DNA of 52,422 nt from positions 1-52,422 of the forward strand of contig QMQQ01000001.1 of the NCBI GenBank assembly GCA_003648985.1. Reading direction: 5' to 3'. Shown piece after piece: positions 1 to 52,422 of the stretch. Positions within the stretch are counted from its first letter, which is position 1, and each line of letters starts with the position of its first letter. The notes beneath the pieces are model-generated. The model was not told the origin of the DNA and ran no database searches. It was given only the letters and a program-made list of their open reading frames with translations. The DNA comes from Candidatus Woesearchaeota archaeon. Lineage in GTDB: Archaea > Nanobdellota > Nanobdellia > Woesearchaeales > B54-G15. Position numbers and translations under genes: made by a program.

Positions 1-1
1 A

Positions 2-319
2 GTTCTTTACAGAAGAATAAAAGAAATAAAAAACCCTTTTTTTATTTGTGTAGTTTTCGGCTCTTATGCTAAAGGAACGGCAAGAAAAGGTTCTGACTTA
101 GATTTGTGCGTGATTACAAATGAAGAAAAAGTTGATAGGGAAATTAACACAATCTTAGATATAACACCATTTGAGATCCACTATCTCAAGTTTAGTTCTG
201 ATGAATTTATTAAAATGCTAAAAACAACAGAGTTTAATGTAGGAAAAGGGATAGTTAAAAATAAGATTATATTAAAAGGAATAGAAGAGTTTTATGAGTT
301 GATAAACTATGTTAAGTAA
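2..319 (+). CDS. Nucleotidyltransferase-domain protein (MNT/antitoxin-like), 5' end cut by window edge
   Basis: Frame 2 is open from nt 2. The translation ...FICVVFGSYAKGTARKGSDLDLCVITNEEK... carries the GSxxxG...SDxD minimal nucleotidyltransferase signature. The listed ORF 104..319 is only its TTG-initiated tail. Confidence 0.7.
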   Translation, partial: VLYRRIKEIKNPFFICVVFGSYAKGTARKGSDLDLCVITNEEKVDREINTILDITPFEIHYLKFSSDEFIKMLKTTEFNVGKGIVKNKIILKGIEEFYELINYVK

Positions 320-494
320 AAAGAGGATAAAAGAAGCTGAAAGAAATTTTAAGAGCTACTTAACAGAAGGATTGATAAAGAAGAAGAAATGTCTTTCAAT
401 ATGGAATGCATGAAGAAATAAAAGAATCAAAAGCCAAAACTCTTTTAAAAGAGCAATAGAATTTTGCAATGAGATTATGAAACTATTAGAATAG
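309..494 (+). pseudogene. Decayed HEPN-like partner of the upstream nucleotidyltransferase (frameshifted or internally deleted remnant)
   Basis: An ATG at 309 overlaps the upstream stop and gives MLSKKRIKEAERNFKSYLTEGLIKKKK, a typical HEPN N-terminus, before a stop at 411. Other frames give ...EEIKESKAKTLLKEQ* and ...NSFKRAIEFCNEIMKLLE* (stop 492..494). The total span is far shorter than an intact HEPN of about 130 aa. Confidence 0.35.
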
Positions 495-509
495 GTTATT
501 AAATTTTAT

Positions 510-1406
510 CTATATAACGAAAAGTATTAAAAATGCGACGATAAGAAATATACAGGTTGCTATTGCGGTAAGGTTTGATGCGTATTCTGCATCCCAATTA
601 AATTCTATTGCTAGTGATGTGTTAATTAATGCTGGAGGTGTTGAAGCAAGTAAAAGAAAAATGGCTTTTTCAAGAATGCTAAATTGAGTGAACTGCAAAA
701 AGAAAAAAGCAATAATTGGTGAAAACAGAAATTTGAACAAAAGTCCTGTCAAAATAGTTCTATTTATTTTTTTGAATGATAAGGTTAGACCTATAAGGAA
801 TACAGCAAGATATACGGCTGTTTCTGAAAATATATACAAAGACTTCGGAATTTGAAATGCTTGCACAAAATGAAATCTTGAAAGCAGAAGGGCTATGGAA
901 AATGAGTATACTAGCGGGGTTTTTATGACTTTCAGAATGGCGAACTTCTTTGTGCTTAAAAAGCAGTTTGCAAGAAAAACACCCAATGAATAATGGATTA
1001 TTCCACCGATAACTGCAGTTAGAGAAGCTATTGCCAAACCTTTTGATCCAAAGAATAAATAAGCAAACGGAATTCCTATATAACCTGTATTTCCATAAAC
1101 AGAGCAGATGAAAAGAGATGCGCGGATTTTGTTTTCTGCATTATGTTTCTTTGATATTAGTATAAAAGTAAAAAGGCTAAGAATAGTAAAAAAGCATATA
1201 ATAAAAATCGCGTATCCTGTAAGTTTAATTTCTTTGTGTTTTAGTAAGGACAGAAATATAAACAACGGAAGTCCAAAATAGATTAGATATTTAGTAAGAA
1301 AAGTTTTCAGTTTATCTTTATGCGCTCTATTTGGGTAAATCCTTTCTAGCAGAATCCCGATCAGGATTGCTAAAGCAAGGAAGATAAGCGTTATTGTTTT
1401 ATCCAT
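510..1406 (-). CDS. Multi-pass membrane permease, auxin-efflux-carrier (AEC)-like
   Basis: About 10 hydrophobic segments and a GNTGYIGIPFAYLFFG motif resembling AEC-family permeases. The start is taken at the internal MDKTITL rather than the basic upstream extension. Confidence 0.5.
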   Translation of the reverse strand: MDKTITLIFLALAILIGILLERIYPNRAHKDKLKTFLTKYLIYFGLPLFIFLSLLKHKEIKLTGYAIFIICFFTILSLFTFILISKKHNAENKIRASLFICSVYGNTGYIGIPFAYLFFGSKGLAIASLTAVIGGIIHYSLGVFLANCFLSTKKFAILKVIKTPLVYSFSIALLLSRFHFVQAFQIPKSLYIFSETAVYLAVFLIGLTLSFKKINRTILTGLLFKFLFSPIIAFFFLQFTQFSILEKAIFLLLASTPPALINTSLAIEFNWDAEYASNLTAIATCIFLIVAFLILFVI

Positions 1407-1499
1407 TTGTTTCCTGTCTCTTTCTTTCTTTAAAAAATGTTGCTGTAGCGCTGAGAACAAATGAAAATCTTTTTATAAAAAGAACATACTCTGATTATT

Positions 1500-2174
1500 A
1501 TGTTTGAAAATATAGATTTAAAAGACGGTTTAGAAAAAATCATTGAGCTATTTGGAGTACGTTTGCCAGAACGTGTTAATAAGCTAAATGACGAGGACTT
1601 TGATGTTGTTCTTGAAGAAAAAGAGGGATTGCTTATTGCAAGATTAAATTATTTTGGATTTATTGGACGTGTCTTGAAACGCGGTAATAAAAACAGATAT
1701 GCTGTTCAAAGAATAGAAGGACCAAATCTTCGTTATCTTGTAGGTAAACGGGAGGGACTTTTAATTAACGAAGGAAATAGAACAAAAGAAGAAGCTGAAA
1801 AAACCAAGCTAATTCTTAAAAAAGGATTGTTTTATGGTTGTAAAGATTTTACAGATAAAATAAGAAAAGCAGTGGATCTATGCTATAGAGGATCACTTCA
1901 TCCACAATCACTTGTCTGGCTTGTTGATAGATTAGTGACGGGAAATGGCTTTTTTTCTTTGGAAAAGCAAGATACAGAATTAAAGCCCGCTTCCAGAGTA
2001 GAGATTAATTTTGGAGAAAAAGGTAGATATGAGTTTGAAATCTATGTATCTTACAATGCAGATCCTCCTTTTTATAAAGTTGAATATTCATTGAATGCTG
2101 GAACTGGCAGAGAACAGAAAAAAGAGTTTTTCTGGCCTTGGCGCTTTATTAAGCAGCAATCAGATGGATGTTGA
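1500..2174 (+). CDS. Hypothetical protein (224 aa)
   Basis: Long ORF with ordinary composition. No family recognised. Confidence 0.5.
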   Translation: MFENIDLKDGLEKIIELFGVRLPERVNKLNDEDFDVVLEEKEGLLIARLNYFGFIGRVLKRGNKNRYAVQRIEGPNLRYLVGKREGLLINEGNRTKEEAEKTKLILKKGLFYGCKDFTDKIRKAVDLCYRGSLHPQSLVWLVDRLVTGNGFFSLEKQDTELKPASRVEINFGEKGRYEFEIYVSYNADPPFYKVEYSLNAGTGREQKKEFFWPWRFIKQQSDGC

Positions 2175-2928
2175 TTTTTCTCTTTTTAAAATAGGTTCCT
2201 TTTATATTCCAGTGTTTTTCTTCTCTTTTGTTAATAGGATGTACTTCTGGTCCTCTTACAATAATGAAGAGTCCTTTTGTGAAATATTTCGATAATGCAT
2301 TTCGTATTATTTTTATTAGTTTTCTGCATTCTCTCTCTTTTAATCTTATTTCTCTTTTTCCAGATTCAAAAATCGCAGCAAGTTTTGGAAATTCATTTCT
2401 GAAAGATTCCATATCAGAAAGCATGGCCTCAGCAGAAACGATTCGTTTGATCCGCTTTGTTTTTTCTATTGCTTCTTTTATCGTTGAAATGATTTTAATT
2501 ATCAAATCCCTGTATTCATACAATTCTTTTACTCTTTCCCATGCATTAGACCGCTCTATGTCCTTTAATTCGTCCTGCAACAATTTAAAATCTAAAGAAT
2601 AGATTTTCTTTATCTCTTCAAGAACTGATATAAACCCGCGATGTTTTTCTGCTAAAAGAATTTTTTCTTCTTTCGAAATCGCTTTAGAAAGTTTTCTTGA
2701 TATTTTTCTTATTTTCAGTGAAATCCGCTCTATTTCCGAGAGTGCTTTTGATGTTGCAGATGAAAGTCTGATTTTTCCTTTTGTAAGTTTCTTAGAATAG
2801 CGAAGTATCAATTGGGGACTTATTGTTTTGTACTCCTCTATATATTTATCTGTCAAAATTAAAAGCGCTCTAAAATAATCTAAAAGTTCTGAGAAATATG
2901 CAACAATCTTATCGATCTTATTAATCAT
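2149..2928 (-). CDS. Hypothetical coiled-coil protein (259 aa)
   Basis: Long ORF rich in heptad-like K/E/L/I. It converges on the previous gene with a 26-nt overlap. The antisense ORFs 2095..2295 and 2228..2602 look spurious. Confidence 0.5.
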   Translation of the reverse strand: MINKIDKIVAYFSELLDYFRALLILTDKYIEEYKTISPQLILRYSKKLTKGKIRLSSATSKALSEIERISLKIRKISRKLSKAISKEEKILLAEKHRGFISVLEEIKKIYSLDFKLLQDELKDIERSNAWERVKELYEYRDLIIKIISTIKEAIEKTKRIKRIVSAEAMLSDMESFRNEFPKLAAIFESGKREIRLKERECRKLIKIIRNALSKYFTKGLFIIVRGPEVHPINKREEKHWNIKGTYFKKRKINIHLIAA

Positions 2929-2988
2929 TTTTTTGCGTAGAAGTAGAAAATCATAAACATTTTTAAATGTTCTTCAAATAGTTGCACT

Positions 2989-4341
2989 ATGGTGCTTGAT
3001 AAACTAGGTGAGGGGCTAAAAGCAACGCTTAGAAAGATCGCAAAGGCATTTAAAGTAGATGATACTCTTATAAATGAACTCGTGCGCGACATTCAGAGAG
3101 CACTGATTCAAGCAGATGCAAATGTTAAGCTGGTTTTTGAATTAAGCGAAAAGATAAAGCAGAGAGCTTTGAAAGAAAAACCTCCTACTGGTTTAACAAA
3201 AAAAGAACATTTGATAAACATCGTATATGAAGAATTAACAAATTTTCTTGGAAAAGAGTCTAAAGAGATCAAGATTACTGAAAAGCCTTTTAAGATTATG
3301 CTGGTTGGTCTGTTTGGTAGCGGTAAAACGACGACTATTGCAAAGCTGTCTAAGTACTTTATGAAAAGAGGCTACAAAGTCGCAACTCTTGGCTTAGATG
3401 TGCATAGACCTGCAGCACCAGAGCAATTAGAACAGCTGAGCAAACAGATTAATGTAAAATGCTTTATTGATAAAGAAGAGAAAGACCCAATAAAGATATA
3501 TAAAAAATTTGAAAATGAGCTTAACCAGTTTGATATTGTGATTATAGACACTGCAGGGAGAGATAAGCTTTCTGCTGATTTAATGAAAGAAATAAAAAAT
3601 CTTTATGATGTTGTAAAGCCGCATGAGGTTTTTCTTGTTATTGCTGCTGATATTGGCCAAGCAGCTTATGAACAGGCAAAAGCATTTCACGAACAAACTC
3701 CTTTGACTGGCGTCATTGTAACGAGGCTTGATGGCACTGCAAAAGGTGGCGGTGCTTTAACTGCTTGTGCAGCTACAGGAGCAAAGATTGTTTTCATTGG
3801 AACTGGAGAAAAAATCGATGATATTGAATTATTTAATCCAAAAGGTTTTGTTGGTAGATTGCTTGGAATGGGCGACATTGAAGCATTGCTTGAAAAGGCT
3901 AAGGAAGCAATAAGCGAAGAAAAAGCAAAAAATCTCGGCGAAAAGTTGTTGAGCGGAGAATTCAGTTTAAAGGATTTGTATGACCAAATGATGGCTCTAA
4001 GAAAGATGGGTCCATTAACAAAGCTTATTCAAATGATTCCTGGTTTCGGGCAATTACAGTTGCCAAAAGAACTGATTCAAGTGCAGGAAGAAAAACTGAA
4101 GAAATGGAAGATCGCAATGGATAGTATGACAAAAGAGGAACTCGAGAATCCTGAGGTTATCGATCAAAGCAGAATTAAGAGGATAAGCAGAGGAAGCGGG
4201 ATTGATGAGAAAGATATAAGAGAATTGATTAAACATTACAAACTTGCCAAAAAATTGATGAAACGATTCAAAGGTAAAGAAGGAATGAAAAAATTAATGA
4301 AGCGCTTTGGTGGAAAACTTCCTCCTGGATTTGGATTTTAG
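2989..4341 (+). CDS. srp54: Signal recognition particle protein SRP54
   Basis: N domain MVLDKLGEGL..., SRP GTPase motifs GLFGSGKTTT, DTAGR and TRLDG, and a Met-rich M domain with a basic tail. Confidence 0.95.
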   Translation: MVLDKLGEGLKATLRKIAKAFKVDDTLINELVRDIQRALIQADANVKLVFELSEKIKQRALKEKPPTGLTKKEHLINIVYEELTNFLGKESKEIKITEKPFKIMLVGLFGSGKTTTIAKLSKYFMKRGYKVATLGLDVHRPAAPEQLEQLSKQINVKCFIDKEEKDPIKIYKKFENELNQFDIVIIDTAGRDKLSADLMKEIKNLYDVVKPHEVFLVIAADIGQAAYEQAKAFHEQTPLTGVIVTRLDGTAKGGGALTACAATGAKIVFIGTGEKIDDIELFNPKGFVGRLLGMGDIEALLEKAKEAISEEKAKNLGEKLLSGEFSLKDLYDQMMALRKMGPLTKLIQMIPGFGQLQLPKELIQVQEEKLKKWKIAMDSMTKEELENPEVIDQSRIKRISRGSGIDEKDIRELIKHYKLAKKLMKRFKGKEGMKKLMKRFGGKLPPGFGF

Positions 4342-4348
4342 AATTTCT

Positions 4349-5107
4349 CTATTTCTCTTTGAGAATTATTATGTTTCCCCTTCCTTTCTTGATTTTTTGA
4401 ACAAGTCCTTTATGCTCCATTTCAGTTATTAGCAAACTCGCTTTTGCTTCAGAAAGAAAAAGATGTTGCCTTATTGTTTTTTGTGTTGTCCTTCCACCTT
4501 CTTTTTTAATAAACTCAATCACTTTTTCTATGTCGGTTTTTTCGAATGGTTTTCTCTTCTTTTTCTTTTTGTAAAAAATGATAAGCGCTACCAATAGGAC
4601 GCATGCAACACATGCTATTACGAGAACGATTGGAATGATGTTTGTTTTCTTTCCAATGATTTCGCTGACGTCTATTTCTTCTTCAAGGATTTCTTCTTCT
4701 GGGATGAGATTGGGAAAAAGAATAAGATCGATATTGTAGGTTCCTGAATATTCAATTTCAATCGTTTCAATGGTATACGCTTCAGTTATATTGTATGATA
4801 CAACCTTTGCTTCAATTTTATACGAACCTAAAGGAAGCTCAAATGAATATTCTCCGTTAACTGCAACAATGGTTTGCTTTGGCGTTGAATTTACTGTAAC
4901 TATCGCATTCTTTACTTTGTTCAGCTCGAGATCATAAATAGTTCCTTTTATAATAGCTGTGCTTGGTTCGTTTTGTTGAGCGTGGCTCAATAATGGCATG
5001 CATCCAACAAGAATTAAAATAAAAGCAAAAATAAGCATGAACTTCCATTTGTTAAAATTTAAGTTTCCTAAAGCTTTACGCTGGAAAATTTTAATGATTT
5101 GGATCAC
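4349..5107 (-). CDS. Membrane-anchored protein: exported CarboxypepD_reg-like beta domain, TM helix, cytoplasmic winged-helix DNA-binding domain
   Basis: Signal sequence with LVGC. The repeat-like beta region GTIYDLELNKVKNAIVTV...GEYSFELPLGSYKIEA is followed by a TM segment, KKKKKRK, and a C-terminal wHTH (GRTTQKTIRQHLFLSEAKASLLITEMEHKGLV). The start may be the internal M at 5038. Confidence 0.6.
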   Translation of the reverse strand: MIQIIKIFQRKALGNLNFNKWKFMLIFAFILILVGCMPLLSHAQQNEPSTAIIKGTIYDLELNKVKNAIVTVNSTPKQTIVAVNGEYSFELPLGSYKIEAKVVSYNITEAYTIETIEIEYSGTYNIDLILFPNLIPEEEILEEEIDVSEIIGKKTNIIPIVLVIACVACVLLVALIIFYKKKKKRKPFEKTDIEKVIEFIKKEGGRTTQKTIRQHLFLSEAKASLLITEMEHKGLVQKIKKGRGNIIILKEK

Positions 5108-5179
5108 TTTTCAAAAGCATTGGAAAGTATATTTATAAATAAATCGTTCTATTTTGGCTTTAAGAAAAAGGTGAATAAA

Positions 5180-6217
5180 ATGAAAAAAATATTTGCTGTG
5201 TTTGTTGGGCTTTTGTTTTTGTTTAGTGTGATAAGTGTAGCAGAGGGTAAGAATGTTGTTGAAGGTAATAAAGGAGTGGATTCTGCACAATCAGCAGTAA
5301 ATGCTGGCGCAGCAGAAGAGTCACCATCACCAGAAACTCCTGAGAAACTTCCTGCAAAGGTTAAAATAAAGAAGAGAAAAATTCCAAAGAAGCAGTTTGA
5401 GGAAGCGAGGGAGAGATTTTTAGCTGCAAGAGAAAGATATTTGCAGGCCAGATTAAAATACAGACAAGCCTTGAAGAAGTTTAGGGATTCAAAAAAGGAA
5501 TTGGCTGCATGCAACGATACCGAAAGTGAGAAATGCAAACAGTTGAGAGAACAAATAAGAGAAGATGCTAAAACTTTCTTAAATAATATTATTGATAAAC
5601 TTGTTGCAACATTAGAAAAGCTGAAAGCAAGAGTCGAAGGAAGTGAATTCATAAGTGAAGAAAGAGCAGCAGAAATTTTAGAAGACATAGAAGAAAAGCT
5701 ATCGGAGCTTGAAACATTAAAATCAGAATTAGAAGGAGCGACTACCAAAGAAGAAATCATTTCTGTTGCAAAGAAGCTAAGAGAGCTATGGAAGGAACTT
5801 AAGCCTAGATTAAAGTGGAATGTCGGAAGATTGATTCATGGACGAATAAGAGCAATTTTAGTTCGCATGGAACGTCTTAAAACAAGGTTTGAAAGAATAA
5901 TAGAACGATTAAAGGAAAAAGGTTATGATTTAAGTGAAGCTGAAGATTTAGTGGAACAATTTGATGAAAAGTTAAATGAAGCAGAAGAATTATATGAGAA
6001 AGTAAAAGAAAAATACGCAGAAGCAGTTGCTCCTGGAGAGTTCGGTGAAATTGCTAAGGAGATAAATGGATACATCAAAGAGATAAACAAAAAACTGAAA
6101 GAAGCTAGGACATTAGTAAGAGATATAATCAAGAAAATAAAGGAGAAGAAAGAAGGTAAAGAGGAGTTAGAAAAAGAGACTGAAGAAGAGGAAGCTGAGG
6201 AAGAAGAGGAACATTAA
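5180..6217 (+). CDS. Secreted K/E/R-rich coiled-coil protein
   Basis: The start is placed at MKKIFAVFVGLLFLFSV (signal-like), preceded by a GGTGA RBS. A long charged helical region follows, ending in an acidic tail. Confidence 0.55.
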   Translation: MKKIFAVFVGLLFLFSVISVAEGKNVVEGNKGVDSAQSAVNAGAAEESPSPETPEKLPAKVKIKKRKIPKKQFEEARERFLAARERYLQARLKYRQALKKFRDSKKELAACNDTESEKCKQLREQIREDAKTFLNNIIDKLVATLEKLKARVEGSEFISEERAAEILEDIEEKLSELETLKSELEGATTKEEIISVAKKLRELWKELKPRLKWNVGRLIHGRIRAILVRMERLKTRFERIIERLKEKGYDLSEAEDLVEQFDEKLNEAEELYEKVKEKYAEAVAPGEFGEIAKEINGYIKEINKKLKEARTLVRDIIKKIKEKKEGKEELEKETEEEEAEEEEEH

Positions 6218-6250
6218 TTTTATATATTTTGAATCTTCAGAGGTTTAAAA

Positions 6251-6478
6251 ATGAAAAGGATCATGTTTGTAAGTGTATTGCTTTTAGTAATCTTGGGGCT
6301 GCTTGTAGCAGGATGTAAAGTGAAGGAAGAAAAAGTTGAAGAAAAACCTACCCCGACAGTGGACACTGAAGTTGGAGAAGTTGAGAGCAGCGTCGAGAAT
6401 GTTTCCCAAGTAGAAGAAGAGATTAATGTAAGTGAGTTAGAAGAGTTGGACGAGGCACTTGCTGAAATCGAATGGTAG
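6251..6478 (+). CDS. Small acidic putative lipoprotein (75 aa)
   Basis: Signal peptide MKRIMFVSVLLLVILGLLVAGC ending in the lipobox-like LVAG/C, followed by an E/V-rich region. Confidence 0.45.
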   Translation: MKRIMFVSVLLLVILGLLVAGCKVKEEKVEEKPTPTVDTEVGEVESSVENVSQVEEEINVSELEELDEALAEIEW

Positions 6479-6485
6479 TCTTAGC

Positions 6486-6584
6486 TTAACTTTTTTTGTT
6501 TTCTTTTCTGCATCTCTTGCAAAGCCCTGTTAAGTTGATATAGGCTTTTCTTCCGCATAAAATACATCTACCTACTTTTTTCAT
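6486..6584 (-). CDS. 32-aa CxxC...CxxC zinc-ribbon miniprotein (not in ORF track)
   Basis: The reverse strand reads ATG AAA AAA GTA GGT AGA TGT ATT TTA TGC ... = MKKVGRCILCGRKAYINLTGLCKRCRKENKKS*. It has two CxxC knuckles and fills the otherwise empty gap 6479..6611. Confidence 0.4.
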   Translation of the reverse strand: MKKVGRCILCGRKAYINLTGLCKRCRKENKKS

Positions 6585-6611
6585 CTGAAGATTTTAAAGA
6601 TTTAGAGATAT

Positions 6612-7154
6612 TTAAGGATTTTTCTTTTTTAGTTTATAATATCTCTTAAAATATTTAATCACCTTTGGAATCGCAATTTTAAACCAATAAGTGTATCTCT
6701 TTTCATTACGCTTGATATCTTTTGTAAGTGTTGTAAGATCAACCCATTTGAAATCTTCTACTTCTTTTGGATTCGGATGTACTTTTCCATTATAGATTCC
6801 AAAGAAAACATGGTCCAATTCATGCTCAATCATATTATTGCCAAGATTTGCTTTATAAGTAAAAAAGAAAATTTCTTTTAAAGCACAATCAAAACCCATT
6901 TCTTCCTTTAGCCTTCGATGTGCTGCATCTTCTAACTTCTCGTTTGGTTTTGGATGGCTACAACATGCATTTGTCCATAATCCTCCGGAATGATACTTGT
7001 TTCTCGCTCTTTTTTGAATAAGCATTTCTCCTTTTGAATTGAAAATGAAAATTGAGAAAGCTCTGTGCAGTTTTCCTTGTTTGTGTGCTTTAATTTTTTC
7101 TTCAGTTCCTAATTCCTTGTCTTCTTTGTTTACTAAAACAACCACTCCACACAT
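6612..7154 (-). CDS. idi: Isopentenyl-diphosphate delta-isomerase, type 1 (Nudix-fold)
   Basis: HRAFSIFIFNSKGEMLIQKRA..K...GLWTNACCSHP...RRLKEEMG matches the type-1 IDI core (Cys in the TNxCCxHP motif, Nudix-like RRLxEExG). Confidence 0.85.
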   Translation of the reverse strand: MCGVVVLVNKEDKELGTEEKIKAHKQGKLHRAFSIFIFNSKGEMLIQKRARNKYHSGGLWTNACCSHPKPNEKLEDAAHRRLKEEMGFDCALKEIFFFTYKANLGNNMIEHELDHVFFGIYNGKVHPNPKEVEDFKWVDLTTLTKDIKRNEKRYTYWFKIAIPKVIKYFKRYYKLKKKNP

Positions 7155-7162
7155 TTTTTACA

Positions 7163-7714
7163 TTAATACTCAATACCTTTCTTTGCTTTAATCACTTTGG
7201 GTTGCTTTAATGTTACGAATTCTGTTGCATAGTCGGCTCTATCGATGAATTCTTTAGGAGCATATCTTCCTGTCATATAGACTATTATTCTCGCAGGAAT
7301 TTCTTTATCGATTCTTTCAATAACTTTTTTTGGATCAAGTAAGCCAATAGCTGCAGCAAGGTTTATTTCATCGAGGATTAAAAGATTTGGTTTCTTCTTC
7401 TTTGCAATCTTTATAGCAAAATCAAATCCTTCTTGGGCTAGCTTTTTATCCCTCTTGCTTGGATTTTTCAAATTAACCCATCCTTTTCTTCCGAATTGAT
7501 AAATTTCATAGTATGGCTTCAATCGATCTTTAATAGTATATTCACCAACATCTTTTCTGCCTTTCATAAATTGAATAATTATCACTTTTTGCTTGTGAGC
7601 TACTTGCCTTAGTGCAACACCCAAAGCAGAAGTTGTTTTTCCTGCACCTACGCCTGTCCAGATATAGATTAAAGGTTTTTTTGGTTTCGGGTTTTTCATT
7701 TTTAATGCGGACAA
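7163..7714 (-). CDS. cobA: Cob(I)yrinic acid a,c-diamide / corrinoid adenosyltransferase (CobA/CobO/BtuR type)
   Basis: The P-loop TGVGAGKTTSALGVALR followed by VIIIQFMKG...GEY is typical of CobA-type ATP:corrinoid adenosyltransferases. It overlaps or abuts the RNR stop codon. Confidence 0.8.
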   Translation of the reverse strand: MSALKMKNPKPKKPLIYIWTGVGAGKTTSALGVALRQVAHKQKVIIIQFMKGRKDVGEYTIKDRLKPYYEIYQFGRKGWVNLKNPSKRDKKLAQEGFDFAIKIAKKKKPNLLILDEINLAAAIGLLDPKKVIERIDKEIPARIIVYMTGRYAPKEFIDRADYATEFVTLKQPKVIKAKKGIEY

Positions 7715-9795
7715 ACTCCTGGGCAGCCGCCGGCATACTCTGCTTTTGCAATGACATATTTTTCTTTTGGTGGTTTAGCGAAGTAGAGAACCTGTTTGGG
7801 CTTACTGCCATAGCGATAAACAGTAATACCTTTGCATTTTAGTTTATATGCTAGTTCGTATGCTTTTTGAACATCATCAACAGTTGCTTTTGTTGGCAGA
7901 TTTATTGTTTTGCTTACAGCATTATCTGTATAACGTTGAAAAGCCGCCTGCATTCTAACATGCCATTCCGGAGTTATGTCGAATGCTGTTCTGAAAAGCT
8001 GTTTCACATCTTTTGGTATTTTTGCTATGCTTTGCAATGAACCTGTTTTTGCTATTTTATCAAGAATGTCTGCAGAATAAAATCCTCTTTTCTTTGCTAT
8101 CCTTTCAAAGAGAGGATTAACTTCAAATAATCTTTTTCCGCCAAGCACTTCACGCATAAAAGATATTGCAAACAGAGGTTCTATACCAGAAGAGCAACCA
8201 GCAATTATGCTTATGCTTCCTGTTGGCGCTATTGTCGTGCATGTTGCATTTCTTAATGCTTTATAGCGATCTGCCCAGACACTTTTATCGAAATTGGGAA
8301 AAGAGCCGCGTTCTTCTGCAAGCTCTATTGATTTTTCTCTTGCTGTAGTTGAGATGAACTTCATTAATTTTTCTGCAAGTTGAAGTGCTTTTTGACTGTC
8401 GTATTTAATGCCAAGCATTATTAACATTTCTGCCCAGCCCATTATGCCGAGACCGATTTTTCTGTTTGCTAAAGTCATTTCTTTAATTTGTTTAAGAGGA
8501 AATTTGTTTACATCGATTACGTTATCGAGAAAATGAACTGCATTTCTTACAGTTATTCTGAGTTTTTCCCAATCGATTTCTCCGTTTGATACGAACTTGG
8601 TAAGATTTATGCTACCGAGATTGCAGCTTTCATATGGCAGTAAGGGTTGTTCACTACAAGGATTTGTGGATTCAATTCTTCCTATTGAAGGTGTTGGATT
8701 ATATCTGTTTATTTCATCGATAAAAATCACTCCGGGATCACCAGTACGCCAGGCATTTTCTGCTATTAAGCGCCATATTTTTCTTGCATTTAATTTTCTT
8801 ACAGGTTTTCCTGTTCTCGGGTTTATCAGTTCGTAATCAGCATTCCGCTTTACCGCAGACATGAATTCATCGCTTACTGCAACTGAAATGTTAAAGTTAT
8901 CAAGGATTCCCGGAATGTTTTTTGCTGTGATGAATTCGACTATGTCTGGATGATCTATGCGTAAAATACCCATCATTGCTCCTCTACGCTTTCCACCAGC
9001 TTTAATGACTTCTGTTGCAATATTATAAACGCGCATAAAACTTACAGGTCCTGATGCAACGCCTTTTGTGCTTTTAACGATATCTCCTCTTGGTCTTAAT
9101 TTAGTGAAGGTAAAGCCGACACCGCCGCCGGTCTGCTCAATTAAAGCCATGTGCTTTAATGTTGTGAATATGCTTTCGAGTGAATCTTCTATAGGCAGAA
9201 CAAAGCAGGCAGAAAGTTGTCCCATCGGCGTTCCTGCATTGAACAAGGTTGGTGAATTCGGAAGAAACTCAAGTTTTGCCATCATTGAGAAAAATGTTTT
9301 TTCTGCGTCCTTGGGATTCTTGCTGTAGCGTTTATCAGCTTTCGCAACTGCAGTTGCTACACGCATAAAAAGTCGCTTTGGCGTTTCTATAATCTTTCCT
9401 GTTTCATCTTTTAGTAAGTAGCGCGCCTTAAGAACTTCAAGAGCGTTTACTGTAAGCTTTGGTTCTAACGGCAAGCCAAGTTCTTGTTTAATCTTTCTTA
9501 GCTCTGCTTTCTTTTTTCTGTAAGCAGAGTATTCGTTTGCTAGACGAATGTATTTTTTCTTTTTTAGAAGTGCGATAACTCTATCTTGGATTTGTTCGAC
9601 TGATGGAATTTTTTTTCTGTCAAAGAATTCTTTTTGAAGTTGCTTTGAAATATCTCGCGTTACTGCTTTAGCAATGCGCCTTGCCTCCTCTTTGGAAATG
9701 CCTATTGCAATAGCTGCTTTTTGAATTGCATGCTCTATCTTTCTCGGCTGAAATGATTCAAGCTCGCCTGTTCTTTTTCTGACAAACCTATGCAT
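7702..9795 (-). CDS. nrdJ: Adenosylcobalamin-dependent (class II) ribonucleotide reductase with N-terminal ATP-cone
   Basis: ATP-cone VRKRTGELESFQPRKIEHAI, the catalytic stretch STNPCSEQPLLPYESCNLGSINL, a size of about 700 aa, and a C-terminal Cys pair (GGCPGVCPH). Confidence 0.9.
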   Translation of the reverse strand: MHRFVRKRTGELESFQPRKIEHAIQKAAIAIGISKEEARRIAKAVTRDISKQLQKEFFDRKKIPSVEQIQDRVIALLKKKKYIRLANEYSAYRKKKAELRKIKQELGLPLEPKLTVNALEVLKARYLLKDETGKIIETPKRLFMRVATAVAKADKRYSKNPKDAEKTFFSMMAKLEFLPNSPTLFNAGTPMGQLSACFVLPIEDSLESIFTTLKHMALIEQTGGGVGFTFTKLRPRGDIVKSTKGVASGPVSFMRVYNIATEVIKAGGKRRGAMMGILRIDHPDIVEFITAKNIPGILDNFNISVAVSDEFMSAVKRNADYELINPRTGKPVRKLNARKIWRLIAENAWRTGDPGVIFIDEINRYNPTPSIGRIESTNPCSEQPLLPYESCNLGSINLTKFVSNGEIDWEKLRITVRNAVHFLDNVIDVNKFPLKQIKEMTLANRKIGLGIMGWAEMLIMLGIKYDSQKALQLAEKLMKFISTTAREKSIELAEERGSFPNFDKSVWADRYKALRNATCTTIAPTGSISIIAGCSSGIEPLFAISFMREVLGGKRLFEVNPLFERIAKKRGFYSADILDKIAKTGSLQSIAKIPKDVKQLFRTAFDITPEWHVRMQAAFQRYTDNAVSKTINLPTKATVDDVQKAYELAYKLKCKGITVYRYGSKPKQVLYFAKPPKEKYVIAKAEYAGGCPGVCPH

Positions 9796-9833
9796 TAAGA
9801 TTAGAATAAAAAGGAAGTATAAAAAAGTTGATG

Positions 9834-10013
9834 CTAAGATTTTGGCTTGATGAGCTTTCTGTATTGGCCCTCTAATAGAATTTTCTGTTGCTTGCTCCAG
9901 TCCTTATCTGAATGCGTTTTGATATAGTTTGCCCAGAATTTAATGAAGTTTATTCTATCTTCTTTTGGTGTTTTTCCAGGGATGAGCTTTATTTTTCTTT
10001 CAGTTTTTTGCAT
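9834..10013 (-). CDS. Small conserved-looking hypothetical protein
   Basis: MQKTERKIKLIPGKTPKEDRINFIKFWANYIKTHSDKDWSKQQKILLEGQ... The start is taken at the internal ATG (10013) to avoid overlap with lgt. Confidence 0.4.
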   Translation of the reverse strand: MQKTERKIKLIPGKTPKEDRINFIKFWANYIKTHSDKDWSKQQKILLEGQYRKLIKPKS

Positions 10014-10026
10014 GTTTTTTACAGAG

Positions 10027-10818
10027 TTATTTTTCCTTTCTAATTTTCCATCTAACAAGAACTGGAATAGCTACTGCGATCATTCCTAGGCAGAGCCACT
10101 GACCTTTGCTTAAGCCGAGGAAATAATAATTCCAATAGCGGAAGAATTCGATTGAGAAGCGAAGGACTCCATAAAGCAGAATGAAATGCCAGAAGACAAT
10201 GCCATTTCTAAGTTGCTTTGTGAATTTTCTTTTGAGAATGAAGCTCAAGATAAAGAAATTAAAAAGGTTTTTTCCTGCTTCGTATAGCTGTGAAGGATGC
10301 CTGCAGCCAGACGCTGTTGGAAAGCGAACACACCATGGAACATTGCTTATTTTTCCATAAAGCTCTGCGTTGATGAAATTCCCAATTCTACCGAAAAATA
10401 AAGCTAATGATGCTGAAACAGCAAGCACATCAGCGAGTTGATAAAATGAGATTTTTCGTTTCTTGCAAAAAATCCAACCCATTAAAACAGCGCCGAGCAA
10501 ACCACCATGAAAACTTAAACCGCCATGCCAAATAGCAAATATTTCTAATGGATGTGCAAAATAATAGCGTGGCTCATAATAAAGAACTTGCATTGCTCTT
10601 GAGCCGAGCAGAACTCCGATAAGCAAATAAAGTATAAGTTCTGCAAGATACTCTCTTTTTAGATTCTTTATTCTGTTTGTTTTAACGGCATTTAAAAGAA
10701 AAAGATACGCGAGAAAAAATCCAAATACAAAGATAATACCATACCATCTAACCTGAAAAGGACCGATCGAAAAAGCAACTGGATTTATTCGATGAATGAA
10801 CATTTTTTTTTCTTTCAT
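10027..10818 (-). CDS. lgt: Prolipoprotein diacylglyceryl transferase (Lgt)
   Basis: Lgt hallmarks: FSIGPFQVRWYGIIFVFGF, HGGLSFHGGLLG, FFGRIGNFINAELYGK, HPSQLYEA. About 7 TM segments. Confidence 0.85.
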   Translation of the reverse strand: MKEKKMFIHRINPVAFSIGPFQVRWYGIIFVFGFFLAYLFLLNAVKTNRIKNLKREYLAELILYLLIGVLLGSRAMQVLYYEPRYYFAHPLEIFAIWHGGLSFHGGLLGAVLMGWIFCKKRKISFYQLADVLAVSASLALFFGRIGNFINAELYGKISNVPWCVRFPTASGCRHPSQLYEAGKNLFNFFILSFILKRKFTKQLRNGIVFWHFILLYGVLRFSIEFFRYWNYYFLGLSKGQWLCLGMIAVAIPVLVRWKIRKEK

Positions 10819-10875
10819 AAGAGCGATTAAAAATTTTCCGATTGATTTTTATAATTGGGAATAGTCATATGAGAA

Positions 10876-11298
10876 ATGATAGATGGAGCAATTGCAAATG
10901 CAGAAAGAAATAGAGTACTTCAAGAACTTCCAGGATTCGTCAAAAAAGTAGTAGAAGATATTAAAAAGAATAAGAAAGTTGTTGCTATAATCCTGTTCGG
11001 ATCTTGGGCAAAAGGAAGAGTTACTCCTTTATCTGATATAGATCTCGCTGTTATAATCAAAGAGCCTGATCCAAAGACCGAGGCAGAAATAGGCAGTATG
11101 TGTTCTAGAATGATTGATATTTCACTTTTTCATAAACTTCCAGTATATATCCAACATAGCATATTGAAGGATGGAATTGTTTTGTATTTGAAGAAAGAAG
11201 ATGAAGATTTTTATAAAGAAGTTGTACTTAAAGTTATAAGAAATTATCTTGAAATAGAATGGATTTATAGAAAACGACTTAAAGAGGTGTTTGGATGA
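10876..11298 (+). CDS. mntA: Nucleotidyltransferase-domain antitoxin (MntA-like)
   Basis: AIILFGSWAKGRVTPLSDIDLAVII carries the GSxxxG..SDxD signature. There is a 4-nt ATGA overlap with the downstream HEPN gene. Confidence 0.8.
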   Translation: MIDGAIANAERNRVLQELPGFVKKVVEDIKKNKKVVAIILFGSWAKGRVTPLSDIDLAVIIKEPDPKTEAEIGSMCSRMIDISLFHKLPVYIQHSILKDGIVLYLKKEDEDFYKEVVLKVIRNYLEIEWIYRKRLKEVFG

Positions 11299-11714
11299 AT
11301 AGAAAAAACATAAGATTAATTGAACTATTCAACAGAATTGAAGAGCATGTAAGCCAAGCAAAGGAACTTTTTTCAAAAGATTATAAAGAAGATAGAATTA
11401 TTTTCAATGCATTATGCATGGAATGTTTTCAGGCAATAAACTCAGCCATAGATCTTGGAGAAGAAATACTATCAATTGCGAATATTGGAATCCCAATCAC
11501 TTATAGAGATATATTCAATAAACTGTGCGATGCTGGATGGATTTCTAAAGAAATTACGAAATGCATATCTACTTTGATTTATTATAGGAATGTTATTTCT
11601 CATGAATATCATAAAATAACTTTTGAAGAATTAAAAGACGTTGTTGATAAACTAGATTGCTTAATTGATTTTTTGGCGCGTATAAAGAAAAAATTAGAGA
11701 AAATAAAAGATTAA
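11295..11714 (+). CDS. hepT: HEPN-domain (DUF86/HepT-like) toxin
   Basis: Rx4H motif in YRNVISHEYHKITFEEL near the C-terminus, all-helical, about 139 aa, directly coupled to the MNT gene. Confidence 0.8.
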   Translation: MNRKNIRLIELFNRIEEHVSQAKELFSKDYKEDRIIFNALCMECFQAINSAIDLGEEILSIANIGIPITYRDIFNKLCDAGWISKEITKCISTLIYYRNVISHEYHKITFEELKDVVDKLDCLIDFLARIKKKLEKIKD

Positions 11715-12985
11715 CAGCTTCCGCTTGAAGCAGTTGATTCTGTACTTAAGGTTTTACTGCATCCTTTTAAGTTCGGATTATACTGACAGAATTGCTGTTT
11801 TATTGCCTCTGCTGTTCTTCTTCCTGTGCTTTCATCGACGCCACTAATTGCGTACTTGTTATTTACTAAGAAAGTTGGACTTGCTCCTATCTTAAGTTCC
11901 TGTGCAATCTTAATATCTTCACTCAATAATTTTTTTCCTTCATCGCCTTCAGCGCATTTCTTGATTTTATCTGCATCTATACCTGCTTTCTTTGCACAGT
12001 TTTCCCAATCCTTGCTTTGAATATCTTTGTTTCTACACCAGATATAGTCAAGGTACTTGTTGCCTTTCTTGTAGTATTTCTTTGCACAAAGTTGTCTTAT
12101 ATTTTCTTCTACTTCTGCTGGTCCGTGTAATGATACGAAAGTTCCATTTGAAATTTCATTTGCTATATAGTGAATATCAAATTCTATGTCATTACCAAAT
12201 GCATCAAGAACTTCTTTCATCAAATTTACTGCTTGCATTCCAAACGGACATTGGCTCATTATGAACAGATCAAGTTTTGCTTTTTCTTCTGGTCTGCAAA
12301 CTACACTGTTTGCACAATCAGGGTCATCACAATCAACTAAGCCATTTCCTGTGTCGTCTATGCCGTTATCGCAAATCTCTTTTGTGGGATCAAATTCAGC
12401 GCCAATACGCAATGAGTAGTAATCTCCAACCTCATCAAGATATGGCTGTAATTGAGCATATGCTGCTTGATTTTCAACGTCTTTATTGAATAAAACTACT
12501 GGTAAATATTGAAGATTTAATTTTTCATAAAGCTTTTTTCCTTTAGGATCACTATAATCAAGTTCTTCAAATTCTATTCCAGGCAAGATCATTGAGAGCT
12601 GTGCTTTTAGCTGGGTAACGTCGCATTCCTTACAGCGCTGATCGTTTAGCACGATTGCTTTGAAGCTATTCACTGCTTTTCCTGTAGGACCAAATCTGAA
12701 GCCATGCGTTAAAATCGATAAGACCAGCATAATACCAAGAATAAATGTTAGGGTTTTCCATACCCTTCCCGGTTTTTCAGGCTTGGGTTCAAAAGCTGCT
12801 TTTTTATTGTTTGTGATTTCTTCAACCTCTTTCATAGCTTCTGCTTCAGGCTCGACTTTCTCTTCTTTTACTTCTTCTTTTTTCTCTGGTTCTTGAACGT
12901 CTGGTTGTGCGTTTTCAGATTGAGTATCCTCTTGTTTTGGTTGAATGTCTTCTGGTTTTGGTTCATCGTCTGGCATTAAAATCAC
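11711..12985 (-). CDS. Membrane-anchored exported thiol:disulfide oxidoreductase-like protein (two thioredoxin/DsbA-like regions plus a Cys-rich linker)
   Basis: Acidic P/E/K-rich N-terminus followed by one TM segment. The CKEC motif sits upstream of LPVVLF (Trx-like). The segment CDNGIDDTGNGLVDCDDPDCANSVVC is Cys-rich. A second domain contains FIMSQCPFGMQ. Confidence 0.45.
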   Translation of the reverse strand: MILMPDDEPKPEDIQPKQEDTQSENAQPDVQEPEKKEEVKEEKVEPEAEAMKEVEEITNNKKAAFEPKPEKPGRVWKTLTFILGIMLVLSILTHGFRFGPTGKAVNSFKAIVLNDQRCKECDVTQLKAQLSMILPGIEFEELDYSDPKGKKLYEKLNLQYLPVVLFNKDVENQAAYAQLQPYLDEVGDYYSLRIGAEFDPTKEICDNGIDDTGNGLVDCDDPDCANSVVCRPEEKAKLDLFIMSQCPFGMQAVNLMKEVLDAFGNDIEFDIHYIANEISNGTFVSLHGPAEVEENIRQLCAKKYYKKGNKYLDYIWCRNKDIQSKDWENCAKKAGIDADKIKKCAEGDEGKKLLSEDIKIAQELKIGASPTFLVNNKYAISGVDESTGRRTAEAIKQQFCQYNPNLKGCSKTLSTESTASSGSC

Positions 12986-13087
12986 CCTTTAAAAAACAAT
13001 TCTAATTCGAGAATGAGGATGTTTTTAAAGTTTTTTGTGATAGAGAAGGCAAAACTTTATTAATGTTGTTTTAAAAAACAGAGGAAA

Positions 13088-16000
13088 ATGCCAGGGGAAA
13101 GATATGATCCATTGCAGGTCGAGAAAGAAGTACTTGATTTTTGGCAAAAGAATGAGATATATAGGAAAGCCAAAGAAAAGAACAAAGGAAAAGAAAAATT
13201 CTATTTTTTAGATGGTCCTCCATACACAAGCGGAAGAGTTCATATAGGTACTGCTTGGAACAAGGCATTCAAAGATATGTTTCTTCGATATAAAAGGATG
13301 AAAGGCTTTGATGTTTGGGACAGAGCCGGATATGATATGCATGGATTGCCTGTTGAACATGCCGTTGAAGAAAAGCTCGGAATAAAACACAAAGATGAAA
13401 TTCCTAAGTTTGGTGTTGCGCGGTTTATTGAAGAATGCAGAAATTTTGCTCTTACGAATGCTAAGCTGATGAGTGAAGATTTTAAGCGACTCGGTGTATG
13501 GATGGACTTTGATAATGCTTACATGAGCATTAAGAATGAATTTATTGAAGGTGTTTGGTTTCTTGTTAAAAAAGCACATGAAAAAGGAAGGTTATATCTT
13601 GGAGAAAAGGTTATGCACTGGTGTCCAAAGTGTGCTACTGCTTTGGCAAAACATGAATTGGACTACAAGAATGTAAAGGATGTTAGTGTATTTTTAAAGT
13701 TTAAGATAAAAAGAAAAGAAAATGAATATCTCGTTATTTGGACAACAACGCCATGGACAATTCCATTTAATCTCGGGGTTATGGTTCATCCTGAATTTGA
13801 TTATGTTAAAGTTAAAGTTGATGACGAATACTGGATTGTTGCAAAAGGCTTGGCCGGAGCTTTTATTCAAGGCGTAGTTGGAAAAAAGCTTGAAATAGTT
13901 GATGAATTTAAGGGCAAGGAACTTGAGGGTCTTGAATATGAACATCCTCTATATGAAGAGCTTAAAGAGATTTATGATAAGTTGAAGAAAGAACATTCTA
14001 ATGTTCACACTGTTGTTCTTTCAGAAGAATATGTTGATCTTTCTGCTGGTACAGGTTTAGTACATATGGCTCCTGGCTGCGGACCAGAGGACTATGAAGT
14101 AGGTCATAGATACAAAATTCCACCCTTTAACAATCTTGATGAAGAAGGAAGATTTCCAGCTGAGATGGGAAATTTTGCAGGATTTATTGCAAGAAAGGAT
14201 GATAAAAAGTTCATCGAAGAATTTGAGAAAGTTGGATGTTTGATAGCAAAAAGTGATGTTGATCACGAATATGCGCATTGCTGGCGATGCAAGCAACCTG
14301 TTATTTTTAGAACAACACTGCAATGGTTTTTTAAGATTGAAGATTTAATTGAGAAGATGAGGGAACTGAATAAAAAAGTAAAATGGGTTCCTGAATGGGC
14401 AGGAAGCAGACAATTTGATAATTGGTTGGCAAACTTAAGAGACAATAGCATAACAAGGCAACGCTATTGGGGAACGCCTGTGCCAATATGGAAGTGTGAT
14501 AAATGCGATGCGTTTATTGTTATTGGTTCTATTAAAGAGCTTAAAGAGCATGCTACTGTTCCTGAAGACTTGCATAGGCCATGGATAGATGATGTTACAT
14601 TTAGATGCAAGCATTGTGATGGCACTATGCATAGGATTGCTGATGTTCTTGATGTCTGGATTGATGCAGGAACTACAAGCTGGACATGTCTTGATTATCC
14701 GCAAAGAGAAGACTTATTAAAGCAATTGTGGCCTGCTGATTTCATACTTGAAGGCAAGGATCAGATCAGGGGATGGTTTAATTTATTGCTTATAGCTTCG
14801 ATGATTGCTTTTGAAAAGCACAGCTATAAAGCAGTTTATATGCATGGTTTTGTGAATGATGCTCTTGGCAGAAAGATGAGTAAAAGCTTAGGCAATGTCA
14901 TTTCGCCTTATGAGGTTATTGATAAGTACGGTGCTGATGTTCTTAGGTATTATATGATAGGCGGAGCAGAGCCAGGAGTTGATATAAATTATAATTTTGA
15001 TGACATGAGGGTTAAAGCCAGAAATTTAAGCGTGCTTTGGAATACTTACAGATTCGTGCTTGACCTTGCAAAACAAGTTCAGTTAAAGGAGCTTGATGAA
15101 AGCGCTCTTGGAGCAGAAGAAAGATACATAATATCGAGGTTGCATAGTACAATAAAAAAAGTTAGCGAATTGTTCGAGAATTATGTTTTGAATGAAATTC
15201 CGTGGGAAGTTGAAAGACTGTTCCTTGATTTAAGCAGAATCTACATAAAGTTAGTTAGAGAAAAATTGATTGATGAAAAGGGCAAGGAGATTGTATTATT
15301 TACTTGCTTTAAGGTTTTACTTGAATGCTTGAAGCTTTTTGCGCCAGTTGCTCCGTTTATTTGTGAAAGAATCTACCAGGGTCTTAGGAAGGTATTTGGA
15401 ATTAAAGTTGAAAGTATCCATCTGTTTGATTGGCCGGAATATAACAATGGATTAATTGATTCCGAACTTGAATATAAGTTTGATGTGATGAGCAAAATAA
15501 TAAGTGCTATTTTGTCAGTTAGGGACAGGATAAAGAGAGGCGTAAGATGGCCGTTAAGCAGAGCAGTTGTTGTTGGCGATGAAAAAATAAGAAACGTTGC
15601 TGAAGAGTTTGCGGACTTGATTAAGCGTCAAGCGAATGTTAAAGAGCTTATTGCTGAAGAAAGCTTTGGAAGACTTGAAAGGGTTAAAGCAGATTTTTCA
15701 AAAATTGAAAATGAATTTAATGAAAAAACCGCTGCAAAAATTATAGCTGCAATTGCCACAACATCAGCTGAGACAGTAGCTAAGCATATCAGCAAAGAAG
15801 GTAAGTTCGAAGTTGAGGTTGATGGAAAGAAAATCGCTATTAAAAAAGAACATCTGATATTTGAATATAGCATACCAAAAAATTATGAATCTGAAGAGTT
15901 TTATTGTGGAAAGGTCTATGTAAATACTAAGCTGACTCCTGAGCTTGAGGCAGAAGGTTATGCAAGAGAACTTGCAAGAAGGATTCAAATTCTGCGGAAA

Positions 16001-16219
16001 AGGGCAGGACTTGAGAAACGGCAGAAAATAGTATTGCACGTAAAAGCTGACGAGGATATTGTAAATATGTTAAGGAATTTTGAAGAACAGATAATGTTAA
16101 AAGTTGGTGCAGAACATATGAAAATCACAACAATTAAACCTGCTAGAAAGCATGAGTGGGTTTCAATCGAAAAGATTAAAAATAAAGAATTACAAATTGC
16201 ATTCGATCTCATTGGCTAA
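13088..16219 (+). CDS. ileS: Isoleucine--tRNA ligase
   Basis: HIGH-type motif PPYTSGRVHIGTAWNK and KMSKS motif GRKMSKSLGN. Zinc knuckles (HWCPKCATAL, CWRCKQP, CDKCD...CKHCD). 1043 aa. Confidence 0.97.
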   Translation: MPGERYDPLQVEKEVLDFWQKNEIYRKAKEKNKGKEKFYFLDGPPYTSGRVHIGTAWNKAFKDMFLRYKRMKGFDVWDRAGYDMHGLPVEHAVEEKLGIKHKDEIPKFGVARFIEECRNFALTNAKLMSEDFKRLGVWMDFDNAYMSIKNEFIEGVWFLVKKAHEKGRLYLGEKVMHWCPKCATALAKHELDYKNVKDVSVFLKFKIKRKENEYLVIWTTTPWTIPFNLGVMVHPEFDYVKVKVDDEYWIVAKGLAGAFIQGVVGKKLEIVDEFKGKELEGLEYEHPLYEELKEIYDKLKKEHSNVHTVVLSEEYVDLSAGTGLVHMAPGCGPEDYEVGHRYKIPPFNNLDEEGRFPAEMGNFAGFIARKDDKKFIEEFEKVGCLIAKSDVDHEYAHCWRCKQPVIFRTTLQWFFKIEDLIEKMRELNKKVKWVPEWAGSRQFDNWLANLRDNSITRQRYWGTPVPIWKCDKCDAFIVIGSIKELKEHATVPEDLHRPWIDDVTFRCKHCDGTMHRIADVLDVWIDAGTTSWTCLDYPQREDLLKQLWPADFILEGKDQIRGWFNLLLIASMIAFEKHSYKAVYMHGFVNDALGRKMSKSLGNVISPYEVIDKYGADVLRYYMIGGAEPGVDINYNFDDMRVKARNLSVLWNTYRFVLDLAKQVQLKELDESALGAEERYIISRLHSTIKKVSELFENYVLNEIPWEVERLFLDLSRIYIKLVREKLIDEKGKEIVLFTCFKVLLECLKLFAPVAPFICERIYQGLRKVFGIKVESIHLFDWPEYNNGLIDSELEYKFDVMSKIISAILSVRDRIKRGVRWPLSRAVVVGDEKIRNVAEEFADLIKRQANVKELIAEESFGRLERVKADFSKIENEFNEKTAAKIIAAIATTSAETVAKHISKEGKFEVEVDGKKIAIKKEHLIFEYSIPKNYESEEFYCGKVYVNTKLTPELEAEGYARELARRIQILRKRAGLEKRQKIVLHVKADEDIVNMLRNFEEQIMLKVGAEHMKITTIKPARKHEWVSIEKIKNKELQIAFDLIG

Positions 16220-16245
16220 TAACTAAAATATTGAGGGTGGTATTT

Positions 16246-16431
16246 ATGAGCGAGCTTTGTAAGAATTGCAATAATTGGAAAAGATTTGGTGAGAACTGTT
16301 GGTTCTATTGGAAAGGAAAGAGAAAATGCACACAGTTTGTTGATCAAAATAATTTTAAGCAAAAGTTTATTGATTTAGATGAAGAAACAAGTATGCTAAT
16401 AGAAAAAGCAAGGGCGGTGTTAAACAAATGA
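16246..16431 (+). CDS. Small Cys-containing protein (61 aa)
   Basis: A GAGGGTGG RBS precedes the ATG at 16246. MSELCKNCNNWKRFGENCWFYWKGKRKCTQF has four Cys. There is a 4-nt overlap with the next ORF. Confidence 0.35.
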   Translation: MSELCKNCNNWKRFGENCWFYWKGKRKCTQFVDQNNFKQKFIDLDEETSMLIEKARAVLNK

Positions 16432-16688
16432 TAAAAGACGTGTGTAAGTTAAGAGAATGCCCTGAATGTGGAAGTAGGAATGTGGTTTGCAGTGAAACAA
16501 GAGAACAATTGATATGCAAAGACTGCGGATGCATTTTTGAACCTTTGCTTGGTGAGGAAGAGAAAAAGCTTGAAAAGATCGCTGGAATAGAGTCTGAGGA
16601 GAAGGTAAAGAAAGTTAAGAAAAAAAGTACAGGCACTAAAGCAAGGAGAGCAAAGAAAGCAAAGAGGATAAAGAAAAAAAAGAGGTAA
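16428..16688 (+). CDS. Stand-alone TFIIB/TFB-type zinc-ribbon protein with Lys-rich tail
   Basis: CPECGSRNVVCSETREQLICKDCGCIF matches the N-terminal TFB Zn-ribbon pattern (CPxCG..x15..CxxCG). No cyclin-fold core follows. The tail is KKVKKKSTGTKARRAKKAKRIKKKKR. Confidence 0.55.
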   Translation: MIKDVCKLRECPECGSRNVVCSETREQLICKDCGCIFEPLLGEEEKKLEKIAGIESEEKVKKVKKKSTGTKARRAKKAKRIKKKKR

Positions 16689-16746
16689 AATACAGGGATC
16701 TCTAATTCTTATAGGGGGAAGTATTCTCGTTGAATTCTCTTTTTGA

Positions 16747-17742
16747 TTATCGCCAAATTACTTCAACTTGATCTGTTCTCCAGTAGGGCTTTATATCTAT
16801 AGTTTCAAGATCAGCGGATTTACCAGCTTTGTGCTCAAGAATTCCTTGCCATGCGATCATTGCTGCATTGTCTACAAGCAAAGAATTTGGTGGAATGAAA
16901 CATTTTGCGTTTCTTGCTTTGCACATCTTTATTGCCATTTCCTGTAAACGTTTATTGCAGCAGACACCGCCGCCGAGAAGAAGTTCATCTTTATCGCAAT
17001 GAGCCATAGCTCTTTCTGCTGTTTCTACAAGCATGGCAAAGACTGTTTCCTGTGCTGAATAAGCGAGGTCTTCTTTTCTGTATTTTCCAGATGCGATTTT
17101 CTGCTTAAGGTTTGTTAAGATTCCACCAAGGGTTATGTCCATTCCTTTAACGCAGTAAGGCAATGGAACGTACTGCTTTCCTTTTTTTGCAAGCGCTTCT
17201 ATTTTCGGTCCTCCTGGAAATCCTATACCAAGAGCTCTTGCAAATTGGTCAAGAAAGTTTCCTGCGCCAATATCACGGGTTTCTCCAAAAATTCTGTACT
17301 TTCCGCCCTCGTAAGCAATGACTTGAGTGTTGACGCCAGAAACATAAAGCAGAACAGGATCTACTGACGCAGTAACGAGATTTCCTATTTCAAGGTGAGC
17401 TATGCAATGATTTACGCCGACTAATGGGATAGAAAGCTTTTTTGAAAGTTCTTTTGCATAGCGCATTCCAATAAGTAAAGCCGGAGCCAAGCCAGGACCT
17501 TGGCTAACGCTGATAAGATTCATTTGGCTTAGCTTGACATTTGCTTTTTCAAGCGCTGATTTTAAAACTTGATCTTTCCATTGTTCGTGATGTCTTGCTA
17601 CTTCATTTGGAATCATGCCTCCTTGCTCTGTTGTAAAAACGTGTTTTTCATTTGATAGAATTTCTCCTGAGAAGCTAACTACTGAAATTCCGAAAGTATG
17701 GGCTGTTGTTTCTATACCTAGACAAAATTTCTGTTCTCGCAT
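16747..17742 (-). CDS. kae1: tRNA N6-adenosine threonylcarbamoyltransferase Kae1
   Basis: CLGIETTAHTFGISVV, the VNHCIAHLEIG His motif, and GGGVCCNKRLQEM. ASKHA fold, 331 aa, no fused Bud32 domain. Confidence 0.92.
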   Translation of the reverse strand: MREQKFCLGIETTAHTFGISVVSFSGEILSNEKHVFTTEQGGMIPNEVARHHEQWKDQVLKSALEKANVKLSQMNLISVSQGPGLAPALLIGMRYAKELSKKLSIPLVGVNHCIAHLEIGNLVTASVDPVLLYVSGVNTQVIAYEGGKYRIFGETRDIGAGNFLDQFARALGIGFPGGPKIEALAKKGKQYVPLPYCVKGMDITLGGILTNLKQKIASGKYRKEDLAYSAQETVFAMLVETAERAMAHCDKDELLLGGGVCCNKRLQEMAIKMCKARNAKCFIPPNSLLVDNAAMIAWQGILEHKAGKSADLETIDIKPYWRTDQVEVIWR

Positions 17743-17765
17743 AGTTTTTGTTTTCTGCTTTTCTA

Positions 17766-18119
17766 TTAAAGCTTTTCGACGAAATATCTTAAGAAATATC
17801 CATTACGTTCGCTTGGTAAGAAATAAATTCTATAAGTTAGTTTAGAAGCAAGTCCTTCGAAGATAATTCTGCCAAGTTTTTGTTTTTGCATTGCATTTGC
17901 GAGTGCTGGATTATCGCCTTTAAAATGGTTATGCAGCACTTCATGATAGCTTACAAGTTCAAAAGCTCCTTGTTCGATTAATCTTTCAAGTTCTGTTTCT
18001 GGAATTCTTGAGCGATAGCCCATTAAGTTCAAATCAAAAGATGTTACATAAGTAAAACCTCTTTCAGAGAGAACTTGAATAGCTTTTGAAATCGTTATGT
18101 ATTCTGTTTGGTTTTTCAT
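17766..18119 (-). CDS. Hypothetical protein (117 aa)
   Basis: ORF with normal composition, tightly packed between kae1 and the next gene. No family recognised. Confidence 0.45.
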   Translation of the reverse strand: MKNQTEYITISKAIQVLSERGFTYVTSFDLNLMGYRSRIPETELERLIEQGAFELVSYHEVLHNHFKGDNPALANAMQKQKLGRIIFEGLASKLTYRIYFLPSERNGYFLRYFVEKL

Positions 18120-18127
18120 CTTTAAGC

Positions 18128-18988
18128 TTATAAATTTTCAAGCAAGTGTTCTTTATGGTAGAAAAGACTTCTTACAAACCAGTAGAAAGCATACATCTCA
18201 AGTGCAAATGGAAGGTATCCTAAATAACCAAGAATAGGCATTTCAAAGATTTTTAGAAAACCCACATATGGAACTGAATATTTCCACTTTATAAAAGGAG
18301 AAAGATAGTTCCAGAATTCCCATAAAAAGCCCACGCAAATTCCTGCAAAAAATAAAAGGAGCAAACTTCTAAAGTTTCCTTCTTTAATATGGCGTATTAC
18401 GCTTGGTTGATGATGCAAGTAGTTTATTGGATCGAGAATAAAAAAGAAACCAAGCCATACGAAAGGATAGCATATTTTTGGAAACAGAAAAACAGAGAAT
18501 AAAAATACTATTCCGACGATTGCCATCAAAAAGAGAAGTCTCTTTGAAATTTTATGATGTTTTTTGAGATGGATGTTTTTGAAAAGATGAAGTGTTTTAA
18601 AGAGTTCAACAGTTTCAAAAAATGCGGGTATCACTGTGCTAAAAGAAATTAGACCGTACAGCGCTCTAACAGTTGCTGAATGAAAATAAGGTGAAGCTAT
18701 TTGGCTATGTAAGCCTACATAATTCCAGTTCTTGTTTCCAAAGAGATTTATAAATTCAAAAATCCACCATAGCAGTTGACTTACGAAGACCATTCCAAGG
18801 AAAGAATAGAAGTGATTTGCGATAAGGCTTTTTCTTCTAAGTTTGTAGATAATTGAGTCTATTAAAAGAATGTATCCATACCAGACTATTGGAAAATAGA
18901 ATAAAGATACTGGTGCAAATTTAAAGAAGAAACTCAAATGAACTAAGAGTATCATCAATATGCCGATTAAGCCATACCATTTGAACAT
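18128..18988 (-). CDS. Polytopic membrane protein, unknown function
   Basis: 286 aa with about 8 hydrophobic, aromatic-rich (W/F/Y) segments. No family recognised. Confidence 0.55.
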   Translation of the reverse strand: MFKWYGLIGILMILLVHLSFFFKFAPVSLFYFPIVWYGYILLIDSIIYKLRRKSLIANHFYSFLGMVFVSQLLWWIFEFINLFGNKNWNYVGLHSQIASPYFHSATVRALYGLISFSTVIPAFFETVELFKTLHLFKNIHLKKHHKISKRLLFLMAIVGIVFLFSVFLFPKICYPFVWLGFFFILDPINYLHHQPSVIRHIKEGNFRSLLLLFFAGICVGFLWEFWNYLSPFIKWKYSVPYVGFLKIFEMPILGYLGYLPFALEMYAFYWFVRSLFYHKEHLLENL

Positions 18989-19204
18989 AAAAAAGAGTTT
19001 TCTTATAAGATTAAAAAATTTGCGATAAGTAAAATGTTGTTTCTATTATTTATAGTATTCTTCTCGTATAATCTAAGATAAGTTTATCAATCGTAGGAAC
19101 TGCTTTTCTCGTACCCTTTTTAATATGAGGAACGGCTATCTAATTTTGAGAAGTCTGTTTTATTTACTTCTTGGATAGAGTTCGGTCTTGCGTTCATTTC
19201 TCTA

Positions 19205-19222
19205 TATTTGAAAAAAAGAAAA
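19205..19222 (-). terminator. Oligo-T tract downstream of 23S processing stem (putative rRNA operon terminator)
   Basis: The minus strand reads GGCTTTTCTTTTTTTCAAATATAGA immediately after the 3' half of the 23S processing helix. T-tracts are the usual archaeal termination signal. Confidence 0.4.
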
Positions 19223-20193
19223 GCCATGCATAAGTAGAGGCTTGGGCTGTTGGGAGCTGCATGCTGAACGCCTCGCCGAAGCTCGGCGCTTACACATCAG
19301 CTCCATCAACCTCCTGTTTTAAGGAGGGCCCAAAAGGTGCCTCTTTTTGAGGAGGGCTTCGTCCTTAGATGCCTTCAGGACTTATCCCTATGGCGCGTGG
19401 CTGCCCGGATTTGCCCTGTCGGACATCCGGTAGACCAGAGGCGCCGAAAGCTCGTTCCTCTCGTACTAGAGCTTCCTTCCTCTCAGGCACCCAACATCCC
19501 CAGTAGATATCAAACAAACTGCCTCACAGCGTTCTGAACCCAGCTCATGATCCCTTTTGATCGGTGAACACCCGCACCCTTGGCTCCTTCTGCAGAGCCA
19601 GGATAGGAAAAGCCGACATCGAAGTAGCAAGCCGCGCCGTCGATGTGAGCTCTCGGGCGCGACGACTCAGTTATCCCCGGGGTAACTTTTTGGTCATCCC
19701 AGGGCCCCACCAAGGGGCACACTGAGGTTCGCTAGGCCAGCATTTCTGCCCTGCGTTCTATCTTAGTAAGAACACAGTCAGGCCAGCTTTTGCCCTTGCA
19801 CTCTACCCCGGATTTCTAACCCGGGTGAGCTGACCTTTGGGCCCCGCTGATATCTTTTCAGCGGGGTGCCGCCCCAGCCAAACTGTCCACCTACCGGTGT
19901 CCTTCCTTTCGGAAGTAAGCAGCACAAACAGTGAAGGGTGGTGTTACATTGGCGCCTAAGATGCTGTCCAAAAACAGCATCCTCAAACAGCTCCCACCTA
20001 CACTATGCAACACTGCTTGCACTGCAGCGGCAGGCTACAGTAAAGTTCCACGGGGTCTTCGCTTCCCACTGGGGATCCCAGGCATTTGCACCTGGCAGGG
20101 TGTTCGGCGGGATCCGGCTTGGGACAGTGGCGACCTCGTTACGTCCTTCATGCAGGCCGGCATTCAACCGGCAAGGCATTTCGCTACCTTAAG

Positions 20194-20907
20194 CAGCTCG
20201 TAAGAGCCGGACCGTATCTTCATCTCCTTCATTAATCAGGAGATGCCCGGCGTACGGTCTCTGAGGATCCCATCAGAGGAAAAATTTCCTTGAGTTTGTA
20301 ACGTCGTTGTTTACCTTCCATGTTCATTTTATATGCCAGCTTTACTAAACGTTCAAAACCCTCGCGTGTTCTATGTTCCTTTCTTTCCATAGCTAAAATA
20401 ATTTCTCTGAACTTCTGATAATCGTTCCATTTTACTATTGGTTTATATTTGTCAAGGAAGTTAATTAATTTCTCTTTAAGTAATCTTCTGTTATCGATGA
20501 CAAACACTAAAAGATTTTTTTGGCCTGATTTTTCAATTATCCTTCCTGCATTTAGTGTTTTCTTCAGCAATTCTAGAACCACCCTGTTTTGTTTATGCTG
20601 TGTCAATGTAAATACTGGATCTAACACGTAACCGAATTTCGCTGTCTTTAGTTTTTTAATGCTTACTGAAAAGCAACCTTCTGCGTCTATGAATCCCAAC
20701 AAATAATATCTTAGGTATTTTCCTCTTTTTGGGATTCTGCTAAGCTCTATTATTCCATTATACTCCCATAAAGGCATTTTTCCACCTCCGATGGTTTCCT
20801 GCTGATTGTCATCATCGCTTCAGAATTTTTTCCTTGCTCAGGATTCTGAAGCTCAAACTTCCCAGCATATAGCCGGGTTTTACAACTCCCTTAGCCGCAT
20901 TTGGCTG
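20194..20907 (-). mobile_element. Group I-type intron in 23S rRNA (helix 69/70 region, near E. coli position about 1925), carrying a homing-endonuclease ORF
   Basis: The exons rejoin to the conserved GGGAGUAACUAUAACUCUC/UUAAGGUAGCGAAAUGCC. The U-1/omegaG boundaries, P1, P10 and the P3, P7-P3'-P8-P7'-P9 order are readable; see findings. Confidence 0.7.
20232..20777 (-). CDS. LAGLIDADG homing endonuclease (single-motif, I-CreI-like architecture), intron-encoded
   Basis: YYLLGFIDAEGCFSVSI is a single LAGLIDADG motif in a 181-aa protein. The ORF is AT-rich and embedded in GC-rich rRNA. Its last 9 codons run into the intron core helices. Confidence 0.9.
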   Translation of the reverse strand: MPLWEYNGIIELSRIPKRGKYLRYYLLGFIDAEGCFSVSIKKLKTAKFGYVLDPVFTLTQHKQNRVVLELLKKTLNAGRIIEKSGQKNLLVFVIDNRRLLKEKLINFLDKYKPIVKWNDYQKFREIILAMERKEHRTREGFERLVKLAYKMNMEGKQRRYKLKEIFPLMGSSETVRRASPD

Positions 20908-21726
20908 AGAGTTATAGTTACTCCCGCCGTTTACCGGTCCTTAACCTCCTTGGACAGAGGGTTCGGATACCGGCACCGGGCAGGCGTCACCGACCATACA
21001 CACCTTTGCAGGCTTGCGGTCGGATGCGTTTTTGTTAAACAGTCGGGCCACCCTTGTCACTGCGCCCTGCTTTCGCATCTCGGGGACACGAAAGCAGGGA
21101 CCCCTTCTACCGAAGATACAGGGCTAATTTGCCGATTTCCCTAAGCCGGATTAACCCTTCACGCCTTAGCCTTCTCAGCTAGGGGCACCTGTGCTGGTTC
21201 TGGGTACGGTTGCCGAGGATTTTTTCTTGCTCCTTTTTCAGGGGCTCCAGGAATCAGCTGAATCCTGCATAACAGGACTATTCCCAGGTTTACTCTGGTT
21301 CTCTGCATTACGCAACTCCCCAGAGTTATCCTGGTTAACATAGCAGACAAGCTATGTCAGCTTAACCTGAAGCGTCAGGAGCAAGACTTGCGTTGCCGCG
21401 CATACCTCGGCAGTAGGCGAATGTTAACGCCTTTCCCTTTCCCTGCTGTCCTGTTAGGAAGCAGGTTAGGACCGACTAACCCTTGGCTGATCGGCATTGC
21501 CAAGGAACCCTTGCCCTTTCGGCGGTGCCGATTCTCACGGCACTAAGATCCTACTACCGCCAGGATTCTCATTCCTACGAGGTCCACTCTCTCTTGCGAG
21601 AAAGCTTCTGCCCTCGCAGGACGCCCGCCTACCACACAGCCGAAGCTGATCTGCAGTATCGGTGACCAGCTTAACCCCGTCCATTTTCGGGACCCGCGAC
21701 CTCGACGGGTAAGCTGTTACGCACTT

Positions 21727-21758
<32 letters not shown>

Positions 21759-22384
21759 CCGCTGTCTCAGGCCGCGGACACCCTTCACCCTTTAATACTT
21801 AGCTGGCACTTTGGGACCTTAACTGCAGTCTGGGTTGTTCCCCTCTCGGAGCTCAAGTTTACCCCGAGCCCCTGTTTCCTTGCTTCTACGGTGCTGAAGC
21901 ATTCGGAGTTGGACAAGGAGGCGATCCTTTGCAGAACCCACACTCCCAATCCGTAGCTCTACCACTTCAGCTACCTCTGCAAGGACTTGACTACGGCCAA
22001 TTTCGGCGGGAACCAGCTATCACCAGGCTCGATTGGCTTTTTACCCCTACTCCCAGGTCATCCGAACGCTTGCCCGCAGCACCGGTTCGGACCTTCACCT
22101 TCTGCTAAGAAGGCTTCATCCTACCCAGGAGTAGATCGCCCGGTTTCGGGTCGTAGCTGAGTGACTTGAGGCCCTTTCAAACCTCGCCCCTTGCAGCAAA
22201 AGCTGCTGCGGGCTTTTTGCTTTCGCTATGGGTATTGTCTGCACAAGACATTACCCTCGCCACTCAACTACACTCCCTGGCCCGTTATTCGAAACGGACA
22301 GTGCAACTTCTCAGCAAAAGCTGAAAAGCCGCACCTTCCTGTTGCTGTTAGGTTTCAGGCTCTTTTCACTCTCCGGCAAGAGTT

Positions 22385-22422
<38 letters not shown>

Positions 22423-22981
22423 GCTCTATGAGTATTTAGGGTTGGATGTTGGTGGCACCCAGCTTCCTGCCTAGTATCCAGTAGACAGTACTCAGGAATT
22501 GCCCGACTTCTCTTTGAGTTACTCCTACGGGGCTTTCACCCTCTATGGCGTCCCATTCCAGGGAACTTCGGATTTCCCAAAGAGAAGCCATGCGGGCAAT
22601 CCACCACACCACATCGCTATTCGCATTGCTGCGAACAGCTTCGGTTTGCCCTGTGCCCCTTTCATTCGCCATTACTCAGGGCATCCCTGTTGGTTTCTTT
22701 TCCTGCCGGTACTAAGATGTTTCAATTCCCGGCGTTCCTGATCCTTTCGGATCATTCCTTAGCGGAATGCGAAGTCGCATTCAGGAATCCTCGGTTCTAA
22801 GCCTGCGTGCGGCTCGCCGAGGCTTATCGCAGCTTGCCACGCCCTTCATCAGCTATAGAGCCAAGCCATCCACCTAACAGCTTCTTGCCTCTACCTATGC
22901 ATGGCCTCATCAACATAATGTCTTGGCCCTTTGTTCAGGATTGCAAAATCCTGAACTGCATCTAAAGTAAAACAATGAATA

Positions 22982-23104
22982 TGGACCCGTCGGGATTTTC
23001 GGTAGAGCTTTCGAACCCGAGGCCTCCGCCTGTCTTGCCTGAGTAAGCAAGCTCTTGCCCGCAAATTGCAAGGGCGACGCTCTACCAGGCTGAGCTACGG
23101 GCCC
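22982..23104 (-). tRNA. tRNA-Ala(UGC) in the 16S-23S spacer, with two introns (35 nt at 37/38, 14 nt in the T-loop at about 59/60)
   Basis: The reverse complement reads GGGCCCG-TA-GCTC..GAGC-G-TCGCC-CTTGCA[35 nt]A-GGCGG-AGGCC-TCGGG-TTCGAA[14 nt]T-CCCGA-CGGGTCC-A. The G3:U70 Ala identity pair is present. The mature length is 74 nt. Confidence 0.85.
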
Positions 23105-23151
23105 ATAATTAGCGTGAAAAAGCGATGAGTGATAAGAGTGTTGTAAAATAA

Positions 23152-24633
<1,482 letters not shown>

Positions 24634-24824
24634 AGAGAACGGTCGCTTGTTGTTTTATCAGCGATAGCGAGCACCACTCCTATCACTCATCTTTTTTCTT
24701 GCCTAACCTGTGGTTAGACAAACATTAAGTACTAAAAGATTTGGAGGCGATTTTTTTCAGAATTCGAAGCAAACGCTTCTACTATATCGTTACGATATAG
24801 TATTCCTGCGTGAAAACGAACTCA

Positions 24825-24832
24825 TATTTAAA
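24825..24832 (-). promoter_or_regulatory. Candidate TATA box for the rRNA operon
   Basis: The minus strand reads AAAGTTTAAATATGAG, with TTTAAATA preceded by a purine-rich BRE-like AAAG. It lies about 190 nt upstream of the mature 16S 5' end and upstream of the 16S processing stem. Confidence 0.3.
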
Positions 24833-24923
24833 CTTTACGTTATTTTCGATTAATTTTTAGTCGAGAAATCTAAAGAAATTAGGAGAAAATTTAAATTTTT
24901 ATTAGAAAACCAAATCAAACAAT

Positions 24924-25877
24924 ATGGTGGCAGAAGAAGGATTTACTTTAGAAGATATTGTAGAACGAGAAGAGGTTGTTCTTCTTGATAGTTCTATATG
25001 CAATCTAAGATCTTTCTCAAGGGAATTTAAAAGTAGGGCGTTCAGATTTAATCCAGATTACGTTGCATCTGATTGCGATATGATCGAAGAGGTCTCTGCG
25101 ATTCTTGAAGAAGATAGATATAGACTAAGTAAGATAGTATACACTGTGGAAAAAGTTGTGGAGGAATTAAAGCAAACAGATGCAATGGTCCGTTCGAGAT
25201 TAAAAGAGATGAATAATAGAATAAAAATTGCTGAAAAAGAAAAGAGGAAATATCATGTGATCGATAAAGAAACTTACGATTTGCTAAGCAAACTTGCGTG
25301 GGAAATAAACAAGTTGGTGAGATCGCTAAAAAAAGTCTGTTACGAAAGTAAGATACAGGGAGAAGAAAAAAGAGTGTATAATTTATTCAATGAACTGATA
25401 AAGTTATTCGGTAAATATTTTAAACCTTTAAAACTAAAAAAGCAACGACAGAAGGGAATTGCTAGGCGGAAGAGAGATCAAGGTTCGCAAACTGACGAAT
25501 TACTTATTGCCACGGCATATCACATCGCTATGTTCAGAAAAAAGCGGACAGCAATAATAACTGAAGATACTGATTTTTTGTATCTTGTTGGGATTGGTCA
25601 CAGATTGTTAATGGCAGAAGATTTAGATTTCGAAAAAAGGGATTGTTTTAGACAAATTTTGAATGAATATCCCATTACAATTTATTCGCTTGCAGATACG
25701 GGTTCTTCAAGAAGGTTTTTGGATAGGTTGAAAATAAATGAAATAGTTCCAGCACAAGAATTTAGAATCTATACAATCCGAACAGACAATGGAAATGCAA
25801 ATGTAAAAATGTTTGTAGAGCGTATTTTAAATAGCATTACTAAAGTGCTTTGCTCCCCAATTCATCTTCATCTTTAG
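24924..25877 (+). CDS. PIN-like nuclease-fold protein with a large helical insertion
   Basis: The N-terminal VVLLDSSICN resembles PIN strand 1 (Asp). Later TDELLIATAYHIA and AIITEDTDFLYL resemble the third and fourth acidic PIN motifs. About 150 aa of K/E-rich helix lie in between. Confidence 0.45.
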   Translation: MVAEEGFTLEDIVEREEVVLLDSSICNLRSFSREFKSRAFRFNPDYVASDCDMIEEVSAILEEDRYRLSKIVYTVEKVVEELKQTDAMVRSRLKEMNNRIKIAEKEKRKYHVIDKETYDLLSKLAWEINKLVRSLKKVCYESKIQGEEKRVYNLFNELIKLFGKYFKPLKLKKQRQKGIARRKRDQGSQTDELLIATAYHIAMFRKKRTAIITEDTDFLYLVGIGHRLLMAEDLDFEKRDCFRQILNEYPITIYSLADTGSSRRFLDRLKINEIVPAQEFRIYTIRTDNGNANVKMFVERILNSITKVLCSPIHLHL

Positions 25878-25887
25878 AAAAATTTTT

Positions 25888-25911
25888 AAAATTTAACAAT
25901 TGTTAAATTTT
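25888..25911. promoter_or_regulatory. Perfect 24-bp palindrome overlapping the putative promoter/TSS of the HTH-iscS-iscU operon (candidate operator)
   Basis: AAAATTTAACAA|TTGTTAAATTTT is perfectly self-complementary and ends 2 nt before the ATG at 25914. The TTTTTAAA TATA-like element at 25883..25890 would give a leaderless or near-leaderless mRNA. Confidence 0.45.
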
Positions 25912-25913
25912 TC

Positions 25914-26294
25914 ATGATAAAATTGCCTTGTGAAGTCATGATCTGGGAGTTCCTGCCTGCATTGAGACGAGAATTAGTCAAGGCCCTGCTCGAAGAGGGC
26001 GTTTCGCGAAAGGAGATCGCTTCAATGCTTGGGATAACTGATTCTGCAATCAGTCAATACTTGAAGAAAAAGAGAGGAATGCATTTTAGATTCGGTGTTG
26101 ACATAAAGCAAAGAATTCAACAAATTGCGCGACACCTAAAGAATACGCCTGTAAAGAACAGGAGTGCCAGGCTTATAGCTGAAATCTGTAAGTTTTGTTT
26201 AATGTTGAAGCGGAAGAAGGTGCTATGTTCTTTGTGCTTAAAACAAAATCCTGAACTTAATAAAAACTGCAATGTGGTGAGGCGAATAAAATGA
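25914..26294 (+). CDS. HTH transcriptional regulator with C-terminal CxxC-x9-CxxC cluster
   Basis: LPCEVMIWEFLPALRRELVKALLEEGVSRKEIASMLGITDSAISQYLKKKRG is an archaeal COG2522-like HTH. The C-terminus carries CKFCLMLKRKKVLCSLC. There is a 4-nt overlap with iscS. Confidence 0.7.
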   Translation: MIKLPCEVMIWEFLPALRRELVKALLEEGVSRKEIASMLGITDSAISQYLKKKRGMHFRFGVDIKQRIQQIARHLKNTPVKNRSARLIAEICKFCLMLKRKKVLCSLCLKQNPELNKNCNVVRRIK

Positions 26295-27442
26295 GGAGAA
26301 TATATTTAGATAATGCTGCAACCACGCATGTCGCAAAAGAAGTTCTTGAAGCAATGATGCCCTATTTTAGTGAAAAGTTCGGAAATGCGTCGAGCTTGCA
26401 CAGCTTTGGCAGAGAAACAAGAGATGCTGTTGAAAATAGCAGGGAGAAGATTAGTAAAAAGTTGAATGCAAAAGAGCATAAAATAATCTTTACTAGTGGT
26501 GGAACAGAAGCAAACAATCTTGCATTGAAAGGTGTTGCCTTTGCAAACAGAGAAAAAGGAAAGCATATCATAACAACAAAGATCGAACATGACTGTGTTT
26601 TGAACGCATGCAAATGGCTTGAAAAAAATGGATTTGAAGTTACATATCTTAATGTTGATAAAGAAGGCTTTATAGATTTAAATGAGCTCGAAAACGCAAT
26701 AAGGAATGATACAATTATTGTTTCTATCATGCATGCAAATAATGAGATTGGAACAATAGCTGATTTAAAAGCAGTAGGAGAGATTTGCAAGGCAAAAGGT
26801 GTTTATTTTCATAGCGATACTTGTCAAAGTTTTTGTAAGGTTCCTATTGATTTAAAGTCATTTCCAGTTGATTTACTGACGATAAATGCGCATAAGATTT
26901 ATGGTCCAAAAGGTGTTGGTGCATTAGTTATTGGAGAAGGAGTGAAAATTGATCCTTTGCTTCATGGGGGAGGTCATGAACTTGGTTTAAGAAGTGGAAC
27001 CGAAAATGTTCCTGGTATAGTAGGATTTGCAAAAGCAATTGATGTTATAAAAGAAAAGGATATTGAACATATGAAAAGATTGAGTGATAAGCTAATAGAA
27101 GGATTTTCAGCAATAGAGGAAAGCTGGTTGAATGGTCCTAAAGGAGATAAACGATTATGCAACAATGTTAATTTCACTTTTAGGTTTATAGAAGGAGAAT
27201 CTTTGTTGCTTTATCTTGATTCAAAAGGAATAGCAGCATCAACTGGATCTGCTTGTTCAACTCGAGCTGTTGAGCCGAGTCATGTATTAACAGCAATCGG
27301 TTTAAGTGCTGCGGATGCACATGGAAGTCTAAGATTCTCGGTGGGAAAAGATAATACAGAAGACGAAATTAAATATGTAATTGATGTTGTTAAAGAAAGT
27401 GTTGAAAGTTTGAGAAAGATCAGTCCTTTGACTAAAAAATGA
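26291..27442 (+). CDS. iscS: Cysteine desulfurase (IscS/NifS class)
   Basis: IFTSGGTEANN, the PLP lysine in INAHKIYGPKG, and the active-site loop STGSACSTR. 383 aa. Confidence 0.93.
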   Translation: MRRIYLDNAATTHVAKEVLEAMMPYFSEKFGNASSLHSFGRETRDAVENSREKISKKLNAKEHKIIFTSGGTEANNLALKGVAFANREKGKHIITTKIEHDCVLNACKWLEKNGFEVTYLNVDKEGFIDLNELENAIRNDTIIVSIMHANNEIGTIADLKAVGEICKAKGVYFHSDTCQSFCKVPIDLKSFPVDLLTINAHKIYGPKGVGALVIGEGVKIDPLLHGGGHELGLRSGTENVPGIVGFAKAIDVIKEKDIEHMKRLSDKLIEGFSAIEESWLNGPKGDKRLCNNVNFTFRFIEGESLLLYLDSKGIAASTGSACSTRAVEPSHVLTAIGLSAADAHGSLRFSVGKDNTEDEIKYVIDVVKESVESLRKISPLTKK

Positions 27443-27846
27443 ATGAAGGAATAAGGTATTCAAAAAAGATAATGGATTTATTTTTGCATCCAAAGAATGT
27501 AGGTGAGCTAAAAGATGCTGATGGCGTTGGAAAAGTTGGCAGTGCTGTTTGCGGCGATGTAATGGTTATTTATATCAAAGTCGCTGAACAGGCTGGGAAA
27601 AAGATTATAATGGATACAAAGTTTAAAACGTTTGGTTGTGCTGCAGCTATTGCTTCGAGTTCGATGCTGACAGAGATGGTAAAAGGAAAAACACTCGAAG
27701 AAGCTGAAAAATTAACATGGAAAGATATTGAGAAGGCTCTTGATGGTTTACCTTTAGTAAAAACGCACTGTGCTGTGCTTGCTATTGATGCTTTAAAAGC
27801 CGCGATAAAAGATTACAAGCAAAAGTTAAAAGGTGAAAAAGAATGA
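27439..27846 (+). CDS. iscU: Fe-S cluster assembly scaffold IscU/NifU-like
   Basis: Three conserved Cys contexts: SAVCGDVM, FKTFGCAAAIASS, THCAVLA. Confidence 0.9.
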   Translation: MNEGIRYSKKIMDLFLHPKNVGELKDADGVGKVGSAVCGDVMVIYIKVAEQAGKKIIMDTKFKTFGCAAAIASSSMLTEMVKGKTLEEAEKLTWKDIEKALDGLPLVKTHCAVLAIDALKAAIKDYKQKLKGEKE

Positions 27847-28205
27847 TTTTTTGCTTGCCGTGTCTCGCTTTGCTTATTTACTTTTGCATTGCAGGGATAT
27901 TTGTTCCGAGATACAGGAGTTATATTAAAGAAGGTTGGAAGTGTTTTTTGGATAAGCTAAGAGGAAAACTTTGTTCTGTTTCTTTTGATAACAGAATGCG
28001 GATTGCGCTGAGCATGTGGTTAACCAGAAAAGGTTTTGTAAGACTTGGAAGATTTTTTCATAATGAGAAAAATTTCAATCTTGTATTGACAATAACGGTT
28101 GTTGTATTTACAATCGTATCGATTTATCTTTTTGTTTTGATGATAAAATTTTTAGTAGCTTCGCCATGCGCAGAAGAAGCAGGAAAATGCGTGTTTAAGA
28201 TTTAA
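27843..28205 (+). CDS. Small membrane protein co-operonic with iscSU
   Basis: 4-nt overlap with the iscU stop. It has two hydrophobic segments and Cys pairs at both ends (CLPC...; SPCAEEAGKC). Confidence 0.45.
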   Translation: MIFCLPCLALLIYFCIAGIFVPRYRSYIKEGWKCFLDKLRGKLCSVSFDNRMRIALSMWLTRKGFVRLGRFFHNEKNFNLVLTITVVVFTIVSIYLFVLMIKFLVASPCAEEAGKCVFKI

Positions 28206-28229
28206 GCATGTAAAAAAATTAACTTTTAC

Positions 28230-28475
28230 TCATATATTTTCTATAAACAAGCCAAACGAGAAGGAACCTATTAATCCAAAGAAAAATCCAACAAGAAAAG
28301 CCGATGTTCCTTTTTTCTTTGCTTTTATAGCCCACTGGTAACATTTCCACCCGCAGAGCCATCCAACGATGTTCCCTAAAATTGCCCTAAAGGAACCCAC
28401 ACCAAACATGGCTCCTGTAATAATGATTGCTGAGATTAAGGCCCAGCTAGAAATAGTATTTTTACGTCGTGGCAT
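28230..28475 (-). CDS. Small membrane protein (81 aa)
   Basis: Three hydrophobic segments. Its start codon lies 1 nt after the stop of the proposed eL41 gene. Confidence 0.45.
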   Translation of the reverse strand: MPRRKNTISSWALISAIIITGAMFGVGSFRAILGNIVGWLCGWKCYQWAIKAKKKGTSAFLVGFFFGLIGSFSFGLFIENI

Positions 28476-28476
28476 T

Positions 28477-28593
28477 TTACTTAGCTCTTTGTCTTTGTTG
28501 CTTTCTTCTTCTCTTTTCTTTTTTCATTCGTTTTCTTTGCCATTTCCAGCGCATTTGCCAGCGCTTTTTCCATCGACGTGATGAGCGTTTCAT
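28477..28593 (-). CDS. rpl41e: Ribosomal protein eL41 (38 aa; not in ORF track)
   Basis: The reverse strand gives MKRSSRRWKKRWQMRWKWQRKRMKKEKRRRKQQRQRAK*. The KRSSRRWKK...RMRWKW..KR core matches my memory of archaeal L41e sequences. A TTTTTATA-like box lies about 30 nt upstream. Confidence 0.65.
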   Translation of the reverse strand: MKRSSRRWKKRWQMRWKWQRKRMKKEKRRRKQQRQRAK

Positions 28594-28716
28594 TGTTTTC
28601 ACTTTTCGACTTTTGGGAGAGTATAAAAATTTTTTGAAATTATAAAGTAAGTAGACAGTTGATAAGATTGCTTTTATACCTTGATGGAACTTACGTTTTG
28701 TTGCTAGCGAGTGCCC

Positions 28717-29058
28717 TCACAAAAATTTGGCAAACTCTTCTTCATCAATTTTAGCTAGTTTTAGAATTCCCTTTAACGTACCTATAGGAACAACAGCCCC
28801 AACTTTACCTTCTTTTGTCGTTCTAACAAGCCTAACATAAGAACCCCTTCGTCCGCTTATCCTAGCCACCTCAAACGTGGTTAACCAAGTTCTTCTCTTT
28901 TCCTCTAGAGGAAATTCTTCCAAATAAAGTTCAGTTGCTTCTTTTAAGTTTACTATTGCTTCTTCAATAGTCCGTCCTTGACTAACTGTTCCCACCTCAG
29001 GACATTCTGCCACATACATATCTTCTTCTTTATGAATAACAGCAGTGAATGTTCCCAT
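28717..29058 (-). CDS. HicB-like antitoxin domain fused to a degenerate HicA-like C-terminal segment
   Basis: An AGGTGG RBS precedes the ATG at 29058. The N-terminal half FTAVIHKEEDMYVAECPEVGTVSQGRTIEEAIVNLKEATELYLEE is HicB/UPF0150-like. The C-terminal half RRGSYVRLVRTTKEGKVGAVVPIGTLKGILKLAKIDEEEFAKFL resembles the HicA C-terminus, with GSH replaced by GSY. Confidence 0.6.
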   Translation of the reverse strand: MGTFTAVIHKEEDMYVAECPEVGTVSQGRTIEEAIVNLKEATELYLEEFPLEEKRRTWLTTFEVARISGRRGSYVRLVRTTKEGKVGAVVPIGTLKGILKLAKIDEEEFAKFL

Positions 29059-29119
29059 CAATACCACCTAAATAATCGGAGTACTTTTAGGTATTTAAAA
29101 TTTCGCTTATTTAGTTTAA

Positions 29120-29194
29120 TGCCCCGGGCGGGATTTGAACCCGCGTCCCAGCCTCGAAAGGGCTGGATGATTGTCCGGGCTACACCACCGGGGC
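29120..29194 (-). tRNA. tRNA-Glu(UUC)
   Basis: The reverse complement reads GCCCCGG-TG-GTGT...CAGCC-CTTTCGA-GGCTG-GGAC-GCGGG-TTCAAAT-CCCGC-CCGGGGC-A. Confidence 0.9.
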
Positions 29195-29264
29195 TTTTCA
29201 GAGAAACAAGATGCTGGATTTTAAAAATTATCGGTTGGTTTAAAGTCAAAGAAGAAAAAAATGA

Positions 29265-29370
29265 TGGGCCCGCGGGGATTTGAACCCCGGACCTCCGGTT
29301 AGCCTAGACCCCTCTGTATAGAGCACGGCCATATAAGACCGGCGCTCTAACCAGGCTAAGCTACGGGCCC
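29265..29370 (-). tRNA. tRNA-Ile(UAU) with a 31-nt canonical (37/38) intron
   Basis: The reverse complement reads GGGCCCG-TA-GCTT..GAGC-G-CCGGT-CTTATA[31 nt]A-ACCGG-AGGTC-CGGGG-TTCAAAT-CCCCG-CGGGCCC-A. A BHB can be drawn: CTTA pairs with TAGG, with bulges TA|T and CT|A. Confidence 0.85.
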
Positions 29371-29377
29371 AGTTAGA

Positions 29378-29448
29378 TGCGGCGGCCGGGATTCGAACCC
29401 GGGTCTCAGCCGTGGCAGGGCTGAATTATACCACTAAACCACCGCCGC
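29378..29448 (-). tRNA. tRNA-Gly(GCC)
   Basis: The reverse complement reads GCGGCGG...CAGCC-CTGCCAC-GGCTG-AGAC-CCGGG-TTCGAAT-CCCGG-CCGCCGC-A. Confidence 0.9.
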
Positions 29449-29470
29449 ATTTTTGATGCTATGTTGCTGA

Positions 29471-29543
29471 TGGGCCCGGCCGGAATCGAACCGGCGACCT
29501 CCGCCTTGTAAGGGCGACGTCATAGCCACTAGACTACGGGCCC
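29471..29543 (-). tRNA. tRNA-Val(UAC)
   Basis: The reverse complement reads GGGCCCG-TA-GTCT..GACG-TCGCC-CTTACAA-GGCGG-AGGTC-GCCGG-TTCGATT-CCGGC-CGGGCCC-A. Confidence 0.9.
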
Positions 29544-29626
29544 TAATCTGCTGAAAGAATTCTAATGTTTTTATTTAAACTTTTTCATAGGAACATTTTT
29601 ATTCTCTTTTTGTTTCGCTAAGGCGT

Positions 29627-30388
29627 ATGAGCAAAGCTCAGCAAGAATTGATCAACCTAATCTTTGATAGAGATGATGTAAGTTGGCAGAGCATGTTGTA
29701 TGAGCTCGTAAGAACAGAGAAGATGAATCCCTGGGATATAGATATAGCTATCCTTACAAACAGATTTTTTGAACTAATTAAAACATTGAAAGAAATGGAT
29801 TTCAGGATAAGTGGAAAAGTATTGCTTGCTGCTGCTATTCTGCTCAAGCTGAAATCTGTTTATTTGATTAAAAAGGATATAGAAGAGTTTGATAGTCTAT
29901 TTGCTGAGCCAGAAGAAGAAGCATTATTCGAGGACGACTATAATGAAATTTCAGCAGAAAGAGAACGCTATAAAGGATTGCCCTTACCGCCAAGATTGCC
30001 GCAGCTAAGAAAAAGAAAAGTAAGCATTTATGAGTTGATTGATGCATTGCAAAAAGCAATGGAAGTAAAGCGAAGAAGAATCCTTAGAGAGCTGCCTCCT
30101 CCTGCAGATGTGCCAGTTCCAAAAAAAAGCTTTAATGTTACCGATGCAATAAAAAAACTATACGAAAGGATTATTTCCTTTTTTAATCTCGGAAGAAAAA
30201 TAACATTCTCTGTTCTTTGCCCGTCAAAAGAAAAGGAAGATAAAGTTTATACATTTATTCCATTGCTTCATTTAGCCAATCAAAGAAAGATTGACATTGA
30301 ACAGAAAGAACCTTTTGGAGAAATTGAAATCTATCTTAGAACTGCAAAAGCGCTTAGTGAAAAGGCATTAAAGGAACAAACTTTTTAA
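29627..30388 (+). CDS. scpA: Segregation and condensation protein A (kleisin ScpA)
   Basis: The N-terminal NPWDIDIAILTNRFFELIKTLKEMDFRISGKVLLAAAILLKLKS is characteristic of ScpA. About 250 aa. Confidence 0.8.
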   Translation: MSKAQQELINLIFDRDDVSWQSMLYELVRTEKMNPWDIDIAILTNRFFELIKTLKEMDFRISGKVLLAAAILLKLKSVYLIKKDIEEFDSLFAEPEEEALFEDDYNEISAERERYKGLPLPPRLPQLRKRKVSIYELIDALQKAMEVKRRRILRELPPPADVPVPKKSFNVTDAIKKLYERIISFFNLGRKITFSVLCPSKEKEDKVYTFIPLLHLANQRKIDIEQKEPFGEIEIYLRTAKALSEKALKEQTF

Positions 30389-30412
30389 ACAAACAGGTTG
30401 TTGTCTTGGAAT

Positions 30413-30841
30413 ATGGCAAAGGAAAAAGAAAAAGCAAAAAAAGAACTTCAAGAGAAATACATAGAATTGCAATTATTAAATCAGCATGCTCAGGAAATCC
30501 AAAAACAAATGCAAGTAGTTGAAATGCAGCTTACAAAACTGCTTTCAGCAAAAGAAGCTGTTAGCGGACTTGAAAATACAAAGATAGGAAGTGAGCTGTA
30601 TGTTCAACTTGCCCCTGGAATTTTTGTTAAAGGCGAGTTAAAGGAAAATAAAGAAGTTCAGGTAAGTGTCGGCGGCAACGTCGTTGTGCCGAAATCTATA
30701 AACGAAGCAAAAGAACTCATTGATAGACAAATAAAAGAGTTGGAAAAATTTCAGGAACAGTTGAATGCAGAATTGCAGGCAACAGCGCAAAAAGCAGTTG
30801 AAGTTGAAAAAACAATGGAAGCTCTTTCTAAAAATGTTTAG
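30413..30841 (+). CDS. pfdA: Prefoldin alpha subunit
   Basis: A coiled coil, a beta-hairpin region (LYVQLAPGIFVKGELKENKEVQVSVGGNVVV) and a second coiled coil, about 140 aa. It lies directly upstream of ftsY, as in many archaea. Confidence 0.75.
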   Translation: MAKEKEKAKKELQEKYIELQLLNQHAQEIQKQMQVVEMQLTKLLSAKEAVSGLENTKIGSELYVQLAPGIFVKGELKENKEVQVSVGGNVVVPKSINEAKELIDRQIKELEKFQEQLNAELQATAQKAVEVEKTMEALSKNV

Positions 30842-31811
30842 ATTTCTTAAAGAAAAACTCAAAAAAGCACTTGGCAGGATAAGTGAAAAAGTTGAAGAAG
30901 AGGAAGAAAAGAAAAAAGAAAAGGAAGTAAAGCGAGGGATAGTAGAAAAGATTAAAGCAAAAATTACAAAGAAAAAAATAAGTGAAGAATTATTTGAACG
31001 CTTGTTCTGGGATTTGGAGCTTTCTCTTCTCGAAAACAATACAGCTGTTGAAATTATTCAAGAGCTTAGGGAAAAGCTACGAAAGGAATTAGTCGGACGT
31101 GAAGTGAGCAGGAGCGAATTAAAATATATTATTCTTAACGCATTAAAAGACGAAATAAGTTCTGTTATAAAGGGTATTGATTTGGTTGAACTAATTAAAG
31201 AAAAGTTACAAAAGAAAAAACCATGCGTTATTTGTTTCTTTGGCGTTAATGGCAGTGGAAAAACAACAACCATAGCTAAAATAGCAAATTTGCTAAAGAA
31301 AAATGGATTGAGTGTTGTTCTTGCAGCTTCTGACACTTTTAGGGCTGCTGCTATTGATCAGTTAGAAGAGCATGCAAATCGGCTTGGTGTTAAGCTTATA
31401 AAACATCGTTATGGTGCTGATGCTGCTGCTGTCGCCTTTGATGCAATAAAACATGCTGAAGCAAAGGGTATAGATGTTGTGCTAATTGACACAGCAGGAA
31501 GAATGCATAGTGATGTAAATTTAATGGATGAAATGAAAAAGATTGTTAGGGTTGCGAAACCTGAGCTAAAAGTGTTTGTTGGTGAAAGCATAGTTGGAAA
31601 TGATTGCGTTGAACAAGCAAGAAGATTTGACCAAGCTGTTGGTATTGATGCTGTTATCTTAACAAAAGCGGATGTAGATGAAAAAGGTGGTGCTATTGTT
31701 TCGATAAGCAAGGTTGTTGGAAAGCCAATAGCTTTTCTTGGTATTGGACAAGGTTATGATGATTTAATAAAAGTAAATAAAGAGAGCATACTTCGTTCTG
31801 TCGGGATTTAA
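30834..31811 (+). CDS. ftsY: SRP receptor FtsY
   Basis: The start is at MFRFLKEKLKK (in frame within listed ORF 30765..31811). K/E-rich A region. GTPase motifs FFGVNGSGKTTT, DTAGR, TKADVDEKGG. Confidence 0.93.
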   Translation: MFRFLKEKLKKALGRISEKVEEEEEKKKEKEVKRGIVEKIKAKITKKKISEELFERLFWDLELSLLENNTAVEIIQELREKLRKELVGREVSRSELKYIILNALKDEISSVIKGIDLVELIKEKLQKKKPCVICFFGVNGSGKTTTIAKIANLLKKNGLSVVLAASDTFRAAAIDQLEEHANRLGVKLIKHRYGADAAAVAFDAIKHAEAKGIDVVLIDTAGRMHSDVNLMDEMKKIVRVAKPELKVFVGESIVGNDCVEQARRFDQAVGIDAVILTKADVDEKGGAIVSISKVVGKPIAFLGIGQGYDDLIKVNKESILRSVGI

Positions 31812-31860
31812 TGGCTAGTCTAAGAAAAATTTATTAAGAAAGAAAAGTGTCGATCTTAAA

Positions 31861-32076
31861 ATGGAAATTAGCTATGATAAAGAAGCAGATGCGATGTATA
31901 TAGAATTCCGTAAAGGTAAATTCGCTAAAAATAAAAAGATAGATGACTTTACAATCATAGATCTGGATGCTGAAGGAAATATTTTGGGTATTGAACTTCT
32001 TGAAGTGAGCAAAAGGATACCGATCGAATCTCTTACAGAAATACATGTAAAAAATTTGCTTACAGTTGCACGATAA
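31861..32076 (+). CDS. DUF2283-family small protein
   Basis: MEISYDKEADAMYIEF...IIDLDAEGNILGIELL matches the DUF2283 pattern. Confidence 0.7.
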   Translation: MEISYDKEADAMYIEFRKGKFAKNKKIDDFTIIDLDAEGNILGIELLEVSKRIPIESLTEIHVKNLLTVAR

Positions 32077-32086
32077 AACAGATCTT

Positions 32087-32191
32087 CTATAAATGGGGCC
32101 ACGGTCAAATCCTAATTAAAAATATATTTTCTGTTTTTTAGTATTCTAGGTACTGTCTTGTTCAGAGGATTTGACCAACGCTATAAATGGG
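32087..32191. repeat. MITE-like unit: 11-bp direct repeats flanking 11-bp perfect terminal inverted repeats
   Basis: CTATAAATGGG occurs at 32087..32097 and again at 32181..32191. GGTCAAATCCT (32103..32113) is the exact reverse complement of AGGATTTGACC (32166..32176). Confidence 0.35.
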
Positions 32192-32244
32192 AAAGTTTTT
32201 TAAACGGAAGTTGCTTTTCTGCTGTAAAAGAGAGGTGAAACAGA

Positions 32245-32841
32245 ATGAAATTGATAACAAAGCCTGGCGATGCGCTTAAGGCAATGAAGAAAGAAAAGAA
32301 CTTAAATAAGTCGATAGGAATTCTTGCCATAGCAGGGATCTTGTTTGGAATTTCTGTGTTAATAAGCGGAACAAGTTTAGCGAATTTAGTGCCGCAAGTA
32401 CAAGCTTGGATGACAGGAACATACTGGGCTGCATTGATCACATTCTTGTTTGTGTTTGTCGGAGGTCTTTTCCTCGGGTGGTTAGTAAAAATTGTAATGA
32501 CGACCCTTGGCTGTAAAGGAACTTATTTTGAGGGATTAACAGCAATAGCATATCCAGCATTTATGCTTTCAGTAGCAGGGATTATTTCAGCTTTAGTGAA
32601 TTATATTCCATACGTTGGTAGCATATTGGCTTTCTTGGTAACAGTAGTCTTAGCTTGTGTCGCTTTTGCATTGACTTACAGGACAATAAAGGAATTGTTT
32701 GGTACTGATGTTATAACAGCATTTATTGGAGTGTTGATAGTATGGTCTGCAGTTGCTGCTGCTGGTGCTGCAACAATTCCAGGAATAATGTTAGCAGTAG
32801 GAAAGATTCCATTCATAGCAAAAGTTCCTGGCTTGGTTTAA
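32245..32841 (+). CDS. Yip1-domain-like polytopic membrane protein
   Basis: 198 aa with a short soluble N-terminus and then 5 hydrophobic G/A-rich segments. A GAGAGGTGA RBS lies upstream. Confidence 0.45.
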   Translation: MKLITKPGDALKAMKKEKNLNKSIGILAIAGILFGISVLISGTSLANLVPQVQAWMTGTYWAALITFLFVFVGGLFLGWLVKIVMTTLGCKGTYFEGLTAIAYPAFMLSVAGIISALVNYIPYVGSILAFLVTVVLACVAFALTYRTIKELFGTDVITAFIGVLIVWSAVAAAGAATIPGIMLAVGKIPFIAKVPGLV

Positions 32842-32867
32842 ACCTTTTCTTTTTTTATTTTTTTAAA

Positions 32868-33188
32868 ATGAAAGAGATTGGTTATTATATTGGTGTTGTT
32901 GGATGTGCTGTAGTTCTTCTTTTTGGAATAGCAAGCATAATCTACGGTGTTTTGCAACCAGCTGAATTCAAGCAGTGGGGAACATATTACGGTATTTGGG
33001 GAATTGGTTGTGCTATTTTTGGATTTATGGGTTTGAGAATGACGAAAAGAAAAGCAAAAAGTTACAAAGTTGCAGGAAACCTGTTGCTGTTGATTTTTGG
33101 AATCGGCAGCGCAATAACAATGATCAGTATGTTTATCGGTCCTGCTTTAATGATTATCAGCGCGATAATTGGTTTTAAGTACAGTTAG
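32868..33188 (+). CDS. Small membrane protein (106 aa)
   Basis: The start is at MKEIGYYIGVVG (internal ATG of listed ORF 32742..33188, whose Cys/Trp-rich upstream part overlaps the previous gene). Four hydrophobic segments. Confidence 0.45.
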   Translation: MKEIGYYIGVVGCAVVLLFGIASIIYGVLQPAEFKQWGTYYGIWGIGCAIFGFMGLRMTKRKAKSYKVAGNLLLLIFGIGSAITMISMFIGPALMIISAIIGFKYS

Positions 33189-33196
33189 GAACAGGC

Positions 33197-33862
33197 TTAT
33201 GGAAATATAATTTTGTTATTGTAGAAAACTCCTTTTTTTAGCTTAACAGGTCGCCATTCGTCAAGAATTAATTCTGCTTTTAACCATGATGCAAGCTTTT
33301 TTGGATTTCCTATTGTTGCACTTAGTGCTATTAAATGTAAGTTAGGCAGTAAACGTTGAAGGATTGTTATCAGAATTTCAAGTGTTGGTCCTCTTCCAAC
33401 ATCGTTTAAAAGGTGGATTTCATCTATTATTGCAATGCCTATTTTTCTGAGCCATGGAGCATGATGCCTGATGAGGGAATCGAATTTTTCTGCTGTGCAT
33501 ACAATTAAGTCGTATTTATCAAGATAGGGATCTGCTGAATCAAGATTGCCGATTGATAAAGTGATTTTACAAAGATGAGCATATCTGTGCGTAAATAGAT
33601 CATACTTTTCATTTGCTAATGCTTTTAATGGCACAATATAAATTGCTTTTTTTCTATGCTCTAAGATTTCTTTTAGCATTGCTAGTTCAGCAACGAGTGT
33701 TTTTCCGCTTGCTGTAGGCGTGCATACGAGAAGATTTTTTCTTTTAAGCAAACCAGCTTTGATTGATTTTTCCTGACATGGAGTAAGCTTTTTTATTCCT
33801 TCTTTTTCAAGAACCGCAAAAAGTTCTTCTGGAATTTCTTTTCTTATGTCTTTTAGGAGCAT
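33197..33862 (-). CDS. Ski2/Hel308-like helicase, N-terminal RecA1 domain only (truncated or split gene)
   Basis: Q-motif LTPCQEKS, motif I CTPTASGKT, motif Ia YIVPLKALANEK, motif II DEIH and motif III LSATIGN are present. The ORF stops at 221 aa, with no RecA2, WH or ratchet domains downstream. Confidence 0.75.
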   Translation of the reverse strand: MLLKDIRKEIPEELFAVLEKEGIKKLTPCQEKSIKAGLLKRKNLLVCTPTASGKTLVAELAMLKEILEHRKKAIYIVPLKALANEKYDLFTHRYAHLCKITLSIGNLDSADPYLDKYDLIVCTAEKFDSLIRHHAPWLRKIGIAIIDEIHLLNDVGRGPTLEILITILQRLLPNLHLIALSATIGNPKKLASWLKAELILDEWRPVKLKKGVFYNNKIIFP

Positions 33863-33982
33863 TGTGCTGTTAATTTTTTCTGTTTATTTAAATTTTATAT
33901 ATCTCTGCGGCATTCTAAAATCAAAAAAATAAGGCGACTAGGAGAGAAATGTTTAAAAGCGGAGTATGTTTGAATTATAAAT

Positions 33983-34495
33983 ATGAAACAAAAACTATAT
34001 GATAAAGGAAAAGAAAAATATTCTTTAGCAAGTGCTGTTGGGCAGAACTTGTTTTTTGTGATTTACTTCGCAGTTGCCTTCATCGGAATGTCTTTCTTAC
34101 AAATCAACAACATTCCTATAGCTTCAATCATTTACGTCGCTTTTATAGGAGTAATGTTGATTTTTGTTTTGAGAAAGCATCTATGCACACATTGTTTTTA
34201 CTATGGGAAAATTTGCAATACTGGATGGGGAAAATTAGCAGCATGTTTATTCAAGAAAAATTCTGGCAATTACGAACTTGGTGGAAAACTTGCCAGTATA
34301 ACATGGATGTTGGCAATGTTTTTTCCGATTATTGGAATGGTTATTGCTTTGATATTAAACTGGTTTTCAATAACCATTACTCTGCTATTAGGAGCATTCA
34401 TTATTCTTAGTGTTGTAAATTTCTCTATTCATAAAAAATCATGTGTAAAATGTAAGATGAGGTTTGTATGTCCTGGAAGCATAGCAAAGCAATAG
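33983..34495 (+). CDS. Membrane protein with Cys motifs, unknown function
   Basis: 170 aa with 4 hydrophobic segments. Cys motifs CTHCFYYGKIC and CVKCKMRFVCPG. Confidence 0.5.
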   Translation: MKQKLYDKGKEKYSLASAVGQNLFFVIYFAVAFIGMSFLQINNIPIASIIYVAFIGVMLIFVLRKHLCTHCFYYGKICNTGWGKLAACLFKKNSGNYELGGKLASITWMLAMFFPIIGMVIALILNWFSITITLLLGAFIILSVVNFSIHKKSCVKCKMRFVCPGSIAKQ

Positions 34496-34496
34496 T

Positions 34497-35012
34497 ATGC
34501 AACCGAAGTTGAAAATTATGCAAAAGAAAAGTATTGGTCACTTAATTGGTCACATAGCCTATATTTTTTTATACGGGGTATTGGTAATATCTACAGTTTT
34601 TCTTTACAATTCTGCTAATTTAGTAAAATTACTATACACGGGATGGGTGATCTTGACACTCGGGATTGTTTTTCTATTGTGGTCGAGCAAATCACGAAAG
34701 AAGGGGCATACAGAAGATAACTCTAGTAGAAAAGCTCTTGTTGAAAGTGGCATGTATGCTTTTGTCCGCCATCCAGAATTCTTGGGTCATATATTGATAA
34801 TTTTTGCGCTTGTTATTATTTCACAGCACTTGATCTGCTTGATTACTGGAGCAATCTTAATTGTTTTACTATGCCTTGCAATAATAGAAGAGGAAAAGAG
34901 AAACATAAAAAAGTTTGGCGATTCATACAGGGATTATATGAAGAGAGTTCCGAGAATAAATTTAATCGTAGGGATTATTAAACACAGCAAGAGCAAAAGA
35001 AAAAAGACGTGA
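34497..35012 (+). CDS. Isoprenylcysteine carboxyl / phospholipid methyltransferase-family membrane protein
   Basis: GMYAFVRHPEFLGHILIIFAL matches the ICMT/PEMT-family G.Y..vRHP.Y motif. 4-5 TM segments. Confidence 0.65.
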   Translation: MQPKLKIMQKKSIGHLIGHIAYIFLYGVLVISTVFLYNSANLVKLLYTGWVILTLGIVFLLWSSKSRKKGHTEDNSSRKALVESGMYAFVRHPEFLGHILIIFALVIISQHLICLITGAILIVLLCLAIIEEEKRNIKKFGDSYRDYMKRVPRINLIVGIIKHSKSKRKKT

Positions 35013-35066
35013 TGCTTCTGCTTTAAACCCCAACATTTAAATATAAAAACATTTTCTGGTGACAAA

Positions 35067-35486
35067 ATGCCGGTTGTGGGATTTAATTTTACAAAACTAT
35101 CTGCTGAAAGAGGAAGAATAACAAGAGGAAAGATAAGCATTAATAATAACATCGGAATAGTAGATGTAAAAGAAGCTACTGCTTTAGCAGGTGGGAAACA
35201 AAAAGGAGTGGTTTTTGTTGTTTCTTTTGAAACTGAGTATAAGCCTGATATTGGAAAGATTGGCTTGGAAGGAGAAGCATTGTTCATTGGTAAAGCAGAA
35301 AAGGTTGATGAGATAATGAACGAATGGAAAAAGAATAAAAAGATTCCCAGTGATATTGCTAAAGGTGTGATTGTTCTGTCTTTAAACAAGTGCAATGTAG
35401 AGGCTCTTTTATTAAGCAAAGAGCTGGGACTTCCTGCGCCGATACCTCTGCCAAGGATAGATGTGAAAGAGGTAAAGAAGAAATAG
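35067..35486 (+). CDS. Hypothetical protein (139 aa)
   Basis: Well-formed ORF with a soluble beta-rich N-terminal half. No family confidently recognised. Confidence 0.5.
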   Translation: MPVVGFNFTKLSAERGRITRGKISINNNIGIVDVKEATALAGGKQKGVVFVVSFETEYKPDIGKIGLEGEALFIGKAEKVDEIMNEWKKNKKIPSDIAKGVIVLSLNKCNVEALLLSKELGLPAPIPLPRIDVKEVKKK

Positions 35487-35534
35487 TGAGGACGAAAGAT
35501 TTTTAAACCCTCTTTAGTCTTATTTCTGAGCTAG

Positions 35535-38039
<2,505 letters not shown>

Positions 38040-38118
38040 CTGTTAATTATTTGGGATAGCTTCACTTCTGTTGGGGTATACAAAATTTAATAAACATCAT
38101 TTATTTTCTCAATTTTAA

Positions 38119-39414
38119 ATGTCAAGGAAGAAAGTCGAGGCTGGTGATGAAGTAGAGATTATATTAAAAGATGGAACTCGATACAAGGGTATTTTAATGC
38201 CCAGACCTGCTTTATACAAAGACGATCATGTTGTTCTAAAACTTCCGAATGGGTATAACATTGGAATAGAGAAGAAGAAGGTTAAAGAAATAAAACTCGT
38301 CAAAAAATACGAAGAGAAAAAAGCAAAAAAAGAAAAAACAAAGAAGAATCCTTCTTTGCCAAACGTTCTGTTGATTAGCTGCGGTGGAACAATAAGCAGC
38401 AGGGTTGATTACAGAACAGGGGGCGTTTATGCTGATTATACAGCTGAGGATTTTGTTGCAATGTGTCCTGAATTAGCTGAAATAGCCAACATAGACGCAA
38501 AGCAATTAATGCAAATCATGAGTGAAGATATGAATCATGAAGAATGGATTAAAATTGCTGAAGCTGTTTTTGATGCATTGCAGCGTTATGATGGCGTTGT
38601 TGTTACTCAGGGAACTGACACATTGCATTACACAACTGCTGCCCTTTCCTTTTTCCTCAGGAACATTGGAAAGCCCGTCATTGTTACTGGTGCCCAAAGA
38701 AGTATTGACAGGCCAAGCAGTGATGCTTTTATGAATTTGATTTGTTCTGTTATTGCTGCGAAAAGCGACCTCGCAGGAGTTTATTGCTGCATGCATGGAA
38801 CAATAAACGATGATTTTTGTTATTTGCTTAGAGGAACAAAGGTTAGAAAGATGCACACAAGCAGAAGAGACGCCTTCAGACCCATCAATGATTTGCCAAT
38901 GGCAAAAATTTTTCCTAGCGGTAAATTAGAGCTCATCCAAAGTTGTCCAAAGAGAACAAATAACATTGGAAAGCTGGAGGCTTTCTTTGAGCCAAAAGTT
39001 GCACTGGTTTATGTTTATCCTGGGATGGATCCTGAAATCATTTCATTTTACAGAAAAAAGAAATTCAAAGGACTTGTACTCGCTGCAACTGCGTTAGGAC
39101 ATGTTCCAACAAGCAAAAAAAGATATAGTCTTATTCCTGAATTAAAGAAAGCAATAGCTGATGGAATGATTGTTGTGATTGCGAGTCAAACACTTTATGG
39201 AAGGGTTCATCCTTATGTTTATACAAATTTAAGAAAACTTTCAATGGAGCTTGGTTGTGTTTTTGCAAGCGACATGTTGCCAGAAGCTGCTTATATTAAA
39301 CTCGGATGGTTGCTCGGAAAGTACAGGGATAAAGAAAAAATAAAAGAATTGATGCAGTATAACTTTGCTGGAGAAATAAATGATAGACATCTTCCAGATA
39401 TGTTTTTATTTTAA
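38119..39414 (+). CDS. gatD: Glu-tRNA(Gln) amidotransferase subunit D
   Basis: The N-terminal beta domain is followed by an asparaginase-like domain with ISCGGTISS and VVTQGTDTL. Confidence 0.92.
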   Translation: MSRKKVEAGDEVEIILKDGTRYKGILMPRPALYKDDHVVLKLPNGYNIGIEKKKVKEIKLVKKYEEKKAKKEKTKKNPSLPNVLLISCGGTISSRVDYRTGGVYADYTAEDFVAMCPELAEIANIDAKQLMQIMSEDMNHEEWIKIAEAVFDALQRYDGVVVTQGTDTLHYTTAALSFFLRNIGKPVIVTGAQRSIDRPSSDAFMNLICSVIAAKSDLAGVYCCMHGTINDDFCYLLRGTKVRKMHTSRRDAFRPINDLPMAKIFPSGKLELIQSCPKRTNNIGKLEAFFEPKVALVYVYPGMDPEIISFYRKKKFKGLVLAATALGHVPTSKKRYSLIPELKKAIADGMIVVIASQTLYGRVHPYVYTNLRKLSMELGCVFASDMLPEAAYIKLGWLLGKYRDKEKIKELMQYNFAGEINDRHLPDMFLF

Positions 39415-39421
39415 TTTTTAA

Positions 39422-39655
39422 ATGCGGTTAGTAGATTTACTTAATAAAATACGTTGGGACGAACACGAAAATGAAGAGGATTATGAAGTTTGGATTTATG
39501 ACAGGATTGCTAAAAAGGAAAAGAAGATTGCTTTCAAAATGATAGCAAACATCGGAAAGAGCTTTATTGAGCTTATTGATAGCACTGAAATTCCGCTGCA
39601 CAGGATAAGAAAAATTGTTAAGAGAGGTGAGGTTGTTTGGGAAAAGAGAAGATAG
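39422..39655 (+). CDS. DUF504/UPF0248 (MJ1316-like) small protein
   Basis: LLNKIRWDE...YEVWIYDR...IPLHRIRKIVKRGEVVWEKR matches the DUF504 pattern (kIkWD ... iP.HRI ... g.vvW.R). Confidence 0.6.
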   Translation: MRLVDLLNKIRWDEHENEEDYEVWIYDRIAKKEKKIAFKMIANIGKSFIELIDSTEIPLHRIRKIVKRGEVVWEKRR

Positions 39656-41052
39656 ATTATGCTAAGATTGGCTTTAAATGCGGTCTGGAAATACATCAAC
39701 AGCTTGAAGGAAAAAAACTCTTTTGCCAATGCAGTACTGCCAATGTTCAACTAAAACCAGATATTTTTGCTGAAAGAAAACTAAGAGCTGTTGTTGGTGA
39801 AACAGGAATTGTTGATAAGGCAGCTGCTTTTGAAGCTGCAAAGGGAAAACTGTTTTTGTATAAGGCACATAGTTCTGATTGCTGCTTAGTTGAGCTAGAT
39901 GAAGAGCCACCGCATCCAATAAATCCTGATGCTGTAAAGGTTGCTGTTACAGTAGCTAAACTTCTCAATGCAAAGCTCGTTGACGAGATTCAGGTGATGA
40001 GAAAGACAGTGATAGATGGAAGTAATGTTACAGGATTTCAAAGAACAGCACTCGTTGCGCTTAATGGCTGGATTGAAACAAGCAGGGGAAAGGTTAGCAT
40101 TCCTACAATTTGCCTTGAGGAAGAAGCTGCTCAGAAAATCGAAGAAAGCGAAAAAACAACTACATACAAGCTTGATAGGCTTGGAATTCCATTGATAGAA
40201 ATAGCAACAGGCCCTGAAATCAAAGATCCGGAACATGCAAAAGAGGTTGCTGAAAAGCTCGGCTTGATTCTGAGAAGTGTAAAAGGCGTTAAAAGAGGCA
40301 TAGGAACTATAAGACAGGATGTAAATCTTTCGATAAAAGGTAGGGCGAGGGTTGAGATAAAGGGATTTCAGGATTTAGAAAGTATTCCAAAAATCATTGA
40401 ATATGAGGTTAGGAGATTGCTTTCGTTGAAGGAAAGAAACGAACCAGAAGTAAGAAAGGCAAATCCTGATGGAACAACTTCCTTTTTAAGGCCGATGCCA
40501 GGTGCAGCAAGGCTTTATCCTGAAACTGATATTCCTCCATTCAAGATTGATTTTGAGGTTGAGCTGCCTGAATTGATAGAAGAGAAAATAAAGAGGTATG
40601 AAAAACTCGGATTAGATAGAGATTTGGCAAAAGCTATTGCTAAGTCTAAAAAGAGTAAATTATTTGATGCTGCTTTAGAAAAGACAAAGTTAAAACCGGG
40701 CTTTGTTGCTGAAGTTATATTTTCCAAACCAAAAGAATTGCAGAGGGAAGATGTTGCAGTTGAAAAAATAAGCGAAGAAGTATTTTTGAAATTGCTTGGA
40801 TATTTAGCTGAAGAAAAAATAGCGAAGGAAAGCGTTGAGCTTGTGCTGAAGGATGCTGCACAAGAAAAGCTTGACTTCAAGAAATACTTTGTTCTGAGCG
40901 ATGCTGAGTTAAAAAAAGAATTGAAAAGGATTGTAGATGCAAATCCAGGACTGCCTTTCAAAGCGTTAATAGGAAAAGCAATGCAGAAGTTAAGGGGAAA
41001 AGCGAGCGGAAGAAAAATAGCCGAGTTCCTAAAAGAACTTCTTAAAAGATAA
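39637..41052 (+). CDS. gatE: Glu-tRNA(Gln) amidotransferase subunit E (short form, 471 aa)
   Basis: A TTG start follows a GAGAGGTGAGG RBS. Motifs: YAKIGFKCGLEIHQQL, VIDGSNVTGFQRTALVA, LDRLGIPLIEIATGPE, RGIGTIRQDVNLSI. Confidence 0.88.
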   Translation: MGKEKIDYAKIGFKCGLEIHQQLEGKKLFCQCSTANVQLKPDIFAERKLRAVVGETGIVDKAAAFEAAKGKLFLYKAHSSDCCLVELDEEPPHPINPDAVKVAVTVAKLLNAKLVDEIQVMRKTVIDGSNVTGFQRTALVALNGWIETSRGKVSIPTICLEEEAAQKIEESEKTTTYKLDRLGIPLIEIATGPEIKDPEHAKEVAEKLGLILRSVKGVKRGIGTIRQDVNLSIKGRARVEIKGFQDLESIPKIIEYEVRRLLSLKERNEPEVRKANPDGTTSFLRPMPGAARLYPETDIPPFKIDFEVELPELIEEKIKRYEKLGLDRDLAKAIAKSKKSKLFDAALEKTKLKPGFVAEVIFSKPKELQREDVAVEKISEEVFLKLLGYLAEEKIAKESVELVLKDAAQEKLDFKKYFVLSDAELKKELKRIVDANPGLPFKALIGKAMQKLRGKASGRKIAEFLKELLKR

Positions 41053-41127
41053 CGAGCCCGCGGGGATTTGAACCCCGGATCCCCGGCTTAGGAGGCCGGT
41101 GCCTTATCCAGACTAGGCTACGGGCTC
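41053..41127 (-). tRNA. tRNA-Arg(CCU)
   Basis: The reverse complement reads GAGCCCG-TA-GCCT..AGGC-A-CCGGC-CTCCTAA-GCCGG-GGATC-CGGGG-TTCAAAT-CCCCG-CGGGCTC-G. Confidence 0.9.
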
Positions 41128-41181
41128 AAAGCTTTTGCTTAAAGAAAAAGTTTTTAATCGATTTAAATTATTTTCTTTTAT

Positions 41182-41267
41182 GCCGCGGTCGCATAACCTG
41201 GTATTGCGCCAGCCTGGAGAGCTGGTGTCCCTTTGGGGACGTGTGGGTTCGAATCCCACCCGCGGCG
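41182..41267 (+). tRNA. tRNA-Ser(GGA), long variable arm
   Basis: GCCGCGG...CCAGC-CTGGAGA-GCTGG, variable arm TGTCCCTTTGGGGACG, then GTGGG-TTCGAAT-CCCAC-CCGCGGC-G. Confidence 0.9.
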
Positions 41268-41273
41268 TTTCTT

Positions 41274-44072
41274 TTACCTTACTTCTATGCCGCCTAAACG
41301 TTTAAACATGCTTAAGCCAAATCTGAGTTTTTCTTTGCTATGCGCATAGAGTGTAAAGATTGGTTCGTCCTTTAAAACAGATTCGCCCTCATGTTTGTAA
41401 AGAAACATGCCTGCATCTTTGTCTTTTGGTGCGCCTGCTGCTCTTGCCATTTTTCTGACAGAGATGCAATCGATATTTGCTATATGGCCTGTCCTTGGTG
41501 CTCTATATGTATATTTAAATGGACCTGGAACAAGATCCTCTGGTTTTATGTTCGGGTCACCTCCTTGAGCTTCTATGATTTCTTTCATTTTTTTATATGC
41601 CTCACCCGATTTAAGGATATTAATTACTTTCTGATGGGCTTTTTTTTCACCGACCATTTCAAGAAGCAAAGTAGCCATTTTAACTGCTTTTCGTTCCAGA
41701 TCGCGAGGTCTTCTTGGATCACGCATTAAAGTCCAGAGTATTGTCTTTGCTTCTAAGATTGGACCTATTCCATTGCCAATCGGTTCTTTTCCATCACTGA
41801 GCATTACTCTTATGTTCATACCTAAATTTTTTCCAACAAGTTTAAACTTTTTTTCCAGGCTTAGAGCTCTTGTTCTGGTTTTAATCTTTGTTTCTTTTCC
41901 TAACGGGATGTCTATCAAGACATGCGTAGCTCCGACAGCAGCTTTTTTAGCAAGTATTGAAGCTAAAAGCATTCCTTCTGGGTCAAGAGCTAAAGGATCG
42001 CGCAATTTAATCAATTTATCATCAGCTGAAGCAAGTTCCATTGCTCCGCCCCAGACTATGCAACCATTTGTTTTTAATACAATTTTTTTCATTTGTTCAA
42101 GCGTTAAAGCCACTGGTGCAAGAACTTCCATTGTGTCAGCGGTTCCTGCTGGACTAGTTATGCTCCTGCTGCTCGTTTTTGGTATGGTATAACCAGCAGC
42201 AGCGATTATTGGAACAATGAGCATTGATGTCCTATTTCCAGGGACGCCGCCACTACAATTATGAACGCATATTGGTGCAGATCCAACCATAAACTTGTTG
42301 AATCCATCAATTTTGAAATCATAAACATATTTTGAGTCTGATTTTATTTTTTTGATATTTTTTACTTCAAGTACAGACAAATGACCTGTAAGTAATTTCT
42401 TAACATCCTCGCTTTTGATATAATTCATTACGCTAAGCAATTTCTCTTTTGTCATAAATTTTTGTCTTTTTAGACATCTCCTGAACTCCCAACCAACACT
42501 TTTTGTTTCTATCTCTCCGCATTCTTTTATTGGTATAAGATTAATATAAGCGACGTTTGATTTCTTTCTTCCGCCAAACAAGTTCCTCGCCTGGGTGTAA
42601 ATCGTATAAGCAGTAGCTGTCATATATTTTCCACTCGGGAATCTACGTTGAGACTTATTTTTAATAGAAAGTGTTGACGACATACCCAACATGGATAATA
42701 AGTATTGTAGCTCAATAGCAAGTTTTTTTGATACAGTAACATAAGCCGTTTCATATCCACGCCTTGTATGTCCGTCGCACTTGAAAAGCGTTCTAAGAAA
42801 TTCTAATTTCATTTCATCACTAACATCAAAGAGAAAAGAAGGTATGCTCTTTTCTAAAGCTTTTTTTCCAACTTTAAGAGCGTGAAGAATAGAAGACAGA
42901 TTTTGACTATATATAGTAACTCTAACAGCTGTTTTGTGTGGATAGTTAATTGTAGGTTTGATTTTGAATACCTTCTTAATACAGTATATCGCATCTTTGA
43001 TCAGATCTTTCTCATGCGAACCAAAATTTAGAAAGACTCCTTGATAATTCGCAAATCCTTCTGTGATATAGTATCCAAGAAAACGTATAAATTCTGGAGT
43101 TATTTTAATTACGTTTTTGAATTGCTTGCCTCTTTTTTTGGTCTTTACATTTAGTTCAATCTCTTTTATAGGTTTATCGTTTTTTAAACCCGAAGGGACA
43201 ATAACAAAATCGCCTTTTTTTAAAGAACATGCAGGTATGTTTTTTATCTTACCTTTTTTTAGAACAAAAATAGTATGATCGGGAGTGACTTTAATAGTTC
43301 TGTTTCCTCTTAAAGTAATGAGGTATAAATATCTAGGAGAGGGTGCCCTAAATACACCAGAAACAGGTTTGAATTCAACTTCTCCAGCTTCATTGTAAGT
43401 TAGCGCACAAAGGCCATTCAAGTTTTTTGATGTAAATTCAGCTCCGTCTTTATAAACAATATCAGCAGGATCACATTGCGCAAAAATATTGTCTATTACT
43501 TCTCCTATTGATTTAACTTTAACACTGCCGCTGTTTCTAATCATGACTGGAACATCCCATGATAAACAATGCTTATCAAGGATTGGATGTCTATTAAGCT
43601 TTAATTTTCCGCCATAATGGACTATTGCCTTTGTTAGGTTAACTGTCTCATCTAAAGTCATGCCTTTCGTATAGCATGCGCCGATAAAATATGTAAGTTC
43701 AACTTGACTAAGTTTATCTTCAACCAATTCTTTTATTATTTCAAATATTTCTTTTCGTTTAAGCGGAATTCCGTCTAACTTTTTTTTGATGGCGAAGACG
43801 CCAGAAGGTTTTGGCCTTAAATCGATATCAACAATATCGCCATCTTTCACATTCAGCTTCTTTAGAACTTCTTCAAACAAGCCTATATGCCCTTTTGGAA
43901 CTGCTTTTTCAGTTTGAGCAATATCAACTATCGCTGTTGTTTCACGTTTTCTGAATTTTATTTTTATACGGTCTTCTGAAAATAAATCAAGCCTTCGAGC
44001 ATCTTCCTCATTAAGCACAGCTATTAGTATGCCTCCAGTTGCTATGTCCATGTCTCTTACAACGAGCTTCAA
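41274..44072 (-). CDS. deoA: AMP phosphorylase (thymidine phosphorylase family, DeoA) interrupted by an intein
   Basis: The N-terminal MKLVVRDMDIATGGILIAVLNEEDA domain is typical of archaeal AMPpase. The catalytic motif ILDKH / CSGGVPGNRTS is split by 437 aa. The extein total of 495 aa is a normal length. Confidence 0.9.
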   Translation of the reverse strand: MKLVVRDMDIATGGILIAVLNEEDARRLDLFSEDRIKIKFRKRETTAIVDIAQTEKAVPKGHIGLFEEVLKKLNVKDGDIVDIDLRPKPSGVFAIKKKLDGIPLKRKEIFEIIKELVEDKLSQVELTYFIGACYTKGMTLDETVNLTKAIVHYGGKLKLNRHPILDKHCLSWDVPVMIRNSGSVKVKSIGEVIDNIFAQCDPADIVYKDGAEFTSKNLNGLCALTYNEAGEVEFKPVSGVFRAPSPRYLYLITLRGNRTIKVTPDHTIFVLKKGKIKNIPACSLKKGDFVIVPSGLKNDKPIKEIELNVKTKKRGKQFKNVIKITPEFIRFLGYYITEGFANYQGVFLNFGSHEKDLIKDAIYCIKKVFKIKPTINYPHKTAVRVTIYSQNLSSILHALKVGKKALEKSIPSFLFDVSDEMKLEFLRTLFKCDGHTRRGYETAYVTVSKKLAIELQYLLSMLGMSSTLSIKNKSQRRFPSGKYMTATAYTIYTQARNLFGGRKKSNVAYINLIPIKECGEIETKSVGWEFRRCLKRQKFMTKEKLLSVMNYIKSEDVKKLLTGHLSVLEVKNIKKIKSDSKYVYDFKIDGFNKFMVGSAPICVHNCSGGVPGNRTSMLIVPIIAAAGYTIPKTSSRSITSPAGTADTMEVLAPVALTLEQMKKIVLKTNGCIVWGGAMELASADDKLIKLRDPLALDPEGMLLASILAKKAAVGATHVLIDIPLGKETKIKTRTRALSLEKKFKLVGKNLGMNIRVMLSDGKEPIGNGIGPILEAKTILWTLMRDPRRPRDLERKAVKMATLLLEMVGEKKAHQKVINILKSGEAYKKMKEIIEAQGGDPNIKPEDLVPGPFKYTYRAPRTGHIANIDCISVRKMARAAGAPKDKDAGMFLYKHEGESVLKDEPIFTLYAHSKEKLRFGLSMFKRLGGIEVR
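42258..43568 (-). mobile_element. Intein (Hint splicing domain plus two-motif LAGLIDADG homing endonuclease), 437 aa
   Basis: It begins with Cys (CLSWDVPVMI, codon 169). Two LAGLIDADG motifs are present (FLGYYITEGFANY, EFLRTLFKCDGH). It ends ...APICVHN and is followed by the +1 Cys (CSGGVPG). Confidence 0.88.
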
Positions 44073-44073
44073 T

Positions 44074-45096
44074 TTATTTACCTCTTTTTTCTTTTCGCGT
44101 TTCTCTATACATTTTTACAAAGGTTATAATCAATGCTAGGCTTAGTGGTCCTGCGATGATTCCTATCAAACCCATTAATCTTAATCCTCCGAATAAACCG
44201 ATAACGACAAGCAAAGGATGTATCTTTGCCTTTTTTCCGACTAGTTTTGGTTTAAAGAATGTATCTATCGATGAAACTGTTATGCCACCAATCAAAATTA
44301 TGATTGCAGAAAACATATTTCCAAATATTAGCTGAAGTAAAACTGCAGGAACCCAGATTATTGTAGGGCCGATTAAAGGTATGAATGCTAGTATTCCAAT
44401 CAAGGTCGCCCATAAGATTGGAGTTGAGATTCCTGCGATTTTAAAAGCAAGCGCAGAAATGATACCTTCTATTATTGCGACAAAAAGAAATCCTTTTATT
44501 ATTGCTCTTGTGACTTCTTTTAGTTGATTGAATATCTTTTCTTCTTGCTTGGATTCCAAAGGCGTTAATCGTCTTATTTTTGCAATGATTTCTTTCCCAT
44601 CTCTTAGTAAAAAGAACGACGTGAAGAAAATTAAAATGAATTCGAGCAATCTTTGGGGTATGCTAAAAACAAGTTCATATCCTGTTTTTGTTAGATAATC
44701 TGTGATTTTTTTGAAAGTCTCAAAAATCGCTGTTTTTATTCCCGGTCTTTTTAACAGTTCACAGAAAAATCCTCTTTTGCATTCTTCAAATTCGCTATAA
44801 ATGATCTGTTTAAATCTTAAGTATCCAACAGATGCCTCTTTAGCAAGCTGGTAGACAAGCATTGTTGCTGGTACAAGGATTATTACAATAATAAGCGCTG
44901 TAACTATTGCTGCTGCTAAATTTTTATGCTTGAATTTTTTATAGAACCATTGATATAGTGGGTAGAATAAATAAGATAAAACAGCGCCTGCAATTAATGA
45001 TGTGAGAAATGATTTAATGATCAAGAAGCCGATAACTGCAAAGAGAATTAAAAGTACTGCAATAAAAAGTCTGATACCTCTTTTATTGTTTGGCAT
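44074..45096 (-). CDS. AI-2E (PerM/UPF0118) family transporter
   Basis: 340 aa with about 8 TM segments. The C-terminal pattern FIPLIGPTIIWVPAVLL...GGLRLMGLIGIIAGP is typical of the family. Confidence 0.7.
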   Translation of the reverse strand: MPNNKRGIRLFIAVLLILFAVIGFLIIKSFLTSLIAGAVLSYLFYPLYQWFYKKFKHKNLAAAIVTALIIVIILVPATMLVYQLAKEASVGYLRFKQIIYSEFEECKRGFFCELLKRPGIKTAIFETFKKITDYLTKTGYELVFSIPQRLLEFILIFFTSFFLLRDGKEIIAKIRRLTPLESKQEEKIFNQLKEVTRAIIKGFLFVAIIEGIISALAFKIAGISTPILWATLIGILAFIPLIGPTIIWVPAVLLQLIFGNMFSAIIILIGGITVSSIDTFFKPKLVGKKAKIHPLLVVIGLFGGLRLMGLIGIIAGPLSLALIITFVKMYRETRKEKRGK

Positions 45097-45135
45097 TGAG
45101 AATTGGAATTAAAGAAAGTATATAAAATTTTTTGA

Positions 45136-45208
45136 TGGGCCCGCCCGGAATCGAACCGGGGACCTTCTCCGCGTCAGGGAGACGTCATAGCCACTAGACT
45201 ACGGGCCC
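45136..45208 (-). tRNA. tRNA-Val(GAC)
   Basis: The reverse complement reads GGGCCCG-TA-GTCT..GACG-TCTCC-CTGACGC-GGAGA-AGGTC-CCCGG-TTCGATT-CCGGG-CGGGCCC-A. Confidence 0.9.
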
Positions 45209-45301
45209 ATAGCACTGCTTTACAAAAACGATTTATATATTTTTGGTTTTATGTTTTGGGTTTTGGAAATATTTAAAATTTACATCCTTTGATTATGGTG
45301 T

Positions 45302-46573
45302 ATGTTCAATTTTTTAAAGAAACTCTTTATGGGAAAGCGTTCAGGTATAGCCGTTGTTATTGGATTAAATCAGATCAATGACGAGTTAAATAAACACTAT
45401 GAAAATGTTGTAAGTAAGATAGAAAAACGGATTTCTAACCTAGAAAATCTTTTCTCAAACTATGTTGATTCTTTAGCGCAGATGGCAGAGCAGCTTAGAA
45501 ATGCTGAAATAAAATTAAAAATTGATGAAAAAACCAAATCCATTGTTATTTCTCAGAGAGAGAATTATTTGAAACATTTAAACTTATTAATTGAGCAGCT
45601 TAAATCAATTAAATTATCAAATGTCGATGAGTTCGCAAAAGGTATTTTTTTGGTTGAAACTAAGCTTAATGCTTTTTTTAAAAGCGCGGTAAGAAGTAGG
45701 GAATTAGCTAAACATTTATTTTTTGATGAGATTGAGGGTGTTGACAAAGCACTAAATTTTATACGGAGATTGATAGAAAACAGTAAGGCTGTTTTAGAAG
45801 AGAATAATGTCTTGCTTTTTTATAAGTTAAGAGAGAAATATGAAGCGTTCAAATCTGTTTCGACTAAAAGAAAAGAGGTTGCAGATTTGATTTTAGATGC
45901 AAAGAAAAAACTTGTTGAACTTGGGCGTGAAAAGGAATCACTTGAACATGAATTAGAAGCACTTAAACACGACCCAAAATTTAGTGAATTTACTCTCTTG
46001 CAAAAAGAAAATGATGAACTTGAATATACTATTGAGCGATTAAAATCAAAAACACTTGAATTGTTTTCTCCTATCCAAAGGCCATTGAGGAAATTTTCAA
46101 GGATTGTTTCAGAAAAAGAGGACATTAAGTTGATTGAGGCTTATCTAAGAGGCCCTTTTGATGCTTTGATTTCTGATGAGAAGTTGAGAATTTTAAAATT
46201 GTTAGCCGATTTAAAGCGGTGTGTTTCTATTGATCAAATTGATTTAAAAGATAAAAAGAAGGAAACTGTTTTCAATAACATAGAAAAGATTAATTTTTCT
46301 GTGCTGAATTCAATTCTTGAAGATTATAAATCAATTTGTGAAAAGAAGACGCTGGTCAAAAAGAAGTTGTACAATAATCAAATAACATTAAGAAAAAAAG
46401 AGATTCAATATCGGCTTGAATATATTGATGCAAAAATAAGGGAAGAAAAGGAAAAATTGCTGCGCGCTGAAGAGCGGAAGAAACGACTTGACGAGGAGTT
46501 TTTTCCTTTAAAAAGAGAATTTGAAAATGACTTGGGAAAATTTCTTGGCAAAGAAGTGACGATAAGTTTTTAA
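45302..46573 (+). CDS. Hypothetical coiled-coil protein (423 aa)
   Basis: Long ORF with strongly helical K/E/L composition. No family recognised. Confidence 0.5.
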   Translation: MFNFLKKLFMGKRSGIAVVIGLNQINDELNKHYENVVSKIEKRISNLENLFSNYVDSLAQMAEQLRNAEIKLKIDEKTKSIVISQRENYLKHLNLLIEQLKSIKLSNVDEFAKGIFLVETKLNAFFKSAVRSRELAKHLFFDEIEGVDKALNFIRRLIENSKAVLEENNVLLFYKLREKYEAFKSVSTKRKEVADLILDAKKKLVELGREKESLEHELEALKHDPKFSEFTLLQKENDELEYTIERLKSKTLELFSPIQRPLRKFSRIVSEKEDIKLIEAYLRGPFDALISDEKLRILKLLADLKRCVSIDQIDLKDKKKETVFNNIEKINFSVLNSILEDYKSICEKKTLVKKKLYNNQITLRKKEIQYRLEYIDAKIREEKEKLLRAEERKKRLDEEFFPLKREFENDLGKFLGKEVTISF

Positions 46574-46598
46574 AAAGAAAATCAGATATTTCTTTTAC

Positions 46599-46786
46599 AG
46601 CCCCGTGGTGTAGCGGTCAAGCATCCAGGCCTTTGGAGCCTGGGACGGCGGTTCGAATTAACCCTTTCCGCCAAACTTTTAGAAAAAGTTTGATCAAAAA
46701 CGGAAAAAGTGCACCTTCGGTGCAACCAAACTTTTAGAAAAAGTTTGATCAAAAACGGAAAGGGAACGAAAATCCGCCCGGGGCTA
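46599..46786 (+). tRNA. tRNA-Gln(UUG) with a 115-nt intron in the T-loop (59/60)
   Basis: AGCCCCG-TG-GTGT..CAGGC-CTTTGGA-GCCTG-GGAC-GGCGG-TTCGAA[46658..46772]T-CCGCC-CGGGGCT-A. The mature length is 73 nt. The BHB comprises the central helix TTCG/CGAA, two AA|T bulges and the outer helix CCCTTTCCG/CGGAAAGGG. Confidence 0.8.
46671..46761 (+). repeat. Perfect 36-nt direct repeat (2 copies, 55-nt period) inside the tRNA-Gln intron
   Basis: CCAAACTTTTAGAAAAAGTTTGATCAAAAACGGAAA occurs at 46671..46706 and 46726..46761. Each copy contains the hairpin AAACTTTT-AGA-AAAAGTTT. The spacer holds the hairpin GCACC-TTC-GGTGC. Confidence 0.9.
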
Positions 46787-46864
46787 TTTACTACATTAGT
46801 TCTGACTCTGCGAGCCCACTTTAAAGAACAAAACATTTAAATAAATAGAATTAGTACTAAACTT

Positions 46865-47383
46865 ATGATGAAAACGAAAAACAAAAGATTGATTTATGCT
46901 TTGATTATTGCACTCGCTATTATAGGGGTTGTTTTGTTTGTGTATTTAAGCAAATCAGCAATTACCCAGAGAGAAGTAGAAGAAATTACAGCACCTGCAA
47001 TAGAAGAAGAATTTCCTGAAAAAGAAACAGGTATTCCCAATCCTGCTAGTGTTTATTGCGAAGATTTAGGATACAATTACGTAATAAGAACTAACCCTAA
47101 AACTAAAGGACAATATGGAATATGTATTTTTCCTGATGGAAATGAATGTGAGGAGTGGGAATTTTATAGAGGAAAATGTGGACAAAAATTTACTTTTTGT
47201 GAACAACAAGGATTTAGAATAGAAAACAGAATTGATAATATGGGTACTTGGACTGCAGAATATGCTGTTTGTATTTTTGATGATGGTTCTGAGTGTCTGG
47301 AACAGGCTTATTTTGATGGTAAATGTAATCCTTCTGAATGTAAAAAATGGAAAATGTCAGAAGGCGGATGTATAAAATCTTAA
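46865..47383 (+). CDS. Exported protein with two DUF333 (putative hemolysin, COG3042-like) repeats
   Basis: A signal/TM segment is followed by NPASVYCEDLGYNYVIRT...GICIFPDGNECEEWEFYRGKCG. A second copy follows: FCEQQGFRIE...AVCIFDDGSECLEQAYFDGKC. Confidence 0.65.
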   Translation: MMKTKNKRLIYALIIALAIIGVVLFVYLSKSAITQREVEEITAPAIEEEFPEKETGIPNPASVYCEDLGYNYVIRTNPKTKGQYGICIFPDGNECEEWEFYRGKCGQKFTFCEQQGFRIENRIDNMGTWTAEYAVCIFDDGSECLEQAYFDGKCNPSECKKWKMSEGGCIKS

Positions 47384-47391
47384 TGATTTTC

Positions 47392-47482
47392 AGCGGACTT
47401 GCAACTCGGAATTTTTGCCTTCGGGAACGTTGCATTAAAATTCCGTCTTCCCTTCGGTCAGAGGCTTCTTGCGCAAAACAAG
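47392..47482. ncRNA. Candidate structured RNA / regulatory element in a GC-enriched intergenic stretch (unclassified)
   Basis: Two helices are mutually exclusive: GCAAC(47401-05)/GTTGC(47428-32) and CGGAATTTT(47407-15)/AAAATTCCG(47437-45). There are two CCTTCGG elements and a 7-bp hairpin CTTCTTG-CGCAAAA-CAAGAAG. Confidence 0.2.
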
Positions 47483-47532
47483 AAGATTTAAGTAAAATGT
47501 TTTAATTATCCTATGCAAGAGGTGAAAAAAAG

Positions 47533-47817
47533 ATGTTATCAAAAATACCTGCAAATCTTGAGAAAATAAAAAAAGAGGATTTGGACAAAGAGATACTAAG
47601 AATTGGAATAATAGCTGAATTGGATGCTATAAATCTTTATGAGCAAATGGCAGCTATGACTGAAAACGAAAATATTAGGAAAGTTCTTTTGGATATAGCA
47701 AAAGAAGAGAAGACACATGTAGGTGAGTTTCAAACTTTACTATTAAAAGAAGATAAAGAACAAGAAAAAGAGTTAGAAGAGGGTAAAAAAGAAATTGCTG
47801 AATTAACTGATAAATAA
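47533..47817 (+). CDS. Small ferritin-like / rubrerythrin-like four-helix protein (EncFtn-like)
   Basis: ELDAINLYEQMAAMTENENIRKVLLDIAKEEKTHVGEF has the E...Y and EExxH spacing seen in small ferritin-like/encapsulated-ferritin proteins. 94 aa. Confidence 0.5.
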   Translation: MLSKIPANLEKIKKEDLDKEILRIGIIAELDAINLYEQMAAMTENENIRKVLLDIAKEEKTHVGEFQTLLLKEDKEQEKELEEGKKEIAELTDK

Positions 47818-47944
47818 CCAGTAGCGACATTTCTTGGTTCAGTTTCGATTTCGAATTCGATATATTTATAAATGAATGCTAGATCTTGAACAAAAAGCTT
47901 AACATTCTCACGCCGAGAGGCGTGATAATTAGTTGGATGATAAA

Positions 47945-48379
47945 ATGGTAGGCGTGTTCGATGTTTACCCAAATGATTTGATCGAGAAGGCTGCTGAAGA
48001 ACTGAAGAAAGTTTCAGAGATAAAGCCGCCAGAATGGGCAAAGTTTGTTAAAACGGGTGTTCATAAAGAAAGGCCCCCTGCAGATCCTGATTGGTGGTAT
48101 AAAAGGGTTGCCGCAATTCTAAGAACGATTTACGCAAGAGGTCCGATTGGAGTAAGTAAACTGCGGACAAAATATGGAGGAAAAAGAAGAAGGGGTCATA
48201 AAATGCCCCATCATAGGAAAGGTAGCGGTAGCGTGATAAGAAAAGCATTGCAGCAGCTTGAAAAAGCCGGTTTAGTGGAGCAATCAAAAGATAAGTTGAG
48301 AAAAGGACGAATAATTACAGCAAAAGGAAAAAGTTTTCTTGATAAGATTGCTATAGGTCTTTTAAAGAAGCAAAAATAA
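47945..48379 (+). CDS. rps19e: Ribosomal protein eS19
   Basis: MVGVFDVYPNDLIEKAAEELKK..PPEWAKFVKTGVHKERPP..PDWWYKRVAAILRTIYARGPIGVSKLRTKYGG. Confidence 0.9.
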   Translation: MVGVFDVYPNDLIEKAAEELKKVSEIKPPEWAKFVKTGVHKERPPADPDWWYKRVAAILRTIYARGPIGVSKLRTKYGGKRRRGHKMPHHRKGSGSVIRKALQQLEKAGLVEQSKDKLRKGRIITAKGKSFLDKIAIGLLKKQK

Positions 48380-48380
48380 A

Positions 48381-48554
48381 ATGGCAAGGCATAAACCAAC
48401 TGCGAAAAAAAGAAGGCTTGTAAAGAAAATGAAGCAAACAAGATGGGCACCATTTTGGACAGTGCTAAAGGTATATGGTCCTGGAAGAAGAGTCCATCCA
48501 GGAAGACATACTAGAATAAAAAGGAGCTGGCGTAGAACGAGAACTAAAGCTTAA
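48381..48554 (+). CDS. rpl39e: Ribosomal protein eL39 (57 aa; not in ORF track)
   Basis: MARHKPTAKKRRLVKKMKQTRWAPFWTVLKVYGPGRRVHPGRHTRIKRSWRRTRTKA* is the eL39 pattern, directly after eS19. Confidence 0.85.
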   Translation: MARHKPTAKKRRLVKKMKQTRWAPFWTVLKVYGPGRRVHPGRHTRIKRSWRRTRTKA

Positions 48555-48555
48555 A

Positions 48556-48975
48556 ATGAGTTTTCCAATACATCGTGAGGAGAGATTCGTGGAGATGAAT
48601 AGGAAAAAATTAGAGGATTTATTGTTTGCTTTTAATAGCATTGCTAAGAAAGCAAGAATTCCGAGAGAGGTTTTTAGAGAAATGCTAAAAAAGAATGATG
48701 TTCCAAAAGAATTGCAGCAACCACTAGAACGAGCTGTTTATGGACGCTCTAAATATGTCGGCCTTGGCAGAGAAGTTCCTGTTGGAAATTGTGTTGGAGT
48801 ACTCGATAAATATTTCGGAGGATGGTGTTGTTTAAGCCTTACTGAAACAGTAGGATATTTCAGTTTAGGTTTGTTGGTTAAATTTGGAGCTTATATTTAC
48901 AATATTATTCATAGCATTTATAATGCGGTTAGCACTATTTTGCCTTTCAATTTATACAAAAAGAAAAATGCCTGA
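48556..48975 (+). CDS. Hypothetical protein with C-terminal hydrophobic segment, inserted between rpl39e and rpl31e
   Basis: ORF of 139 aa (the start may be the internal MNRKK). No family recognised. It overlaps the rpl31e start by 8 nt. Confidence 0.4.
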   Translation: MSFPIHREERFVEMNRKKLEDLLFAFNSIAKKARIPREVFREMLKKNDVPKELQQPLERAVYGRSKYVGLGREVPVGNCVGVLDKYFGGWCCLSLTETVGYFSLGLLVKFGAYIYNIIHSIYNAVSTILPFNLYKKKNA

Positions 48976-49441
48976 AGAAAAAACGCTTGAAAGGATATAT
49001 GTAGTTCCGCTTAGAAAAGAATGGTTAAAAGTAGCCCATTATAGAAGGGCAGAAAAAGCTGTAAGGGCAGTGAAGGCTTTTGTAGCTAAGCATATGAAAG
49101 TCGCACTTGAAGATGTTAAGCTCGGGAAATATTTGAACGAAGCTATTTGGCAACGTGGTGCAAAGAGACCTCCTCACAAGATAAAAATCATTGTTAAGAA
49201 AGAGAAAGAAAAGGCTTTTGCTGAGCTTGAAGGTTATGAAAAATTAAAGGAAAAAGAAGAAATGAAGTTAAAGAAAAAGAAAAAGGAGGTTGAAAAAGGA
49301 AAAGAAAAAGAAGAAATGAAAGTCGAAAAGAAAGAACAAAAAGAAGAAAAAGCTGAAAAAAAGCGAAAAGAAGAAAAGACTGAAAAAGAAAAGGAAGAAG
49401 TAATTAAATCTAATTCTGATGAAAATAAAAGAGCTGTGTGA
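48968..49441 (+). CDS. rpl31e: Ribosomal protein eL31 with about 70-aa K/E-rich C-terminal extension
   Basis: MPEEKTLERIYVVPLRKEWLKVAHYRRAEKAVRAVKAFVAKHMK...NEAIWQRGAKRPPHKIKIIV is the eL31 core. A low-complexity K/E tail follows. Confidence 0.85.
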   Translation: MPEEKTLERIYVVPLRKEWLKVAHYRRAEKAVRAVKAFVAKHMKVALEDVKLGKYLNEAIWQRGAKRPPHKIKIIVKKEKEKAFAELEGYEKLKEKEEMKLKKKKKEVEKGKEKEEMKVEKKEQKEEKAEKKRKEEKTEKEKEEVIKSNSDENKRAV

Positions 49442-50375
49442 AGATTTTATAGTATATGAAGTTCCGTTGATTGAAAAATTAAAGGTAAAAGGAAAATTCA
49501 CTTATTTTGTTTTAATGAAAAAAGACTACACAACGATTTCTGCTTTAAAGCTTGTGTCAAAGAAGGTTAAAATTCCTTTGAAATATTTTGGATTTGCTGG
49601 AAATAAAGATAGACATGCAGTAACATTTCAGCTTTGTTCTGTAAAGTTTGCTGGGGTACAAAGACTTAAGAATGTACCTTTAAGAGACATAAGGGTTGTT
49701 CCTGTAGGAAAAGGCGATAAGCCAATCAAGCTTGGCGATTTAAAAGGAAATTATTTCAAGATTACTGTAAGAAATCTCGATAAGGAGATCACTATAAAAG
49801 AAAAGGACATACCAAATTTTTTTGACGAGCAAAGATTTGGAAAAGAAGGGATAAATATCCACATAGGAAAGTTGCTTGTCAAAAAACAATTTTGTGATGC
49901 TGCGTCACTGATAAAAAATAAAGAGATTGCAAAGCATCTAGAGAAATATCCCAAAGATTGCGTTGGTGCATTGAGAAGGATTCCTCGCCAACTTTTAAAG
50001 TTGTATGTTCATGCTTATCAAAGCTGGTTGTGGAATGGGTGTGCAAGAAAGGTAATAGAAAAAGGCACAGGAAGTGACATTATGGCGCCCATTATTGGGT
50101 TTGGTACTGAGCTAGAAAAATATTCTGATTTGATAAGAAAGGTTGTGGAAGAACGAATGAAAGAAGAGAACATAACTATGAGAGATTTTGTTTTTCACCA
50201 AATTCCTGAATTGAGCGCAGGCGGTGATGATAGAGCGCTATTCGTTAGACCAAAGATAATTGACTATAAATATGCAACTGATGAATTGCATAAGGGAAAG
50301 AAAAAATTGACGATTAAATTTTTTCTTCCAAAAGGAAGCTACGCAACAAATGTAATTAAATTTCTCCTCGAATGA
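49419..50375 (+). CDS. truD: tRNA pseudouridine synthase TruD/Pus7-like
   Basis: FGFAGNKDRHAVTFQ (catalytic Asp motif GxKDxxAxTxQ), FDEQRFG, and the C-terminal LPKGSYATNVI. Confidence 0.85.
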   Translation: MKIKELCEDFIVYEVPLIEKLKVKGKFTYFVLMKKDYTTISALKLVSKKVKIPLKYFGFAGNKDRHAVTFQLCSVKFAGVQRLKNVPLRDIRVVPVGKGDKPIKLGDLKGNYFKITVRNLDKEITIKEKDIPNFFDEQRFGKEGINIHIGKLLVKKQFCDAASLIKNKEIAKHLEKYPKDCVGALRRIPRQLLKLYVHAYQSWLWNGCARKVIEKGTGSDIMAPIIGFGTELEKYSDLIRKVVEERMKEENITMRDFVFHQIPELSAGGDDRALFVRPKIIDYKYATDELHKGKKKLTIKFFLPKGSYATNVIKFLLE

Positions 50376-50994
50376 TTTTTAGTATCTGTTTGCTCGCCCT
50401 TTTAGATGCAGTAAATCCGTTTTCTGTGCTGATGTTAATTACTCTATCTCCATAGTATTCAAGTACAGGTTCTGTCTGTTCTTTATAGATTTTCAATCTT
50501 TCGCGAATTGCTTCTGGTTTATCATCTTCACGCTGGATTAGAGCAGTACCACACTGGTCGCATATCCCTGGTGTCTTCGGAGGCATAGAAATCAAATTAT
50601 AGATTGCACCGCATTTTGGACAAATTCTTCTATTGCTTAATCTTCTTATGATTTCATCTTCGGATAAAACAAAATTAAAAATATAATCTATTTTGAACGT
50701 CCTGTCAAGGGTTTTTGCTTGTTCGACATTTCTCGGGTAACCATCAAGAATAAATCCATTTTTGCAGTCGGGCTTTTCTATTCTTCGTTTTAGTACTTCA
50801 AGCACAAGATCGTCTGGAACAAGTTCGCCTCGATCCATATATGACTTCGCTTTAATACCAAGGTCTGTTTTATTCTTGACTTCTTCTCTTAGAAGATCCC
50901 CGGTTGAGATATGTGGAATTCCTAGCTCTTTTTTAACTATAGAAGCTATGGTTCCTTTTCCGCTTCCTGGAGGACCAAAAAAGACTATTATCAT
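50356..50994 (-). CDS. adk: Adenylate kinase (long, zinc-lid type)
   Basis: P-loop FFGPPGSGKGT, GDLLREE, ILDGYPR, and the lid CPKCGAIYN...CDQCG. Confidence 0.93.
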   Translation of the reverse strand: MIIVFFGPPGSGKGTIASIVKKELGIPHISTGDLLREEVKNKTDLGIKAKSYMDRGELVPDDLVLEVLKRRIEKPDCKNGFILDGYPRNVEQAKTLDRTFKIDYIFNFVLSEDEIIRRLSNRRICPKCGAIYNLISMPPKTPGICDQCGTALIQREDDKPEAIRERLKIYKEQTEPVLEYYGDRVINISTENGFTASKRASKQILKIIRGEI

Positions 50995-50997
50995 TTT

Positions 50998-51456
50998 TTA
51001 GCCAAGATATGCCAATTCTTCTTTAAGTTCTGTTTCTTTTGTCCAGCTTTTTGCTGATTTTTCAATAATCCGTGCGCTTTCTTTTTTTATAATTTTCCAT
51101 TTTTGCCAAACGAGTTTTATGTAATCAGCTGTTTTTCTGTCAGTTTCGTCTATTGCTGTTAGCATGTTCTGGCGTAATAGATAAAGAATGGTTCTGAACA
51201 AAGAGTAAATCTTTTCTCTTTCTTTGTCTGTGAAAGCGCGTGATTCGTGCATATCGATGAAATCTGCTTCTGGAAATAAGATTTGTTTTAGAAATTTTGA
51301 CAAAGTTGAAAGTTTATCGTTTATTTTTCTTCTGATTTCACGGAGAAAAAAATGTTCGTTCTCTATTGTGCTGATTTCAAATTCGTTGTTTATTGCATTA
51401 AACTCTGGAAGATTGTACTTCTGTTTGAGATGTTGATAAATTTTTTTAGCATCCAT
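50998..51456 (-). CDS. Hypothetical helical protein (152 aa)
   Basis: Well-formed ORF packed between adk and the Nudix gene. No family recognised. Confidence 0.5.
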   Translation of the reverse strand: MDAKKIYQHLKQKYNLPEFNAINNEFEISTIENEHFFLREIRRKINDKLSTLSKFLKQILFPEADFIDMHESRAFTDKEREKIYSLFRTILYLLRQNMLTAIDETDRKTADYIKLVWQKWKIIKKESARIIEKSAKSWTKETELKEELAYLG

Positions 51457-51457
51457 T

Positions 51458-52081
51458 TTATAACTTTTCTAGATATGCTTCAACTGGTTTTAGGGCTATA
51501 GTTGACCAATCTTCCATATCTGCGTTTTCATGAACGTATTTTAGTTCATCTATAGTAACCATTTTGCTGAAATGTATTTCTTTACCTTTTGGAATTATGT
51601 CTTTTTTTGTTTCTGCTATGTAGAGCAAACCGAAATGAACACTGCTAACGGGTGTTTTATCATAATTTATATAACCAATTAGTTTCAGGTTAAAGTTGCT
51701 CGTGCCGAGCTCTTCTTCTAGTTCTCTAAGTACGCTTGCTTCAATCGGATTTGCTTCATTTGATTCTTTATCCTGTAAATCAACATGGCCTCCAAAGCCA
51801 AAGGAAAACTTGCCCCTTAAACGAGCTTCTGCAACGTTTTCTTTCTTTTTGCTTCTCTGGTATAGCAAAACTTTTTTTGTAAAGGGATTAAGAACAATGA
51901 CATAGCCAATTGGTTGCTTGTATTCTGGTCTTGTTTCCATCAAATCGCGTTCATGCCATTCCTGATTTTGAAGAATTCTTTTAATGAAATCTGTTTCTTC
52001 GCTGTGCTCTTTAAATCCCTCAAAATAGGAGTCATTGGAAAACAGAGTTTCTCTTCTTACAACCATTATTTTCCTTTTCAT
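51458..52081 (-). CDS. Nudix hydrolase
   Basis: Nudix box GGHVDLQDKESNEANPIEASVLRELEEELG. The start is set at MKRKIMVV (52081) because the longer listed ORF runs through the tRNA-Thr gene. Confidence 0.75.
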   Translation of the reverse strand: MKRKIMVVRRETLFSNDSYFEGFKEHSEETDFIKRILQNQEWHERDLMETRPEYKQPIGYVIVLNPFTKKVLLYQRSKKKENVAEARLRGKFSFGFGGHVDLQDKESNEANPIEASVLRELEEELGTSNFNLKLIGYINYDKTPVSSVHFGLLYIAETKKDIIPKGKEIHFSKMVTIDELKYVHENADMEDWSTIALKPVEAYLEKL

Positions 52082-52099
52082 TTTTATGACCTCTTTAAA

Positions 52100-52171
52100 A
52101 GCCTCCGGTGGGATTCGAACCCACGACCTGCTGGTTACAAGCCAGCCGCTCTCCCGCTGAGCTACGGAGGC
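52100..52171 (-). tRNA. tRNA-Thr(UGU)
   Basis: The reverse complement reads GCCTCCG-TA-GCTC..GAGC-G-GCTGG-CTTGTAA-CCAGC-AGGTC-GTGGG-TTCGAAT-CCCAC-CGGAGGC-T. Confidence 0.9.
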
Positions 52172-52208
52172 GTTAGTAAATAGAGAGAAAAAGGTTGTTA
52201 TAAAAATC

Positions 52209-52421
52209 TTATGCTCTCCAGGCAGGATATGCCTGGCTTGGATGAAATAAACCTGGTTTTTCTGGCGTAAATGGAGCAAGTTTAAACCATTGTTTAAGCC
52301 ATGCTTGAAAATTGTATGCTTCGCGGTATAAATCAAGTTTTTTATCTTCGAAATCTTTTTTTAATAGTTTTTTTGCTACTGCTGTTCCGAAGGCCTTTAA
52401 TATCGGATGCTTTTTGAAAAA
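52209..52421 (-). CDS. C-terminal 70 codons of an unidentified gene running off the window edge
   Basis: The minus-strand frame is open from the window end: ...FFKKHPILKAFGTAVAKKLLKKDFEDKKLDLYREAYNFQAWLKQWFKLAPFTPEKPGLFHPSQAYPAWRA* (TAA at 52209..52211). It is more protein-like than the overlapping listed frame. Confidence 0.35.
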   Translation of the reverse strand, partial: FFKKHPILKAFGTAVAKKLLKKDFEDKKLDLYREAYNFQAWLKQWFKLAPFTPEKPGLFHPSQAYPAWRA

Positions 52422-52422
52422 T

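What the first reader, a model, noticed from the sequence alone, without database searches (positions are those of the whole stretch)
20194..20907. The 23S rRNA intron of this archaeon reads as a group I ribozyme, not a BHB intron
Comparison with the conserved archaeal sequence GUAACUAUAACUCUC/UUAAGGUAGCGAAAUGCC leaves a 714-nt insert. Because a C is repeated at the junction, the 5' exon can end in U (AACUCU|C) and the intron can end in G (...GAGCUG|CUUAAGG), which is the group I rule. Intron nt 19-24 (GGAGUU) pair with the exon end AACUCU, giving a U.G pair at the splice site (P1). The four nt just upstream (UAAG) pair with the first exon-2 nt CUUA (P10). The 3' part shows the canonical strand order GACCGUA (P7), GCCGGG (P3'), CAUCUCC..GGAGAUG (P8), UACGGUC (P7'), GCUC-UUAC-GAGC (P9), then omegaG. 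The P3 partner CCCGGC lies near the 5' end. The LAGLIDADG ORF ends inside P7/P3'/P8. I could not draw a bulge-helix-bulge across the two junctions. The same primary transcript would therefore need a self-splicing intron as well as endonuclease-dependent BHB cuts (16S and 23S processing stems, two tRNA-Ala introns). Group I introns are rarely annotated in archaeal genomes.
Basis: partly seen in the sequence, partly recalled or inferred. Interest (0 to 1): 0.7.

Follow-up and report, generated by a model that had tools for sequence, protein, structure and literature searches.

The report
Group I intron in archaeal 23S rRNA
The 714-base insert in this archaeon's 23S rRNA gene is a genuine group I (self-splicing type) intron carrying a homing-endonuclease gene, but it belongs to a widespread family already described in archaea in 2018, so it is a correct but ordinary find.

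Summary
The 23S rRNA gene lies on the minus strand and carries a 714-nt insert (window 20907..20194) at E. coli position L1923.

The insert has the full group I layout: P1 with a U.G pair at the 5' splice site, the P3/P7 pseudoknot, P4-P5, P6, P8, P9 and a terminal G. A 181-aa LAGLIDADG_1 endonuclease gene sits in the P6 loop and runs through P7/P3' into the P8 loop.

- **Family:** I retrieved 80 related loci, and 43 could be mapped at both exon junctions, all to the same rRNA site. Two of the 80 are the published archaeal introns IB4.28 and IB4.18 of Nawrocki et al. 2018.
- **Covariation:** In an ORF-deleted alignment of 30 introns, 93% of cells pair, against 39-47% in slid controls. Thirty of 49 pairs show compensatory changes. 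The guide sequence tracks exon differences.
- **Covariance models:** Models built without the window and without exon sequence hit only here, at E 2e-23 and 5e-14.
- **BHB rival:** No bulge-helix-bulge can be drawn across the junctions, while tRNA introns in the same window score perfectly.
- **Rfam:** The generic model fails (16.7 bits against a threshold of 50). The 2018 paper reports the same insensitivity for its archaeal introns.

Self-splicing itself remains untested.

The parts
20908..20913 (-). Last six bases of the 5' exon (AACUCU, 23S helix 69 3' strand). This is the exon strand of P1, and U at 20908 is the -1 U of the splice-site U.G pair.
   Evidence: P1 is 98.6% paired across 30 introns, and the U.G pair is present in 30 of 30.
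20194..20907 (-). The whole intron, 714 nt, inserted at E. coli LSU position 1923.
   Evidence: Rfam LSU alignment. Exon mapping. Boundaries coincide with the published IB4.28 and IB4.18.
20884..20890 (-). Internal guide sequence, the 3' strand of P1 (GGGAGUU, intron nt 18-24).
   Evidence: It covaries with the exon: GACCCU/GGGGGUC, GACUCU/GGGAGUC, AACCCU/GGGGGUU, and bacterial AACGGU/GGGCCGUU.
20890..20893 (-). Proposed P10 guide UAAG, complementary to the first four bases of exon 2 (CUUA, 20193..20190).
   Evidence: The sequence is present. Only AG/CU is conserved in the family and there is no covariation.
20872..20877 (-). P3 5' strand, CCCGGC.
   Evidence: 100% paired with 20251..20246 across 30 introns. 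Five of six pairs show compensatory changes.
20800..20867 (-). P4-P5-P5a-P5b domain. P4 is UGCUGG/UCAGCA. P5b is a hairpin, CCU-GAGCA-AGG.
   Evidence: RNAalifold consensus of 32 relatives: 18 of 27 pairs have compensatory changes. CM R1 scores 104.1 bits, E 2e-23. The MFE recovers the same fold, z -4.31.
20785..20799 (-). P6 (GG) and the P6a 5' strand (CCAUCGGAGG). It contains the GGAGGUG Shine-Dalgarno-like stretch 7 nt upstream of the endonuclease AUG.
   Evidence: It pairs with 20279..20270 and 20266..20265. Nine of ten P6a pairs show compensatory changes. The close relative L085 has compensating changes.
20232..20777 (-). Homing endonuclease gene, 181 aa, with a single LAGLIDADG_1 domain. 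It lies in the P6 loop, and its last 15 codons and stop codon overlap P6', J6/7, P7, P3' and P8.
   Evidence: The conserved C-terminal GSSETxR is encoded by J6/7-P7.
20265..20279 (-). P6a 3' strand (CCUCUGAUGG), GAU, and P6 CC.
20253..20259 (-). P7 5' strand GACCGUA, preceded by the conserved J6/7 UCAGA.
   Evidence: 98.6% paired with 20216..20210. The window and L085 carry G-C where the others have A-U.
20246..20251 (-). P3 3' strand, GCCGGG.
20221..20245 (-). P8 hairpin, CAUCUCC-loop-GGAGAUG. The endonuclease stop codon UAA is at 20234..20232, in the loop.
   Evidence: All seven pairs covary in the family. MFE fold.
20210..20220 (-). J8/7 (AAGA) and the P7 3' strand UACGGUC.
   Evidence: The GAUAYRGUCC block is near-invariant in the family.
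20194..20208 (-). P9 hairpin GGCUC-UUAC-GAGCU, followed by the terminal G (omega G, 20194).
   Evidence: P9 is 96.6% paired and three of five pairs covary. The intron ends in G in all 44 family members. The CM R2 match ends exactly at 20194.

Best explanation
The insert is a mobile group I intron of the family that Nawrocki et al. classed as subtype IB4, sitting at 23S rRNA position L1923 (3' side of helix 69) in a DPANN-type archaeal MAG labelled Candidatus Woesearchaeota.

Inferred mechanism, following the established group I pathway:
1. The pre-rRNA folds so that the exon end AACUCU pairs with the intron guide GGGAGUU (P1).
2. An external guanosine bound in P7 attacks after the wobble-paired U (20908).
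3. The terminal G (20194) then replaces it in the P7 pocket.
4. The freed exon 3'-OH attacks after that G and joins ...AACUCU to CUUAAGG.

The P6 loop carries a single-domain LAGLIDADG endonuclease gene. The enzyme presumably acts as a homodimer, cuts intron-less 23S rDNA at this site, and so spreads the intron by homing. The gene's ribosome-binding stretch lies in P6a, and its last 15 codons and stop codon double as ribozyme core (P6', J6/7, P7, P3', P8).

Shown here: the fold, its covariation, homology to published archaeal group I introns, the insertion site, and the absence of a BHB motif. Inferred: catalysis, homing, and any interplay between translation and folding.
For: - **Anatomy:** The layout is confirmed at the stated coordinates.
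- **Family:** Of 80 endonuclease-related loci, 43 could be mapped at both exon junctions, and all 43 carry the insert at the identical rRNA site. Exon -1 is U and the intron ends in G in all 44 introns, counting the window's. Nearly all 80 loci carry the P3/P4, J6/7-P7 and P7' core motifs.
- **Covariation:** On a plain MAFFT alignment of 30 ORF-deleted introns, 93.0% of cells pair, against 39-47% when the partners are slid. Thirty of 49 pairs have compensatory changes. None of 500 shuffles reaches the observed values.
- **Guide sequence:** It tracks natural exon variation, including the bacterial AACGGU/GCCGUU.
- **P4-P5 domain:** 18 of 27 consensus pairs are compensatory.
- **Covariance models:** Models built from 32 relatives, including the published IB4.28 and IB4.18 and containing no window and no exon sequence, hit only this site. 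R1 scores 104.1 bits, E 2e-23. R2 scores 62.6 bits, E 4.8e-14, and ends exactly at the terminal G.
- **Single-sequence folds:** They recover the same helices, z -4.3 and -3.75.
- **Published boundaries:** The published LSU/1923 intron boundaries coincide with mine (PMC6125680 Table 1).
- **Endonuclease:** It is LAGLIDADG_1 and is related to I-CeuI, the I-OnuI/I-SmaMI family and an archaeal rRNA-intron enzyme.
- **BHB test:** Negative here and in 43 of 43 relatives. Positive for tRNA controls.
Against: - The Rfam RF00028 model gives only 16.7 bits, E 0.14, against a threshold of 50. The same model also found none of the published archaeal introns (PMC6125680), so this weighs little.
- No P2 helix is evident.
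- P10 is short and unsupported by covariation.
- The G-binding pair in P7 cannot be identified by sequence alone.
- No RNA data or splicing assay exists for this or, as far as the papers I read show, for any archaeal group I intron.
- The subtype label IB4 rests on homology to introns that others classified. I could not run the GISSD IB4 model.
Confidence: 0.9

Rival explanations
1. It is a conventional archaeal bulge-helix-bulge intron carrying a LAGLIDADG gene, like the rRNA introns of Desulfurococcus, Pyrobaculum or Aeropyrum. It would be cut out by the tRNA splicing endonuclease and ligated by RtcB.
For: - The host is an archaeon whose transcripts do use BHB splicing: the spacer tRNA-Ala and a tRNA(UAU) have canonical BHB introns.
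- The endonuclease is 51% identical to a protein that UniRef names I-ApeII, and it matches an archaeal rRNA-intron endonuclease structure, 3e54.
- The Rfam group I model is below threshold.
Against: - With either placement of the ambiguous C, the central 4-bp helix has only 1-2 pairs and the flanking helices 0-2 pairs.
- No solution with a full central helix exists even with bulges of 2-5 nt and any cleavage offset. The same script scores the tRNA introns 4/5/4.
- None of 43 homologous introns has a BHB.
- The locus of the 'I-ApeII'-named protein itself carries the same group I core.
- The covariation and the CM hits have no explanation under this model.
Confidence: 0.02
2. It is a group I-derived intron that has lost autonomous catalysis. 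It would need its own LAGLIDADG protein acting as a maturase, or a host protein, to fold and splice.
For: - Some LAGLIDADG proteins double as maturases for their group I introns. This is established for fungal mitochondrial enzymes such as I-AniI (from my own knowledge).
- P10 is weak and no P2 is seen.
- The ORF overlaps the core, so RNA and protein are tightly coupled.
Against: - All core helices are intact, and compensatory changes are maintained even between the window and its 90%-identical relative L085.
- J6/7, J8/7 and J3/4 are near-invariant.
- Nothing in the sequence indicates decay.
Confidence: 0.07
3. The insert is not removed at all. Either this rRNA gene copy is inactive, or the insert is excised without ligation, giving a fragmented 23S rRNA.
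For: - An unspliced group I intron in 23S rRNA has been reported in a bacterium. The title is cited in PMC11270868 ref 28.
- No expression data are available here.
Against: - This is the only rRNA operon seen on the contig, and the flanking rRNA is full-length and scores 2661.7 bits.
- Position 1923 lies in helix 69 at the subunit interface, so an unspliced insert of 714 nt would be expected to be harmful (inference).
- Purifying selection on the ribozyme helices across hundreds of species argues for function.
Confidence: 0.01

Closest known systems
Archaeal group I introns of subtype IB4 at LSU/1923 (Nawrocki, Jones and Eddy 2018, NAR 46:7970; for example IB4.28 in NJDR01000009.1 and IB4.18 in MNVH01000001.1)
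   Same: - Same host gene, same insertion site and same boundaries.
- Same helix order, and the endonuclease gene lies in the same place.
- The endonucleases are 48-53% identical.
- Covariance models trained on a set that includes them hit the window at E 2e-23 and 5e-14.
- BHB introns also occur in the same transcript.
   Different: - The host bin is different (a Woesearchaeota-labelled Guaymas-type MAG). The 2018 list has LSU/1923 introns in other phyla and has Woesearchaeota introns at LSU/1931 and 2593.
- The window has local variants: a longer P1 loop with its own small hairpin, a G-C pair in P7 where the others have A-U, and a 4-bp P10.
- None of these differences changes the kind.
Chlamydomonas chloroplast LSU intron encoding I-CeuI, and bacterial L1923 introns
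   Same: - I-CeuI is a single-motif, homodimeric LAGLIDADG enzyme and matches the window protein (2ex5, E 1e-18).
- Its recognition sequence, TAACTATAACGGTCCTAAGGTAGCGAA, is this same stretch of 23S rDNA. This comes from my own knowledge and was not tested here.
- Bacterial loci in Ignavibacteria, Chlorobi, Actinomycetota and cyanobacteria carry the same intron family at the same site.
   Different: - The bacterial and DPANN versions have a longer P9 region with extra hairpins and a guide sequence adapted to AACGGU.
- I-CeuI is a more distant relative than the I-OnuI/I-SmaMI family halves.
Archaeal BHB rRNA introns with LAGLIDADG genes (for example those encoding I-DmoI, I-PorI, I-ApeI)
   Same: They are inserts in archaeal rRNA genes that carry LAGLIDADG homing endonuclease genes. 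The endonuclease family is related (3e54 at E 4e-31).
   Different: The defining BHB motif at the exon-intron junctions is absent here, and a covarying ribozyme core is present.

Membership tests
Group I intron | The 5' exon ends in U, which forms a U.G wobble with an internal guide sequence (P1). | tested here: met
   U.G is present in 30 of 30 introns. P1 is 98.6% paired, and the guide covaries with exon variants.
Group I intron | The intron ends in G (omega G). | tested here: met
   G is present in all 44 family members. The CM R2 match ends on it at 20194.
Group I intron | Conserved core in the order P3-P4-P5-P4'-P6-P6'-P7-P3'-P8-P7'-P9, with a P3/P7 pseudoknot supported by covariation. 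| tested here: met
   Of 49 pairs, 93% of cells pair against 39-47% when slid, and 30 pairs are compensatory. In the P4-P5 domain, 18 of 27 pairs are compensatory.
Group I intron | Score at or above the Rfam RF00028 gathering threshold. | tested here: not met
   16.7 bits against 50, E 0.14. The same model found no significant archaeal hit in the 2018 study, although subtype models did (PMC6125680). This is a sensitivity limit of the model, and the 546-nt ORF splits the core.
Group I intron | Guanosine-binding site in P7. | tested here: inconclusive
   P7 is present with invariant G-C and C-G pairs. The binding pair cannot be assigned from sequence.
Group I intron | Guanosine-initiated self-splicing. 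| not testable with these tools
   This needs an in vitro transcript with GTP and Mg2+.
Archaeal IB4 introns at LSU/1923 (Nawrocki et al. 2018) | Insertion after E. coli U1923 of 23S rRNA. | tested here: met
   The published coordinates of IB4.28 and IB4.18 map to the same junctions as the window intron (PMC6125680 Table 1).
Archaeal IB4 introns at LSU/1923 (Nawrocki et al. 2018) | Sequence and structure homology to published members. | tested here: met
   CMs from 32 relatives, including both published introns, give E 2e-23 and 4.8e-14.
Archaeal IB4 introns at LSU/1923 (Nawrocki et al. 2018) | Significant hit to the GISSD IB4 subtype covariance model. | not testable with these tools
   The GISSD model is not available here. 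The subtype is inherited from the homologs.
Archaeal BHB intron | An hBHBh' motif: two 3-nt bulges holding the splice sites, separated by a 4-bp helix. | tested here: not met
   H is 1-2 of 4, h is 0-2 and h' is 0. There is no relaxed solution either. tRNA controls score 4/5/4.
LAGLIDADG homing endonuclease (single-motif, homodimeric type) | One LAGLIDADG_1 domain in a protein of about 170-220 aa. | tested here: met
   PF00961 at E 4.7e-19, residues 26-126 of 181. The protein aligns to each half of two-domain enzymes and to the single-domain 3e54 and I-CeuI.
LAGLIDADG homing endonuclease (single-motif, homodimeric type) | Cleavage of the intron-less target site. | not testable with these tools
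   This needs a biochemical assay.

The most novel reading that the evidence does not exclude
The intron may work as a coupled RNA-protein switch. The endonuclease's ribosome-binding site sits in P6a. Its last 15 codons and stop codon are the ribozyme's P6', J6/7, P7, P3' and P8. Translation and ribozyme folding would then be mutually exclusive, so endonuclease synthesis could occur only from unfolded precursor or excised intron. The family-wide conserved C-terminal GSSETxR would be a by-product of the RNA core. This family is now abundant across many archaeal phyla and several bacterial phyla, so it would be the natural first system for showing self-splicing of an archaeal group I intron and for tracing cross-domain transfer.
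Probability: 0.3. Interest if true: 0.35.

Novelty: new member of a known kind. Interest (0 to 1): 0.2.

Why it matters
It adds one more well-supported example, in a Woesearchaeota-labelled MAG, to a class described in 2018. It also confirms that group I and BHB splicing coexist on one archaeal rRNA transcript.

There are two practical lessons:
- The generic Rfam group I model misses these introns when an endonuclease gene splits the core. Archaeal rRNA inserts should therefore not be assumed to be BHB introns by default.
- The endonuclease family gives easy access to hundreds of relatives (520 among GTDB species representatives). That is enough for a dedicated covariance model and for choosing a candidate for the first self-splicing assay.

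It does not change current understanding.

Tried and rejected
- **Rfam scans.** At gathering threshold there was no group I hit. At permissive threshold there was one sub-threshold hit (16.7 bits) that forces the whole model onto the 3' 245 nt. I did not treat it as evidence either way.
- **BHB reading.** It was tested with an explicit motif search calibrated on the window's own tRNA introns and rejected.
- **P10.** It was tested across the family. Only 2 bp are conserved and there is no compensation where exon 2 varies (CUC instead of CUU). I keep it as plausible but unsupported.
- **Spurious hairpin.** RNAalifold on the isolated 5' domain proposed a hairpin between the guide sequence and the P3 strand. 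This is an artefact of removing their true partners, so I left it out of the model.
- **A BHB-type contrast.** I looked for HEG relatives in BHB-type introns at the same site, in the Sulfolobales loci L053 and L060 and the 'I-ApeII' locus L081. All three carry the group I core.
- **Host species.** It was not found among GTDB representatives through the endonuclease (best 61% identity). Its identity came from an exact protein look-up instead.
- **Anchor errors.** First-pass regex anchors for the ORF-deleted constructs mis-anchored five loci. They were corrected before the alignment was made.
- **Weak CM hit.** The weak R1 hit at 40238..40325 (E 0.14) is noise.

Full report
**What is there.** Rfam places an archaeal LSU rRNA on the minus strand at 22897..19231 (2661.7 bits) and the SSU rRNA at 24632..23153. 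The LSU alignment around the finding shows a single large insert between ...GGGAGUAACUAUAACUCUC and GUAGCGAAAUGCC. One ORF fills most of it: 20777..20232, 181 aa. It has one LAGLIDADG_1 domain (PF00961, E 4.7e-19). Exact-sequence look-ups of five flanking proteins show the window is a 52,422-base contig of a MAG labelled Candidatus Woesearchaeota archaeon, for example RLE41122.1.

**The proposed check fails, for a known reason.** The generic Rfam group I model RF00028 gives no hit at its gathering score. At a permissive threshold it gives only 16.7 bits, E 0.14, against a threshold of 50. Nawrocki, Jones and Eddy (2018, PMC6125680) report that RF00028 found no significant archaeal hit. Subtype-specific models found 39 archaeal group I introns. 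Ten of those are IB4 introns at LSU/1923, most of them 680-760 nt long with LAGLIDADG genes.

**Relatives.** The endonuclease has 126 listed homologs. An alignment of 32 of them (A1) found 520 relatives among GTDB species representatives, of which 80 loci were fetched.
- The loci come from Micrarchaeota, Aenigmatarchaeota, Bathyarchaeia, Nitrososphaeria, Sulfolobales, Hadarchaeota, Thermoplasmata, Altiarchaeota, an Asgard MAG and other DPANN lineages. Several bacterial phyla are also represented.
- Two loci are published introns. L031 is NJDR01000009.1 (IB4.28) and L054 is MNVH01000001.1 (IB4.18).
- Mapping the window's exon flanks onto the loci located both junctions in 43 loci, always at exactly the window's site.
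- The published coordinates of IB4.28 and IB4.18 convert to the same junctions. This fixes the site as LSU/1923.
- In all 44 introns the exon ends in U and the intron ends in G.
- Nearly all 80 loci carry the conserved blocks GGCUAUAUGCUGG, CAGAGACYAUA and GAUAURGUCC around the endonuclease gene.

**Structure and covariation.** I removed the ORF from 30 introns, kept 12 exon bases on each side, and aligned them with MAFFT (A2). I then counted pairs for the structure read from the window: P1, P3, P4, P6, P6a, P7, P8 and P9.
- 93.0% of 1463 cells form standard pairs, against 39-47% when the 3' partners are slid by 1-3 columns.
- 30 of 49 pairs show changes on both sides.
- None of 500 shuffles reaches the observed value on any measure.
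- P3 is 100% paired and five of its six pairs covary.
- The splice-site U.G pair is present in 30 of 30.
- In P6a, nine of ten pairs covary.
- In P7, the window has G-C where the others have A-U.

The guide sequence follows the exon. The pairings are GACCCU/GGGGGUC, GACUCU/GGGAGUC, AACUCU/GGGAGUU (the window), AACCCU/GGGGGUU, GACGAU/GUUGUC in IB4.28, and AACGGU/GCCGUU in bacteria. RNAalifold on the 5' domain of 32 relatives gives P4, P5, P5a and a conserved P5b hairpin, with 18 of 27 pairs compensatory. A close relative (L085, endonuclease 90% identical) differs from the window by compensating changes in P6a, P8 and P9.

**Independent statistics.** I built two covariance models from 32 relatives. 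They include the two published introns and contain neither the window nor any exon sequence.
- The 5'-domain model hits the 52-kb window once: 104.1 bits, E 2e-23, at 20897..20794.
- The 3'-domain model hits once: 62.6 bits, E 4.8e-14, at 20266..20194, ending on the terminal G.
- Single-sequence folding of the window's two domains recovers the same helices, with z -4.31 and -3.75.

**The BHB rival.** I encoded the canonical motif: a 4-bp helix immediately 5' of each 3-nt bulge, with cleavage after the second bulge base. I calibrated it on a tRNA intron in the same window, which scores H=4, h=5, h'=4.
- The rRNA intron scores H=1-2, h=0-2, h'=0 for the two possible junction placements.
- It has no solution with a full central helix even with bulges of 2-5 nt and any cleavage offset.
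- None of 43 relatives has the motif either.
- The endonuclease does resemble enzymes of archaeal rRNA introns (3e54 at E 4e-31; a UniRef 'I-ApeII' name). However, the locus of that 'I-ApeII' protein also carries the same group I core at the same site.
- The endonuclease family therefore does not discriminate between the two readings. The RNA does.

**How it most likely works.** By the established group I pathway, P1 presents the U.G pair and guanosine bound in P7 attacks after U20908. The terminal G20194 then docks in the same pocket, and the exons are joined. The endonuclease presumably acts as a homodimer, as I-CeuI does (2ex5, E 1e-18). It would cut intron-less 23S rDNA and drive homing. 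Two coding-structure overlaps can be read directly from the sequence. The GGAGGUG stretch upstream of the AUG lies in the P6a 5' strand. The last 15 codons and stop codon of the ORF run through P6', J6/7, P7, P3' and into the P8 loop. This explains the family-wide C-terminal GSSETxR. Catalysis, homing and any translation-folding interplay are inferences.

**Weak points.** P10 is 4 bp in the window, but only AG/CU is conserved, and there is no compensation where exon 2 varies. No P2 is apparent. The G-binding pair cannot be assigned. The IB4 label is inherited from homologs, because the GISSD models are not available here. In the papers I searched I found no report of an experimental splicing assay for an archaeal group I intron. 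That is an absence in a limited library, not proof.

**Verdict.** The finding is a new member of a known kind: an LSU/1923 group I intron with a LAGLIDADG gene, as described for archaea in 2018. The family is now visibly very widespread. The coexistence of BHB and group I splicing on one transcript is real here, since the spacer tRNA-Ala has a canonical BHB intron, but it too was noted in 2018. Interest is low.

Noticed in passing
window 22982..23104 (minus strand), in the 16S-23S spacer: A tRNA-Ala(UGC) gene is interrupted twice. A 35-nt intron at 37/38 has a perfect BHB (H=4, h=5, h'=4). A 14-nt insert in the T-loop (AGCUCUACCGAAAA) has only a relaxed motif (H=4, h=5, h'=1). Neither ARAGORN nor Rfam at gathering threshold reported this gene.
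   Followed up: partly
window 29265..29370 (minus strand): An intron-containing tRNA reads as anticodon UAU (Ile) by my count, with a canonical BHB intron of 30 nt at 37/38. Rfam found it at 61.4 bits; ARAGORN did not. A UAU isoleucine tRNA is unusual in archaea and may relate to how this lineage decodes AUA.
   Followed up: partly
window 20232..20279 and the family alignment A1: The endonuclease's conserved C-terminal motif GSSETxR is encoded by the ribozyme's J6/7-P7 core. The Shine-Dalgarno-like GGAGGUG (20789..20783) lies largely in the P6a 5' strand. Protein and RNA constraints therefore overlap on the same bases.
   Followed up: partly
loci L056, L062-L065, L067, L069, L071, L072, L077, L080: Bacterial MAGs (Ignavibacteria, Chlorobi, Actinomycetota, Acidobacteriota, cyanobacteria, CPR, Thiomargarita) carry endonuclease homologs. 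Where both junctions could be mapped (L064, L065, L067, L069, L071, L072), the same intron family sits at the same 23S site, with the guide sequence adapted to the bacterial exon AACGGU and a longer P9 region. This suggests transfer between domains.
   Followed up: partly
locus L081 (ENA ERZ1669417 contig, endonuclease P0088): A protein that UniRef names 'Homing endonuclease I-ApeII' (Q4LEH7, Thermoproteati) is encoded inside a group I-type intron at LSU/1923, not a BHB intron. The name may give a misleading impression of the intron type.
   Followed up: partly
loci L053 and L060 (uncultured Sulfolobales MAGs): Members of the Sulfolobales, a group known for BHB rRNA introns, carry the full group I core of this family at LSU/1923.
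   Followed up: partly
locus L079 (Pacearchaeota), intron of 1149 nt: This family member has a further insert of about 400 nt in the P9 region, possibly a second ORF.
   Followed up: no
loci L006, L010, L016, L030, L037, L057 and others: In several loci the downstream exon match starts only at exon position 9-18 and lies 50-150 nt further on. This suggests a second insert a few bases downstream, possibly at LSU/1931, in the same gene.
   Followed up: no

Follow-up and report, generated by a model that had tools for sequence, protein, structure and literature searches.

A spacer tRNA-Ala(UGC) gene of a woesearchaeal archaeon is interrupted by a canonical and a T-loop intron

The window analysed here is a 52,422-nt stretch of DNA, contig C1 of a genome bin of a Candidatus Woesearchaeota archaeon (563 kb, 59 contigs, 37% G+C, ~81% complete), and it carries an rRNA operon on the minus strand. 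The IleRS of this genome has relatives under the names Candidatus Woesearchaeota and Nanoarchaeota. Neither ARAGORN nor Rfam at the gathering threshold detects a tRNA in the 255-nt 16S-23S spacer of this operon; run on the unspliced locus at a permissive threshold, the Rfam tRNA model reaches 22.5 bits against a cut-off of 29 bits. An earlier note on this DNA had read in the spacer a tRNA-Ala(UGC) broken by two inserts, one of 35 nt after position 37 and one of 14 nt within the T-loop. That reading raises the questions of whether the locus is a functional gene, how widespread and how mobile its T-loop intron is, and how so short an intron could be removed. The source genome is compared throughout with G001, an independently assembled genome of the same genus (97% complete).

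Anatomy and functional status of the spacer tRNA-Ala(UGC)

Read on the minus strand from 23104 to 22982, the locus begins with GGGCCCG TA GCTC AGCCTGGTA GAGC G TCGCC CTTGCA, followed by intron 1 (ATTTGCGGGCAAGAGCTTGCTTACTCAGGCAAGAC), and continues with A GGCGG AGGCC TCGGG TTCGAA, intron 2 (AGCTCTACCGAAAA) and T CCCGA CGGGTCC A (Table 1). When both inserts were spliced out in silico, ARAGORN recognized a perfect 74-nt tRNA-Ala(UGC) with the G3:U70 identity pair. Removal of the T-loop insert alone gave the same tRNA with a 35-nt canonical intron, and no tRNA was called on the unspliced locus or on the locus with only the 35-nt insert removed. The gene is thereby confirmed to be split by introns at the 37/38 and 59/60 sites. 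The two inserts of the earlier note proved exact to the base and the cloverleaf is restored when both are taken out; its CTTG/CAAG and TTCG/CGAA helices, its CA|A, AC|A, AA|A and AA|T bulges and its intact identity pair were all found as it had described them. The BHB-aware prediction that it had called for, carried out as a whole-genome BHB-constrained scan, independently recovered the 14-nt insert (22996-23009). By inspection, other T-loop splice registers (exon TTCGAAA followed by an intron ending in AAAT, or cuts 1-2 bases upstream) leave no 4-bp helix or a T-loop of the wrong length.

Table 1. Coordinates and lengths of the rRNA genes, the spacer tRNA-Ala(UGC) and the tRNA genes with or without 59/60 introns. 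Positions without a contig name are those of the window.
Feature	Position	Strand	Length	Description
16S rRNA gene	23153-24632	-		
23S rRNA gene	19231-22897	-		
pre-tRNA-Ala(UGC)	22982..23104	-	123 nt	16S-23S spacer; three exons and two introns; CCA not encoded
tRNA-Ala(UGC) exon 1	23067..23104	-		Positions 1-37: acceptor 5′ strand, D arm, anticodon stem 5′ strand, loop CUUGCA with anticodon UGC; 38/38 identical to congener
tRNA-Ala(UGC) intron 1	23032..23066	-	35 nt	Canonical 37/38 site
tRNA-Ala(UGC) exon 2	23010..23031	-		Positions 38-59: anticodon stem 3′ strand, variable loop, T-stem 5′ strand, T-loop TTCGAA; 22/22 identical to congener
tRNA-Ala(UGC) intron 2, AGCUCUACCGAAAA	22996..23009	-	14 nt	59/60 site in the T-loop
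tRNA-Ala(UGC) exon 3	22982..22995	-		U60, T-stem 3′ strand, acceptor 3′ strand with U70, discriminator A73; 14/14 identical to congener
tRNA-Gln(UUG)	46599..46786	+		
tRNA-Gln(UUG) 59/60 intron	46658-46772	+	115 nt	TTCG/CGAA helix, AA|T bulges
tRNA-Gln(CUG) 59/60 intron	Contig C8		62 nt	
tRNA-Ser(GCU) 59/60 intron			44 nt	
tRNA-Asp(GUC) 59/60 intron			42 nt	
tRNA-Lys(UUU) 59/60 intron			29 nt	
tRNA-Pro(UGG) 59/60 intron			39 nt	
G001 tRNA-Leu locus L128	G001:C12:11650-11950			Intron-bearing
G001 tRNA-Leu locus L129	G001:C9:12350-12660			Intron-bearing
Source-genome syntenic tRNA-Leu gene	C11:2335-2420			Intronless
Source-genome syntenic tRNA-Leu gene	C6:6153-6239			Intronless

The central helix of intron 1 is formed by C32-G35 (23072..23069) and the CAAG sequence (23037..23034) located 4-7 bases from the 3′ end of the intron, and it is stacked on the anticodon stem. 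A clean 3-nt bulge, AC|A, holds its 3′ splice site; its 5′ site, CA|A, is part of an internal loop that only a weak inner helix (U.G, U.G, U-A, G-C) could close. In intron 2, T54-G57 (23015..23012) pair with CGAA (23001..22998) in the 3′ part of the intron, the pairing of the 59/60 T-loop class, and the resulting helix sits directly on the T-stem. The 3′ splice site is in a 3-nt bulge, AA|U, adjoining that stem, and the 5′ site, AA|A, is inside a 10-nt hairpin loop without an inner helix. The local MFE fold of the T arm with intron 2, folded alone, consists of the T-stem, the 4-bp helix, the 3-nt bulge and the 10-nt loop, and it bears out the earlier description of the T-loop intron as a relaxed BHB without a second flanking helix. 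The strict hBHBh′ motif, with two 3-nt bulges, a 4-bp helix and helices on both sides, is formed by neither intron. Both retain the outer helix, the 4-bp central helix and the clean 3-nt 3′ bulge, and on each strand the splice site is 2 nt 3′ of the central helix, as in the relaxed hBH (bulge-helix-loop) motif. Since their 5′ sites lie in a hairpin loop and an internal loop, respectively, we assign introns 2 and 1 to the relaxed hBH subclass.

At -52.5 kcal/mol, the MFE fold of the whole precursor is not the one competent for splicing (-46.1 kcal/mol): in it, the D-arm strand GGUAGAGC is paired with intron 2 (GCUCUACC). The free part of intron 2 (23009-22996) includes an 8-bp perfect Watson-Crick complement of D-arm positions G18-C25 (23087-23080, minus strand) and resembles the D-stem 5′ strand (GCUC) as well.

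Queried with the mature sequence, neither the 81%-complete source bin nor the 97%-complete G001 yielded a further tRNA-Ala(UGC) gene, and GCA is the commonest alanine codon in eight long ORFs (161 of 335). The exons are identical between the two genomes at 74/74 positions; intron 1 matches at 23/36 positions with indels, and the spacer flanks are 79-90% identical. In G001, intron 1 is 31 nt long with a different interior, its central helix being kept as CTTG/CAGG through a U-A to U.G change, and intron 2 is 13 nt long (AGCTCTACGAAAA), one deletion away from the 14 nt found here. This contrast between exon and intron divergence points to a gene under selection whose introns are apparently constrained solely at the splicing signal. 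The exon identity, the failure to find a second gene in the two genomes and the codon usage agree with the earlier opinion that the gene is functional. We consider it very probable that this DPANN archaeon of Woesearchaeota type has here its only tRNA-Ala(UGC) gene, a functional one that is expressed in a 16S-tRNA-23S precursor and carries two protein-spliced BHB-type introns.

The opposite reading, that of a tRNA-Ala gene in decay or without function, with the 14-nt insert as a scar retained in the RNA and the GCA codons read by another tRNA, seems very improbable. It draws on the small size of intron 2, the shortest of the tRNA-Ala series, on the missing part of its canonical signal and on a source genome that is only 81% complete. 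Nevertheless, decay would hardly leave two species with the same exons while introns and flanks diverge; the 97%-complete congener also lacks another tRNA-Ala(UGC) gene for the most used alanine codon, and the intron 2 helix and 3′ bulge are intact and fit the covarying pattern found across the order. An assembly or sequencing artefact of a metagenome-assembled contig would be in keeping with a bin fragmented into 59 contigs. However, its probability is close to nil, as the same structure, but for 1 nt, recurs in the congener, which was assembled independently, and 14 further families carry an intron at the same position.

For the functional, two-intron gene, we propose the following splicing route. 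The tRNA-Ala(UGC) would be transcribed within the 16S-tRNA-23S precursor, in which C32-G35 of the anticodon loop would pair with CAAG near the 3′ end of intron 1, and the universally conserved T54-G57 of the T-loop with CGAA near the 3′ end of intron 2. Seated on a tRNA stem, each 4-bp helix would display the 3′ splice site in its 3-nt bulge; the 5′ splice sites, 2 bases 3′ of the helix, would be offered in the internal loop of intron 1 and the hairpin loop of intron 2. EndA would then cut the four sites and RtcB would ligate the three exons into a standard 74-nt tRNA, to which CCA would be added. The route builds on the observed gene anatomy, conservation, helix covariation and enzyme complement, and from these we infer the actual cutting and joining, together with the acceptance of loop-embedded 5′ sites by EndA.

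Distribution and mobility of T-loop introns

The whole-genome scan was constrained to BHB structures with a 4-bp helix, 3-nt bulges and a 3-bp outer helix, and ARAGORN was run on each spliced candidate. Seven tRNAs with a 59/60 intron were identified in the source genome (Table 1), and G001 retains every one of these introns. On inspection, a good inner helix is evident in six of them and missing only from the tRNA-Ala intron. The same scan recovered three canonical introns, in tRNA-Ile(UAU), tRNA-Leu(CAA) and a tRNA-Trp(CCA)-like gene on contig C37, and it found no non-canonical introns outside the 59/60 site in the source genome. Standard tRNA finders (ARAGORN, and Rfam at default settings) miss tRNA-Ala(UGC) and the six others; therefore, the organism would seem to be without tRNA-Ala(UGC), tRNA-Asp, tRNA-Lys(UUU), tRNA-Gln, tRNA-Ser(GCU) and a proper tRNA-Pro(UGG).

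To place the tRNA-Ala intron among its relatives, we surveyed 19 readable 16S-23S spacers, taken from one genome per related family plus the source genome. A 59/60 intron is present in 16 of the 19 spacer tRNA-Ala(UGC) genes, with lengths of 13-44 nt and unrelated interiors. A canonical intron occurs in addition in about half of the spacer genes and a D-loop intron in two, and one gene combines all three kinds. The D-loop introns belong to loci of two related families, L012 (G003) and L014 (G036), and it is the latter gene that holds three introns, in the D-loop and at the 37/38 and 59/60 sites. In the 16 intron-bearing genes, 97% of the stem and helix cells are paired, and the base pair joining position 57 to the intron is A-U in some genes and G-C in others. 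The observed pairing score was reached by none of 500 shuffles, and the pairing collapsed in all slid registers.

At the level of the order, we used the pattern GGTTCRAA-N5-35-YGAANN-TCC, a restrictive one limited to tRNAs whose T-stem ends in GG/CC and to introns of 12-42 nt. It matches 97 of the 121 genomes of the order (~80%), with ~400 matches versus 46 in the reversed control, and 11 of 19 genomes from other orders of the class. Among the 147 matches listed, the pair between position 57 and the intron is A:U in 96, G:C in 34, G:U in 12 and A:C in 5, a covariation with a Fisher p value of 5e-18 in genomes that are related and thus not independent. Mini-introns of 12-16 nt with an inner helix of 0-2 bp account for 12 of these 147 listed matches. 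Those that were fetched lie in tRNA-Gln, tRNA-Lys, tRNA-Asp, tRNA-Leu and other tRNAs of other families, often beside D-loop introns. The 59/60 site recurs because every tRNA offers the same TTCR partner to an intron ending in YGAA-NN, so that any tRNA can host an intron of this type or become its new site. The wider value of these data is an order-wide picture in which 59/60 is a preferred, portable insertion site.

The earlier note had matched the T-loop intron of tRNA-Ala to that of tRNA-Gln(UUG) and had taken their common design to be a lineage-specific and possibly propagating intron type. The match stands: both introns are at 59/60 and share the TTCG/CGAA helix, with AA|T bulges in tRNA-Gln(UUG) and AA|A and AA|T bulges in tRNA-Ala. 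Its count of such tRNAs grew to seven in the survey of the genome; the restriction to one lineage did not last, the design being found in most genomes of the order, in other orders of the class and in ARMAN-2. As for propagation, the case has to be divided between two kinds of 59/60 intron.

In G001, tRNA-Gln(CUG), tRNA-Leu(UAG) and tRNA-Leu(GAG) carry a near-identical 59/60 intron of 49-50 nt, the Leu intron (50 nt) and the tRNA-Gln(CUG) intron being one base apart, TTAACCCTTTCCGCCTTCGGCG(C)AAAGCGTTAACGGAAAGGGAACGAAAA. The syntenic Leu genes of the source genome are intronless (Table 1), and the orthologs have near-identical flanks and exact insert boundaries. In tRNA-Leu(UAG), the intronless gene has A at position 57 and the intron-bearing gene has G, which fits the CGAA of the intron. 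The introns of tRNA-Gln(UUG) and tRNA-Gln(CUG) in the source genome belong to the same family as the G001 Leu introns, and the tRNA-Gln(CUG) of a different family holds a homologous intron. Given the near-identical copies and the empty orthologous Leu sites, the Gln-type family has therefore been recently gained or lost in unrelated tRNAs, and the Leu genes of the two congeners give a clear-cut example, inside one genus, of an intron gained or lost between species, of some value beyond this locus. No C/D-box guide motifs were seen by eye in the Gln-type intron. Within the 115-nt intron of tRNA-Gln(UUG) (46658-46772, plus strand), a unit of ~36 nt, CCAAACTTTTAGAAAAAGTTTGATCAAAAACGGAAA, is directly duplicated around a GTGCACC-TTCG-GGTGCAA hairpin, and the 62-nt intron of tRNA-Gln(CUG) on contig C8 contains a single copy of the ~36-nt unit.

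The two marks of a transposing family, near-identical copies and empty sites, were found for the Gln-type family and not for the tRNA-Ala introns, of which no similar copy was noticed among the other introns of the source genome or G001. The suggestion of a propagating intron thus holds for the Gln-type 59/60 family, with its G001 Gln copy, its two G001 Leu copies and the empty sites here, and finds no support in the 14-nt tRNA-Ala intron. The 59/60 site of tRNA-Ala is occupied in the same tRNA across many families, and the history of its 14-nt intron looks like long residence at one site followed by shrinkage.

Splicing enzymes and removal of the 14-nt intron

EndA and RtcB, the two enzymes of the proposed route, were both located: RtcB on contig C7, the 3′ end of EndA on contig C27 and a complete EndA in G001. 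RtcB (C7:10777-13566, minus strand) lies in a 982-aa open frame in which profile positions 1-28 and 28-426 match ~1.5 kb apart, which suggests an intein inside the tRNA ligase gene. EndA gave no Pfam match in the source bin. Its last 8 codons (WECRWIRP, then a stop) are found at C27:1-26, followed by the same neighbour gene as in G001, and the other EndA flank matches the end of contig C9. As the edges of C27 and C9 are syntenic with the G001 EndA flanks, EndA falls in an assembly gap, and a gene-content table of this bin would wrongly score it as absent.

G001 encodes one EndA gene of 174 aa with both Pfam domains and aligned catalytic Tyr, His and Lys residues; the solved structures that match it best are those of the N. 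equitans α subunit and the M. jannaschii homotetramer. A survey of 50 high-quality genomes from the order gave exactly one EndA gene in 46 of them, with open frames of ~175-240 aa. In G001, G017 and G018, searches with PF01974, PF02778 or an EndA protein query at E<=10 found no second (β) subunit or paralogue. The EndAs of these three genomes read YDRG(I/V)KPGE(A/D)HA(K/R)W before the catalytic His, have the same length as that of M. jannaschii in this region and are without the KKGKRSER-type basic insertion of N. equitans, called NEQ-specific or L3 loop in the literature. The order presents in these searches a single α-type gene and, in the three aligned enzymes, none of the features of a broad-specificity endonuclease (an ε2 or (αβ)2 architecture or a specificity loop).

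This architecture sits uneasily with the substrate. The α4, α′2 and loop-less heterotetrameric M. kandleri endonucleases are reported to cut relaxed substrates poorly (PMC5829648), and in published assays such enzymes cut solely the well-formed bulge of relaxed substrates. We infer that the woesearchaeal EndA is more tolerant than its architecture suggests, or that mini-introns need something else. That the single small α4-type EndA of the order, without the described specificity loops, removes the 14-nt intron alone is a tentative proposal, and one that we hold to be rather doubtful. If it were true, the rule that relaxed motifs need heterotetrameric, ε2 or loop-bearing endonucleases would fail for this large archaeal group. 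Also counting against the main explanation, that of a functional gene with two protein-spliced introns, the thermodynamic MFE of the precursor is not the splicing-competent fold.

A further explanation is that the mini-intron is removed otherwise than by the ordinary two-site recognition of a plain α4 EndA, through a broader specificity or a helper element; we regard it as unlikely. It takes into account that a 10-nt loop surrounds the 5′ site of intron 2, that 46 of 50 high-quality genomes encode one EndA, that the G001, G017 and G018 enzymes are devoid of an N. equitans-type insertion and that other families repeatedly have mini-introns (12-16 nt, inner helix of 0-2 bp) in their tRNA-Gln, tRNA-Lys, tRNA-Asp and tRNA-Leu. 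A candidate helper is the GCUC(UACC) sequence of the intron, which would pair with the D-arm strand GGUAGAGC in place of the missing inner helix. The 8 contiguous Watson-Crick complements between intron 2 and D-arm G18-C25 have a p value of ~0.005 in simulations, as a single post-hoc observation. However, the complementarity is common only to a close relative, and nothing comparable was seen by eye in four other mini-introns. Additionally, an intron:D-arm helix acting as the inner helix in trans is geometrically incompatible with a simultaneous central helix at its full 7-8 bp, the linker being of zero length. In a weaker variant, the D-arm-complementary sequence of the mini-intron might merely help to present the 5′ site. 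The discrepancy between these relaxed mini-introns and a plain α4 EndA is also of some wider value, as it makes the rule that endonuclease architecture dictates intron type testable.

Known archaeal systems and other features of the window

Fujishima et al. (2011, PMC3239211) reported that the pre-tRNA-Cys(GCA) of ARMAN-2 (Candidatus Micrarchaeum acidiphilum) carries a 59/60 hBH intron that is cleaved in vitro by its EndA, and that its pre-tRNA-Pro(GGG) carries introns at 53/54 and 59/60. The tRNA-Ala intron resembles these in its 59/60 site and in its relaxed hBH on the T-stem, and both organisms are DPANN archaea; the in vitro cleavage is that of ARMAN-2 only. In contrast, ARMAN-2 has a three-unit ε2 endonuclease with a specificity loop (ASL), whereas a single α4-like subunit of ~174 aa was found here, and the host in our case is an rRNA-spacer tRNA-Ala with an intron of just 14 nt.

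As far as the account in PMC4090602 goes, the Thermoproteales and other Crenarchaeota have up to three BHB introns per tRNA (Fujishima et al. 2010), and near-identical introns in unrelated Thermoproteales tRNAs imply spread by "transposition". The 50-nt Gln/Leu intron family of G001 behaves as the transposing introns of that account do. Unlike the introns described there, which occupy many positions and are served by an (αβ)2 EndA with a Crenarchaea-specific loop, the non-canonical introns of the source genome are all at 59/60. Within the scope of the report by Kaneta et al. (2018, PMC5829648), DPANN archaea with an α4 EndA, including a Woesearchaeota genome, show many disrupted tRNAs. Our case belongs to the same phylum-level group and likewise combines an α4 EndA with many non-canonical and multiple introns. 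In that report, however, the tolerance is ascribed to an L3 loop around the catalytic His, while the EndAs aligned here are without an N. equitans-type insertion. The two-intron tRNA-Ala is one more case of this documented DPANN pattern, with a kind of intron that was already known. Interruptions of this sort being known in archaea and common in the group, the find is correct but ordinary.

The 23S gene of the operon (19231-22897) is ~680 nt longer than the Rfam model and contains a 181-aa LAGLIDADG_1 ORF at 20232-20777 (minus strand); a region search of the insert with Rfam gave no group I ribozyme match at E<=0.1. A 932-aa ORF at 41274-44072 (minus strand) combines Glycos_trans_3N, Glycos_transf_3 and PYNP_C domains (nucleoside/AMP phosphorylase-like) with intein splicing and LAGLIDADG_3 domains, and by its domain content it is a predicted intein-containing gene. 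The tRNA-Ile gene at 29265-29370 (minus strand) has a genome-encoded UAU anticodon and a 31-nt canonical intron with a CTTA/TAGG helix and TA|T and CT|A bulges. Outside the window, the small, G+C-rich contig C37 (893-1027, minus strand) encodes a second Trp(CCA)-like tRNA with a 58-nt canonical intron, G37 and an encoded CCA end, which may be bin contamination or a divergent extra gene.

Follow-up and report, generated by a model that had tools for sequence, protein, structure and literature searches.

A tRNA-Gln(UUG) gene with a probable BHB-type intron at position 59/60 in a DPANN archaeon

Introns at position 59/60 of archaeal tRNA genes

Position 59/60 is among the listed non-canonical intron positions of archaeal tRNA genes (PMC4090602). 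In the DPANN archaeon ARMAN-2, the genes for tRNA-Cys and tRNA-Pro carry introns at this site, and the tRNA-Cys intron is cleaved in vitro by the endonuclease of the organism (PMC3239211). Many disrupted tRNA genes and loop-bearing EndAs are reported for DPANN and Asgard archaea, whose predicted tRNA sets are described as incomplete for that reason, and alpha4-type EndAs with an L3 loop have been reported from related DPANN lineages (PMC5829648). Close archaeal genomes can differ in whether a tRNA gene carries a given intron. The tRNA-Thr gene of Caldiarchaeum subterraneum shows heterogeneity in intron presence and absence within an archaeal population (PMC3293823), and intron transposition has been described in Thermoproteales (as cited in PMC4090602).

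Here, we analyzed a locus in a 52,422-nt stretch of archaeal DNA, referred to as the window. We interpret this locus, with high confidence, as a functional, endonuclease-spliced tRNA-Gln(UUG) gene of a DPANN archaeon, probably of Woesearchaeota type, with one 115-nt BHB-type intron between positions 59 and 60. The gene resembles ARMAN-2 tRNA-Cys in the 59/60 site, the T-stem as outer helix, the pairing of the T-loop with the 3' end of the intron, and the cuts within 3-nt bulges. The DPANN host and the failure of standard tRNA finders to report the gene are common to both as well. On the other hand, the window gene encodes tRNA-Gln(UUG), and its intron is 115 nt long against 13 nt and contains a perfect 36-nt repeat. 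Its predicted fold is close to a strict hBHBh' motif, whereas ARMAN-2 tRNA-Cys has an hBH motif, for which cleavage was shown in vitro.

The canonical hBHBh' intron at 37/38, exemplified in the window by tRNA-Ile(UAU) at 29265-29370, has an identical geometry and the same presumed enzymes, EndA and RtcB. At both sites, a 5-bp stem is followed by a loop whose first four nucleotides enter a 4-bp central helix, and the 5' bulge is made up of the next two loop nucleotides, 5 and 6, and of the first nucleotide of the intron. In contrast to a canonical intron, the intron of the window gene lies in the T-arm, so that the contact between T-loop and D-loop (the elbow) cannot form before splicing. The preliminary description of this DNA had presented the gene as unusual. 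The feature is less unusual than was implied, in view of the listing of 59/60 among the non-canonical positions (PMC4090602), of the ARMAN-2 intron cleaved in vitro (PMC3239211) and of tRNAscan-SE 2.0, which looks for non-canonical BHB introns by default (PMC8450103). At the level of sequence, the gene has all the features that define the documented intron type, and we regard it as a further case of that type, with no new mechanism.

Gene anatomy and predicted fold of the precursor

The gene consists of the following parts, with the positions of the predicted splicing motif included.

46599..46657 (59 nt), + strand: 5' exon of tRNA-Gln(UUG), tRNA positions 1-59, with the 5' strand of the acceptor stem, the D-arm, the anticodon arm, the 5' strand of the T-stem (46647-46651) and T-loop nucleotides 54-59; identical in the related loci L003, L021 and L026
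46633-46635, + strand: anticodon TTG
46658..46772 (115 nt), + strand: intron at tRNA position 59/60; its removal leaves a 73-nt tRNA-Gln
46773..46786 (14 nt), + strand: 3' exon, with U60, the 3' strand of the T-stem (46774-46778) and the 3' strand of the acceptor stem (46779-46785)
46652..46658, + strand: 5' half of the predicted BHB, TTCG (46652-46655) followed by the bulge A58 A59 / U (46656-46658), predicted cut after 46657
46767..46773, + strand: 3' half of the predicted BHB, CGAA (46767-46770) followed by the bulge A A / U60 (46771-46773), predicted cut after 46772
46662..46670, + strand: 5' strand of the predicted intron helix P1, CCCTTTCCG, partner 46756-46764
46756..46764, + strand: 3' strand of the predicted intron helix P1, CGGAAAGGG, partner 46662-46670

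The 5' exon reads AGCCCCG-UG-GUGU...GCAU-C-CAGGC-CUUUGGA-GCCUG-GGAC-GGCGG-UUCGAA and the 3' exon U-CCGCC-CGGGGCU-A, ending with the discriminator A46786; CCA is not encoded. ARAGORN calls the joined exons (73 nt) as tRNA-Gln(ttg), with a perfect 7-bp acceptor stem, a T-loop UUCGAAU and all stems intact. The same 73 nt are present without interruption in the metagenome relative L026, and there score 60.4 bits on the Rfam tRNA model RF00005, whose gathering score is 29. The unspliced gene is called neither by ARAGORN, nor by ARAGORN -i, nor by Rfam at the gathering threshold. In E-value mode, Rfam gives a partial tRNA match of 18.1 bits at the unspliced locus, and this match ends within the T-loop. 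The boundaries 46599-46657 / 46658-46772 / 46773-46786 had been proposed to the nucleotide in the preliminary description, which had also anticipated that removing the insert would restore the T-loop TTCGAAT and the perfect acceptor stem, and that a standard scan might miss or mis-call the gene; all of this agrees with our results.

As a blind control, we excised each of the 482,338 segments of the window that are flanked by a possible 4-bp central helix and reran ARAGORN. Outside the known tRNA genes, only two genes emerged: this tRNA-Gln, with the same splice sites, and the intron-bearing tRNA-Ile. No other tRNA-Gln gene was found within the window by ARAGORN, Rfam or this splice-and-rescan procedure. 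A loose BHB scan of the whole window was rejected as evidence. In AT-rich DNA it returns thousands of chance motifs, and a BHB by itself is therefore no evidence in this window.

We folded the 188-nt precursor and compared it with 200 shuffled sequences. The MFE and centroid folds are the same, at -72.4 kcal/mol (z = -5.3; shuffles, mean -50.3 kcal/mol, standard deviation 4.2). The predicted fold contains the acceptor and anticodon arms, and the D-stem in part. Where the T-arm would be, the T-stem GGCGG/CCGCC forms and UUCG (nucleotides 54-57) pairs with CGAA (46767-46770), stacked directly on the T-stem. At the 3' site, the bulge AAU (46771-46773) is a clean 3-nt bulge. The inner helix, CCCUUUCCG/CGGAAAGGG, has 9 bp between 46662-46670 and 46756-46764.

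At the 5' site, the bulge A58 A59 U is followed by UAA (46659-46661) opposite AA (46765-46766), and a 6x2 internal loop is predicted. The bulge is closed at best by a single U46659-A46766 pair, followed by a 2x1 mismatch. The predicted cuts, after 46657 and 46772, fall after the second nucleotide of each bulge and would yield the T-loop UUCGAAU. The symmetric BHB of the preliminary description thus stands as to the T-stem, TTCG/CGAA, the AA/U bulges and the 9-bp helix, but the second helix does not directly close the 5' bulge. In the predicted fold, the 5' site thus gives a slightly relaxed motif rather than a textbook strict hBHBh'. It is conceivable that an endonuclease limited to strict BHB motifs might cut poorly here.

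Other ways of interrupting a tRNA gene are poorly compatible with this anatomy. We consider it vanishingly improbable that the intron is self-splicing (group I or group II) or that the tRNA is split or permuted and joined in trans; nothing beyond the bare interruption of the gene favors either idea. A ribozyme intron would need at least about 200 nt and does not fit into the 115 nt of the insert, which gives no Rfam intron match at the gathering threshold or at E values up to 10. A split or permuted gene is contradicted by the two halves of the tRNA, which lie colinearly on the + strand at a distance of 115 nt and have junctions of the BHB type.

Homologous introns, conserved exons and intron turnover

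We scanned one genome per prokaryotic species for the D-arm and anticodon loop of tRNA-Gln(UUG) followed by GGTTCRAA and an abnormal continuation. The scan returned 16 loci. All of them have the T-loop broken exactly at 59/60, and all splice to a 73-nt tRNA-Gln(ttg). The pattern is specific to tRNA-Gln, so the result is silent on whether introns at 59/60 favor this tRNA. The genomes carry the following labels.

Woesearchaeota: L002, L005, L006, L016
Nanoarchaeota: L007, L010, L011
Aenigmatarchaeota: L008
Asgard groups: L004, L012, L014, L015
unclassified: L013
MAGs labeled "Methanosarcinales": L003, L009, L017

The last label is doubtful at least for L003, because this locus is syntenic with the DPANN-like window at about 86-90% identity, and we do not take the label as evidence. 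The introns of the 16 loci are 29-175 nt long, so the 115 nt of the window intron are not exceptional.

Pairing in the cloverleaf reaches 96.5% over 15 distinct spliced sequences, and 10 pairs covary; here, the T-stem and the acceptor stem are partly paired by construction, as the search for the 3' exon demanded their complementarity. The central helix of the BHB was not imposed by the search, and 98.3% of its cells are paired across the 15 distinct homologue sequences. L008 and L015 carry compensatory double changes to UUCA/UGAA (G57-C to A57-U); G-U variants are seen in L011, L013, L014 and L016. Meanwhile, the 3' bulge across the 17 compared loci is nearly always A-N/U, with U-G/U in L017 as the exception. 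The initial proposal of a tRNA-Gln(UUG) with a BHB-type intron at 59/60 is therefore borne out by the spliced product, which is a tRNA, by the precursor, which folds as proposed, and by 16 independent homologues interrupted at the same site, which covary both in the cloverleaf and in the BHB central helix.

The closest relatives came from metagenome contigs, which we searched in a second scan with a pattern for the exons alone. With L003 added, the result is a short series of mostly orthologous loci.

L026: syntenic with the window; flanks 89% identical upstream and 93% downstream; no intron
L003: syntenic with the window; flanks 89.5% identical upstream and 86% downstream; intron of 112 nt
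L021: syntenic with the window; flanks 83% identical upstream and 85% downstream; no intron
L029: only the downstream flank is common to the window, 97% identical; intron of 60 nt

The exons are identical at 73/73 positions in the window, L003, L026 and L021, with flanks at about 82-93% identity. In L029, two nucleotides of the exons differ, both in the D-loop. The absence of the intron from L026 and L021 is precise. The introns of L003 and the window have in common the first 16 nt, a central block of 24 nt with one mismatch and the last 16 nt, while their arms differ; the central block includes the hairpin GTGCACCUUCGGUGCA. From identical exons with differing intron states in congeners, we conclude at the sequence level that the exons are under selection and that the intron turns over quickly. 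Because L026 groups with the window and L003, whose introns are clearly homologous, either a precise loss or a transfer must have taken place at least once within the cluster. Judging from the intronless alleles of close relatives, the intron is dispensable.

These data bear on two alternatives. In the first, a 115-bp insertion, for instance the remnant of a small mobile element, would have turned the tRNA-Gln gene into a pseudogene, and CAA would be decoded by a gene at another locus. The intronless, exon-identical alleles at the orthologous locus of L026 and L021 would fit this idea, and so would the perfect 36-nt direct repeat, as a sign of recent rearrangement. However, the relaxed exon constraint expected of a pseudogene was not observed; the exons are fully conserved beside flanks at 82-93% and a diverged intron interior, and all stems are intact. 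Exon conservation beside a fast-changing intron is a strong argument against a pseudogene. In addition, the insertion lies precisely at 59/60 with a BHB that is conserved and covarying across 16 other species, the promoter-like box is intact, copies of the repeat occur only in homologous introns (window and fetched loci), and the window has no other tRNA-Gln gene. We therefore consider a pseudogene very unlikely.

The second alternative is an assembly artefact, that is, a mis-join or a collapsed or expanded repeat within a normal tRNA gene. A perfect 36-nt repeat with a spacing of 55 nt is the kind of structure that assemblers can create. Against this, the 188 nt and their flanks are base-for-base identical in another NCBI assembly, GCA_019322625.1 (L001), with different contig ends, and homologous introns with the same ends are found in two unrelated metagenome assemblies (L003 and L029). 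The 60-nt form with one copy of the repeat means that only the copy number, not the intron, could be doubted. An artefact is thus extremely unlikely.

The interior of the intron contains three further elements.

46671..46706, + strand: copy 1 of the 36-nt direct repeat, containing the hairpin CAAACTTTT-AGA-AAAAGTTTG
46726..46761, + strand: second copy of this repeat, which the L029 intron contains only once
46709..46724, + strand: central hairpin GTGCACCTTCGGTGCA, also in the L003 intron, absent from L029

The repeat unit CCAAACUUUUAGAAAAAGUUUGAUCAAAAACGGAAA is present in two perfect copies at a spacing of 55 nt, each with its own 9-bp hairpin, and the 19-nt spacer between them holds the central hairpin. 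The intron of L029 corresponds to the window intron with one repeat copy and without the central hairpin. On this comparison of sequences, the window intron is a 60-nt form of ancestral type, as in L029, plus 55 nt that comprise the hairpin and the second perfect repeat copy. No Rfam family was detected in the intron, even at E = 10, and neither a C box (RUGAUGA) nor a D box (CUGA) occurs in 46658-46772. The single Rfam snoRNA match near the locus (ceN108, E = 1.8) lies at 46519-46582, upstream of the gene and outside the intron.

The tRNA-Trp intron of Haloferax volcanii, at 37/38, is about 100 nt long and structured, carries a C/D-box guide RNA and is removed via a BHB. The window intron is likewise long and structured, but lies at 59/60 and has no C/D boxes or Rfam family. 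An intron that is spliced as proposed and in addition carries a functional RNA, either a C/D-box-like guide sRNA or a stable circular RNA on the central hairpin, seems unlikely to us. The high degree of structure and the segment GGAAA(A/G)AGTGCACCTTCGGTGCAA, which is conserved in the window and L003 between arms that have been replaced on either side, speak for it. The missing Rfam family and C and D boxes, L029 without the hairpin, and L026 and L021 without the intron speak against it; moreover, the hairpin is found in two sequences only, so that covariation cannot be assessed. We read the interior as fast-evolving, structure-rich filler without detectable function, with a sole constrained role, namely to supply CGAA and the helix beside the bulges. 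The block common to L003 is the one element of the interior for which this reading does not account.

The variation around this gene resembles that in Caldiarchaeum and Thermoproteales, in that close genomes differ in the presence and form of an intron on a short time scale. It differs from these cases in that the change at tRNA-Gln comes without a linked recombinase or mobile element, the absences are precise in L026 and L021, and the variation includes an internal duplication (60, 112 and 115 nt). We tentatively put forward, as a rather doubtful reading, that the 59/60 intron of tRNA-Gln(UUG) is an actively turning-over and possibly mobile element. Its basis is a genus-level, Woesearchaeota-like cluster (82-93% nucleotide identity) in which an exon-identical gene has an insert of 115, 112 or 0 nt, together with the precise absences, the long forms built from duplicated modules and the use of the same site in DPANN and Asgard archaea. 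As candidate routes of turnover, the endonuclease and the ligase could act in reverse splicing, with a subsequent step of reverse transcription or recombination; alternatively, copies of the spliced tRNA could take part in gene conversion. Neither in the window nor in any fetched locus do the 36-nt repeat, the central hairpin or the intron ends recur outside the homologous introns, which gives no indication of a dispersed mobile element. An att-like downstream duplicate of the tRNA 3' end, which could have explained the indel region, was sought at the locus and not found.

Expression, proposed maturation and significance of the gene

Besides eight tRNA genes that standard tools recognize, the window contains one LSU rRNA gene and one SSU rRNA gene, the latter of archaeal type. 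The features that relate to the expression and charging of tRNA-Gln are as follows.

46567..46576, + strand: TATA-box-like TTTTTAAAAA, a putative archaeal promoter, 23-32 nt upstream of the tRNA start
38119-39414, + strand: GatD, 503.8 bits against a cut-off of 310
39422-39655, + strand: ORF of the MJ1316 family
39637-41052, + strand: GatE, 552.3 bits against a cut-off of 456
46582..46836, - strand: antisense ORF of 84 aa lying over the tRNA gene

The TATA-like box overlaps the stop codon of the upstream ORF. The promoter-proximal tRNA genes of the window that have no intron (Glu, Val-TAC, Arg, Ser, Val-GAC and Thr) are preceded by a similar A/T box at a distance of roughly 20-45 nt, and we infer that TTTTTAAAAA may serve as the promoter. 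A scan of the antisense ORF against NCBIfam, the one library used for it, gave no family match, and the ORF overlaps a conserved structured RNA gene; it is thus spurious, as had been supposed. GatDE is the Glu-tRNA(Gln) amidotransferase. Both subunits, which the preliminary description had also located upstream, lie 5.5-8.5 kb upstream of the tRNA and score above the curated cut-offs, so that the tRNA-Gln would be charged via the indirect pathway.

The window holds other BHB-type substrates as well, namely tRNA-Ile(UAU) with its canonical intron and an insert in the LSU rRNA gene that carries a LAGLIDADG ORF, and the organism therefore very probably processes such introns. A search for strict BHB borders of this insert found nothing convincing. 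Neither EndA nor RtcB is among the approximately 40 ORFs of the window that were scanned against Pfam or NCBIfam, a set that omits about six ORFs (e.g. 35067-35486, 47933-48379, 48556-49441, 50356-50994).

We propose the following course of maturation. Transcription would start from the TATA-like box, about 25-30 nt upstream, and the acceptor, D and anticodon arms of the precursor would form normally. T-loop nucleotides 54-57 (UUCG) would pair with CGAA at the 3' end of the intron, and the T-stem, the 4-bp helix and the intron helix CCCUUUCCG/CGGAAAGGG would together present two 3-nt bulges (AA/U). This geometry would equal that of the anticodon arm with a canonical 37/38 intron, because the stem and the loop of the T-arm likewise measure 5 bp and 7 nt. 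The splicing endonuclease of the archaeon, EndA, may then cut each strand after the second nucleotide of the bulge, and an RtcB-type ligase may join the exons and probably circularize the intron. After the addition of CCA, the tRNA would be loaded with Glu, and GatDE would turn the product into Gln-tRNA(Gln). The sequence anatomy, the fold, the conservation with covariation and the conservation of the exons are established directly; splicing of the precursor and the enzymes involved we infer.

The gene has a practical consequence for annotation. With ARAGORN or the Rfam tRNA model alone, tRNA-Gln(UUG) would seem to be missing, and the false 84-aa ORF would be shown in its place. At least 16 further species representatives from DPANN and Asgard archaea have the same hidden structure, and calls of a "missing tRNA" in these lineages should be checked for introns at 59/60. 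If this is the sole tRNA-Gln(UUG) gene of the organism, the decoding of CAA would depend on the splicing endonuclease, the ligase and GatDE.

Near-identical loci with inserts of 115, 112, 60 and 0 nt provide a clean example of rapid intron turnover beside perfectly conserved exons. If a defined mechanism underlies the gains and losses, the cluster would offer a natural setting in which to watch archaeal tRNA genes acquire and lose introns. The series of loci is informative on the gain, expansion and loss of introns in archaeal tRNA genes.

Region downstream of tRNA-Gln and labels of related loci

Directly downstream of the tRNA-Gln(UUG) gene, the segment 46789-47857 is an indel hot spot, in which two genes vary among the related loci.

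46865-47383, DUF333 gene
47533-47817, EncB-like ferritin gene

The DUF333 gene occurs only in the window and in L029, a metagenome-contig relative whose contig reaches just the start of the gene. The ferritin gene is shared by the window and L003, its syntenic relative, and is missing from L026 and L021, two further metagenome-contig relatives. We also looked downstream of the tRNA-Gln gene for an att-like repeat of its 3' end and found none.

L003, L009 and L017, all from the public-genome scan, belong to three TPA MAGs named "uncultured Methanosarcinales archaeon", and these loci carry DPANN-like tRNA-Gln genes. Because L003 is syntenic with the DPANN-like window at 86-90% identity, its label is doubtful, and the name looks wrong at least for this locus.

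Second introns and gene copies in other MAGs

Besides the intron at 59/60, a second tRNA-Gln(UUG) intron near 10/11 was observed in three other MAGs.

L002, about 6388-6430, reverse strand
L009, 63-103
L010, 1054-1078

These second introns, lying in the sequence context AGCCCCGURG | ... GCGGAR | UGUAG, are 14-32 nt long and show no more than a relaxed motif. In L010, the 5' exon is partly duplicated 20 nt upstream.

Two tRNA-Gln(UUG) genes are present in one Woesearchaeota MAG, at L005 (NYYS01000051.1) and L016 (NYYS01000063.1). Their exons are identical, whereas the 59/60 introns differ (91 and 44 nt), and the pair reflects a genuine gene duplication or else the binning together of two strains.

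Protein-coding genes of the window

We also noticed the following protein-coding genes.

10027-10818, reverse strand, prolipoprotein diacylglyceryl transferase (Lgt), 244.7 bits
10876-11714, forward strand, nucleotidyltransferase (Polbeta/NTP_transf_2) and adjoining HepT-like RNase
39637-41052, forward strand, GatE, 471 aa
41274-44072, reverse strand, AMP/thymidine phosphorylase homologue, 932 aa, intein-interrupted

Lgt is an enzyme typical of bacteria, found here in an archaeal window, and the neighboring pair is an MNT/HepT toxin-antitoxin module. GatE is short compared with models of 620-630 positions, its model match is split into two stretches, and the insertion domain found in the middle of typical GatE proteins seems to be missing. 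The gatD and gatE genes are separated by a small ORF of the MJ1316 family. The intein of the phosphorylase homologue bears a LAGLIDADG endonuclease domain.

Probable rRNA intron and tRNA-Ile intron of the window

19231-22897, reverse strand, LSU rRNA gene
20232-20777, reverse strand, LAGLIDADG_1 homing-endonuclease ORF, 181 aa
29265-29370, reverse strand, tRNA-Ile, anticodon UAU

The LSU rRNA gene exceeds the Rfam archaeal model by about 680 nt and encloses the homing-endonuclease ORF; therefore, an intron is probably present in this rRNA gene. When the insert was scanned for strict BHB motifs in a simple way, no convincing borders emerged. The tRNA-Ile gene, which was found by Rfam and missed by ARAGORN in default mode, is interrupted at 37/38, the canonical position, by an intron about 31-32 nt long. 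The presence of an isoleucine tRNA with a UAU anticodon suggests that AUA decoding may be agmatidine-free.
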